Made by a program: the position numbers and the translations under genes. From Anthoceros angustus (lineage: Eukaryota > Plantae > Anthocerotophyta), in NCBI GenBank assembly GCA_010909165.1, contig MU008160.1, positions 1,984,001 to 2,048,000 of the forward strand: a DNA stretch of 64,000 nt, given 5' to 3'. Under the pieces are notes generated by a model. The model had not been told where the DNA came from. It saw only the letters and a list, made by a program, of their open reading frames with translations, and searched no databases. Below, piece after piece: positions 1-64,000 of the stretch. Numbering within the stretch: the stretch's first letter is position 1; each line of letters begins with the position of its first letter.

Positions 1-553
1 GCCACGCCACCCTGGGAGCCGCGACCGCCACGCCCTCCCTAAGCGGCGATTGAAGACGCACTGAGGGAAGAGGCGCCAGGAACTTGAACGAGGTGGTACA
101 AGCAAGTTCGCTAAGGAGGAGAAGGGCGACTGAGGTACCGGAAGTGTCAACCCGGTCCAAAAGGAGCGAAGGAGAGGAGACAATTAAGAGGAAGAAAAAT
201 GGGATAGTCCAATGGATATGGAGGGCCAGGACACACTGGGAAGGACGGCTCCGGCTAAGAAAGGCGAAGGTTCGTCGTGCAACTCTCGAGGAAGCAATGT
301 GAAGCCCGGAAGCGTTAGGAAAGCGGACTCCCAAGGCAACACCGGTTCCCCGGATGTGGTCGGGAAGTGGCGAGATGCTTGAGGAAGAAGAGATCCAGGA
401 CCCGGAGGTGGTCCAGGCCACCACGCAGTCCGGACTCATCATGGTGTGCGGTGTGTCACCAACATGGGCATTCGAGGCTAAGCGCCTCGGACCCGTGAAC
501 CGGTGGAGTGCGACTACGGGGAAGAGTCAGAGGCGGTGGAGGATACCAAGTGC

Positions 554-2357
554 AAGAAGCACCACGGGGCGCGGTATCCCAGCGATGTACCCACGGTGGG
601 CCATCCGTGCATCGACCTCCGTCTGACACCCGCAGGAGCCCCTCCGAATTCTCGGGCGGTGGTCTGTGGGCTGGGAACCCGGGCACTACTCCAAGCGTGT
701 CCATACCCCACTCGGCAAGGCAGGGGACTTTGAGCGCTGTGTGGAGATTGTGGCGGCGGGGCACAGGTACCTTGTGAATCCTCGCTCGACGTGCGCTCGC
801 CACCCGAGGCGACCGCCTCGCCTCCCTCCCTAAGGCGCCCGTGCTACAATTGAAGGCTGGTGGCGGAGTGGGAAGAGGCGGAGAACTTGGAGCAGGTGAG
901 CAAGCGAGTTCGGAGGAGAAGGCGGACACTCTGGAAGTGTCAACCCGGCCGAGGAGGCGAAGGAGAGAGCAGTTTAAGAGGAAGAAAAATGGGATAGTCC
1001 ACGGATACGGAGGACGGACACACAGGAAGGCGGCCCGCTAAGGAAGGCGAGTTAAATCGGGCAGCTCTGGGAGAAGCAGCCAAAAGCCAGTCGTTAGGAG
1101 CGGACTCACCCAGGCAACACCCGGTTCCCGGATGTGGTCGAAGTGGCGGAGATGCTTGAGAAGAATCAGCGGGACCCAGTGGTCCCCACCACCAGGCGGT
1201 GGCGGAGCTGGAAGAGTCAAAGGCGGCGTGATGGAGAGAGCCACCCGCCTTTCAAGGTGGCCGACTTGATGATGGATCAACAACACTTGGTGTCACTTAG
1301 GCGTTGTTAAAAGACAACCCAGTATCGGCGAAGTCCAGGAGGCCATCAGAGACACAACCACGAAACTCCTTGGGCGGAAGGTCAAACGTGGAGGTAAGGT
1401 AGTATCTCATACGGACTGAGGCGCCAGTGGTTCGTAGAAATTGCTGGGTGTGATTAAGAAGCACCACGGGGCGCGGTATCCCAGCGATGTACCCACGGTG
1501 GGCCATCCGTGCATCGACCTCCGTCTGACACCCGCAGGAGCCCCTCCGAATTCTCGGGCGGTGGTCTGTGGGCTGGGAACCCGGGCACTACTCCAAGCGT
1601 GTCCATACCCCACTCGGCAAGGCAGGGGACTTTGAGCGCTGTGTGGAGATTGTGGCGGCGGGGCACAGGTACCTTGTGAATCCTCGCTCGACGTGCGCTC
1701 GCCACCCGAGGCGACCGCCTCGCCTCCCTCCCTAAGGCGCCCGTGCTACAATTGAAGGCTGGTGGCGGAGTGGGAAGAGGCGGAGAACTTGGAGCAGGTG
1801 AGCAAGCGAGTTCGGAGGAGAAGGCGGACACTCTGGAAGTGTCAACCCGGCCGAGGAGGCGAAGGAGAGAGCAGTTTAAGAGGAAGAAAAATGGGATAGT
1901 CCACGGATACGGAGGACGGACACACAGGAAGGCGGCCCGCTAAGGAAGGCGAGTTAAATCGGGCAGCTCTGGGAGAAGCAGCCAAAAGCCAGTCGTTAGG
2001 AGCGGACTCACCCAGGCAACACCCGGTTCCCGGATGTGGTCGAAGTGGCGGAGATGCTTGAGAAGAATCAGCGGGACCCAGTGGTCCCCACCACCAGGCG
2101 GTGGCGGAGCTGGAAGAGTCAAAGGCGGCGTGATGGAGAGAGCCACCCGCCTTTCAAGGTGGCCGACTTGATGATGGACCAACAACACTTGGTGTCCCTT
2201 AGGCGATTGTTAAAGACAACCCAGTATCGGAAGTCGGGAGGCCATCGGAGACACAACCACGCACTCCTTGGGCGGAAGGCAAAACGTGGAGAAGAGGTAG
2301 TATCTCATACGGACCACAGGCGCCGATGGTTCGGTGGAAATTGCGGTGTGTGATTAG
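554..2357 (+). repeat. 902-bp tandem duplication within the gag-protease region
   Basis: Identical ORFs recur at an offset of 902 (841/1743, 1038/1940, 929/1831). Units start at aagaagcaccacgggg (554 and 1456) and are near-identical for ~740 bp, then diverge. Confidence 0.92.
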
Positions 2358-4899
2358 TGCCCTGGACACGGTCGGGAGTGAACCTCATCACCAGCAGGCA
2401 GTTGGGGTTCACCGCCTTTGAGCCATCCACCAAAACCCTCGGGATGGCGGACATGTCCAGCGCCCACAGCTGTCCGAGTCCAGCCACCATAGCGGGAGCA
2501 CTATACATTGGACCGTGGTCATCGGGCCCCAGGACCTGGGGTAGGTCTGTTGGGCGACCACCTGGGACTCGCTCGACAAACTACACTTGGAAGGAGGAGA
2601 TACACTTCAAGCCGGTGGGTGGGATCCAAGGTAAGGAAGGGAGTGGCGATTACACGGAGCAAGACACACTCATGGGTGGCAAGCACCACAGGAGGGTACA
2701 CCTCCAAGATAGTGGGGGCGATGAGCGCGAGAGATACGAATGAGGACTACCCTTTCCAAAAATCTCGTGGTCCAAGAAGAGAGATGGACTACTGGAGGAG
2801 AGGAGGATGATGAGACCGAGGTAGCATCGGAGGAAGAGGAAGAGGACTCAAGAAGAATCCGAGGATGAAGAAGAAGAACCTCAAGAAATAAGAAGAAAAA
2901 GCCCGTAGTCAAGCGGAGGGTGGAGAAGAAGGAGGTTATGATGCCCGCACTGCAGAGGTTCCGCCTCCTTTGAAGGAAGTAGCGGCCGAGGGAAGATCCG
3001 AACGGGTAATGAAGAGGGTGGAGGAGTTGACGATCAACCGTGAAGGATAAAGAACGCGAAGGCGGCCACCACGGTCCGGACTCATCGTGGTGTGCGTGTG
3101 TCACCAACATGGGCATTCAAGGCTAATCGCCTCCGCACTGGAACTGTGGAGTATGACTACGGGGAAGAGTCCGAGGAACAAAGGAGGATGCATAAGTGCA
3201 AGAAGCACCGGGCCGCCAGATCCCAAGACGATGTACCCACGGCACGGGCCATCCGCTGCATCGACTGGCGCAAAGACGCATGGGAGCCCCTCCAGAATTC
3301 TCGGCGGCGTGGTCTCCGGAACTGGGGAACCCCGCACTACTCCAACGCTGCCCATACCCCACCGCAAGGCAACGGGACTTTGACTGCGGTGGAGATTGTA
3401 AAGGTGCAGGCACATGGCGGCAAGATTGTGTCCGAATCCTCGCTCGAGGACGGTGCTACGCCACCCCGGGAGCGCGACACCACGCCCTCCCTAAGGCGCG
3501 CCTACAGATTGAAGACGCACCGGGCGGAGGAAGAGGCGAAGGAACTTGAACGAGTGGTACGAAGTTCGCTAAGGAGGAGAAGGCGGACTGAGGTACCGGA
3601 AGTGTCAACCCGTCCGCCAAAAGGAGCGAAGGAGAGGAGACAATTAAGAGGAAGAAAAATGGGATAGTCCAATGGATACGGAGGACGGACACTAAGGAGG
3701 CCCAAAAGGAAAGTTAAATCGCAGCACCGGAGCGCCCAAAACCCCAAACGTTAGGAGAAACGGACTCACCCAAGGCAACACCCGCTTCCACCGGATGTGG
3801 TCCGAGAAGCGGAGATGCTTCTGAAGAGATCCGACAGACCGGTGGTCCGACCACCACAGCGGTGGCATCGCCGGAAGAGTCAAGGCGACACGCGATGCAG
3901 GAGCCACCCCTTTCAAGGTGGCCGACTTGATGATGGATCAACAACACTTGGTGTCCCTTAGGCGCTTGTTAAAAGACAACCCGGCAAGTATCGGCAGTGA
4001 AGTCCGAGGCCATAGGAGACACAACCACGCAAACCCTTGGCCCAAGGCAAGAACGGAGGTAAGGGTAGTATCTCATACCGACCCCGCCTGGTAGAAATTG
4101 CGGTGTGATTAAGAACGCTCGGACACGGGTCGAGTGAACCTCATCACCGAGGCCACCGCAAGACCGTTCACCCTTTGAGCCATCCACCAAAACCCCGTGA
4201 TGGCGGATGTCACGGCGCCAGGGAGTTGTCCGAGTCCAAGCCACCATAGGAGCCCCTATACATTGACTGTGGTCATCCCGACCTCCGCACGAGGTCGCTG
4301 CACCCGGCCGACTCGCCAGACAAACTACACGGAAGGAAGGAGATACACTTCAAGCCGTGGACGGGATCCAAGGTGAGGGAAGGACGGTAGCGACACTGGA
4401 GTAAGGACACACGTGGTGAAACCGTAAGCACCACAGGGTACACCTCCACCAAGACAAGTGGGGAATGAGCGAGGATACGAATGAGGACTACCCTTTCCAA
4501 AAATCTCGTGGTCCAAGAAGAAGATGGACTGGAGGGACACTTTGGAGCGGAGGTGATCATTGTTCAAGTGGAAGTCGGACTCGAGGACGAAGGAAAAAGG
4601 AACCCACGAGAGAGGACCCCGAAGAAGTAACCGGTTCACCTCGAGAGCTCTTCCAGAATGGGGAATGCGTGAGGATGAACCCGGATGGAGGATGGCTTTG
4701 GGCGTAGCGGGCGGCGAGGGAAGAGGCGGTCAATCCACGATGTGGAAGGCGTGGAGGTCGCCGGAAATTCCTAGTTCGCAGGGCATCTCGGAGTTGAAAG
4801 CAGACCTCACCAGTTTAGGGAATTTAGTGAGGTGTTTGCTTTCAAGGTCACGGACATGAAGGGCATTCCGGTAAACACGGATAGATCTGAAGCCGGGCG

Positions 4900-7389
4900 G
4901 TGCTGTTCGGATTGGCGGTCAATCCCAAGCACTCGCTCAAGGTCAAGGAGGTCTGGATAAATCTCAGGCGGACATCATCTTCCCAATCGTGAGCAGTGAA
5001 TGGGTGGCGCCCGTGTTGTAAAAAAGCGCAAGGCGGTCTGTCTGTCGTGGAGAAGCTCAGCGCCACGAGAAGGACCATTTCCCATGCCCTTTGTAGGCGA
5101 CATCTTGGACAAGGTGGCGGCGAGTACCTACTCCTTCTTGGATGGCTACTCGGCTACAATAAGCGCACCTAAGTCGGATTGGGACAACATTCACCACGGT
5201 GGGGACGTTGCCTACGCGCCTTCGGGATGGCACCGGATCATTTATGCGGATGGTGACCAACGTCTTCCGGGATTTTCGAGGACTTCATGGAGGTGTTCTT
5301 GGGCGACTTTTTGTGTGCGAGGAGGACAACACGTTGGACATCTGCGGAAGTGCTTGGAGCGTTGTAAGAGACTCAAGCGTGCCCATCCGGAGAAATGCTA
5401 CTTGGTATGGCGGAGGATCTTGTTGGGACACCGTGTCGCGAGAGAGGATAGAGGTGGATCAAGACAAGGTGAAGGTCATTGGGTCCCTGCACCGCCTCAC
5501 GAACTTGAAGGAGTTACGAGTTCACAGGCATGGTGGGTTACTATAGGCGCTTCATCCGATTCCATGGGCCTAGCTAACGGAGTTACTCGGGAAGGAGGAG
5601 TGGTCTGGACACAGAGGCGGCATTCGAGACCTACAAACCACCACAGTCGGTGCAGTGTGAAGGTCCGGATGAAGCGATTCCATGTGTATGTGGATGTGTC
5701 GCCTTTGCCATCGGAGTGGTGCTCGGCAAAAGGGCGACAAGCGGAGGGACCATCCAATCTACGCGGAAGGCGGCTCACGCATGCGAGCGGAGGTACACTA
5801 CTACGGGCGAGGCGTTGGGATGGTATCTGTGATTAAGAAATTCGGGCATTACCTTACGCCCAATGAGTTTGTGTTTTATGTTGATCACTTGGCTCAAGCA
5901 TTTGGTGAACAAAGGCGGACTTCGGGCGGTGCGAGGTGGATTACATTGCTACGAGTTCACCTTTGAGGTGGAGAGGCAAGGCGGCAACACCAGCGACTTC
6001 TTGTCGAGTTAAAAGCAGACTGTCTGCAAGATCGGGAGGGGCCTTCCGGGACGAAGGCGGTGGCGATAGAGGAAGAAGCAGAGGAGTGCAGCAGGACAAA
6101 CCCTAAGCTTGGGGACAGCAGACCCAAGCGGAGAAGGGGGAGGCGAGGCGGCCCACCTATGCGGAGCTGGAGCGGTACCTATGGGAAATGGAATTGCCGA
6201 GCGGATTGAATCGAACCCAGCGGTAAGCCTTTGTGCACTACGCTCGTCCTTTTAGACTGTATAACGGCTGCATCTTTAAGATGGGGCGGACGGCGTGGAA
6301 CGGAGGTACCTCCAAGCAGTGAGAGCGGAGGTGGTAATAAAGGGAATGCACGAAGGACTGGGCGGTGGACATTATGCAGCGCAGGTCACCACCAAGAAAA
6401 TCTTGGAGGCTGGGTACTGGTGGCCCACCATGTATGGGGAAACGCACCAATTTGTGAAGAGATGTGATGCTTGTCAGTGGATCGGGAAGCCGACTCCACA
6501 ACACAATGGCCGTTGGTGCCCATACTGGCACTAGCGCCTTTTGAGAAGTGGGGCATCGACTTGTTGGACCTCTGACCCATGACGAGGCACACAAAGCGGT
6601 ACATCTTGGTGGCAACGGACTCACGCACCGGTGGGTGGGCGGTCGCTACTAGGACGGACTCTGCAAGCACGGTGGCCAAATTCCTCTCTGAAAACATCAT
6701 CACAAGGTCAGTGTCATGGGTGCGTTAAGTGGCGACTCATTTCCTCAATGATGTGATAAATGCAATGACGGACTATTTTGGCATCACACATCGCAAAACG
6801 GCCCCTACAACCCGAGGCCAGCGGATTGTGGAGAAGACCAGCAGGCTTATCGCATCTGAATAAGCTTACGCTAACTATGCGCACGATCGATACAAAGCTA
6901 CCATCAGCGCTATGGGCCTTCAGGACGGCAGAGAAGGTAACTACACAGAGAACTCCGTATTACCTAGCCTATGGGCACTCACCCGTTATGCCAGTAGAGT
7001 TTGAGGTGCCAACACTCCGTGTCATGATGGAGAGACGCTTAACGGATGAGGAAAGCCAACTGGAGCGCTTGCTAGGGTTTGTTCAGCATACGGAGGGTCG
7101 AGAAGAGGCGCAGCAGAGAATGCAACTGGTACAGAATCAGCGCAAGTTGTGGCACGACAGAAGGCTCCGGACTCAAGAGTATGTGAAGGAAGGAGATTTG
7201 GCCCTTCTTTATGACAGCCGCCATATGCACTTCCCAGGTAAACTCCACTTGCGATGGATGGGACCTTACCGGGTATGCAGTATCGCCAATGGGTCCGTTC
7301 AACGGCGGTTGGATGGTGAGCTGCCCACTCGTGTGAGCGGGTGGCGGGTGAAAAATATCATGCCTAGTGTTGGAGGCGTAGCGAGATGA
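4900..7389 (+). pseudogene. Gypsy pol (RT, RNase H, integrase), multiply frameshifted
   Basis: Motifs are spread over ORFs 5000-5836, 5199-5546, 5682-5966, 6295-6534 and 6778-7389, with frame switches between them. Confidence 0.9.
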
Positions 7390-7398
7390 GAAGGAGTA

Positions 7399-8960
7399 TG
7401 TGGGCTACTGGACTTCCTTGGGGTTAGGAAATAAGTGGGGTTTTGTTTTTCGTAGGTCAAGAGTAAAATAAGGCGGAAAAGGGGAATAAGCGCACGGATA
7501 GCTCGGTGAGCTCCGGAGTATACTCCGGACTCGGAGTGGAGTGTGGATCCCCACTATGGCGAACTCAGGACTACATGCAGAATGTAGGGATAAGTCCGGA
7601 CCCCACTCCGGGTCAAAAGCAGGATAAATCGCCAGGAAAGTAATTTGGAAGTCGAGTCGTGAGACGGTGAGAGGAACCCGTGGCTGCCCAAAGTGAGGAG
7701 GCGGGCAGAGCTGCGGATCCTGACTTTGTTCGGACTCGGGAGGAAAGCGGATCTCAAGTCCGGCCCATGAAAGTCCGACTTAGAGATCCGTGACTCTGGT
7801 GGCAGTGGGACCACGAGGTCCCGACTCCAGGGGAAGAGTTGGGTCCAGAAGGCCGGACCCCAGAGGCCAGTCCGGACCCCGAGGTCCGGACTCCAGAAAG
7901 AAGGCCGGACGCAGAGGACCGGACCCCAGAGGGAAGACCGGACCTAGAGGTCCGGACTCCGGAGTTGAGACAGGGTCATGAGATCCAGGCTAGGGGAGTG
8001 GGGGAGAGCCACCAATCACCAGCCCCAGCAGATCCAGCTCTTGGAGGGCCCATTGCACAGGGGCCCGCCAGAGAGATAAGAGAGGAGGGCGAGGAGGATT
8101 TAGTAGTGACCGCCGTTGTCAGGCCGCCGCCGGTGGCGCAGCCTGACAGACCCTCGGGGAGAGGAAGGGGTCCCGCCTCACGGATCATCCGATTGGGCGC
8201 GCCGCAATCGTCAGGGCTCGGCTTTGGGCCGCCGGTGCCAAGAAGGAATCAGGGGCCATCCCAGCCCCACCACCGTCGGCGGCGATAGGAGGAATAAGGA
8301 GGATAGTAGGCGGCCGAATTGCGTCTTGAGCCACTCGAATAGTGTAATAAAGACGCCCGACTTGGGCGTAGTATAAGAGGAGTGAGGTCAGATAAATCAT
8401 CTTCTCTTGGTGTTGATGCCGCGTTTCTTGCACCTTTGTGTGTCTTCCTTAGCATTAGTCCACAGTCCTCGAGCACAGCCGGCCTCGGAGACCAGTCAAG
8501 GTCCCGTGACTCGGATCCCTAACGTGTGGTGGTGTGTGCGGGCGGCGGGACCCTTGTTCGTCGAGGCGGCCCAGTGGCGGGGAGCAGTGTGGCCGGGCCA
8601 GGGGCGTGGAGCGGGCGAGAGGCCCGTTGAGCAACGGAGGAGGTCGGGCTGTAGCCACTTGCGTTCTTTTCCAAGGTTGATGAGCGTGGTAGAGTGATGA
8701 GGAACGGACTAAATAAAGGGAGCGTGTGTGTGAGCAGGCGGACGCAAAGCGTCCTTAACGTTTAGCCTGCCACGGGCTGTTAGGTGAACGTTATGAGTAG
8801 CTAAGGCGGCGATTGAGTGTGTTAAAGAGGAGTGGACACAAAGTAAGGTGAGAATCGGGAATGAGAAGCGCAAGCTATCATTCTCTTGGGAACGGACTCC
8901 TTACTTCAACGACACGGGATTGTGCGCGCCCGGCTGACCATCAGCAAAAGTCGCGCCACA
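7399..8960 (+). repeat. 3' LTR of the Gypsy element
   Basis: Begins TGTGG right after the purine tract gagatgagaaggag (7383-7396) and ends CGCCACA. Related copies occur at 34974-36486 (-) and ~37490-38352 (+). The 5' boundary is inferred. Confidence 0.75.
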
Positions 8961-10198
8961 GTAGTCATGTGGCTTTGAGTTCTGAGTTCAACATATGTGA
9001 AACCTATTTTTGGTAAATTTCACCAGCTAATAATTTATATGTGGAACGTATTTAGCACTTTGTCTCTTGGAAGGATAATGTGTTGCAACACATAACACCG
9101 TTAGAGATAAATCAAAATCATAATAATTTGAAATAAAGATATTATTATATAGTATGGAATGAGTATCAACCCCCACGTTGGCCAGGTAAAAGAGTAGCGG
9201 CAACAAAAGTTTCAACGTATAAAAAATGCGAGAGGTTATCTCTTCGTCCTTACTTTGGAGACGTACAAACCATATGGAACAAAGCTCTAGCAAAGAGGTG
9301 CTAAGGCATATCACTCTCGTAGCCACATACTAGGGCCTTCAACCCTCTTTTTTTGGTCACCTTCAACGTCTATTCTTATGTCACCATTTATTGACAAAGT
9401 AGATATATATATAAAATCCTATGATAAAAAATTTATTTAAGTCAATCATAATAAAAATAATATATATTTAATTTTATATTGATTTAATATAATATTATAA
9501 TATATATAAAATTTTAGGTCCACTGCATGAGAACATAGCTTCTCACTTCATCTTGTTTTTCTTCCAAGACTATGAGAAACCGCCCTCCTTCAAACTTGTA
9601 TTCTAGGATAGACGTTCGGTGATTTTTCATTTAGAATTTCGTAACTTAGGAGATACTGATGTATATATATAATGAAATATATTATATTATAGATGAGGAT
9701 GTTAAAAATAGAGGAAAAGGGAAAGGAAACGAAGAATGTTCGAACGTTCAACTGAAAACGGTACGCCGTCGGCTTGAGCGAGTCAAGTGATCACCTGGCG
9801 TCTCGGGTTTTGCCAGGGCGAGTAAGGTGGTTTGCCGCGCACTTTCCGAAGACCTTCGCCGGCCTCTCTTAGGCGCCAGCAGAGGCGCAGGCGGGAGAAG
9901 ATTGTCCTTGGGAAGGAATGTTCGATGATCAAAAGTTTTGGATTCATTGTGCTATGTTTGACACTGTCGCTTGGAACAATTGCTGTGGAAAAAGGGAGGC
10001 GTTGGAGTCCTCTTCGAGGGAAGGAAACTGAGAATTCGACTGATGCTGCTGTTCGGTTGGAGGGGAAGCGAATTTGCGTGTACGGATTGTAGCTGGTGGC
10101 ACACACGCAGGGTTGTGGAGCTCACAGCCTGAGTCTGGTGCCTGTGGTGTGTGATCACAGAAGGTGCGTCCTGAAGGCAACTGAGATTCCGAGGTGCG

Positions 10199-10684
10199 AT
10201 GGCGCGGAGGTGGAAGGAGCTCGCGGGAGGGATGAAATTAGCTATGCTCATGGCTTTGCTGCATCTGTGCCTGTGTCTGGAGCAGGAACGGGAGTATTTC
10301 GTACGGGAGCAGAACGTACTGAATAGTGAGGAGATGCCCTGGCTGGAGAGCGGGGCGAGCTTGATGGAAGGCCTGTATAGGTTGCAGATGCGGGAGGATT
10401 GCGACCTGGTGCTGTGGAAGCGTTTCCGGGAGTTTGGATTGGAGGGGAAGGCTTGGTCGTCAGGGACCGCCGGGGCTGGTACTGGCTGCTTTCTTGTCAT
10501 GCGGAAAGACGGCAATTTGGTGATCTACAGCCAGGAGGATGCGCTGGTGTGGAGCTGTTGTCCCCGGCCGCTGCGGGCAAGGAAACGGGATACTTTCTCT
10601 GCTGTGTTGCAGAAGGATGGCAGATTTGTTGTCAGGACTTCGTCGGGATTGCCAATTTGGTCCACCGCGGATGCACGCCACTGA
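10199..10684 (+). CDS. Secreted bulb-type (GNA-related, B-type) lectin-domain protein
   Basis: Hydrophobic N-terminus (MKLAMLMALLHLCLCL; the start may be the second Met) and three QxDxNxVxY-like repeats: MREDCDLVLW, MRKDGNLVIY, LQKDGRFVVR. Single exon. Confidence 0.85.
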   Translation: MARRWKELAGGMKLAMLMALLHLCLCLEQEREYFVREQNVLNSEEMPWLESGASLMEGLYRLQMREDCDLVLWKRFREFGLEGKAWSSGTAGAGTGCFLVMRKDGNLVIYSQEDALVWSCCPRPLRARKRDTFSAVLQKDGRFVVRTSSGLPIWSTADARH

Positions 10685-12118
10685 GGAATTGATTGGCTGT
10701 CGGTCTGGTTGGTGCAGGGCCAGGCAGCTTCACATCAGTTTTGGAAGGTGGTCACGATGGAGCCGAATTCGTCCTTGGATTGCCTTGGCAGAGTTTAGCA
10801 TTCGGCGGCTATGGATTAGAGCTGTATAGTATGGCAAGATCCAGGACAATTTCTCTTGTTGCCAGATGGCCAATGCGTGACGTCAGTTCGAGATGTTGCA
10901 GCAAGATGATAGATTTGTGTCAGGACTTGTCGGGGTTGTCGGTTTGGTTGGTTCCTGCTTCACATCAGTTCTGAAACATGGTCACAATGGATTCGAATTC
11001 GTCCTTGGATTGTGTTGGCAGTGTTTAGCATTCGGCGGCTGAGTCACAAGTCTAAGCTTCATCACTCCATGGTCCACTTCTAATGAACGTAAAGAACCTA
11101 ATGCCTTCCTGCATCAGCGCCTACGTCAGATCATCTATGTCTGAAGCTTCTAACGAGGATTGTTCATGTCTGTGCCTTGCGGTGATGACCAGATATCACT
11201 ATCCCTTTGATCTTTAACCGATTGATTCTTGCTTGCAAAGTGTACAGGTCGTCCTGTCTAGGTTACAGACCTGAAGAGGAGCACATTGTCAAGCATCAAG
11301 GGATGAAGTGATGGGGTTGGCAAAAGGGCATCATTTCATACCTGCAATACAACAACGGCAGGGCAACGGCTCTCGAGACTCCCTGCATCAGATCCGATCC
11401 GCATGTGGTATAGAAACGGATCAAGCCCGTGCCTCGAAATGCTGTGGTAGAAATCCAGGATGGACGAAAGGTGACTAGTCATGGGACTTGAGTGCCTGTA
11501 GTCTTCCTACACGCAATGACGGTCACTGATCTCAACAACAAACTGCCTCTCCAAACTCGCATTTGTAGCATACAAGCAGGTGGTGGAGGATGAATGCGGT
11601 GGAGCCACTGGCCGAGGGCCTTCCTGCTGCGAGCACACTACAGACTTGTGCTTGCTGCACCACCCGGAACGCCCCTTGTTCCACGGAATTGGCTGGAACT
11701 TCTGGATCCCGATTGTCCTGCCCTTGGACCAGCCACATAGCACGTACCCCTCTTCCAGCTTTTTCTGGACTGGCTGCCGCAGGGGATGATTTGCGGAGCA
11801 GCTGGAGAGACCAATGTACGACGGACAAAGTGAACACAACTGCCGCTTCTCTTTGTCTATCATCAGCTACTTCTGAACAGGCTAAGAACCATACTACAGG
11901 TAGTATATACAACGTGTGCAAGGTTCATGGTAAGTAAGCTCTTTTCTGTCATGTAAGCTCACAAATTGATTGGCATTTTTCGGTGTGTGAGGACGTTCAT
12001 TCGTTTATTCCAGCTTTTGTTTTTTTTTAACTTGCTCTGGAATTGATCAATTGATCTTCGCAAACTTTTCTTTTTCTACCTGCTCTGGACTCGGCAGCTC
12101 CGCAGGCTGGATCCAGCC

Positions 12119-12556
12119 TGCAACAACGAAGTGAGCAGCTTGAGGCGGAAGTCTGGACGTGGTAATTTCAAGGCGCCCTCGAGCGTGAGGCGGATTCTGA
12201 TGAGCGCTGCACACTCGTCCGAATTGAAGAACAAGTACGACGTGGGTTCTGTTCCGGTCAGGAAGGAGGATGAGGTCCTGGTCGTGCGCGGATCTCACAA
12301 GGGGCACGAGGGCAAGGTCATCCAGGGCTAGAGGAAGAAGTGGGTTATACACATCGAACGCGTTCAGCGGGAGAGAGCGAACGGCACAACGGTGCATGTT
12401 GGAATCCATCCTTCCAAGGTGGTCATAACCAAGTTGAGGCTAAACAAGGACAGAAAGTCCTTGTTGGAGAGACAAGGCAAAGGCCAGGACGCAACTAAGG
12501 GCAAGGGCAAATTTACTGTGGAGGACGTTGCAGCTTCCATTCAGGATGTCGCTTAG
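12119..12556 (+). pseudogene. RPL26: 60S ribosomal protein L26 (uL24) pseudogene
   Basis: Reads [64 protein letters not shown]. In-frame TAG at 12329-12331 and no start ATG at the expected place. Confidence 0.92.
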
Positions 12557-12762
12557 AAGTCCATTTGCCTGTGATTTTAGGGCTAGTCCGGTATTAGAGC
12601 TAGAGCTGGATTAAGAGGTTGAGACAGAAGGACGAAAGTTGTCAGCCAGAAACTGGCAAAGACATATTCCGTAATTGGAAAGGAAAATGTTGCCGAACTA
12701 CCACTTGTTACAGCAAACAGCCCGAGTTGATTCAATGGGTTCTCCCTCAAGATTTTGCTTCA

Positions 12763-14056
12763 CTACTCGAGCACCTCCTCAAGGAGACCCTGCCAGAGAC
12801 GGAAAAGCAGTGTCATCAACTGACACTTGCTGAAGCAAAAGATGTGGTTGGGAACCTTCATGGTACGTAGTTATAACCTGTGCGACTAGAGGTTCCGCTT
12901 CAGTGCGCGTCATGAAATGGATGGAGTTGCGGATAAGTGACGTTGATTGGTCCCCCACCAACACCTCTCCAACGTTCTCCAAGACTCTCACCTGTACGTA
13001 TGGATCCTTCGGAGGAGTGGCGTCCTGAAAAGTTGAAGACCTCATCGTCAACACTATGGTTCTAAAAGCCTGCATTTGCAGGACAGAGCTAGGGGTTGTT
13101 GGACTTACAACAGTTAGATCCAGATCTATGTTCGACATGTGCGTTCCCAGCAGCGTAGAGTAGTCCTTGAAGAACTCCTTTTCTGAATGGCTCAGCTTCT
13201 CCTGTATATCCTGGGGTAATACGGCTCCCAGCTCCCACCTTAGACGACGTATCCTTTCCGCACGATTATACCTGAAGCAATCGGTGTGGTATACATTAGC
13301 GTTCGCAAACTAAGAGTCAAGGTGGAGAAAGGATCAGCAGTGTACGCTATCCAGAGACTGATCGAACCTGGACCTAGATTGAGAACTAGTCTGTAAAACA
13401 AATGCACAAAAACGGATTGATTGTAGCTCAAATCAGTCTAAGCTATCCAGATGTTGATCAAAACTAAACTCAGAGCTAGTCTGCCAAACACCAAACCGGC
13501 ATTGGTTTGCAACAGAAACCTGAAACGAGGCCTTCGTAATTGATTCCAAGTAGGCAACATACACATAAGCTAAGAGACAGCGCTTGTTACGAAGTATGCT
13601 GCAATGGTGAATGTATCCTCCCACATAGTCCGGTCCTTCAGTAGTCTGCACGTCTACACCCTCTTCCTCCATCTTCCTGGCAGACATCCATTTTAGGACA
13701 CCGACACTAGGTAGCAAACTGCTGACACACCTCCAGAAACACACGAAATAAAACACTTGACTGCACGTTAAGGTAGTGCGGAAAGGCACATACCGAAATC
13801 CGTTCTCCACCAGTTGGTGGTGCTCATGTATGTCTTCCAGAGCACCAGTGAAGATGTCCTCCTGCGTCCAGCAAATGAGGTACAATCATCCAAACTTACC
13901 ATCCGCCAGGGAGCCTAAACTCCACATTGAAAATTGAAACCTTGAAACCCTTGAAGCCAACGCTTGCAACCACTTGCTCACTTTGAAAGGAAGGATGCGA
14001 TGATCCTCACAGCCCTTAAGCTCATGCACCAACGACGACGCCTTCCTCCCATACAT
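12763..14056 (-). CDS. PSF1: GINS complex subunit PSF1 (GINS1), 6 exons, ~197 aa, intact
   Basis: Exons 14056-13982, 13861-13794, 13676-13563, 13271-13109, 13024-12878, 12789-12763. All introns are GT-AG and phases are consistent. Protein MYGRKA..LRNKRCLLAYVYNRAE..PPKDPYVQVRVL..HFMTRTEAEPL..GLLEEVLE. Confidence 0.93.
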
Positions 14057-14198
14057 AGCCATGTGCTCGATCTGCCAGTCCAACTCAGGAGCCCGCTTCC
14101 CACTTCCAGCTACTGAAAGCCCTAGAACTGTTTGAACGCGACACAAACACGAACCGGATCCCGAACCAAAATTGCTAGGGTTGGGACGGCTTATTGCG

Positions 14199-14662
14199 AT
14201 GTCCACCATGGAAGGGAGCAACCAGCACGCGGCACCGCCTCCCGAGTTCTTGAAAGGGTCTGTTGTTTCGATGTGTTCTCACAAGCCATTCGAGCTCGTG
14301 TGCCTGATCTGAATGAGCTTGCTTGAAAATTTTCAGCTGGCGATGCAAGAGCCGTCAGCACTGGCAACAGGGAGTGATACATTGTGATTTTGGTGACCTG
14401 CAGGGGTTGGGTTTTTTCTGTTGTCGGCACGCTGATCTCCATCCCTGTGGGGATAAGACGCAAGAGCCTGACTCCGCTGGTATTTTTCAGCACGACTGGT
14501 GCTATGCTGGACATCATTCTCAGCACCCAGTATCACGAGTGGGAGAAGAAGGAGCATGCCCGGCTCCAAAAAAGCACTGTTGAACAGAATGGACAGCAGA
14601 TTGCTCTAGGACGTGGGGATGTCATACTAGGAGACAACCAGCAGACCGAAGAGCTCAAGTAG
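14199..14662 (+). pseudogene. Small plant membrane protein of unknown function, apparently with a 1-nt frameshift (or an assembly error)
   Basis: The segment GWVFSVVGTLISIPVGIRRKSLTPLVFFSTTGAMLDII resembles a conserved uncharacterised plant protein (recalled, not verified). The upstream frame WRCKSRQHWQQGVIHCDFGDLQG joins it if one G of the run at 14403-14406 is removed. The exon model is uncertain. Confidence 0.45.
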
Positions 14663-14772
14663 TACATCAAGGATTTCTCTTTGGGAGTCTTTCTCATGGT
14701 TTGCACCAGCAGACCGAAGAGCTCAAGTAGTACATCAAGGATTTCTCTTTGGGAGTCTTTCTCATGGTTTGC
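14637..14772 (+). repeat. Perfect 68-bp tandem duplication (2 units)
   Basis: The unit accagcagaccgaagagctc...ctcatggtttgc starts at 14637 and 14705. Confidence 0.95.
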
Positions 14773-14976
14773 GGTGATGAAACTTGTTGTGCAAGCTAAC
14801 CGGGGACATGATTTCGTGAGAGTCGTGACGAATTGGGATCACTCGTGACAATTGGTATCTACACAAGATTGAAAACTCGTATAGTTTGGACTTGTAAGAT
14901 ATTCCATGTAAACATTGTCACTCCCGTCGTCAGTGATGTCTTCATTTTGCACAATGATAAGTTGTTGCAAGCCTCA

Positions 14977-17462
14977 TCATAGTTTTTCGTTTTTCTTCAC
15001 TTCTGGCGAGGTCCCTACTCTGGTTTCCCCGCCAGGTATCGTTCCCTGAATTATGTCGTTGATTTGTGGTCCTGGACAGCACCACTCTCTGATTTTGCTT
15101 CGGAAAATAAATACCAGGACTATGAACACCAGTGCAGCTGTAAAGCCTACAGCCACTCCTACATAGACAGCAGTCCTGTTGGGTTTCGGGGCTGGGGCTG
15201 GGGCTGGGGCTGGGGCTGGGATCCCTCCACACGAAGAGCAGCAGGCCATGTCACTATATGTATGCTGGAAGTCTGTCCGAGGACAAATTCCAGTGGAGGG
15301 GCCATTGCCACAGGTAGTCGCTGGGTCGGTTGCCTGCAAAACGGAGCTGTTAGGGACAAGGTAAGCAGAAAGGTAAATGTTTGGTTCTTCTGGAGAATCA
15401 ACTTACAGGTAGTGCGCATGATAGACTAGCGCCTGTGGCAGCAGCATTGGTAACCACTACCCCCCCCATCCTCTTCTGTAGAGCATTATCAATCGATCCT
15501 TGCAACGGAAGACTAAGGGACGCCTTTTGGATCAAGATGCCTGCTACTCCAATCAACTCCATGCCATCCCTTGTCATAACTGCAGTGAAGCTGGATGAGA
15601 CCTTCCATCACAATGGATCAAGAGAAAGGAGCCTGCCGTGCCGAATGGGAGTACCTGGGTAGGTGACTTCGATGACGGGCCCCAGTCCGTCGTAGTCGGT
15701 GTATCTCCCTAGCCAATAGGGCTTAGGGAAAACTGCTACATGGGCTCGAGCAAAGAAGGAAAACAGAGATCGGATTCCAAACAGAGGATTTTGCAGGTTG
15801 GCTACTACCTCGTAAGAACCTCCTACCGTGCAGGCAATGTTTGTGAGATTCCCCATGGCTGAAGAGCTTGTCACTCCAACACTGTACATGAGGACTTTCA
15901 CCTGTTGCTTCTCAAGCTCTTGGAGGACGGGATTCAGCTCCTCCACATTGACATAGTCCCCAAAATTTCCATCCGTCAAAACTACCACCACCTGTTGTAG
16001 ATGATCCCGGAATGAGAATTCTACCAGCAAAGAGAGTTTTTGTCAGCGTAAGAAAACTGTCTGGTGGGGGGATCATTACCTTGATTGCATCTCTTGGAGC
16101 TGCATCAAGCAGAGAAAGAGCTGAAGACAACCCAGCAGTATAATTGGCTACTCCTTGGTTGCTGGAAACGTTTAGACTTTCCACGGCCTTCGTCAGATTG
16201 AGCAGTTGCGCACTGCTTGGATCCGGACCTGTGAGTGGAACAGTCAACTGGGGCCACAGACGCAGTGAGAATTTTCCGCAAAGCTATGACCCCAGCCAGC
16301 TCTTAAGTAACCATGAAATGTGAGACCTTGCCTTTGCACCCAACTGGATGGCTGTGTTATTGCCGTCGAAGGTAATCACCGAAGCTTCATCTGTTGCTGA
16401 CAGTGTGTTCAACAGATTCCTAGTAGTGGTTTGGCAGATCTGCAGGAATGACGTTGCGGTGGTGACTGCTCCCAGTCCTCCCATGGAGTAACTGGAGTCC
16501 AATAGTATGACAAGACTCTTCTTTACACCAATACCTCCATTGTACCTGTCCAACGTAAACACATACCCATCTTGCAGATAGCACATAATTCAGGTGCAAC
16601 CGACTGCTCTTAGCAACATATCCAGATTCGCTCCTTACCAGGGCCGTTGTCTCACATCGTAGTGGTTGCAATCTACCAGAGCCTGGGAAGAAAACCATCC
16701 CGAGATGAGCTGCTGCAAGAGGCCAAGGGCGAAAGCGTCTCGCAAGATGTTTCCTAGTATATACTATCTCACCCTGCCAGGATAGAAGCGATGGGGACCT
16801 TCTACGCTGCCCACGGCATGGTTGAAAAACTCAGCACCCGTTCTGCTCGTTGCCAGGGACTTGAAGACAGCGTCATCCAGCGCACGCTGAGAGCAGATGG
16901 CATTCTTCACTTCGGGAGGAACTCCACCTATGCTATCAATGGGTGCCCTGCATTTGTAGGATCAGCATGGATGAATGGTCTGGTGAAGCAGAGACCCCAG
17001 GATACGCAACCTCAAATCTCACCTCACATAACTCCTGTCGTAAGACACCAACCCAGAGTCGCACACAGTGCCATTCCCATCTTGGCAACCTGTGTGGTTC
17101 AAGATTGACGCACACTCCAGCTGTTCTAGGTCCCCTAACACATAATCGCAAGGTCCTCTGGTGCAATTTTCCGGGGAATCACATGTTGCCACCAGCTCTG
17201 CCACATCCCGCAGAACTCCCCAGTCAGCAAGTGAGCTTCTACACATTCTGGTCAACACGTATGCCGAATCTCGCTTACCGCAGGTGTTTTCGTGGTTAAT
17301 TGTAGCCTGTTGCGCTATCAGCTGCACCTGATTCTCCTTCTCATCCAAGAATGCGTCAATGGCAGATGGGCTGGGGGCTGGCCCATCAGCAAACAAGCAA
17401 GCGCAATTTGTGAGCACCAGGTACACCAACATCCACCTTGCTGACCATCCAGCCATAGCCAT
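14977..17462 (-). CDS. Type I membrane protein with signal peptide, VWA_N-like region, VWA (MIDAS) and Cache-like segment; alpha2-delta/CACHD1-like, ~608 aa, 9 exons
   Basis: Exons 17462-17279, 17197-17023, 16947-16773, 16682-16639, 16545-16332, 16247-16080, 15991-15655, 15579-15407, 15333-14977 give an uninterrupted frame. Motifs: GSVEGPHRFYPG, YDVRQRPWY, LVILLDSSYSMG, VLTDG, YWLGRYTDYDGLGPVIEVTYPV, LIGVAG, a (PA)n linker and a TM helix AVYVGVAVGFTAALVFIVLVFIF. Confidence 0.85.
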
Positions 17463-18438
17463 GATCTGAGCTCTTGCGTCCCGATGTCTTCAACGAGAGT
17501 ACGGTCGTGATTGCCCAATCTCAAATCCGATCTATCCATATCCAGTCCGGAGTCGAATTTGACGATGTCAAGGCAAGCTTAGTCTTTGTAACTAACGGCG
17601 GGCTGGACGTGTGATTAAGTATTTTAAACTAAGAGGAGGCGAGTAAAAGGGTGGGCGTAAGGCGTAACGAACTGGTCCTTTCTTGGCAGGTTCAAGCCAA
17701 TTGACTGCGGTCAGCCCCTCTGCTTCATGATGGCCCGGAGCCCCGGCCGGACTGGTCACTCGGCCGCATGAGCTCCTCCTGTCTCAGAGCTCGGAACAGC
17801 ACAGCGATCAATGAGCATGGCAGGCGTTCCTGACGGATGCGTTACACAGCTTGGAGCAAGAAAGATCTGCAGCTGCATCCAACAAGATATGCGCATTCTT
17901 GCAGCCTCTGAAACTCAAGGACTTGAGAGCACTTCGCGATTAAGAGCTGCGCACCTTGTTGATGAATTGATTTTGATCTGTCACTTTCCTGCATGCTGGA
18001 CGAGCCACAGCACGACAACAGGTAGCCAAGGCTTGGTCTGCGCGGGTTTCTTGAAGGTGTGCATGCGGAATTTTGATTACTGGGAACGATTCTTGCAGCT
18101 TTCAGGCATCACAAGCATTTGATTAAAGATTCTCGATGGAACGAGTTCACGGAGTATAGGTTTGAGGAAGTCGAGAGAGGAGTTCTTTGTGGAAGCAAAG
18201 GCCGGGAATTCCGAGCTGTAGGTAACGGTGATATAGATACCAAGTATTGATTGACCTACAACAATGTTCTGGCTCCGGCGAGTGATCCATGGAACAGACT
18301 GGCTTTCAGCGCTCCGGACAGTGTACGAAAACCGTGTGCAACGATCAATCTTTTCCAGGAATTGGTTTTGATCTATCGGGACGGGGTAGGCGGAAGGAAA
18401 GAGGGAAATTGGCGGGCTTGGTGGAGCACGACTAGTCC

Positions 18439-20271
18439 ATGGGGCTGAAGCGTCAAAGCTCTTTCTCGGCGCGCCTTATGCGGATGCTGGTTGTCCCTTC
18501 GATGTTTCTCGTGATCGCAGTTTGTGTTTGGAGTGTCTTGATTATTGCCCCGCTCTCGTTACCGTGCGGGGAATCATGTTATACCTTGTTAGATATGCTT
18601 GCCATCAACCCTGCTCTTCAAGTGGACCCAGATGCTGTGCACATTGCCGGAAATTCTCTGGCGATCGATCTTGAGACAGGTTCTGTCGAGCAGCCTCTGG
18701 ATTCTTGGCCAGTGGGAAACGTGCAGGGCATGCATCACGCCTTCAACCTTGTTGGAGATGTCAATCTCCTGACTTCCTCTTCGTTCGAGGATTCGGAGAA
18801 AGAGAAAGCTTCGTATTTGAGTGGGAGTATGGGATTATTGCGCTCGCAAACATATCGGTCGGCCAGAGCACCAGAGGGAAGACAGAATGGGGAGCAAGGA
18901 AGCAACAGGATGCCTGACGAGGAAAGCATTGTAAGAGATTCAAAGCTTCAGGCACGAAGCACTGGCAGGCCATCGGAAAACGAGGTGCTAGCAGGGGTGA
19001 TGGCCGACATGGAAACGCTCCGAATTTCCGGAGCTCCTCTTACAGTCAAGCAGAATTCCACTGGTTCCGAATCTTGTGATGAGAGATACGTGTATGTCTA
19101 CGATCTGCCGAGTAAGTTCAACGCGGATTTGGTTGCCAATTGCAGCACGATCATGCCCTGGCACAGTCTTTGCGCGTTCTTTTCAAATTCTGGAATGGGC
19201 AAGGTGAGGTATGATCAAGCTTTGGTACCTTCTGGCAGGTGGTTTGAGACTCTACAATACTCTCTGGAGGTTCTGTTTCATGCTAAACTTCTGCACTACA
19301 GGTGCCTGACTTCCGATCCAGCTTCTGCTTCTTTGTTCTACATCCCCTTCTATGCAGGGCTTGATGTCTTGCATTGGAACTTTGCCTCCAACACCACTAC
19401 TCAACAGCGAGATCAACTGTCCCATGATCTGGTCCAGTGGCTGGAGACGCAGACGTGGTGGCATCGGAAAGGTGGGAGAGATCACGTCCTGGTGCTTGGC
19501 AAAATCACCTGGGATTTCAGAAGGGTGGACAACAAAACTACGTCCTGGGGCAGCTGCATGCTCAATCTTCCTCAGATGCAGAACCTAACAAAGCTCTTGA
19601 TTGAACGGGACCCCTGGCATGTGAACGATATCGGAGTGCCTCATCCAACCTATTTCCACCCTTCCTCAGATGACGACATCCGGTTATGGCAGCAGCTTGC
19701 ACTGAACAGTCCCAGAGACAGTTTTGTCAGCTTCGCGGGGATGCCAAGGCCTGGTGACCCCAACAACATCCGTACTCGGCTTATCCAACAGTGTGACGAG
19801 AAGAGGAATGCGAGTCTGTGTCGGGTATTGAAGTGCCACAAGCATCTCTGTCTTAAGCCGGAGGCCACAATGAAGCTCTTTCTGAATTCGCACTTCTGTA
19901 TGCAACCAGGGGGGGACAGTCCCACCAGACGGTCTATCTTTGACTCCCTGATCGCTGGCTGTATTCCAGTCCTTTTTGATCCTTATTCTGCTTATGCTCA
20001 ATATCCGTGGCACCTGCCCAAGGATTCTGATTCTTACTCAGTATATATTCCTCAGGAGGATGTGCGGAAGGGGATCGTGGATGTAGTGTCCATACTCCAA
20101 CAGGTGCCGGAGTCCAAATTGGAACAAATGAGGAAAACCATTCTGCTTGAAATTATGCCTCATCTGCTGTATGCACAGCCGGGTGCAAAGCTTTCGGTAT
20201 TTAACGATGCTTTTGATGTCAGCCTCCAAAACACCATGCACAGGGCTTATACTCGATCTTCAGATATGTAA
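18439..20271 (+). CDS. GT47/exostosin-family glycosyltransferase, xyloglucan galactosyltransferase (MUR3/KATAMARI1/XLT2)-like, 610 aa
   Basis: N-terminal TM anchor, then YVYVYDLPSKFN, ASLFYIPFYAGLD, GRDHVLVLGKITWDFRR, FCMQPGGDSPTRRSIFDSLIAGCIPVLF. Intronless open ORF. Confidence 0.95.
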   Translation: MGLKRQSSFSARLMRMLVVPSMFLVIAVCVWSVLIIAPLSLPCGESCYTLLDMLAINPALQVDPDAVHIAGNSLAIDLETGSVEQPLDSWPVGNVQGMHHAFNLVGDVNLLTSSSFEDSEKEKASYLSGSMGLLRSQTYRSARAPEGRQNGEQGSNRMPDEESIVRDSKLQARSTGRPSENEVLAGVMADMETLRISGAPLTVKQNSTGSESCDERYVYVYDLPSKFNADLVANCSTIMPWHSLCAFFSNSGMGKVRYDQALVPSGRWFETLQYSLEVLFHAKLLHYRCLTSDPASASLFYIPFYAGLDVLHWNFASNTTTQQRDQLSHDLVQWLETQTWWHRKGGRDHVLVLGKITWDFRRVDNKTTSWGSCMLNLPQMQNLTKLLIERDPWHVNDIGVPHPTYFHPSSDDDIRLWQQLALNSPRDSFVSFAGMPRPGDPNNIRTRLIQQCDEKRNASLCRVLKCHKHLCLKPEATMKLFLNSHFCMQPGGDSPTRRSIFDSLIAGCIPVLFDPYSAYAQYPWHLPKDSDSYSVYIPQEDVRKGIVDVVSILQQVPESKLEQMRKTILLEIMPHLLYAQPGAKLSVFNDAFDVSLQNTMHRAYTRSSDM

Positions 20272-22236
20272 ATTATATCCAATATCAGTAGATAATCAAA
20301 GTGTGAGTCTAGTTTCCTATATGGTTGAACCCTATTACCAATTGTTTGTAGGTACCTATTGCAAGAATAGAGACTTGGCACAGTGTTCACACTAACATCA
20401 TAATTTTTATGAACACTCAAATCAAAATCATAATTTTTAAGGAGTTAATAATGTAACAAGAACAGCTCTTTTTCCTATTTATTTTTGCTAGCTTAGGTTG
20501 AGGATAATAAAAGTGGCATTCTATACATAATTATGTACTTGAATATTATAAAAAGATTAAAATATTTAAAAAGTAGGAAAATAAATATTATAAAATAAAT
20601 TAATAAGATCGAATTAGCCAACCAAGTGGATCCTTACCAAGGCAAACACTTACCATATTTTAGGTTGTTATAATTGGTAAAAACTATATAGATTATTTAT
20701 ATATTATTTTTTAACTTTATTTATCAATCTTACATAATTTGTCTCAACATAAATTCAATGATTATTTTAACAAATATCTTATAATATCTAAGTCATATAT
20801 ACCACTGATTAAGTGATGGCTTGACAGGTCCCTATTGGATAAGATCCGTGCTGGAATGATGAAAGCTAGTACTTCATATGTGGCAAAGCACTGGGCATAA
20901 AACCAATAGAGGGGGAGAATTTGGAGTCTGCATTCCGCTGAAAAACATATAATGCAAAGCACAATTACTATTACTCGTGCGATTACATACATGACCTTGG
21001 TGTACAAAAACCATCTCCGGAATTTGAGGCGAAAAAAGGCCGAAAAAGCACGAGAAAAACAATCCAAGGGCTGCAACGCGAAACAGTAGCAACCGAAAAG
21101 CCCGAAAGAGGTGTCCCCGTACAGCGCGCCCCACCCCCTACCCGTAACCCGTTTACGGATTGTTCCTCGCGTGACATACGTCGCGGGTTCGACTCTTGTG
21201 GGCGGAAACGGCCAAGTGGTGGCAGATGTACCAGGGCCCAGGTGGTCGCTTTTGAGAATAGGCTTCTACACCTCCACCCATAATGACGACGTCTTGGTTA
21301 GAGTCAAAGCGCGGCATCCAAGGCGCCGGGGATCGAAACTGACGGCACGTCCTCGTCAGGCAGCCCAGACAGCAATACATGCAGGAGCGGCCTCCCGATT
21401 CCAGGCCCGCCGGGGTTCGAATCCGGCTGTGTCCTCCCGGGTCGGAGGCCTTCATGCTAAATACACCATACAAAAATGCAAGACCTTTCCCCAAGGCGGC
21501 CTAAACATCGTAAAGCAGCCTGGACGGTGGACACCCTGGACATAACAGCACGTGTTGGAGGCAGATGCTCGCCACGAGCCGATCACCTTGGATCGGTGGC
21601 TGCAACAACATACAGGCATACAGATCGATGGCAGTCGGCCGAGATGGGCATGACTTGAGAAGCGGCTTTTTCGCTTCAATGGTCAAGGTTCCTCTGATGC
21701 GAGACAACCAGCCAGAGATTGTTCCAAAACAAGCACTTGGGAGAAAATAGCACATGAGAGAACAGGTGACTGTAAGATAATCACGTCAAAGACTTGCATG
21801 ATGAGCCCATGGATGCAGGGAGATGAGGAAATAGACAAATGTCGGAGAACAAGCGGGGGATCTGAAGATTGGTGAAAAACGAGGGCAGGGAGCCTGGAGA
21901 AAATAGGCCCAGTTTGAGAGCGGAGGTGAACGATATTCGTCCGAACAGATCGGTCTGCATGACATGAAGGCTGTAATGTAAACCATAGTGGAGCAGAAAT
22001 AGAAACAGCACAAACACGAGGTACGTAAAGAATGCCAAATCCGAGGCCCGCTTAGATTATTGTGACCCGGCAGTCCAGGAGCAATCCATGGAACAGACTG
22101 GCATCCCGCGCTCCATGACACCCGTCAGTCCAGACTGTGTAAAAAAACTATGTGCAACGATGGATCTCCGCCAGGAATTGGTTTCACTCTCTCAGAAAGC
22201 TGGAGGTTGGCGGAGGTGCTGGAGGACGGCACTTCC

Positions 22237-24349
22237 ATGGGGCTGAAGCGTCAAAGCTCTTTCTCGGCTCGCCTTGTGCGGATGATGCTTGTCCCTTCAA
22301 TCTTTCTGGTGATCACATTTTCCTTTTGGATAGTGTTGGTTATTGGCCCGCTCTCGTTACCGTGCGAGGAATCATGTTATACCTTGTTAGACATGTTCGC
22401 CACCAATCGTGCTCTTCAAGCGGACAGAGCTGCTGTCCGCATTGTTGGAAATCCTCTGTCGAGAGGTATCCTTGAGACAGGAAACGTGCAGGGGAATGGC
22501 ATGCATCAAGGTCCTGACATTGTTGCACTAGGGGGGAGACGGAATGAGGAGCAAGGAAGCAACAGGACATCTCACGAGGAAGGCGATGCAAGAGATTCAA
22601 AGCTTCAGGCACGGGGCTCTAGCGAGCCATCGGAAGAGGTGGTGCTGGCAGCGGTGATGGCCGATATAGTGGAGAAGCTTCGCGTTTCCGGAGCTCCTCT
22701 TACGACTGTCAAGCGGAATTCCAGAGGTCCCGAGTCTTGTGATGGGAGATACGTGTATGTGTATGATCTGCCGAGCAAGTTCAATGCGGATTTGCTTGGC
22801 AACTGCAGCACGATCTTGTCCTGGTACAATCTCTGCGACTTCTTGTCAAATTCTGGAATGGGGAAAGTGAGGTATGATGAAGCTTTGCTACCTGCTGGGA
22901 GGTGGTTTGAGACTCACCAATACTCTCTGGAGGTTCTGTTTCACGCTAAGCTTCTGCACCACAGGTGCCTCACGTCCGATCCAGAAACGGCTTCCTTGTT
23001 CTACATCCCCTTCTATGCTGGGCTTGATGTTTTGCGTTGGATCTTTGCCTCTAACTCCACTACGCAACAGCTGGATCAACTGTCTCTTGATCTGGTCCAG
23101 TGGCTGGAGACGCAGCCATGGTGGCATCGGAAGGGAGGGAGAGACCACGTCCTTGTGCTTGGCAAAATCACCTGGGATTTCAGAAGGGTGGACAACAAAC
23201 CTAAGCCCTACGGCAGCTCCTTGCTCAACCTTCCTCAGATGCAGAACCTAACAAAGCTCTTGATTGAACGGCAGCCCTGGGATGTGAACGATATCGGAGT
23301 GCCTCATCCAACATTTTTCCACCCTTCCTCAGATGATGACATCAGGTTATGGCAGCAGTATGCACTGAACAGTCCCAGAGGCAGTCTTATCAGCTTCGCG
23401 GGGATGCCTAGGCCAGCTGACCCTAACAGCATCCGTTCTCGGCTTATCCAACAGTGTGAAGGGTGTCAGCCTGTGCCGGGTTTTGAGGTGCCAGAAGCGT
23501 CTCTGCCTTAAGCCTGAGGCCACAATGAAGCTCCTTCTGAGCTCTCACTTCTGTATGCAACCAGGGGGAGACAGTCCCACCAGACGGTCCATCTTTGACT
23601 CTCTGATCGCTGGCTGTATTCCAGTCCTTTTTGATCCCCATTCTGCTTATGCTCAATGTCCGTGGCACCTGCCGAAGGATTCTGATTCTTACTCAGTATA
23701 TATTCCTCAGGAGGATGTGCGGGAGGGAATCGTGAATGTAGTGTCCAGACTCCAGCAGTCCAAATTGGAACAAATGAGGAAAACCATTTTGTTTGAAATT
23801 TTGCCTCACCTGCTGTATACGGTACACAGCCTGGTGCGAAGCTTTCTGTATTTAAGGATGCTTTTGATGTCAGTCTCCAAAGCATGATCAATAGCAGGGT
23901 GTCATTTTGACCCCGTCCCAAGCTCGGTCCCGGTCCCGGCATGTGTTAAAAAAAACATGGGACCGGAGGCTCTTCAGGAGTCCGGTCCCCACCCTCGGTC
24001 CCCTATTACCCTCGGGGACCGAGGGTTCATAAAAGGTCCGGTTTAAAATTAGTAAATTACTTAATTTTATATCCAAAAAATTATATTTATTATGGACACA
24101 TAGACATCTTATCATGGACGCAGTTTACAGTCTGCCGGCTAGGCAGTCTGCAGTCTTTTATATTATTATTTATAAATTATTTATTTAATATATATTATAT
24201 TTAGTGACCAAGGGTCGCAAAAAGGCACGGTCCCTGCTTGGTCCGGGACCGAGCGTAGCCAGGCTAGGCGGTCCCGGGGACTGAGCTAGTACTCGGTCAA
24301 AATGACACCTTGATCAATAGGGCTTCTACTCGGTCCTCAAATTTGTAAA
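22237..24349 (+). pseudogene. Tandem paralog of the GT47 gene, frameshifted near the 3' end and interrupted by a hAT MITE
   Basis: Colinear with 18439-20271 from MGLKRQSSFSARL. Frameshifting deletion near 23455, further indels near 23760-23820, and the final codons are split by the insertion at 23895-24312. Confidence 0.88.
23895..24312. mobile_element. Non-autonomous hAT-type MITE, 418 bp
   Basis: 18-bp TIRs cagggtgtcattttgacc / ggtcaaaatgacaccttg (1 mismatch), 8-bp TSD atcaatag (23887-23894 and 24313-24320), subterminal GGTCCC/GGGACC repeats and an AT-rich core. Confidence 0.92.
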
Positions 24350-24843
24350 TTATACTCAATGAAATTAGATTGTCTAGTGCGAGTCTCGTTTTCCACAAAA
24401 TGAAGTAGTGCTTCATTTTTGACCGACAAAGACGGATAGACTAATCTCATAACAGAAGGGGTTCCATCGTGTCGTTCATTTTGACCGTTCATTCACACAC
24501 TCCCGAGGCTAGAGGTTCACTCACCGAATGTGACCGGTTTCTCTTCCAAATCAGTCCTATGCATTCGAAAGACCCCAATATTTCCATGGACCGAAAATGG
24601 GACGGGCAAGTTATGAGACTATATATCTATTTTATATCAGAACGCTTGCTGAAGATTTCTCCCCCGGGGTTGTTTTGATTTATTTTCAAAATACCAAATT
24701 AAAAAAAACCTATTTTATATCGAGTTTCAGTAAGAACAATAATTTTTGAAGGTGAGGAAGAGAGTGATTAATATTATAAAATGAGAATAAAAAAATTCTT
24801 AGATCATAATTAGACTATTTTAATCTACAATAGCGCTATACTG

Positions 24844-24946
24844 GTTGAGAATACAATGTCATCCTAAGTGGACTTGAGTAGACTTTCTTTTTGTCGTTGA
24901 GAATAGAATGTCGTCCTTAGTGGACTTGAGTAGAATTTCTTTTTGT
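24844..24946 (+). repeat. Imperfect ~52-bp tandem duplication
   Basis: gttgagaata(c/g)aatgtc(a/g)tcct(a/t)agtggacttgagtaga(c/a)tttctttttgt occurs twice. Confidence 0.85.
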
Positions 24947-25562
24947 TTGGTTAGCTATGAAGACATATTAGTACATTAAAAGGGGTTTGGTTTGTTAGGG
25001 TAGGTGTACTTCATAGAATAACAAGTAGAGATGGGGGCAGCCTATGTACCATAAAATACTCAAGGAGGCCCTTAGGCTCTCAATGATAAGCAGCAACAAA
25101 GCTTGTGTCTAAAATCACCAATAGCGCCTATGTTATGGTGTTTAAGTTTGTTAGGTTAACCCCATGATAGTCAAACAGCTCAAAGTCAGACTTGTTGGGT
25201 AATTAGAGGATAATATGTTTTCTAAAAATTTGTTCAACCATTTTAAATAGTTCATTTTTAAGAAAACATTTTCAATAGTTTTGTTTCCTCCATAGCTCTC
25301 TCTACACATGATAGTTTTATTCTTAAAAGCTCCAAAAAGATATAATTTAAAATCTTGGTAAATTGAAAAAACTCTTAAGGCTGCTTTCTATGAAGCCCGA
25401 ATATTTCGCGGTCAGTTTGCAACTTAAGTTTCTCGAGGAGACCATTTCACTTTCCATGGTATTGCAGCTTCGGTCGATTCCCGAAAAAGGTGGCTCATAG
25501 CCCGTCCAAGGTTACCTGCTTCGTGCGTGCGATACTACAACCTCGCGAGGGCGCGAGTGAAG

Positions 25563-26716
25563 ATGGAGGATGACCATGTCCACAAGCGCCTGGCAATTGC
25601 CTCTTTTCTTGCATCAGCAATCGCTATGCCTGCTGCGCTGTGTCAAGTGAGATCTACATAAAAGACAGGTGCTTGGCTTGGTGGAGTCTCTTCAAAGAAG
25701 CAACATGGACGGCTGATTCAGAACGCTTCCGACGGTTTTTAAGAATGACTCCTCCCACTTTCACTTACGTGTGTAATCTAGTGGCTGAAGATCGGCCGGA
25801 AGACCCGGCAACTCTCGATTCAAATAGAGGCATTGGTTGATTTTCAAGTGGTGTCGCATTCGGTGGCCGAGGACACACTCAAGTCAATTGGAGAATTGTT
25901 CGGAATGGCTGACTCTACAGCATCAAAAATTGTCTGGCGAATTGTTCGGGCTATGATCAAGAGAGGAAGGCATCACATAAGTTGGCCTCAAGGCCCAGCA
26001 TTGGCAACCACAAAGGCCGAATTTGAAAGGCATCAAGGATTGATAAATTGTTGTGGTGCAATCGATGTCACCCATGTGAAAATTGAGCTCATGACACGGG
26101 GAATGGCAACTGACTATTTTGATAGAAACCATGATTACAGTGTTTGCATTCAGGGGGTTGTCGATATGAACATGCGATTTTTGGATGTTTTGCGGGCTTC
26201 CTGTGTTACATCAATGATGCTAGAATTCTCAGCAATTCAGGCTTATACCGGAAAGTCATGGCAGGAGAAATCTTAAACGGGGACCATATTAGAGTCAACA
26301 ACTTCGATGTTCGAGAGTTTATAGTGGGCGATGCAGGCTACCCATCGCTGCCTTGGTTATTGACACCCTTCCCAGGCAGGCATGTCTCTCCAGAGAAGGA
26401 CTATTTCAATTTTAAGCATTCCTCTTCATGCATGGTGGTAGAACAGGCTTTTGGGAAACTTAAAGGAACATGGAGGCTGCTAAGCAGAAGCATTTGGAAA
26501 CCAAATATGGACTCGTTATGGGCAATCTTAATGTGTTGTTATTACTTGCATAATGTCCTCATTGACAAGGGTGAAATGCTTGCAGCAGACAGTGATGAGT
26601 CTGGTCATGATGATGGTTATCGAACAATTCCTTGTAACAACATGAATGTGAATGGTGACAGGCTTCGCCAAAACATAGCCAGGTTCTTGTGGACTAGCAG
26701 ACAACAACAGGATTGA
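25563..26716 (+). pseudogene. PIF/Harbinger DDE transposase (HARBI1-like), frameshifted
   Basis: FRRFLRM..TF, CCGAIDVTHV, QGVVDMNMRFLDV, NDARIL, GDAGYP, VVEQAFGKLKGTWRLL, CCYYLHN, spread over 3-4 frames. Confidence 0.92.
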
Positions 26717-26729
26717 ACTCCTGAATTTT

Positions 26730-27733
26730 CTATGACAGTTTGTCTCCTAACTTGCTCAATGCATCTCCTGTTTTCATAAAAGCATGCACGAATCCCTCTC
26801 CAATTTGATTCTGTGATTGTATCAGGACACGATTGTGCTCTATGAGGTCATTGTGGACCCTCTCTTGAAATTCCATGTTCGCTTTATGCCTCTTCTCCTT
26901 GTTGATTTCCGTTGCGCTCAACTGATCAACAAAATCATTGGTCATGGCCACAAACAAGTCCTCTCCCTGCTTCGCAGTTAGAACTTCCTTTTCTTCCTAG
27001 CAGAATTCAAACCATCAGGCTGGATCATCGGATTCCATGCATGTTTAGACATCTGGTGAAGGAAGTCTTGATTGGTTGATCGACCATCCCCTGGTGATGC
27101 CTCTCTAGAAGAACCTAGAGTATCTGCAACATATGCATGAAGGTCGATAGGTTGAGCTGTACTTGTTGCTCCAATACAAACCTATGAGTCTGAAGACGGA
27201 AAAGGCAAAGCTACATCCTGGTGGCATGGTGCTGGTGTCACTCAATTGCTCCCAATCTGGAGCAATAGCCTGTGAGTCTGAATACCACAATTCGACGGCA
27301 TTGAAAAGACTCTGGTCGAAGGTAGCTGGCAGTTTCTTTGCCTTCTTCTGCTCTGCCGTCATCTGCCAATATGTGTTCTGACCACTTAGTGGACGCCGGC
27401 AATGATCATTGATTTTTTTCCAGTCCTGAGACAAACTGTCCCATTTGCTTCGCGCTTGGCTGGCTGTGCACATTACACCGTTAGCCTTGCAATAGGTGAC
27501 CACCTCTTCCCATCGTTCAAGGCCTTCTTATTTTTCTCCCTGCTGCCACCCAAGAGTCGAGCTTCGTGGTCAATCTTCTTGGCAGCCTGCAAGATATGAA
27601 GTTCCTGCAGTGTCCGCAACTTTCGAGGTGCCTTGAATGTCCGGTTCGTGGCAGGAATGTGGCTGGTGCTCGAAATTGTGGGCACAAGGCCTACACCAAG
27701 TTGTGAGATTGGGGAAGCATGGAAGCTGCCCAA
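26730..27733 (-). CDS. Myb/SANT (trihelix-like) DNA-binding partner ORF of the Harbinger element, spliced, possibly degenerate
   Basis: ELHILQAAKK..CTASQARSKWDSLSQDWKKINDH..YWQMTAEQKKAKKLPATFD, plus a C-terminal coiled coil (ORF 26730-26957). Tail-to-tail with the transposase, as is typical for Harbinger. Exon limits are approximate. Confidence 0.8.
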
Positions 27734-28506
27734 ATCCCGGCAACAAAGCTAAAGGCAAGGATGCTGAGCTTGTGGGACAATTAAGAACGAAGGTTGAAGT
27801 CGCAACGAAGGCTTGAGACTGATCTGCGTCTTCCGGACCCATCGATCTGCAACAGCCCTCCAAAATCTGCACCGAATGCAGGTATGCCGAGACCGACGAG
27901 TGCAATGGAAGTTTGCAATCCCCTCTAGAGATTGCAAGCGAATTGAGAAGGAAGCCCCTACACCTCTACCGGCAAAGGCCCGTAGCCTTGTGTGGAGTGG
28001 GAACTCGTGTCTAGAGACACCCTGAGGTCCACATTCACCCTCAATGTCATTGTAGGCCTAGGATTCGCTCCCAAGGGAATGGTTTGTGCCAAGAGACGCT
28101 AACTTCTATCACTATTGTTCTTTGGCTAATCCTGACTTACCTGCGGTCACTCCTCTTACCTATCACTCAACCCCTACTAGTACCCCCCGACTTGCCTAAC
28201 TACCACTGATCTTATTCTACGACCACACGTCTTATTCTACAACCACGGTTCTTATTCTACCACCGTCGCTCCCGAGCTACCACCACGGTGGCTCTCACAC
28301 CTACCGGGTTGCTCCGACCACCGAGGTGAGTCCCACTCCTAACCTGTAGATAGTATCAGTTAGTTCTAACCCTAGTTACTTAATCCTAGTTAGGGTTCAC
28401 GAACCGTTGCGTGCTCCTTGAGCGTTAAGAACCTTTCTGCTGCTCTGAAACATAACATCTTTCAATACAATTTCAGTCTTCGTTACTCCATGAAATACCA
28501 TTTTCA

Positions 28507-28518
28507 TGGTATCAGAGC
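28507..28518 (+). other. Primer binding site complementary to the 3' end of tRNA-iMet
   Basis: TGGTATCAGAGC directly after the 5' LTR, the standard plant iMet PBS. Confidence 0.93.
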
Positions 28519-29039
28519 AGGAACTAATCGAGTAATTTCTTTTTAAGAAATGTCTCTTCTTATAAGAGCATTTTCTTTCCTTACAAGAAAATTTTATTTT
28601 ACAATGCTTTTCATTCTTTTTAATTAGATTACAAAATGGAGCAACACTCAGATCCTTCATATAGACCTGAAAATCTTTCTTTCAAAACTAATATCTCAAG
28701 AAGAAATAACATGGATCTTCACTATGATTTTATTATTTTAGAAAGAAAAATGGATCTCATTCAGTCTAGAATCAATATTTTTATAGAACATATGGATTTA
28801 TTTAATTATCATATTCGAAATTTAATCTATGATGTTAATACAGTCATCACATCAAACAGACCCTCTACCAAGTCTCAATCTTCTCAAACAGAAAAAGAAT
28901 AGAAATTACGGTTCTTTATTTCTTAGCAAATTCTTTTTCTCTAAATGTTTCTTTAATATCTAATCTTGAAATTTACAGTACTTTCTTTCTTAAGATAACA
29001 ATTCTTTCTTTATTTATTAGAAGTTATTTCTTACAAATC

Positions 29040-32000
29040 ATGGCAACTTCTAATTCTCGTTCTTATAATATCGAAAAAGCATCGATTCTAATTGGCATAC
29101 TTGATCTTTTTAAACTTGTATGCTACTCCAAAATTAGGCCTTTGGCACATAGTATCTGGAACTTGCTTGAAACTGCTGCGGTCATCTTGATGAAGGCTTG
29201 GATCACCTCGATGAATCTGCTCAAAGCGAAATTGTTCTCCATTTAGGAGATCGCCACATTACCAAAGTCAAGCGGCTTAACTACCTCTAAAGCTATTTGG
29301 GATAAGCTCTCTGGCTGTTTTCAAGAGGTGAGTTTAACAACTCAACTCTTACAGCAGGATAAACTTGCTGCTTTAAAGCTCAAGGAACGGGAATCTGCTA
29401 TTGATTTCCTTTCAACATGGGAACAAGCCCTCGATGAGGCCCTCTCATCAGGCTTGGCAGTGGATGAAAATACGCAAGTAATGTACTTGCTTCGCTCCCT
29501 GCCCCCATCGTGGAGACCTTTTGTGTCCACAACTTCCGACAACCTGGCTAATCCTCTAACCCTTACATCGCTATTGGCAAAAATTAGGCATGAAGCTATT
29601 TTGCGGTGTCCATCTTTCGAGATATTAACACCACGAACCTCAGCCTATCGCTGGTCCTAACAAACCGAAATATAGGGCAAGGTTCCTTTCACACTGGAAC
29701 TAGAAACAAACCACCTCCAAATAATCCGCTCATAAACACCTAGTTTGCCACTCAGAAGAAGAAGGGTCACATAGCCCCAGTTGTGCATAGCGAAAACAAG
29801 ATAGAGCTAATGGCGTCGACCACCGACCACAAACCCTTCAACCGGGCTCTCAATCTGCGGCCCTTCTACATCTACCCCAATAACGCCGTCTTATCTGTTT
29901 ACTGCACACTCTTCTATGTCGTTACCGGCTCCTCTCTTCGATTGGTGGCTCCTTGATAGTGGCTGCACGGAGGTATATGACTCCTCGAAGAGAATGGTTT
30001 CTCACATATCTCCCTCTGGAGAAGCAGAGACCTGTTCATATTGGTGACCTCCACCCTTCTGGGTATTGCTACGGGCACCGTACAAATCCAAATACAAGGC
30101 GTCACTGCCTATGTAAAAGATGTACTACATGTCCCTGGCCTTTCTCAAAGTCTGCTTTCTGCGTATCAGGCCACATCCAAGGTTGGCAACTCTATTATCT
30201 TTTCCCACCAAGGTTGCGAAGTTACATTGCGAGCCACTAATGGGCAAAGCTTCAAGCTTGTCTGTCGTGCTATGGGCAGTCTCTATCCCATAGCTCGTGG
30301 CCTTGCTCCTTCGACTGACGGCATATCAGAACCTTCCTCCTTCAGTCTAGCTATAAATCCCAACCTAAGTCATCAGACTAAATTGTGGCATTTGAGGCTC
30401 TCTCATCTTCACATTCGGGGCACACAAAATCACGAGAACAGCAGATGGTTGAAGGTTTACCTCCGTCGACTTGCCCATACCCTGGTTGCCTTACTGGTAA
30501 GCAACATAGCCAACCCTATCCTAGGTCCGCTCACACACCTCTAATGTACTTGAGGTTGTTCATGCCGACTTATGTGGTCCCATGCAGACTCCTTCCCTTG
30601 CAGGAAAATTGTACATCTTTGTCATTCTCGATGACTACAGTCACTTTACCACCCTCTACTTCCTTACTCACAAGTCAGAGGCATTCTTCAGTTTTAAAAC
30701 CTTTCAAGCTTTAGCTGAAAATCAGACTGGTCAGCGCATTAAGATTTTTCGGTCAGACAATGCTAAGGAACTAACTTCCCTTGCCTTTGAAGCTCACTTG
30801 TTGGCCCATGGCATTCAACATCAGAAGATAGTGCCCTATGCACATCAGCAGTTGGGCAAGGCGGAGCGCCGAAATCGGTCCCTTATGGATGCTGTCCGCA
30901 GCTCCTTGGCCACAGCCCATCTTCCAAATTATTTATGGGCGGAATCTTTCTTTTCTGACTATTACGTGCAAAACCGCTACGACTGACTGCTCGCAAGACT
31001 CCGTATGAAGTATGGACAAGCTGCAAGCCCAATGTTAGCCACTTTCGCATTTTTGGCTGTGATGCCTATGCCCATGTTCCACCAGAATTACGGAAGAAAT
31101 TGGATCCCCGGTCCACCAAACTGACCTTCATTGGCTACGGTGAATCTGATGGAGTTAAAGGCTATCGCTTGTTGAACAGACAGACTCGTCGGGTTATTCT
31201 TGCCCGCAATGTCATTTTTAATGAGCTGCCTCTCTTGACAGACTTCGCCGCTCCGCAAGATAATCCAGCCCCTGATTCACAGGCCTCTATGGAGACGTTT
31301 ATCCATGATGGTGCTGCCTATGTACCTCCCTGTGGAGTGCCAAATCCGATGTCCGTACTCCTGGCGACTTGTCTTAGGCTTGTTTTGTTTTTTTGGGTGC
31401 ATTCTTGTTAAGAGGGATAGGGAGGTTAGCCAATAAGGCGGTTTGGCGATTGCACTGGTGTGCAATCCTAGACCTAGGTCCGTCCGGGCGAGGTCTCTGA
31501 GTGGTCCGTCGGGCGACGAGTGGTCCGTCCGGGCGAGGTCCGGCGGAGTGGTCATTCGAGGTCGACGGAGGGTCTGTCCGGCGAGGTCCGACGGAGGGTC
31601 TGCCCGGCAGGTCCGGTCGGAGTGGTCTGCCCGGCAGGTCCGACGGAGTGGTCCGTCCGGCGAGGTCACGAGTGGTCCGTCCGGGCAGGTCCGACGGAGG
31701 GTCTGGTCGCGGTCCGGCAGTGGTCCGTCCGGCGAGGTCCGGAGTGGTCCGTCCGGGCGGTCCGGAGTGGTCCGTCGGGCGGTCAATAGTCCGTCCGGGC
31801 GGTCCGGAGGTGGTCGTCGGGCGGTCGGCGGTGGTCCGTCCGGGCGAGGTCCGGAGTGGTCCGTCCGGGTGGTTTAGTTTGGTGGGCATCGCTGGCATGG
31901 ATCTCTTGTTTGGCGGGGCGGTGGTGCAAGAAGTCCGTGGGTGATGAGCTACGTCCGTGTTACCACGACCAGTTATGATACATACATAGGCGGGTTAGGT

Positions 32001-34656
32001 TAGGGTATGGGGAGTATAGGAAGGCTGGCGTCCAAGGCGGCGGACTATCCGAGTACCATCTTGGCTCGTGTGCTCTTGCCTTTCGGCTCGAGGAGGCGGA
32101 GTGAGTTCTGCGTCACCGTGATTAATTGGTGGTAGAGGATGTGTTTAGAGCTCGTGACGAGCTCCGCCAACACGCTTGATGGGTGCGAGGCCGGTCGGGG
32201 CACAGGCTCGGGAGGCGCTTGGGGGCGACTGCAGGCGGAAGCCATCCTTGGAGGCTTGGAGCAGAGGTGGGGATGCAGTGCGAAGCCACTTCTCCATGAG
32301 CGTGGGCCGGGGAAGGGCAAAAGGCTGGTGTGAATACATCGGCGTGTTGGTGTTGTGACTACTAAATGGGAATGGATAAGGGAGAAGGGTCACAGGCGTG
32401 TGTGTGTTGAGGTGGAGTTGTGGTGGACAGAGTTCGGGAGGCTGGGCGCTAAATCGTGGTGACGAAGCGTCGTTAAACTGTTCGGTGGTCTTGGAGCGGA
32501 GAGGCGGGGTTGTGGGAAGGTCCGTGGTACATCTTTGGACGAGTTGTGGAGGGCACACACTTAGGGTTGTGGAGCCGGACCCAACTGATGAAGTCCGCTC
32601 AGGCGATAGTGTGAGCTCGAGCGAGAATAAGCACGAGACCATTCCCTTGAGGAGCGGACCCTTCCTAGCGACACGGGATTGTGCGGCGGCAGTCAAGTCG
32701 CGCCACACTCCCGCACCCCATATTCCACCCCTCCCTCCACCTGCTGTCGTTACTCCTCCGACGACACCACCTGCAGGGTCCACCCCACCTCGGGCGTCCC
32801 CCTCCACTAGTACTCCGGGATTTCCCTCATCCACCCCCTCGCCCTATATTGTGTTATCTTCTCCTCAGATGGCTCGGCGTCCAATTCCTGGCAGACCTAT
32901 GCAGCTATTGGGGGGAGAAGGATCGATTTAGATTGCCTGACTCTGAAGAAGTGTTACTAACCTTTGCACTGCGGGCTACATGGTCCACGATTACGACGTT
33001 CGACAAGAACAAATAAAGGAGTACCAGGTACACGTTTTGATGACCTAGAGTACTCCAAAGGACTTGTAGCTAATTCCGTCTCTATGATCAGTGACCCTCG
33101 TGCCGTGCGAGAAGCACTTAATGGTGACGAAGGCACTGAGTGGTGAGCTTCCATGGATCGAGAGTTCAACTCTCTCATTGCTAATGAAACTTGGACCCTC
33201 GTAGACCCTCCTCCCGGTAGAAGCATTGTGACCAGTAAATGGGTACTAAGGAAGAAGTATAATGCTGATGGGAGTCTTTCCAAGTACAAAGCTAGACTCG
33301 TTGCACGGGGTTTTACTCAAAAGGATGGCTTAGATTATCAAAAGGAAAGCACTTTCAGTCCAGTGGTCAAGCTTACCTCCTTGCGGGCCATGCTTGCTTT
33401 ATCTGCCATGCACAACTTGCATGTACATCAAATGGATGTGCAAACAGCTTTTCTGAACGGTGTTCTTCGAGAGGAAATTTATTTATAACAACCGGAGGGC
33501 TATGTTAAACCTGAGGAAGCCCACAAAGTATATAAACTCCACAAGACCCTATACAGTTTAAAGTAGTCACCTCGTGGCTGGTACGAAAGATTTCAACTCC
33601 ATTTGCTTAGTAAGGGCTTCGTCAAATCCCATGCAGATTCAAGTGTCTTCATAAGAAGACAAGGTAATTTTCACCTTATCTTGGGTCTCTACGTTGATGA
33701 CCTTGTTCTTTGTTGCAACGATCTTAGTTTTCTTAACTTGATCAAAAGCGAACTCAGCAAGGAGTTTCTGATAACTGACAATGGCGTCCTCAAATTCCTC
33801 CTCGGCGTACAGGTTATCATTAACACCAATAGCATCAGTCTTCATCAAGAAAGATATGTAATAGACATGCTAGATAAGTATCAGATGCAGCATTGCAAAC
33901 CTGTCGACACTCCCATGCAAACTGGTGAGAGATTACGTTCCTCTATGTCTCCAAGCACTCCTGCAGAAATAGAAGAAATGAAGGATATACCCTATAAAGG
34001 TGTTGTGGGCAGTATACAACACTTGGTTCAGAATACACGACTTGATGTTGCCTGTGCTTGTAATCACACTGCTCAATTTCAAACTTCACCTGGGAAGCCA
34101 CATTGGGTGGCTGTGAAACGAATTCTTCGATATCTTCAGAAGACGAAAACTACAGGCATCACTTATACTGGTGGTGAGGGTGCCCAACACAAGCTTCTAG
34201 GATGGACAGACTCAGATTGGGCCGGTGATCCGGACACCAGAAAGTCCACATCAGGCTATGTTTTCACTCTCGCTGGAGGTGCTGTTAGTTGGAAGTGTAA
34301 AAAGCAAGCTTGTGTTGCTCAAAGCTCAGCAGAATCCGAGTATATTGCTGCACGGCCGCCGCCGTTTGGCTTGTTCAACTCCTACAAGATCTGCGTATCC
34401 TCATTCCAGCCTGTTGAAATTAAGTGTGACAATCAAGTCGCTATCTCTCTTTCTCGAGATCACGATTTCACGATCGCCTAAGCACATCCAATTGCGGTAT
34501 CATTACTTACGAGAGAAGGTGGAATCTCAAGAGCTATTTCTCACTTATGTCCCGACGTCGTACCAAGCGGATATCCTTACCAAACCGTGTCGCTACTCGA
34601 GCACCGCTGCGAGCATCGGGCTTATCCTCTATATCTTGAGTGCGCTCACCTCCTAG
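29040..34656 (+). pseudogene. Copia gag-pol, frameshifted and interrupted at 31331-32707
   Basis: ORF fragments 29040, 29328, 30041, 30582, 31100, 33153, 33603 and 34225 carry gag, GAG-pre-integrase (LWHLRLSH), rve, RT and RNase H motifs. Confidence 0.9.
31331..32707 (+). mobile_element. Gypsy-type solo LTR (1377 bp) inserted in the Copia element
   Basis: Starts TGTGGAG, ends CGCCACA, flanked by 5-bp TSD CTCCC (31326-31330 and 32708-32712). Contains an array of ~14-28-bp ggtccgtccgggcgaggtcc units (~31478-31870). Confidence 0.92.
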
Positions 34657-34973
34657 GATTACGGGGTGTGTAGATAGTGTCAGTTAGTTCTAACCCTAGT
34701 TACTTAATCCCAGTTAGGGTTCACGAACCGTTGCGTGCTCCTTGAGCGTTAAGAACCTTTCTGCTGCTCTGAAACATAACATCTTTCAATACAATTTCAG
34801 TCTTCGTTACTTCATGAAATACCATTTTCATAACCCTAGCGACTTAGTTCTGACGCGCGGCGCCGTGATTTCCTGCCACGGGGCTATCCCCTGCACCGGA
34901 TCAGACTTTATTTTGCACTCTACGTACACTTCACACATACACACTGGTTCCTAGAGACCGGGCTGGCACATAT

Positions 34974-36486
34974 TGTGGCGTGACTTTCGCTGACGGTCAG
35001 CCGGGCGCGCACAATCTCGTGTCGTTGTAGTAAGGGGGTTCGTTCCCAAGAGAATGATAGGCTCCGTTTGCCACGTTTCAATCGTTTCTCACCTCACGTA
35101 GTACCCGTTTCAGACTCAACCCACACATTCATCGTTTTACGACTAACTACCTGTGAACGCCACCGACAGCCCCTGGAAAACGCTTAAGGACCCGTTTCAC
35201 AGTATCATTCAAGTTTGTCCTGCTTCAGTCCGCTCCTCTCACCATTCACACTACACTCATCGTCCTTGGAGAAATCGCGGGTGGTCGGCATGTCCGGACC
35301 TCCTCCGCCGCCTCGCCAGCCTCCGTCCGGCTCTACATGCCCTCCCGAGTCCTCCTCGGCTCACATGCTCTGGGGCCCGTCTGAGCGTGCCGCTTGGGAC
35401 GAGCAAGGGTCCTTGATCGCTCTTCCCCGCACACACCACCACACGCTAGGTCCGCTACCAGACCTCGATAAGTCTCCCGGGCTCCACCGCCAAAGGACTC
35501 AGACTCACGTTAGCAAGAAGGCGCACAAGGGCCTGCAAGGAAACGCGGCATCAACACCAAGAGAAAGATACTTTACTAGAGCAACCTCAGCCCTCTTATA
35601 CTACGCCCAAGGTCGGCGTCTTTATTACACCCCTATTCTGAGCTGATGGCCAGCTCAGTGCGCCCTAATCGGCCGCCTACTATTTCCCCTTATTCCGCCT
35701 ATCTACGCCGTCGGTGGTGGGGCTGGGGTTGCTCCTGATTCCGCCTTGGCGCTGGCGGCCCAAGCCCTAGCCCTGACAACTGCGGCGCACCCAATCGGAT
35801 GATCCGCGAGGCGGGGCCCCTACCCCTCCTCGGACTCCGTCAGCCGAAAGCACACGCGGCCATGGGACGGCGTCACCACCAAGTCCTCCTCCCCATCTTT
35901 TCTTGTCTCGCTGGTGGGCCCTTGTACAGCGGGCCCTCTAAGAGATGGTTCTGTCAGGGCTGGTGGTTGGTGGCTCCCTTCTACTCCTTGAGTCTGGACC
36001 TCAGGGTCCAATCTCGACTCTGGAGTCCGGACCTCTAGGTCCGGTCTTCTCTCTGTGGTCCGGACCTCTGGGTCCGGTCTTCTTTCTGGAGTCCGAACCT
36101 CAAGGTCCGGACTCGCCTCTCGGGTCCGGTCTTCTAGGCCCATCCTTCCCCCTGGAGTCCGGACCTCAGGGTCCGGTCTCGTCACTAGAGTCTGGACCTC
36201 TGAGTCCAGACTTTCTTCAGGAGGCCGGACCTCGGGGTCCGGCCTTTCTTCAGGAGTCCGGACAAAGTCCGGACTCGCGAGCACCTGGGCTCGCCCCCCC
36301 GCTGGACTTATCAATGGCTCACCCACTGAGCCCTCCCGTGGTTCCAGGTTTCCCGGATGCGCCCCTTCTACGGCCTCCCCAGGGCCCTCCTCCCTTCCTT
36401 CCGTGCTGAGGTGCAGAGTGCTTACCTCCAGCTGACCTTCCTGCGTCCTGCTCCTCCTCCTCCGCTTCCCCGCCCCTGCTGTCACA
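34974..36486 (-). repeat. LTR related to 7399-8960, inverted orientation
   Basis: The reverse complement matches the 3' end of the first element's LTR (..cgacacgagattgtgcgcgcccggctgaccgtcagcgaaagtcacgccaca) and its 33-bp repeat array. The right boundary is tentative and no TSD was found. Confidence 0.78.
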
Positions 36487-36617
36487 TCATCAAGCAGGCC
36501 TCCTAAGGTCCTGGGTCAGGCTGCCTCCGAGGCCTTCCTCCCTCGCTCCTCCTTCTGACCCGTCTGGAAGTCCGCCCACCGCCGAGGGTGGCGCAAGGCC
36601 TCCAGGCCTTGAGGAGC

Positions 36618-37424
36618 TCATGGGTAGTAGGCAAAGTCCAATCGATTTGTTGAATTGCCTCCACATGGGCCGGGCACCGGAACTCCCTCCTCCAGGTGCT
36701 CAGCGGTTGGGCGTGTTGTCCGGCCTTTGGATCGTCTCACGCCAGCTCGCCAACCCAAGCCGGGCAGACTCCTTGATGCCGCCAAGGCCTGACACTTCCA
36801 GCCTTTGCTGCTCGACGTCTCCTCCTCCCTTCGTGCTGTAGCTCCACGGTTCGCCATGGAGCTTTGCTTCCTCCGCCTCCGCAACGGACAAGCAACCTCC
36901 GCCTCCTCCTCCGAGCTCTCGTCCCTCCGTTCATCCTTACGGTCCGCCAATTCCCTTTCCAGGCGGGCCGGTATCTCCGCCCGTCTCCTAGCTTCCTCCA
37001 GCTCCTTCTTCAGCCTAGCAACGTCCAACTCCTTGGATCGCCGCCTATTCTCCTCCGTCTTCAAGCGGCTGGGCGCTCTATCTCTGCTAAAGTCTTGGAT
37101 TCTCCCGTTGAGAATTCCGTGTTGCTCCGACGCGTCTTGGAGTTGCAGCTCCAGGGTGTCCTTGCTGCCTTCCAGCTCCTGCCGCCGCTCCTCTGCTTCC
37201 TGCGTTGGTTGGCGCCGTCTTCCGCCTTTTCGGTTCCCGCTGAGGCCGTCGGGGCTCAGCAGCTGCCGTTGTTGTTGGCTGCTGCCCTGCCGGAGCTGGA
37301 ACCGCCAACTCCCGTCCTGTGGCCGCCTCTTCCTGCGCCAGCTGCTCCGGTGGGGGCACCAGGAGGAGAGAAGCGGGGGTGTCCTCCCACACTTCCCCTT
37401 TCCGGAGTGCTCGTTCCTCCTCAC
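36618..37424 (-). other. Coiled-coil ORF antisense to the adjacent LTR copy (extra ORF of a Tat-like element)
   Basis: Heptad-like E/K/R-rich stretch (ELDVARLKKELEEARRRAE..RLERELADRK) directly upstream of the + strand LTR-like copy. No recognisable domain. Confidence 0.5.
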
Positions 37425-37489
37425 CCTCCTTCAGGAGGTTCGCGTGCCCCCACACATGGATCAAGAACGGCGGGCCGTGGGACTCTGAA

Positions 37490-38352
37490 GAAGGCGGACC
37501 TTGAGGTCCAGACTCGAAGAAGGCGGACCCGAGGTCCGGACTCTGAAGAAATTTGGACTCAGGTCCAGACTCTAGTGACGAGATTGGACCCTGAGGTCCA
37601 GACTCCAGAAAGAAGGCCGGATCCAGAGGTCCGGACTCCGGAGAGAAGACCGGACCTGGAAGTCCGGACTCCAGTGTCGAGACTGGACCTTGAGGTCCAG
37701 ACTCGGGGAGCAGAGGGGAGTCACCAATCACCTGCCCTGACGGAAGCATCTCTTAGAGGGCCCATTGACAGGGCCACTGCAAGGGAGGAGGGAGAGGAGG
37801 ACTTAGTGGTGACCGCCGTTGTCAGGCCGCCGCCGTGCTCGACCTGGAGTCTCGGGGAGGTAGGCACTCGCGGATCATCCGATTAGGTGCGCCGCGATTA
37901 TCGGCTAGGCTTGGGCCGCCAGGCGGAACCCGAGCAACCCCAACCCCACCGACCGGCGGCGGATAGGCGGAATAAGGGAGATAATGGCGGCGGCCAAAGG
38001 CCAGGCTGCCACCGGCTCGAAATGGTGTAATAAAACGCCGACCTTAGGCGTAGTATAAGAGGGCCGAGGCTGCTCTAGTAAAAGTATCTTTCTCTTGGTG
38101 TTGATGGCTTCCTTGCAGACCCTTGCGTCTTCTTGCTAACGTGAGTCTGAGTCCTTTGCACCAGCGGAGAGACTTATCCGAGTCTGGTGACGGACCCTAA
38201 CGTGGTGGTGTGTGCGGGGGCGAGCGGCCAGGACCCTTGCTGCGTCGAGGCGGCGCTAAGCGTTAGGCGGATGGAACATGTGAGCCGGAGGAACTCCGGG
38301 AGGGCGTGTAGAGCCCAGACGGAGAGGCCCGGTGAACGACGGAGGAGGTCCG
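37490..38352 (+). repeat. Truncated copy of the LTR family of 7399-8960
   Basis: 33-bp gaggtccggactccagaaagaaggccggac array, then sequence colinear with ~7990-8650. It is cut at 38353 by another LTR. Confidence 0.85.
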
Positions 38353-41300
38353 TGTGGAGTGTAACCTTGTGTCCCGGGACACCGTGAGGTCCACATTTAC
38401 CCTCAATGTCGTTGTAGTCTTGGGATTCGCTCCCAAGGGAATGATTTGTGCCAAGAGACGCTAACTTCTATCGTTACTGACCTTCACCTAAGTTAGGACT
38501 TTTCCTGCTATCCCTCCCCTCACCTATCTTTTCGTCTACTACTACCTCCCAACTTGTCTAACTACCACGGATCTTTCCACGACTCAAAACTTATTCCACG
38601 ACCTGGTTCCGAGCTACTACCGCGGTGGCTCTCCCTAAGGGTAGTTTACTTCGACTACCGAGGCGGGTCCCACACCAAACCCTAGCGACTCATCTCGCGC
38701 CAGGCGCGCGGATCCCATCACGGGCGGCTACCTTCTCCCGGATCAGTTTATTACGCACCCCACACTCGTACTCATACACATCGATTCTTAGGGACCAACG
38801 TTCCCACAGATCCCTCTCAACCTTCACACACACACACAGGCCGCCTTCACACAGTGGAAGGAATGATATTTCCTCTTGTGCTCACCTTCACGAGCACCGT
38901 TTGGGATCCTCTACGATCACGCAATTTCCAGCATTAGTCGCTTAGTTAGTTCTCCTCCTCAACTTCTCCATTTGCCACCTCGCGCCAGCGTCTGGTGCTC
39001 GACCACTCTTTCTTCTCCTCCTCGATTCACTTCTTCCACTTTTCTCTCTCTTTCGACACGCCCTCAGGCTTTCATCCACACACACCACATACACTCTTAA
39101 TTTCGGAACACAGCCAGCAGAAGGAAGGGTAAGGGGAGGAAGAATTCTCGGGCGTCACAGCAGGCGTTACGAGCAAGCTCCAGACCCGCCCCGCGCCAAT
39201 CCTTCGATTTCCCCTCCTCGTCGGGCGCTCACTCACCTCCCCTCGCCGTGCAGCAAGCTCTCGACCACCCCTAGGGCGTCTCGCACCCCCTACCTCATCG
39301 GTCGGACGTCTCCAACCAGCCACAGGCGTGGGGATCTCAACGAATTATCTGCCGCAGGGGCTAGTCGCCCCTCTTATACATCGGTGGCGCCATGCCGATT
39401 TTTAGGTCCCAAGATGGCTATCATGAAGGGCGCACCCACAATTCGGGCGATCTTAGGTCGGTGCGGCATCCTAACCAAATCTATCCTTAGGATGCTATCA
39501 CCTATCCACCTACGCTATCTGCGCGCCCTCCCTCGACTTGGCTGGCCGTCCTCCATCGCTGCGAGCCCTCACCCACGCCCGGCGGTCAGCAGTTTTCCCA
39601 CAATACTTCCACCTCGCTATCACTGCTGGACGTCCTAATTTGAGGTGTACTATGCCCTGGAGCTTCCGCGTCTTCCGCTTGGCGCCTATTGCTGAGGATT
39701 ATTACCGGTTCCTCGTCCACCCAAGCATGGACCTCCTCCTCACTTAACTCCTCCAAAGTCGCCTCCCCATAATAGGGGGCCAACCCCCACACTCGGGCGC
39801 AGTGGTAGAAGTATGCACTTCGAGTCCTCACTTGCGATGGGTAGGCCACAGTCCCTCCCCTCCTCCCGTGGCTACACCGTTGCTTGGCCCATGTCCTCGC
39901 GAGGTGCTTGGCACTCGCATCCTGTCGCTCCGCTCACAGCCGCTTGAGTTGGGCTCGCCAATGCGATGTGACTTCCGCTCTGCGGTGGTGGACTCCACGG
40001 CCGTCGTCTGAACAACCGGTAGGTGTTTGGCTACCGCGGTTCTGCTTCCTTCCTAGTTCCCACTACCCGATCGTGGTCTGCTACCTCGCTTCCCCTTTCC
40101 CTTATCCTTTCTGGCTCGGCCACGTGCCTCATCCGCTCCGTTTATGTTCACGACTTTGGACCTTCTCCACAGAGGCCGCCTCTTGCTCCTGGGCTCGCAA
40201 CAGCTCTCCTGCATCTCCTGGTTCGTCTCATGGGCATCCTTAATTTGAGCCATGAGCGCTTCCTGCTGACTCGACATGGCCTGTAACTTCTCCTGAGCCC
40301 TGCACAAATCCTCCTGAATCTTGGCCCTTTTTTCCTCTAGGTCTCGCTTGTCTTCCTCCAGTTGCTTGCGCTTGGCCTCCCCTTCGTCAAACCTGGCCTT
40401 CACTACTTCCTCCCGTCGCCCTTGCACATTGAGCCATGTGAGAGCCAAGGCCGCTTGATCTAACAAATCCGCTTGGGCCGGATCGCCGATGTGGTCGGCT
40501 CACCGCAAATCCACTGTTGTGGCGGCGCCATCCCCTCGAGCACTTTCCTTCCCAGCAAGGTCGCACCCTCCTGGTCAGTGCATCCGCCACGGGAGTCCTT
40601 TGAAAATCTCCTCCCATCTTTGAGGAGGTCCGCTTCGAGGTCAGCCCTAATTCCTCCGGGGTTGGTTCGCCATCTGCATCGAGTCGACTGCCGGTCTTCC
40701 TCCGTCGCGCCTCTTCTTCCGCCACCTCAACTGCCGATTGGCCTTTACTTTTCGCTTGTATCGACTGGTGGCGTCCACTTCACCTTTTAGGCCGTTTGCC
40801 ACCCGGTCTTCCTCTTCTTCTTTGGTGGAAATTTCCTTCTCTTCCTCAGGCGCCGTCGCCACGGACTCCCGGTATGTCAGTTCCTCGATTTCCTCCTTGG
40901 GCTCCTCCGCCTTCCACTTCACCTCCCTAACCGGCTTCCACATGTGAAGGGAGGCCACAATTTCTACCTCTGGCAGGCAGTTAGCATGCGCATAAAGATG
41001 GACCAGGAAAGGTGAAATTAGAGAGGGCCGAGGGGTAGGAGCAATCAGGTTCAACCTCTCTTCACACAATTTGTCGAAGAATCCCCAATCGATTTTCGCC
41101 CCTTACAACTTCATGGAGGAGCAATGACAGTGGTCGGACAAATAATCCTGCTTCTTGTCTTGTGAAACATGCCATCGGACCCATCAAGCTAGCTGTTGCC
41201 AAATTGCGTCGACCGGCCGTTGGGTTCCGATTCGCCTTAACGGTACTGCTGCTTCTTCTTTGTGCTCCTCTTCCGGGAAGGTTCCATCACCAGACCACCT

Positions 41301-42000
41301 GCCTCCTCCTTGCTGCGCCCATACACCCTTCTAACCAATTCCAGATCCCAATCCTGGGGCTTCGCTCTAATCCCTTCGCCCGATTGCTTGCCTTTCAGAT
41401 GGCGGGCGCACTCCTGTACCAGTCCCAGGTTCACGTAATTCCAGCGCTTCTCCATGAAGCCCAGCCCCAGCTCCTTCACCAATTCCCCAGCTCGGACTTT
41501 CCAATGATCCATGTTTGGCCATTGGGCAAGCACAATCTCAGCTGTGACCTTGGGCGCCATCCCTCCACAGCAGTCTTCCGAGTCTCGCGCCTCAAATCAG
41601 CGACACTTCTGCGAATTTCCTGGCGGGGTCAGTCTCCAGGGTTCCTACCTCCTCTAGCTTCGCGACTCGCGATGTCACTGATGGAAGTTCGGAGCTCCTT
41701 CCCTTCATGGAGTCGCCCAGCGCCTCCTGCAGACGATGTCCGGGCAGCTCCTCGGACTCGGCGATCCGGCCGTCGCGCTCCGCCGCTTCGCTCCGTCCCG
41801 GCCCGTTGCGCTCCGTTATGCGAGCGGACTTCATCATTTCCTAGGGTTAAGTCCCCCAAGTTCCCCTACCCCTGTTCGGCTTCTACGACCGCTCGCTCTA
41901 CTCCCCAATCCACAACCCCACACTCATTCAGCTACCGCTCACTTGGTTGACTCCAAACCTATAGACCATCACTCCCTACTTATACCAATCCCCTACCTCA
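38353..42000 (-). mobile_element. 3' part of a Gypsy-type element: 3' LTR (38353-38808), polypurine tract and a degenerate extra ORF (~39850-41600)
   Basis: LTR TGTGG..CCCACA with the PPT (minus-strand gagagggatc) adjacent at 38809-38818. Minus-strand ORF fragments (KELGLGFMEKRWNYVNLGLVQEC; IDWGFF..SLISPFLVHLYAHANCL; then a coiled coil) lie in the pol-to-3'LTR position. The right boundary is approximate. Confidence 0.65.
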
Positions 42001-42439
42001 CATATATAGACCTTTAGTGGACATCCCAAGTCCATGGGCCAAGGAACATTGAGTTCCCGGACCCTTTATTATCTAATCTAATAAAAACAAAAAAAACCAT
42101 AGGCCAAGGACGTTTCTCTTATAAATACCTTTGCCTACTGTCAACCTGACTTATTTTCACACCAAACTTGACCAAAAAACAAAAAAAACTACCTCAAGCA
42201 CATTTCAGCAGGGGGTTTCCGAGTCTAAGTCGTTGGTCGGACCCATGACCCTTATTTTTCCAAAAGGATGCCCGAGTGTCGCAGAGATGTGGAGATTTTA
42301 GCGTGGTGATTTTAAATGATAATTAGGTAAGAGGACGGACTAGAAGTATGAGGAGGGCTAGAGATGAATGCAGATGTGACGACTCGCAGCGTTTGGCCTC
42401 ACCGAGCACATTAGAATTAGTGTGTCTGCAGTAAGCACA

Positions 42440-43035
42440 GATTCATATAAGCACTTCCTCGACCAACAACCAAGCAAACAAATCTAATGCAGAATATAGG
42501 TGCAAACCCGGTAATAACGAGGAGTAGCTGCGCCGTGGCACACACTCTCCCACGAACAACACGCAAATTCCTCACATCGCTCTCGGGTCATAGCTTTGGC
42601 CTCCTCGCTTGCCTTGCATTGCATATCTAGAGGACAAGCTATGATATGAGCTTGTCCTCAATGGAAGGGTCTATATATACTAGACCCTTGCATCGGCATA
42701 TTCCTAAGATATCCTATTGGCATCGGATATGCCGGAAATATCCTAAGAATACACTATAATATGCAAGGAATATGCCAAAGCATATTACTTGAGCTTATCC
42801 ATAGCTATTGTATCCTAAGAATACACTATAATATGCAAGGAATATGCCAAAACATATTACTTGAGCTTATCCATAGCTATTGCTAACCATGTTTAATTAA
42901 CACTAATCAATGCTTAATTAACATAAGCACATTAGATTAATTAACACTAATCACTTACTTAAAGATAAGTAATTAGATTAATTAATGCTAATCAAACACT
43001 AAACCCAAGTGCAGATTAGTATCCACGGCATGACG
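42440..43035 (+). repeat. Dispersed LTR-like repeat, copy 1
   Basis: Colinear with 60285-60845, including a gaggacaagct..agcttgtcctc hairpin and gggtctatatatactag. Contains a 72-bp tandem duplication (42739-42882). Confidence 0.8.
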
Positions 43036-43039
43036 ATGG

Positions 43040-45273
43040 ACATCACGGGTAGATAGTAGCGGAAGCGATAAGCGTGTCGTTTAAGTGCAGAAGCAGTCGG
43101 AAGCAGTTGAAGCGCAAACGGGCCCATCATTCTCTTGGGAGCGGACTCCTTACTACAAGCGACACGGGATTGTGGGCGCCGGGCGGCGTCGGTGGCGCCC
43201 ACGAGGCGAGAGGACTTGGTGGAGAAGTGGCATCTGGACATCTTCAACGCGGTGTGGACGTTCGACACCCTCACACTTATCGGGGAATGCAGGAAGATCT
43301 TGGCCGCCGCTAACAAGGAGGTCCGCTCCAAAAGCTTGAGGAGGACCTACAATTGAATGATGGAGTCTGAGGCGGTTTCCAACCCTTGATGGAATTGGGG
43401 TGTAGTTCGGGCCTCTCAAGGTGGGGAAGGTAGAAGCCGGCGGCGATCTTTCGCGACCGAGGGGCCGCGGCGGTCGTCAAATGGTGATGTCGGACTGTGG
43501 CTAGGCGGGTGAGGGCAGTGGCTAAGGTCATTGTCCATAGGAACATGCTCACCAAGGTGGATCACCTTGGTGATAATCTTTAGTGTTCTTGCCGCCCTCG
43601 GTAAGAACAGCAGGCCGATTGAGGCGTATTATCCTCGCCCGGATCAGTCAGGAGGCCAGGAAGCTACGGAGCGAGAAGCCACCTCCGTCAGCACTGTCCC
43701 CATTCCTCATTCATGTGTGGGGACACCTCAACCTCTAAAGGAGGGAGAGAGAGGCGCTTGAGAGGGTTGGCCTGCCCGAGGCTAGGCGGGAAAGGCGGCG
43801 CGCGAGGCGGAGGCCCGACCTCCTGAGGCCAAATGGGCGAGAGGACTTGGTGGAGGCATACGGACATCTTCAGCGGTGTGGACGTTCGACACCCTCACAC
43901 TTATCGGGGAATAAGCAGGAAGATGCGGCCGCCGCTAACAGGAGGTCCGCTCCAAAAGCTTGAGGAGGACCCTACGAGGTGGACCGTGGAGGTCACGGTG
44001 ATTTCCAAGCCCGATGTGGAAAGGGGTGTAGTGTCGGAGCCTCTCAGGTGAGGGGAAGGTAGAAGCGGCGGCGTCTTTGCGACCGAGGCGGCCGGTCGTC
44101 AAGCAGCGGTGGGCGATGTCGAGGACCTGGCAGCCATGAGGCGGTGGCTAAGGTCATTGTCCATAGGAACATGTACTCTGGGTGGATCACCTTGGTGATA
44201 ATCTTTAGTGTTCTTGCCGCCCTATTGGGGCAAGCGGGCCGATTGAGGCGTATTATCCTCGCCGGATCGGTCGGGAGGCGAGCTGGCGAGAAGCCACCTC
44301 CGTCGTACTGTCCCCATTCCTCATTCATGTGTGGGGACACCTCAACCTCTAAAGGAGGGAGAGGCGGGCGCTTAGGAAGGGTTGGCGGCCTGACTGGGCG
44401 CAGGAAAGGCGGGCGCGAGAGGCAGGCCGACCTCCTAGGCCAAATGGGCAGAAGGGCCGATGATTGGGAGGGATTCGGACTCCATCCGGCTAGGCGGACC
44501 CCTCGCCGCCCGAGGTATGGGAGGATATCCTTGCCTCCCTCCTTGGTCCGGAGGCGGAGGTGCACTGCCGGACGGAGTACCTACGGGAAGGGGCTGGGCG
44601 GCGCACCCGGCCGGCAACCGCCATAGCCGCGGCCAGGCCAGACGAAGCAGTCGTCGAGGCGGAAGGTGGCTCCCACCAGCAGTGCCAAGGAGCATACGGT
44701 GCCTGCTACCCACGGGTGGCGGAGGAGGCATGGGAGGCGGAGGGGCGCCCGAGGCGAGGCCTTGGCGGCCACATCCGGGCCCGTCTTGTCTCCGGCAGAG
44801 AGGAAGCAGCGACTCCGGACTCCCTCGCCGCCACCAAGCCCAAAGCAGGCAGGCGGCGAAGGCTAGCCAAAGCGGCCAAGGAAGTGGAAGGCGGACAGGC
44901 ACCCGGAGGTCTGAGGTCTGATCAGTCCGGAGGCAGTCCGGACTCACTCGGACCATGATCTGGGTCCTTAGCGGATAGGAGATGCCACCACAGCCGGACT
45001 TCTTGGGTGCCTCACCAGTAGCGGCCGTGGAAGAAACAGCGGAGTTTGGCTACCGTCATGGCGGTGTCTCACGATAGCTACGTCATGGAGATATGTGAAG
45101 GGAGATTCGACTTTCAACTCTTGGCGAGGTATGAGAAGGAGTTCCCGATCGAGAATCCCCTGGAATAACATGTTTCTCTCCCTGCATCTTAACGATTTAT
45201 TTAACTTCACCTCCAAAGTACATTTTAACACATAAGTTACAGCTCTACACACACCTCGTACGAGTGGTGTCAC
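43040..45273. mobile_element. Rearranged Gypsy-type remnant with a ~635-bp internal tandem duplication
   Basis: LTR-end motif at 43126-43175. The segment starting gcgagaggacttggtggag occurs at ~43205 and ~43838. GC-rich, many broken ORFs, boundaries approximate. Confidence 0.55.
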
Positions 45274-46269
45274 AAGCTTTTACAAGTTACAGACATAACT
45301 AGTCAATAACATCACAAGTCATGTCAGCGGAAGGAAGGGAGACAAAGCCTCAAACAGTTGGGAGCTTGTTGCTAATTGATAAAAGGCTTTTTTTATCACT
45401 AAAACAAAACCTTAAACGGTATGCGGTACTAAAGATAATAATTTTATGCGAATCCGTTTCTATTCAGAATTGCCTCTTAGATAGGAAACTGTTGGAGCTG
45501 TTAGCTAAAACTAATCCAAGTGATGAGCGGTTGAGAAAGAGATACTATACAAAGAAGAGTTAACGTTGAATACGTATTCATAGTAATTTCTTAATTGGGA
45601 ATCCTTTGTAGCATGTAAGAAGATGTAGAGACCAATTCAAGAAAATACCTATTCTATCACCGATTGAGAAATGAATACTATTAAAGGAAGAGCTCAAATT
45701 GAATATATGTTAGTAGTAATTTCTTATTTGAAATCCTCCATAGCATATAAGGAGTTGTGGGGTTAAGGAGCTTTACATTGAGAACTCTTCGAAAAAGAGA
45801 AGCCTCATAGTATGCTGGCACATTTTACCACGTAAAGATCAAGGAGTAGCTCTCACTGAAAAATTGGTTTGGGAGGCATCTTGGGAGGAGGTCGATTACT
45901 CGAAGACTTTGGAGTTGGTAGATTATTTGAAGGCTTAGAATACAACAAGGTTATTTGAGAATTACTGTGGCGTTTATGCTAGGATTACTGTGGACATAGC
46001 TATAATTGTTGTGGGTTATTGTTTTATTATTTTACTAACTACGCTCCTACCAATTTTTAAAGTAACAAAAGTAGGTGTTTATGTGCAATTGGTCACCACA
46101 ATCAAAGTGAGAAAAATAATATTTTAATTTGTTTTGGACATGTGGGACAATCATGAAGCTCATGAAAAAACAATATTGAGTATCTAAAATTATTAATCAC
46201 TAAAATCAATGAGATTCTTAATTATCTTTCTCTTTCATTTTATCACAGGTGTTAGGTACCAAGGTAGAC

Positions 46270-46742
46270 ATGGCCAACAAGTTAGTCCTCTTATTGCTGC
46301 TAATATTATGTAGCACGCTTGTTTTTGTCAGTGCGGGTAGGAGCATGCCTTCCATTAAATATGGTAAGCAATTAGTTTAGTTTTCTTGAGTGTTATTATA
46401 TGCATGTTTAGATTAATATGTATTTAAGTTTTTATTATAAAATAAATTTTCATGTTATATGTCATAGGTCGGTCCCATACAGCTGTAATTTACGATCCAA
46501 TGATGAAGATGACGGGGGAAATAAAGGACGACACAACTCCGGATGTGGATGATGACGTGCCTGATGTTAACGAGCCTTACGTTCCTTATGCTGATGAGCC
46601 AATGTCCTTAGATGCTCCTACACCATATGATGACAATGATTTCACTCCAGATGACAATAATAGTACCACACCCTTGAGCATAACAGATTTTGATGATTAT
46701 CCTTCTGAGGATTTTGTGCCTTCTCCCCTAAATCATGAGTAG
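46270..46742 (+). CDS. Small secreted acidic protein (122 aa), candidate peptide-hormone precursor
   Basis: Exons 46270-46363 and 46468-46742 (GT-AG, phase 1). Signal peptide MANKLVLLLLLILCSTLVFVSA-GR, Asp/Pro-rich spacer, C-terminus DYPSEDFVPSPLNHE*. A probable 5'UTR intron acceptor lies at ~46248. Confidence 0.8.
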
Positions 46743-49106
46743 TATATCATATTTTGATGTCATTGATAGGAATTCCTACATTATTTTTTTAATTTGTATT
46801 TATGTTTGGATAATTTTATTGTATAATTAGCCTTGAGTTTATTAGATGATCCCACATGTAACAGAAGTCTTAGCTCATGAAAGTTATCACAAAATGATTT
46901 TTGAGCAAATTGCGTTAAAGATTCACCAAGGATATCATGAGTATACATGTGGGTGAGTTGTAAATCTAAGAACACTTGAGGGATGAAGTCACGGGTTTGA
47001 ATATATTGCACTTATATATCAACCGTTTCATTTTCTTTCATAGATCGAATGTAAGGCGGTCACGTACAAGCCCCACCATATGTATTGCGTAGCTTGACTA
47101 TGGAGGGGTGCTATAGTGCAGTAGTCAAGGCGATGCGGTGCTGTGATGAGTGAGTCGAGTAGATGCGAGGCCGATGCGGTGCTGTGATCTGAGGTGGTCA
47201 GTCAGGTGCAGGCCCGATACTGCAGAGGCCTCCTCTGCGGGCAGTAGTGGCCGTTACGTTATTGCCATTTCCTCTTTTTAGAGTAAATTCAATCAAGTGT
47301 ACGGTGCTGCTAAATTTGATGAAATCTGCGCTGCCCTGAGGGTATGGAATGATGCTCATTTTCCGTTGTTGTGTGAATCGCAAAGTTTCGATTTTGCCCG
47401 GGCTGAAATACGATGAACGGCAGTGAGTGATGGAATGTGACTCTAACGATGGGTCGATCGTCGACCATCAGTTCACTTTTGTGTACGGGTGTCAACACTT
47501 TGAGAACAACCCGCTGGGATGTTAATTATGAAGAAGCTTGCAGGTTTGGATGCTTGAAAGGATGAGGAGTTGGGATGTGAATGCCCGTAAATATGCACGC
47601 TCCATTCCTCTTGTTTCCCTGCTAAGTTTGGAGACAAATTGGATTAGTATACGTGCTGATGGAGTCATCTCCTTGCAAAGCTTGAGGGTATGACAGAAGT
47701 GGTTGTCCAAAACAACTATTTTCAAAGAGATAAATGGTGTTGTTGTGCGAATGACAGGGTGAGTTTACAAGCCTCCCCCTTTTATGGTACTTCGGTGGCA
47801 TGCTGTTGAATGTGCAACCCTCTAGTAGAGCAAGGTTAAAGGTTTGTCAGTAACAATGTTTGGCAAGTCTACGATTGCCCTAACAAAAAGCCGGGTTGAA
47901 TGGCAGGACTATTGGAAGGTGAGATATTTCTTTAGAATCTTGCTATTATTGTAGTCAGCGCTAGGTACTCACTCATGGGTGTGAGCATGGTTAGGTGACC
48001 ACTAATTTCGGAAATGGGCGAAACCGTCTCTAAGTGGTGTTTTGCATTACGTTCAGATTTCTTAACAATTGAAATTATGCCCATTTTGACCGATATTTTT
48101 AGGGCTATTCGTTTTTAACTTCATAGATATATTTAATTTTTTTTTGGAAAATTGATTTATTTGATATATTATTGGTTTAAGTCTTGCTATATATGCTAGG
48201 GACAATTTATTATACAAACTCGTAAGTGACCGGAGGCGGAAGCGGGGAGGCGGAAGCAGCGGGATGCTCGTTGACTTTTAAGGGTGATAATGAGGTTATC
48301 CACTTCCATCACCGTGCTCTAATGTTGAGACTCACAAGCATTGGATTTGTGCATGCATCACGCGAGCTGAGCTCAACAACGGCAGGCGTGAGGGGCGGTT
48401 GTCGACCATGTGGAGTCCCTACATGGGTTTTGCTAGAGCTATGTCGTGCGGGCAATAGGTGGTGTGTGGCGGTGATTGTGTGCGCAGGGTCGGAACCATT
48501 TCTTACGGCCGGTTGGTAGCTCGGTGGTGCAGGCGGTGGCGGTGGCTTTGTGCGAGGCGTTTGGGTCCGGGTCGTCGGCGACCTTTTCGTGGAACGTGGG
48601 CGTTGTGGTGCGGCAAGGCGGTGGTGTGGCGGCGAACTCAGGCCACCAGCTTGGTTTTCCTGGTGAGTCCCTATATGTCTTCTAGAGCTTTCGTCGCGGA
48701 ATAGTAGGTGTGTGGCGGTGAGTCTGTGAGAACCGGAGAACGGTTTCTGGCCGGTTGGGAGCTCGGTGGTGCAGGCAATAGGCGGTGGGTTTGTGCGGAA
48801 GGCGTTTGGGTTCGCCGGCCGTGCGGCGATCCGCCTTCACCGAACGAGGAGTGCGGCCAAGCAGGGGGAGTGGTGCGGACAAAAGGCCCGTGAGGTGAAG
48901 GACACCATGTCACTAGCAGTAGGGTGAAGGCTCGGCGTGTGGCGGGAGCGGCTGGCGATACTTCCGGTGGTGTGGCGCCTCTGTGCAAGCAAGATGGGCG
49001 AGGCGCTAGGCGCCGGTGAAGCTAGGTTGGATAGGCGCAAAGGTGTCTGCTCTGCAAGGACACGACATTCTGAAAAATTCGGGGGAGCATTGGTGTTGGC
49101 ACTACG

Positions 49107-49986
49107 GTGATATGGAATTGTCAACTACGGTGTGAATGTGAGATGTCTTTGAACTACGTTGGACTAAAGGAGGCTATTGGAGGTGAAGATGAGATCAAGA
49201 GGCATTTTGGGGATGTCACTAATGGGAACGATGGATACCTCTTGGGGATCACAGACCTACTGTCTGACATAGAGTGGACGCATGTTGATAGTCTTGTTGA
49301 GAAGCTGTATGGGCGGGCTCCCACGGCTGTTGCATCGCAAAGGGTGCCACGGTTTGTGGCACTTGGGTTCCTAATCGAGAAGAAGCTTGGCAAGCGTGTG
49401 AATTGGTTTGAGTACTATTTAGCTGTTGAGAAGAGGAAGCAGGATAAGGCAGATGCGATGGAGAAGAAATCACAGGTTGTGGAAGTCCCATCTGCAGAGA
49501 ATACAAACGATTCTTCACAGCCTGTTGTGGTGGCAGGTGATGATGCAGGAGCGGAGGTTGATGTGGAAGAGTGTTCCACTCACAGCCGAGCGGAGCGAGC
49601 GACCACGAGGCGATCCTCGGCAATCTGGAGCTCTCCGAGTTGGGAAGAGGAAGCCTGAAGGCCATGAAGAACGGACCTCCGTGCAAAGAATGTAGAAGAG
49701 GCAAGAAGGGGACGAGTCTCCAATTGATTCTGCGGTGGCGGCGAGAAAAGTGACACTGGCCGGCTCGTGTCTTGAGCCATGGGCACCAAAGGTTGTCATG
49801 GATGAGGTCCTGGAAAAATTGTGCGAGTTGGAAGCTTGTCTGCGGAGGAGGTTGTTTGTCAAAAGATGGGAGGAGGCACTCTTGGATTTGGGCAACACCA
49901 AGGTCCAGCTTGCCGACATGGTCATGAATAGTGGAGGGCTTGGCGAGGTATTCGCGAGACTACTGCTGACATTGAAGTGCATGTGA
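49107..49986 (+). pseudogene. Degenerate ORF, probably a transposon-associated extra ORF
   Basis: HVDSLVEKLYGRAP..VPRFVALGFLIEKKLGKRVNWFEYY followed by a frameshifted, low-complexity tail. No firm domain assignment. Confidence 0.4.
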
Positions 49987-50105
49987 CAAAACTAAATATT
50001 CGAGGGTGTTTGACCCGGTTGAAGGAGAAAAAAGCGCGAGGAACAAGCTCCGGACACCACAGCTTCTCTTGAAAACATGAGGATGTTCTCCAGTAGCGTT
50101 CAACG

Positions 50106-50450
50106 GTGGGCACGAACATGGATCACTGCGTGGGTGTCGGCTCTCCACCTCGCGGGCGATCCGGCATATCGATCCTGCACGGCGACGACCGCGACCTCGC
50201 CCTTTGGGTCCGTCGGCACGGCAACCTCATGGAGAACGCGCCGCTCACGCTGATCCTGATGGGCCTGTGCGAGGCGCGCGGCTCCCCGCCGGACTGCACG
50301 CCATGGGCGCCGTTCTGGCGCTGGCGCGGATCAGCCACCGTCGGGCTCGACGCGACCCGCGTGCTGTCGCCGCTGCGCATCCTCGGCGGCGCGGGGACTC
50401 AACTTTCGCTGATCGGCGCGGTCGTATACCTCCTTTGGTCGCTACGCTGA
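50106..50450 (+). pseudogene. Bacterial MAPEG-family membrane protein, 5'-truncated and frameshifted
   Basis: RGRSGISILHGDD..RRHGNLMENAPLTLILMGLCEARG, then LHAMGAVLALARI in a second frame, then PLRILGGAGT..LIGAVVYLLW*. Very GC-rich codons. Confidence 0.8.
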
Positions 50451-50540
50451 ATTTTCCCAAGGGGCGGCTGTCGATCGACGGCCGCCCCGTTCGTCATCGC
50501 CGGTTCCGACCGTCCGGACCTCGTCACGAAGGAGCATCCC

Positions 50541-50897
50541 TTGAGATACATGGCCTTGATCTATTCCGTTCCAGGCTCGTCGCCCGAATACGGCTCGCCT
50601 GAGTTCGGGCCGTTCATGGCGGCCTATCAGGCGGCCAACGAACGGTTCGCGCGGGACGGCGTCCTCGTCGCGGGCGACGCCCTGGAGGCCAGCTCCACGG
50701 CCACCACCGTCACCGTGCGCGACGGCCGCACTGAAACCCTGGACGGCCCCTTCGCCAGATCAAGGAACAGCTCGGCGGCTACTACATCTTCGAATGCGCC
50801 GACCTGGACGAGGCCATCCGCTACGCGGCGATGATCCCGACGGCCGCCTCCGGCGGTCGAGGTCCGGCCCATCCGGAACCTCTCGGCGCGCCCGTGA
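50541..50897 (+). pseudogene. yciI: Bacterial YciI/DGPF-family protein, two frameshifts
   Basis: Shine-Dalgarno AAGGAG (50529-50534) lies 6 nt before the start. Reads MRYMALIY..LVAGDAL..ATTVTVRDGRTETLDGPFA/KEQLGGYYIFECADLDEAIRYAAMIP../EVRPI. Confidence 0.9.
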
Positions 50898-51030
50898 GCG
50901 TGGGCGCGACGGCGGAAACCCCGGTCTCCGACGAGATCGACGCCCTCGTCCGCCAGGACGGCGGCCGCCTGCTGTCGCGCCTGATCGCCCATCTGCGCGA
51001 TTTCCAGCTGGCCGAGGACNCCCAGGCGAG
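50894..51030 (+). pseudogene. N-terminal fragment of a bacterial ECF sigma-70 factor (type usually paired with YciI/DGPF genes)
   Basis: The GTG start overlaps the YciI stop (GTGA, 50894-50897). Reads DEIDALVRQDGGRLLSRLIAHLRDFQLAED and breaks off at an N base (51020). Confidence 0.82.
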
Positions 51031-51676
51031 GACGCCGCGGGCCGGGCCGCCCTCCGCACGCCACCCGTAGGGGCCTCCCGAGAGTGAAGGCTTAGCGGCG
51101 TACCGCCGGCCGCCCCTTTCTTGAAAAGTATAGGATGTTTTTCACGACCATCTGATTGCATGCAAGAATTGAAGGATGGAGGTCTTGTCGAAACTTCCCG
51201 AGGAGTTTCGCCATTTCATATTTGAGATCAATAATTGGAAGGGCTTGGAGAATGAGCAGCGGGCTTTAGCAGACAAGGACTTGCAAGAGGGACTCCACGC
51301 TTTTCAACGCTCCATCGGTCGTGTCCGCACTGCATCAAGGACGTAATGTTCTTGACATGCGTGTTATCTGCGGGAAGGAGATACACTTTGCTTGTCATGG
51401 ACGCCCCGTGGCTTTGACATCGGTCCTATGGACAAGCGCATGGATTTTGGCCATGATATGCTGTAGTTTTGAAGAGAAGACCACCGAGGAGTTCAGCTTA
51501 TCGTCCTTGCATGGAGTTGAAGAAGCCCACATACCGTGGAGTCTATGCGGAAATTGTGTGGAAGGAGGCATGGTGTCCTTCATTGAAATTCAAAATGCTG
51601 ACAAGGTTAAGTTCTTGTACGATTGTTTTGCTGTCATATTTCATTTGGAGTTGGTCTGATTCTGTGCTTTTGGCAG

Positions 51677-52260
51677 ATTTCGAACCCATCTACTAAAGAT
51701 GCAAAAACAGCCACCAGTTTGAGCAACTTTACAGTTCCACATTTCAAAATTGATAATGCAGTGGCCCCTCAGTTGCAAGCTATTGTGCCAAGTGATTGTG
51801 ATGAGATGTCTGAAGTACAACAGGACAGAAATGTGGCCATATTATCTCTGGATGTGGTATTGCACAATGGGACTAGGAATGGAAATTCAAGCAGTTTTGA
51901 ACAGTGTCTTGCTCATATCTCCCAAGAACGGGAGTTGAAGTATGATAGACAGAAACAAGAAAGTGAGTTTCAACGGCAAAAAGATTTAGAGGCATTGATT
52001 GAAAGACAGAGGCAGAAAGCTGTTGAACTATGAGTGTCCAAGCAAAGAGAGAAAGTTCTTGAGATTCAGAGGCAAAAAAATATGGAAAGAAGACAAGAAC
52101 ACTTGAAGCATCAAGAAAAACTCAAACAGCAGCAGAAAGAGCAGCAAGAGATGAGAAGACTGCAGTGGCAAAGACAACAGAAGCAGAATGATAATGGGCC
52201 TCGAGAACTGCCCACTACCACCCACGAAAATCCGTTAGGATCAGTAAGTGATGGTATCAT
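51677..52260 (+). pseudogene. Exon-like coiled-coil (Q/E/K/R-rich) remnant of unknown origin
   Basis: Flanked by AG (ttttggcag) and GT (gtaagt) sites. One frame is open except for a TGA at 52031-52033 (ORFs 51623 and 52034 are in the same frame). Confidence 0.4.
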
Positions 52261-53221
52261 CCCTTAATTACTTTTAGTAGAGTGAAAACTAATGTTTGTG
52301 TTTTATTAGGTTGTGACCTTACAGGAAGATGATCAATTTCTTTGAAGCCCTCAACTTCGGCAACTTCTGTCCAACTATGATCATGTTGGACAAGTTGCGC
52401 CAATCAAACCAAGTGGACGTGAAAATTACATTTTTAATTTGTACAATTGTACAGTCAATTTTCCAAAATAAGGTGAGTGTCATTGCTTAAGTATCTTTAG
52501 TTATTTCCGAATATTTTTAGTGTGTCCCCTAGTTATATGCCTAATTTACATTTTCTATGTAGGTTTTAGTGTGGAAGTAGCGAGGATCAATTTATTCTGG
52601 TATTTACTCTGCATTATCTTAATTTGTATTTCATGCCATTTTGGATATAGAGGATACTCTGCAAAGAAAAGGTTTCTTTGTCGTTTTTTTGTATATCCTG
52701 GATCCGCATGAACATTATTTAACATAATATATTTTACTGCCAAATTTAGCGATTTTGGAGGGATTTCTAGAATGAGCTTCTATCTAGATGTACCTGGTAT
52801 CTACCTCCTCCTCCCCGAAAAAAAATCAAGCGAGCGCGTCGAGGCCCCAGATGAGGCCGCGACTTTACGTATGCAAAGTCTGTCAAGGACATTTGAGCAG
52901 ATGCAGTAGCGGTGACCTTCATAAGGTCTTGGGAATTGGCACAAGGGGTTTCACCTCGGAAGCATGCCAAGCTACGACAAAACATGGCTCGGTACTATTG
53001 GAAGGAGGACATAATGTATGTCCGTGATTCTTTGGGAGATAGAATCGTACCCAAACCGGAGGACCGGGTGAGACTCATCACCCAGGTGTATGAAGGCTTA
53101 GGGGATTTTGGTGCCAAGCGCACCTATAGCATGCTCTGGCCCACACACTTATGGGCAAGGATGTATGGAGATGTGGAGAGGTTGGTCACAAAATGTATAG
53201 TGTGCGATCGAGTGAAGGCAA

Positions 53222-56200
53222 CACTACTAGGAAACGGGCCCTTTTACTACTGGCAGATTTGTAGAGAGAAGAGAGAGTCCGGGGTCCATTCGTTTTACTA
53301 CAAATGTTTAGGGACCACGGACTATTTTTTAGTATAGCCCATGCCTTTACAACATGACCTACAGGATTTTACTACGAGCCGTATTCCGAAGCGGGGGTTT
53401 CTGATGATGTGGCACACACCTTGGGCGTTTACTACGGGGCATGGCGAGAGTTACTACAGTCCTGTAATTACATAGGGGTTTATAACAACGATGTGTGACA
53501 ATACAACGCTGGTTGGTGGCTTTACAACGATACCCATTACAACTCATTTGATCATATTACAATGGAGCCGGGTTTACTACGACACGTGCTGGTTTACAAT
53601 GGTAGGTTTAACAACGAGAGAATACGGACATTACAACAAGAACGGGTTTACAATGCGAGCCCACTGTTTACAACACCGTAGTTTATAGGGACAACGACTT
53701 TACAACGATTCGCGAGACTTAACAATCTGACCATGATGTATTTACAGGCATATTCACTGGGGTTAGGTTTAGATGTCGCCAATTCATATTGGAGGGTTTC
53801 AGGGCAAGGGTTTCCACAATAGGGCAGTTTAATGACAAAATATATGTAGGGGGCACATTTTAACCTCCGGCTCATACACGCCAACATACGGCTCATGTTC
53901 AACCATTAAAAAACAAAACATGGCATCATACCACATGCAAACCCCTACCCTAGACCCGTTGTCTATGTCCATGGGCACATACGGCACTAATGCTCTACAC
54001 GAATCCGAAGGCGGTGCGGTCCTCGCTATGGGCGTGTGAATGCCATCGTCCTTCACACGCCTATCCTGCCTCTTCGATGCCCAAGGCTTTTCCAGCCGCC
54101 AGAGAAGCTGGTAGGCCTTGAAATCCACCACCTCCCATGGGCCAGCCTCACCCTCCGACACACTTGTCCGCCTTTCAAACATCTCCACCTCCGTCTTCAC
54201 ACGCTCAAGCTTATCGCGGTGCTTGTGGATCAAAGCCATCAGGCGCCAGAGAAAGGGGTGCGAGAGGGAGCCCGGCCTATCGATGAGGGCTGTAAATTCA
54301 TGCTGGTCGTTCTCGTAATGTGGAGGGTATCCAGGGATGTTGGCCCCAATTACGTGAGCCATGGTCCTCCTGTTAATCGCAACCCGACCCTACACATTAC
54401 ATGCCAAAACGAATATAAGCTGTGGTGGCCGCAACAAGTGACAACAAAGTGGCAACAAGCAAACTCCCAAACTCAGACCTGGGCAGCCAATTGGGAGCAC
54501 AGTGCCCGAGAAGACGTGCCCCAAATTCCACACCTGCCGTGAACTCAAATCGCAAGAGAGACAAAGGAATGCTTGGAAAAGAGGGGGTCGATGCATCCTT
54601 CTTATGGGAAACGGTTTACCATTGGGATAGTGCCACGTGTCCGAGAACTCCAAGCGTGACAACAAGTTCCGGCCATGGCGTGCTCAAAGTCATGTGCAAT
54701 TGGAACAGAAGGCATCGCGCATGCAAGAGGACGCACTCGAGTGGTCAAGCGGTGTGTTGTGTGGTCAAAGAAAATCCCAAGGAGTGGATATACCCGGTCA
54801 GGATACGGAGATTCCGTGGCCTTTGGGATCGTGTTGAAAAGCCTTGCCTTCGGAATGAGGTTCTCCTTGGGTCTCGGCGGCCTTTTAGGGTTTACAGTAA
54901 CTAGGCTTAAAGTTGAAGAGTTTAGGGTTCAAACCCCATGGTTTCCTTGGACTTCGTAACCACCAGTTTGTTTAACCCTAACGCTAGTTACCATAACCCA
55001 AGGACAAATAATTGTATTAATAGATAATATAGCCCCATATTATTAATGGATAATAAGATTTTTTCCAACGCGACCCCATTATGGTTTAGAGTTCAAACCC
55101 CGTGGTTTCCTTGGACTTCGGAACCACCGGTTTGAACTAACTCTAACGCTAGTTACCAAAACCCAAGGACAAATACGTGTATTAATAGGTAATATACCAG
55201 CATGTTATTAATGGATATTAGAAGTGGATTTCCGAGACCCCATTAGGGTTAGCATGTAACCGTGTTAGTTTGGATTCACTCCCGCCAGAATCACGCCAGA
55301 GATCACAAGGAGTTTACGTTCAAAACCATGAGCTAGGCTTTGCCACCTTCTTACGCGCTCTCGATTTCCACCGGACTTTACAACTTGAGGGAGCAAGGCC
55401 AGCAGGGAAGACACATCAGTGCGTAGCTTGGCAGACGTGGTGGGAGCCTAGGTTAGGGCAAGGTATGTTCATCTCCATGTGTTTCCATTCCATCACTCTA
55501 CGACTGCAGCTTGTGCATGTTGTGCTTCCATAGCTCCTGTTAATCGCAACCAACGATGTGTCCAGATGCCTAAGCTGAAGAAAATAGAGTTGAGGGCTGA
55601 GACGGACTTGGAGACACGTCGTGTGGCGACCGCTGCATTCGTCGCTGGAGATGCTGCAGTTGAAGCCACAGTTGAAGGACACTCTAGGCTGGACACAAAG
55701 TTGGTTGGGCTTGACAGGAACATGGCGGTGGCTGCAAAGATTCTGGGTGACGCGCCTCAGTTGCTTGAAAGGGAAGTGGCGCACCGTAAAAAAAACAAAG
55801 ATCAAGTCTGCGCTCGAGGAGGACATGGAGGATGGCTTCGAGTTTTCTAGCACACTTCCGGTTTCAGGGCGTGGTAGAGGACGACACGGATGCGGCAGGG
55901 CAGCTTCACATCAAAAGCACGGGTATGCATGCTGGTGGGGCTTGGAGCGGATGGCGTTGGAAGGGGAGCGGACGTTCGTAAGTGCTCAACAAAGCGAGGT
56001 AGGCAGGCATCGCAACCTTAGCCCCCAGCTTTTCCGAAAACGCGCGCTGCAAAAACGAGGGCTCGAGAACAAGCTGGGGTTTCATTTACAGGTGAGGAAT
56101 CGGAGGTACAGCCAGTTTTCATGGACTCATCCTCAGACAGATTTCAGCTCCAGGGTTTTGGCACAGCGGATGAACTTTTGAAGGAGGCTGCTATGGAAGA

Positions 56201-58606
56201 CATCCCAAGGGGTTGTTTAAACGCGGGTTAGGCCACATGCCATCTCGGGTGTTTGCAGCTGCAGGGGCCATTTCGGATGTAGGGGGAACCCAAATTTGCC
56301 CCCTGCTTGAAGGGGTAACCCTTGCAGGAAATCATAGTCAATTAGTTGCAGGTGTTGAGAGCCCTGTCTCCAACCCTCAGGCTCCTAATGTTGTTCAATC
56401 ATTTACCAGTGTGCCTGATAGCCAGGGGAACGCTGTTGACATTTTAGATCTTGACAATGCTGCTGACAAGGAGGAGGAAGATCGTGTCAATGCTGGTAAC
56501 AAGGAGGAGGACGATGCAGGTTGTGCCAAGTCCAGCCCGCAGACGGCTTCAAGAAGTCCCTTGCCAACAGTGGTGAAGGGTACTGCTAACAAACGGGTGG
56601 TTGCAAATGATGTAAACCCTGTTGGTATCCCATCTCTCGGTCTACCGGATGGTGATTTCTCAGAACCTCAACCTGAGCCTATTTCTCCTCATGTTGAGGA
56701 GTCCCCAAGAGAAATTCCAGAAAATTGTTTGGACTTGGATATGAAGGGCCCAAGGGGCCCTCAAAGGAAGCGAGACTGGGATCTTGAACATGAGGTCCTG
56801 GATAGCCATCTGCATGAATTTGGTGAGTTCCATCAGGCCAGTTGAAATCATGATTGCGTTATTTATGATGGGCTGATTTGTTCAGTCCTGTGGTGTTTTA
56901 TTGTAGGATTCATCTTGAGAGACTCTCCATCATTCTTTCCCATGAAAGATAGAGCCTACTATGTGCTGAAGGCATTTTGCAATCTTTTAATCCATCCTTT
57001 TTGGGAGCAAAATGTTGCCACCTTGCAGCTTGTGGAATCAAGCATCCGGAAGACTATTTCAGGTCCTTGGACGTTTCATGGTGTTGTTCAACAGTTTTTA
57101 AGTCCTAACTTACGATTTTGGAGGAATAATGTAAGGAAGGAGGCTCGGCACTATTTGAAGGGTGAGAAGAAGTTCAAGACATACTTGCCAAAGAGCTTGA
57201 AGAGGGAATATTGGGAAGTATTCTTGAAAGAGGAACAGGCGAAGATTGACGGGTTTGTCAAACCCAGCCAACAGAAACTTGCTGCTCTGAAGAGGAGCAC
57301 AAAGGTTGCTAGCAAGCCTTATAGCCACTATGGATTTGGAGGTCAACGATAGTTTGTGGACAGGTTCAAGGGTAGGTTTGGTAGGGACCCATCGTTGGAG
57401 GAGATCAGTGCTGTTGGGTCTAAGCCAGGACACTGGCTGAAGAAGCTACATGCATTTTGGAAGGCTAGCCAAACTGCAAGTCCTCCATTGGGGACTCAGA
57501 AGGATGTAGTAGGGAAGCTGGACAAGGCTGTGAATGTATGGAATCTTTTACATGAAGTAGAGTATGAGAGTGATGAAAAAGTCATGGAGGCAATTCTTCA
57601 GAAGAATGTTTTGGATGAAGGCTTCATGGTGTAGCATTTGCTTCCTCGAGCAGTGGCAAAGAAAGCAAAGAAATCCACGGTGAGAGTTTACACTCAGTAC
57701 CTTATCCTTGTTCGTTGTGATTTACTAGTGCTCTGGTTAAGGTGGAAATTGTGTGACGCTTTGCTGGGGGACACTTTCTATTTTGCAGAGTTGGCTAAAC
57801 TTGTGAACTGAGCATGCTCGAGACTGGAGGGTGGAGTGGAGAAATTTCCTTTGTTAGGTCTGTGGGAAGAAAGTGATTAGGCTGCCTGTATTGCATTTGT
57901 AGAGTTTCAGTTCAAACTAAACCAAATGACATTACTGCGGGCCCCTGGACTATTGTGTTTTGTTTTACTACGCCACTGAACTTTATAGCGAAATAAAACT
58001 TTACTACAAGCCAAGATTACAATGTATCAAACGTGCCCCTTGCTCAAAAACGGCCTACTGCTTTTACAATGTATCAAACGTGCTTCACTGCTCAAAACGG
58101 GCCTACTCTTTTACAAATTGAACTTTACAACGAAGGTGCACATTACAACGGAAGTGACCTTTACAATGGAGATGTACATTACAACGGATAATGTTGTAAA
58201 GAGTTTTACAACGCCAAGAGGGTTAGTTAACTGGGTTATCTAACTAAGGTTATATTGTATGAATCGAACCTTGGTTAGCCAACTTCGCTTAACAAGACTA
58301 GAGTAAACTAACCATGGTTGGAGTAACCCTAGTATTTAAACTGCGAAAAGTACTGTAGTAAAACGCTTTGTACAGTAAATATAGTAGAAGATGTTGTAAA
58401 GGCTAACCGGAGTATTGTGTACTAGGTTTAGGTACACCATACACATGTGCCCATACCGTATACGAATACACCGTATATGGCAGGAAGCCTTTTACTATGG
58501 ACACAAACACAGTGTGCTTACTACGAGTGTTTTACTACAACCTTAGTAAAGTCATAGTAAAATCCGTAGTAATGTCCGTAGTAAAAGGGCCCGTTTCCTA
58601 GTAGTG
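53222..58606. mobile_element. Non-autonomous CACTA (En/Spm) DNA transposon, 5385 bp
   Basis: Perfect 29-bp TIRs cactactaggaaacgggcccttttactac / gtagtaaaagggcccgtttcctagtagtg, 3-bp TSD CAA, dense subterminal TTTACAAC/TTACTAC repeats at both ends. No Tnp2 transposase motifs seen. Confidence 0.95.
55479..57634 (+). pseudogene. Degenerate multi-exon ORF inside the CACTA element, possibly TnpA-like
   Basis: Fragments at 55479, 56213, 56915 and 57356 (the last two in one frame, separated by a stop): FWRNNVRKEARH..KPYSHYGFGG..FKGRFGRDPSLEE. The TnpA assignment is positional inference. Confidence 0.45.
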
Positions 58607-60284
58607 CAAGGTTCACAGCCAATGATGTTGTGCTTCACTTTCTACCAATTTAAGGACTCTTCTATAGGTGGAGTGTAGATCTCATGCCAGACATGCCGGA
58701 GATGTGTACTAAAAGCATGTTATGCTAATGGTGGAGCATTTCAGTAAGTTGTGCGAGGTTGCCATCTTACCCAAGTGTGACTCTCAGCTTACCCAGTAAG
58801 ACATTCTTGACTTCCATCCTTAGTCGGTATGGAGCATGTGCATAGGTTCTCACTGACCAGGGCAAAGAATTCCGTGGGGAATTCCAAGACTTGCTTGACA
58901 AGAGCTTGATTGATCATCTACGGACATCGAGAGATCATCCTCAAGCTTATGGACTTGCTAAACGCTTGGTGCAGACCTTCAAGTGAGCCTTGAGGAAGTA
59001 TTGTCTCACGAATGACCCGAAGACATGGGACGAAGGAATGTCATACCTAGTCCAGGCTACAAGATGAGCAATCAAGTAGCCTTGAGCAACTATTCGCCAT
59101 ACTACTTATTGTATGGGCGACAACCATTTTTGCCAAACATGAAGCAAGCAATGCTACAAGCACCAATGGATTGGCGCAATTAGGATGACTGCCTACGAGA
59201 CCTGGAAAGGCGGGCAGAGCTTTTCAGATGGACCATGCCCATGGTAATGGAGAACCTTGCCATGGCACAGCACAGGGATCAATTGCGCTATGCTTACATA
59301 AGAAGAGGGACATGGAAACCCAGGTGCACAAGTTCGAAGTTGAAGACTATACCACCGCCCGGGCTAACACCCTTGAGGTATCCACCACATACATCTTGCT
59401 TACAGCGAGTAAGAAAAGATGGAGTGCTTAAGCTTGAAGGATCCGATGGTCAAAGATGGAAGGATCATCACAGGAACTGTGCACCATGCCATGTACCCAA
59501 TTTGGACCCTCAACTACGGCCTACAATATGGCGTCCACCCAAAGACTTGGAGTGTCACTGGCCCCATGGTTAAATTTTCTTATTCAAGATGGCAAGATAA
59601 TTCATCAAACAATACAAAACGATTCAATGGGCATCCTCTTGGTCAATTTTGGCAAGATGTACATAAGTACATGCAACTTTCTGTTTGAACTGGAATGGGT
59701 GAATTAGAGTGAATTTACAAGTTATTTTGTATCACTTATATCTTAAAAAGTAAGTTTATAGTGAATTTTTCAAGTGATTGTAAATTACTTATAACTCAAA
59801 AAGTAATTCTAGAGTTTTGAGTTGAGACAATTCAATTCAATAAAAGTGGTCTCACACACACAACTCCCTATATGAAGTCTAGTGTGCCTTAACTTAGGGA
59901 CGGCACCATGGGACACAACCATTACATCTTCCTACTCCGTAATATTTATTTGTTATGTCATGTTTAAATTTTGATGGGTTCCGTGGTTGGTTAGAGTTGA
60001 GTTGGTAGACAAGGTTAGTGTTGGTTTGAAATGAGGCATTGACAAAGTTGCGGTTTACTTGGTGGAGCTTGCATTCATGCTGTTTGACACTCCCACTTTG
60101 ATAGAAGAGGCAAATTGCCGGCGTTTGCAAATGTATAGCCATAAAAGGGGGGCTAGGATCCTAGAAAATGACGTGCTCCCTTGACAGAAGAAGCACACTG
60201 GACCGATGAGTCGAACAGCAAACCATTGCAGCCATCTTATGAGGTGAGCAGCCAGCAAGAGGAAGGTGTCGCACGAGATAAACA

Positions 60285-60845
60285 CTTGTATTCATATGAG
60301 CACTTTCTCAACAGGCAACCAAGCAAAACAAATCTAATTCGCAAGTATAGGTGCAAACCAATAATAATAGGAGAGAGTAGCTCGCACATCGTGGCATAAA
60401 CACACTCTCCCCACTAGAACAACATGCAAATTTTTCACACATCGCTCTCGGAGTCATAGCTTTGGCCTCCTCACAACACTCTTGCATTGCATATCTAGAG
60501 GACAAGCTATAATCTAAGCTTGTCCTCTGTGAAAGGGTCTATATATACTAGCCCTTGGCATCAGCATAGCATCGGCATATTCCTAAGAAATCCTATTGGC
60601 ATTAGCATATGCCAAAAATATCACAAGAATACACTATAATATGCAAGGAAGATGCTAAAGCATATTACTTGTGCTTATCCTCTTAGATATTGCTTACCAT
60701 GTTTAATTAACACTAATCAATACTTAATTGACATTAGTGCTTTAGATAAATTAGTTACTTAAAGATAAAAATAAGTAATTAGATTAATTAATGCTAATAA
60801 AAAAACTAAACTCAAGTGCAAAGATTAGTGTCACATGGCATGACA
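60285..60845 (+). repeat. Dispersed LTR-like repeat, copy 2 (may extend left to TGTCATG at 59956)
   Basis: Colinear with 42440-43035 and ends CATGACA. A candidate TG start at 59956 is the inverted match. No TSD found. Confidence 0.75.
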
Positions 60846-61936
60846 AAAGCCGCAAGGAGCATATACTTGAGACTATTGAACATTCTGGATTAACATTCAA
60901 TAGTTGTGGGTCCCATCCATAGTTACGACGATTTTGTATTTATGAAAAACTCATACGTTTTTTTCATCGTGAATAACTTGTATGTTTCCTACAACATACA
61001 AAAGGCTTTGGGTTTCTTTGCGCGTACATCCTAGCGGCATAATAAGTTGCAAATTAGACCCATTCCGTAATTTCTTTACATTTTCCGTTCAACATCACAT
61101 TTTGTGTACTCTTGATCTTACTCACTTCGTTACTCATTATTGTCGGGCACTCTCGTTTTCGCGCACTCCCTTTCCCGCCCACTCTCATTCTGCAAGTTCG
61201 CAATATCAGGCCCATTTCGCAAGTTCGCAATATCATACCCTTGAAGGATACAGATGAGGAGGAGGCGGAGCAACAACTTGGTTCTTCTTTCACAGAGCAT
61301 GATGACGATTTGGCTATGGCTTACAGAATGATGTCTTCGACCGTGGTGTTATTCTCATTTGGAATTTTGAGTAGGAATAGGGTTTCCTTGTTATATCAAG
61401 TACAATTATTGATGACTAAATTTGAGTATTTTATTTACTTATTTCATGGGATCCGTTATGTCATTTCACATATGTAAACGTATCTAAAATAAATATACGT
61501 AATAAAAATATCGTAAAATTCTATGAACGTTCTACATTTTGTATATACCACGTAACTATGGTGCCACCCGAACAACAAGAAATACAGTGATAAAACAGCC
61601 AATGCAGCCTTCTTGCTTACTCAGCATCCAAGTACATAATTGTATTATACGGCCTCGTCAATTCTAAACCTATTCTATAATGTTACTCTAAAACTACTCT
61701 GTACGTACATATTTTTACCATTTTGAGGCCCTACAAATTACCTACGGGTGACGCGTCGCCCGCCGGTAGATGCAGGAGGGTAGGTAACGCAAGGAAATCT
61801 CTCGACCTAGTTCAAAATAAATAGCGAGTGAGGCATAAAAGCCCCGGGGCTCAGTGGCGGTGTAGTTTTCCGCTTCTTGTCCTTCGCGCTTGCTCTTGCT
61901 AGTCGCTCGCCCTCGTCTCTCTTCCGCTCGCTCACC

Positions 61937-63224
<1,288 letters not shown>

Positions 63225-64000
63225 GCGCCTCGGTTCCTTGCGGCCACGTACCTCCGAGTGTCATTGTGCGTCGGTGGTCTATATGTAGGGAGCCCCTGAT
63301 TGGTGCCGTAAGGAGTTGGACCTTGAGCTTTATGTGTAATACAGTGGTCGGTCCTAGCCTCGGCTCCTTGCTTGAGCTGTTTGCTGTTTCCCTCGACCCT
63401 ATTGCTACCTACCCTGGTACACATCTCTGCGATCCCGTCCGGATCACCGGGATATTTCTGTTGGTTGGGTTGAATCATTCTAATTAATACAACTATGAAC
63501 GGTTCGGAATTAAGATCCAGTGCTTTTGTGTTGGCAGGTACCTACACCCTAAGAAATTGGACGTGCAGGATAATAATTGTACGGTTTTTTTGGTCGAATA
63601 GACTAGGTGTCGGCTCGATTCTGCAATAGTGCATTATAATAAATTTCTTTGTCTGCTTCTACCAATGGGAATTTGGGGCATAGATTTGTTAGGGTTAGGG
63701 CCCTTTCCCATGAGCATGTAGAGTAAGATCGGCGATTCCGGAAGTTTGTTGGGGTTATCTTGGGTTTGAATGTGGAATAAGATAGGCAATTATGGAGGTT
63801 TGTTGGGGCATCTTGGATATGTATGTAGAGTAAGATAGGCGATTCCGAATAGGGTGGTTCTTCTTCTTCTTGCACCGGACATTCGTTTCCGGATGGATTA
63901 ACCGGATGCTTCTCATATTTTACCAAGATTCTTAAGCGTTTAGACCCTTTCAAAGGCTTTGCAGTTGATGTAACTAAGTGGTGTGGAATGCAAAAGTTTG

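Follow-up and report, generated by a model that had tools for sequence, protein, structure and literature searches.

The locus carries a minus-strand gene at 17462..14977 of the 64-kb window, by which we mean the whole stretch of DNA that was analysed. Translation of the transcript-corrected model gave 9 exons and a product of 608 aa with one terminal stop. The elements of the gene are listed below, with the basis of each assignment in brackets.

17462-17279, 17197-17023, 16947-16773, 16682-16639, 16545-16332, 16247-16080, 15991-15655, 15579-15407 and 15333-14977, minus strand: coding exons (splice joints, translation, end-to-end profile match)
14979-14977, minus strand: stop codon (translation)
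17278-17198 (81 nt), 17022-16948 (75), 16772-16683 (90) and 16638-16546 (93), minus strand: introns 1-4 (transcript contig joints)
16331-16248 (84, GC-AG), 16079-15992 (88), 15654-15580 (75) and 15406-15334 (73), minus strand: introns 5-8 (transcript contig joints)

Public contigs were aligned to positions 14900-17560. Those of run X1, from the same species and with zero mismatches, contained eight joints, each corresponding to one removed intron; on the plus strand the joints read CT..AC, equivalent to GT..AG in the direction of the gene, and a single CT..GC marks the GC-AG intron. Because contigs that lack the introns must derive from spliced RNA, this result indicated that the gene is transcribed and processed, although the run type was only guessed to be RNA. 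Four of these eight joints recur in runs X2 and X3, which represent a related species at 90–95% identity, and the exon indels of that species sum to 3 nt, so that the reading frame is kept there too. An unspliced transcript contig continues through the stop codon of the hornwort gene. The sequence-only reading had claimed a 9-exon gene of ~608 aa; as an RNA-seq check of its splice model, the clean joints of the same-species contigs backed all eight introns and the 608-aa product.

A different gene model with 8 exons and 636 aa, drawn from the sequence only, was rejected, as the transcript contigs contradict it in three respects: the in-frame 81-nt intron 1 and the GC-AG intron are not recognised in it, and the acceptor chosen for the 44-nt exon 4 is incorrect. 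The corrected 608-aa protein fits the Riccia relative P0019 better, at E 2.9e-85 (34% identity over 541 aa) compared with 9e-74 for the 636-aa model. No paralog of the gene was found within the 64-kb window. The neighbouring genes are GT47 wall glycosyltransferases; gene linkage in eukaryotes tells little about function.

Domain architecture and homology

The encoded protein is built from one Cache module split by a VWA domain, followed by a Cys-rich stalk, a single TM helix and a 40-aa tail. Its features are as follows.

17388..17462, minus strand: probable signal peptide, aa 1-25 (hydrophobic N-terminus read from the sequence; relatives begin alike)
17061..17366, spanning intron 1, minus strand: long N-terminal helix, aa 33-60, and Cys-rich N region, aa 61-107 (conserved Cys columns; helix at the matching place in the model of P0013 described below)
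16542..17024, minus strand: Cache N-terminal half, VWA_N-like, aa 120-194 (family profile against alpha2-delta-1 161-250 and bacterial dCache_1 sensors (PctA))
16661-16639 and 16545-16542, minus strand: YDVRQRPWY, aa 186-194 (closes the Cache N-terminal half, immediately before the VWA domain)
15761..16526, minus strand: VWA domain, aa 200-397 (Pfam VWA/VWA_2, weak on exon pieces and clear on relatives; alignment to alpha2-delta-1 T333)
16499-16485, minus strand: MIDAS residues D209/S211/S213 in DSSYS, aa 209-213 (alignment)
16148-16146, minus strand: A298 at the canonical MIDAS Thr/Ser position (alignment to alpha2-delta-1 T333)
15973-15971, minus strand: MIDAS residue D327 in LTDG, aa 324-327 (alignment)
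15521..15730, minus strand: Cache C-terminal half, aa 408-452 (family alignment; alignment to alpha2-delta-1 D493)
15187..15418, minus strand: Cys-rich juxtamembrane stalk, aa 487-525, and (PA)n linker, aa 527-539 (translation; conserved C...C...CC..C columns)
14980..15168, minus strand: single TM helix, aa 546-568, and 40-aa cytosolic tail with a CC pair, aa 569-608 (hydropathy scan)

Nine Cys residues at aa 61-183 are conserved across the family, and the motif GSVEG..RFYPG is present. The Cache C-terminal half reads PYWLGRYTDYDGLGPVIEVTYPV ... LIGVAGILI, with W..Y.D..GLGPVIEVTYPV at aa 413-431 and LIGVAG at aa 441-446, and helices follow at aa 453-475. Every motif named in the sequence-only reading was thus recovered in the transcript-corrected protein. 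The (PA)n linker is encoded by a 6-nt tandem repeat at 15188-15220, the stretch at aa 546-568 is the sole strongly hydrophobic 19-mer stretch besides the N-terminus, and the protein holds nine N-x-S/T sequons. A tblastn search with three kinase domains found no kinase domain in the 64-kb window, and the stop codon follows the 40-aa tail.

Homology to alpha2-delta became visible only with a family profile and not in single-exon searches: on single exon pieces Pfam returned VWA matches below threshold only, and phmmer with one exon found no match in the PDB. The land-plant family profile A1 matched alpha2-delta-1 chains in the PDB with an E of 2.5e-36, profile positions 96-437 corresponding to residues 161-502, a region that comprises VWA_N, VWA and the first strands after VWA; there was no profile match to alpha2-delta-1 past residue ~502. 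The next matches were bacterial dCache_1 sensors, among which a diguanylate cyclase sensor (E 1.9e-5), PctA and PctB matched just before the VWA domain and a histidine kinase sensor and Tlp3 just after it. As these matches flank VWA on both sides (profile 137-185 before, 379-451 after), they give a split-Cache pattern. When the hornwort protein was compared with a profile of 28 relatives from which the window rows were excluded, a single match covered residues 18-586 with 476.8 bits. The two alpha2-delta-1 motifs cited in the sequence-only reading, YDVRRRPWY before VWA and a second motif after it, were both present in the aligned PDB chain.

The fold was examined in an AlphaFold2 model of the Selaginella relative P0013, which is 31% identical to the hornwort protein, using alignment A1 with the window exons included as rows. 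The model had a mean pLDDT of 72.6 and a pTM of 0.73, with the core (120-470) mostly >80. Foldseek with this model gave alpha2-delta-1 as the 12 best matches (best E 2.8e-20), then CACHD1 (1.5e-12), with ordinary VWA proteins following from about E 4e-07. In VIA-align, the model superposed on alpha2-delta-1 with Z 29.1 over 401 residues at 4.3 A and on CACHD1 with Z 24.4 over 388 residues, all within CACHD1 residues 92-614, whereas plain VWA domains reached about Z 20 over 175 residues. The model contains one PAS-like sheet with two strands before VWA and three after, and no second Cache module was visible in it. The protein has one dCache_1: the ~90 residues between its last Cache strand and the TM helix are Cys-rich and modelled at low confidence. 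Pfam matched neither VGCC_alpha2 nor a second dCache_1 nor CACHD1_C in the exon pieces or relatives, and only the first third of alpha2-delta was matched. The nearest ESM Atlas clusters were diatom and haptophyte VWA proteins (~700–810 aa), CACHD1 and alpha2-delta.

Taken together, the profile match and the fold of the relative support a half-size, membrane-anchored homolog of alpha2-delta/CACHD1, as had been proposed, and superposition of the P0013 model, serving as a check of the Cache fold, placed these two proteins at the top.

Relatives and binding-site residues

An exhaustive HMMER search with the largest exon as query retrieved only 41 proteins at E up to 0.001. The named relatives come exclusively from non-angiosperm land plants, and the remainder are unnamed contigs. 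They include liverworts (Marchantia paleacea, M. polymorpha, Riccia fluitans and R. sorocarpa), mosses (Sphagnum fallax, S. jensenii and Physcomitrium patens) and vascular plants (Selaginella moellendorffii, Psilotum nudum and Ginkgo biloba). Two forms occur, one of 585–765 aa with ectodomain, TM helix and short tail, as in the hornwort gene, and one of 910–975 aa in which a Ser/Thr kinase is attached to the ectodomain (Riccia, M. paleacea and Physcomitrium). On the relatives, Pfam detected VWA with weak VWA_N, dCache_1 and MCP-like_PDC_1 around it, and Pkinase in some. The kinase-fused protein of Physcomitrium is called “THESEUS 1” by NCBI, after its kinase.

An ectodomain tree was computed from 20 rows (IQ-TREE, LG+C20, 582 columns, midpoint root, no outgroup, several short fragments left out). 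The hornwort protein was sister to the liverwort kinase-fused clade in this midpoint-rooted tree, with a support of 94/95 that lies just below the strong-support threshold. The Physcomitrium kinase form was placed elsewhere, indicating more than one gain or loss of the kinase. The hornwort protein is most likely the kinase-less counterpart, of the receptor-like-protein kind, of the bryophyte VWA receptor kinases.

In the published amino-acid motif, YxxxxRxW serves the ligand carboxylate and Y-x(27-34)-D the amino group; the residues in alpha2-delta-1 are Y238, R243, W245, Y452 and D493, with D493 forming a salt bridge to gabapentin/leucine (bioRxiv 10.1101/2022.12.05.519047). The hornwort protein has the carboxylate half of this dCache_1AA motif (Y186, R191, W193 and Y194) and keeps Y417 (15703-15701, minus strand). 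The Asp is replaced by L448 (15535-15533, minus strand), within GVAGILI as compared with GVAGIDI in the family and GVMGVDV in alpha2-delta-1; no Asp or Glu lies at aa 444-451, and the amino half of the motif is missing. Relatives mostly carry Asp at this position, with Thr in Sphagnum, Asn or Glu in two Riccia paralogs and Val in the closest relative, the transcribed Logan sequence P0047. Throughout the family, the Cache pocket strictly retains its carboxylate triad.

The complete MIDAS of alpha2-delta (DxSxS, T, D) was not found in the VWA domain, where D209/S211/S213 and D327 are present and A298 replaces T333. Most relatives have Ser at the position aligned to T333 of alpha2-delta-1, and a perfect DxSxS occurs elsewhere only in Selaginella among the relatives aligned. 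T301, which had been named as the candidate MIDAS Thr, lies off the canonical position, which is that of A298, and sits in an N-Y-T sequon. This N-x-T sequon is conserved in the family, and T301 is changed in the related hornwort species.

The change of Asp to Leu448 together with that of the MIDAS Thr/Ser to Ala298 makes canonical free amino-acid sensing unlikely. With the carboxylate clamp kept and the amine contact lost, another ligand or a mainly protein-binding role is favoured. Judged from these residues, a carboxylate ligand without an amine, or a role as a co-receptor making protein contacts, would suit the hornwort protein better.

The loss of the Cache Asp would also suit metal-dependent adhesion, in which the VWA domain would link the plasma membrane to a cell-wall or matrix component in an integrin-I-like manner and the Cache pocket would be vestigial. 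The extracellular VWA with DxSxS and Asp and the Cys-rich stalk, predicted to be glycosylated (9 N-x-S/T sequons), agree with such a role, as do the GT47 neighbours, for the little that linkage means in eukaryotes. We nevertheless regard adhesion as unlikely, since the MIDAS is incomplete at A298, the strict conservation of the carboxylate triad in the family argues that the pocket is in use, and the kinase fusions among the relatives indicate signalling rather than anchoring.

The same two substitutions bear on whether the gene is a decaying or neofunctionalising copy, which would have lost its kinase and key ligand contacts under relaxed or diversifying selection and might be a decoy or have no sensing role. 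Among the 30 exonic differences to the related species, taken from the 40 of 114 differences that were listed, 21 are non-synonymous and 9 synonymous; these counts may be a rough sign of fast ectodomain evolution and do not amount to a measured rate. L448 in place of a conserved Asp, A298 in place of the MIDAS Ser/Thr, the 21 non-synonymous differences and the altered T301 in the related species would all fit decay. However, neither the reading frame nor any of the eight splice sites is disrupted, transcription and correct splicing are seen in two species, with exon indels in the second that preserve the frame, and P0047, likewise transcribed and without the Asp, suggests a stable derived state; moreover, the substitution count rests on the listed share of the differences. 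We regard decay as improbable.

Origin and proposed function of the hornwort protein

Animal alpha2-delta-1, a protein of ~1100 aa, traffics Cav channels. Outside animals, Moran and Zakon (2014) detected no alpha2-delta, and they reported that all land plants have lost Cav alpha1 (PMC4202318). According to Gumerov et al. (2022, PNAS; PMC8915833), VWA_N and the segment after VWA are the two halves of one dCache_1, and a single dCache_1 with a VWA insertion occurs in diverse eukaryotes, including Archaeplastida, with none found in angiosperms or fungi; in some Streptophyta the dCache_1-VWA module is fused to a Ser/Thr kinase. The same study dates the VWA insertion to near LECA and treats alpha2-delta as a purely metazoan cluster, and hornworts are not among the members named in its available text (PMC8915833). 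metaRLK 2.0 contains a bryophyte-only “VWA” receptor-kinase family (PMC13174206). Our literature search found no experimental study of any plant member and no characterised ortholog. The sequence-only reading had stated that there was no functional description, which holds as far as a characterised ortholog is concerned; the architecture of the family had, however, already been published (PMC8915833).

With the architecture placed near LECA, as in that study, alpha2-delta would have branched off within the Metazoa and would not have given rise to the plant proteins. The published family and the plant receptor-kinase relatives make the hornwort gene a new member of a known, uncharacterised family and not an orphaned Cav subunit. 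The proposal of an orphan accessory subunit that was repurposed is not supported, given an architecture that predates alpha2-delta (PMC8915833) and plant relatives that are either receptor kinases or receptor-like proteins without a kinase.

An alpha2-delta-like auxiliary or trafficking subunit could still be envisaged for a Ca2+-permeable plant channel other than Cav, or for a four-domain channel that has escaped detection, the VWA metal site clamping an extracellular acidic loop of the channel and promoting its surface expression. The homology to the alpha2-delta-1 head is true, the fold is common to both as modelled for P0013, including the MIDAS-bearing part, and DxSxS and the Asp of TDG are retained. 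We consider such a subunit very unlikely, because Ala298 occupies the canonical MIDAS Thr/Ser position, the second dCache_1 and the delta part are missing, and the nearest relatives are receptor kinases and not channel partners. Further arguments against it are that all land plants are reported to have lost Cav alpha1 (PMC4202318) and that the architecture is older than alpha2-delta (PMC8915833).

The data show how the gene is built and that it is transcribed, and they establish its homology, the order of its domains, the state of its motifs and the absence of a kinase; the product is a single-pass membrane protein, probably of the secretory pathway. On this basis we favour, with about an even chance of being right, an expressed type I membrane glycoprotein of an ancient eukaryotic family with a Cache module split by VWA, acting as a kinase-less surface receptor or co-receptor. 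It would sit in the plasma membrane, its Cache-VWA head facing outwards, and the head would bind a ligand, which could be a small molecule held by the Cache pocket or a protein contacting the metal site of VWA. Plant receptor-like proteins act with partner kinases, and we assume that the signal would be relayed via a partner such as a receptor kinase. Against this receptor or co-receptor stands the loss of two key binding residues, and the 21 non-synonymous changes among the 30 listed exonic differences could reflect relaxed constraint.

In the named records, the family occurs only in land plants with swimming sperm (hornwort, liverworts, mosses, Selaginella, Psilotum and Ginkgo). It is a long shot that the Cache-VWA proteins are surface chemosensors, or alpha2-delta-like partners of Ca2+-permeable channels, in sperm guidance or fertilisation; the kinase-less protein of the hornwort would then serve as a co-receptor for a ligand other than an amino acid.

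Early-diverging land plants possess living, transcribed relatives of the head to which drugs bind in animal alpha2-delta; under the favoured receptor or co-receptor reading, these relatives work as receptors instead of channel subunits. Transformation is possible in Anthoceros, Marchantia and Physcomitrium, and with such hosts the family gives a direct route to what the ancestral Cache-VWA module senses. The hornwort copy, with its pocket Asp changed to Leu and its metal-site Ser/Thr to Ala, is a natural variant for testing how single losses of pocket residues retune the module.

Comparison with known systems

Like the hornwort protein, CACHD1 is a type I membrane protein that combines a VWA-Cache head with a TM helix and a cytosolic tail, and its fold matches that of the P0013 model (Z 24.4), with only 14% identity in the superposition. 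It also has an imperfect MIDAS and acts as a co-receptor, not an enzyme. However, CACHD1 has ~1,270 aa with two dCache_1 domains and CACHD1_C, and its amino-acid motif lies in the second dCache_1, which is absent from the hornwort protein.

The alpha2-delta proteins (CACNA2D1-4) share homologous N-terminal helices, VWA_N, VWA and first Cache strands (~161-502) with the hornwort protein. YDVR(R/Q)RPWY is near-identical in the two, and DxSxS is as in alpha2-delta-1 and -2. The hornwort protein is about half the size of alpha2-delta, lacks the second dCache_1 (VGCC_alpha2) and the delta part, and has a TM helix and cytosolic tail where alpha2-delta has a cleaved, GPI-anchored delta. The equivalent of the gabapentin/leucine-binding Asp493 of alpha2-delta-1 is Leu and that of MIDAS Thr333 is Ala, and we know of no Cav partner in land plants.

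Unlike strict dCache_1AA sensors, the hornwort protein has Leu448 in place of the motif Asp. The bryophyte VWA receptor-like kinases are closer, with ectodomains 33–37% identical over ~420–540 residues (Riccia P0019 and P0042, M. paleacea P0043 and Physcomitrium P0052) and the Cys pattern, stalk and single TM helix in common. They differ in that the liverwort and moss kinases retain the Asp (GVAGIDI or GVAGVDV) where the hornwort protein has Leu, and in that the latter has no kinase and stops after its 40-aa tail.

The single dCache_1 with VWA of Gumerov et al. is likewise extracellular, with one Cache interrupted by VWA and then a TM helix, and it has YxxxxRxWY before VWA and a Y-containing strand after it, as in the hornwort protein. 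The range reported in that study, which includes Archaeplastida and leaves out angiosperms, agrees with the relatives found here in liverworts, mosses, Selaginella, Psilotum and Ginkgo.

Introns of the Cache-VWA gene

The first intron of the minus-strand Cache-VWA gene (positions 17198-17278) is 81 nt long, in frame and free of stop codons; its retention would keep the reading frame open and add 27 residues within the Cys-rich N-terminal region of the protein. Among the transcript contigs examined, only the spliced form of this intron was found. Another intron, at 16248-16331, is of the GC-AG type with a typical donor (AG/GCAAGG), and it is backed by a transcript contig from the same species. 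The related species carries ∼40 different letters in place of this intron region.

Features flanking the gene

Immediately downstream of the Cache-VWA gene, within the convergent 3' region, lies a 68-bp tandem duplication (14637-14772; 2.0 copies, 100% identical). A plus-strand ORF ends at 14662, with its stop codon inside the duplication, and a Cache-VWA transcript contig appears to extend into the same repeat. Further ORFs with domain matches, the first two of them long, were recorded:

18439-20271, plus strand: Exostosin/GT47 glycosyltransferase domain, strong match (E 4e-80)
22150-23511, plus strand: Exostosin/GT47 glycosyltransferase domain, strong match (E 9e-52)
33603-34481, plus strand: copia-type reverse transcriptase (RVT_2; E 3e-20)

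The first of these starts ∼1 kb from the Cache-VWA start codon and runs in the opposite direction; the last is probably a retrotransposon remnant.

Naming of the moss relatives

NCBI lists the Cache-VWA receptor kinase of the moss Physcomitrium patens (P0052/P0053; XP_024368104/XP_024368103) under the name "receptor-like protein kinase THESEUS 1". THESEUS1 has a malectin-like ectodomain that is unrelated to the ectodomain of the moss protein, and the name thus probably derives from the kinase domain alone.
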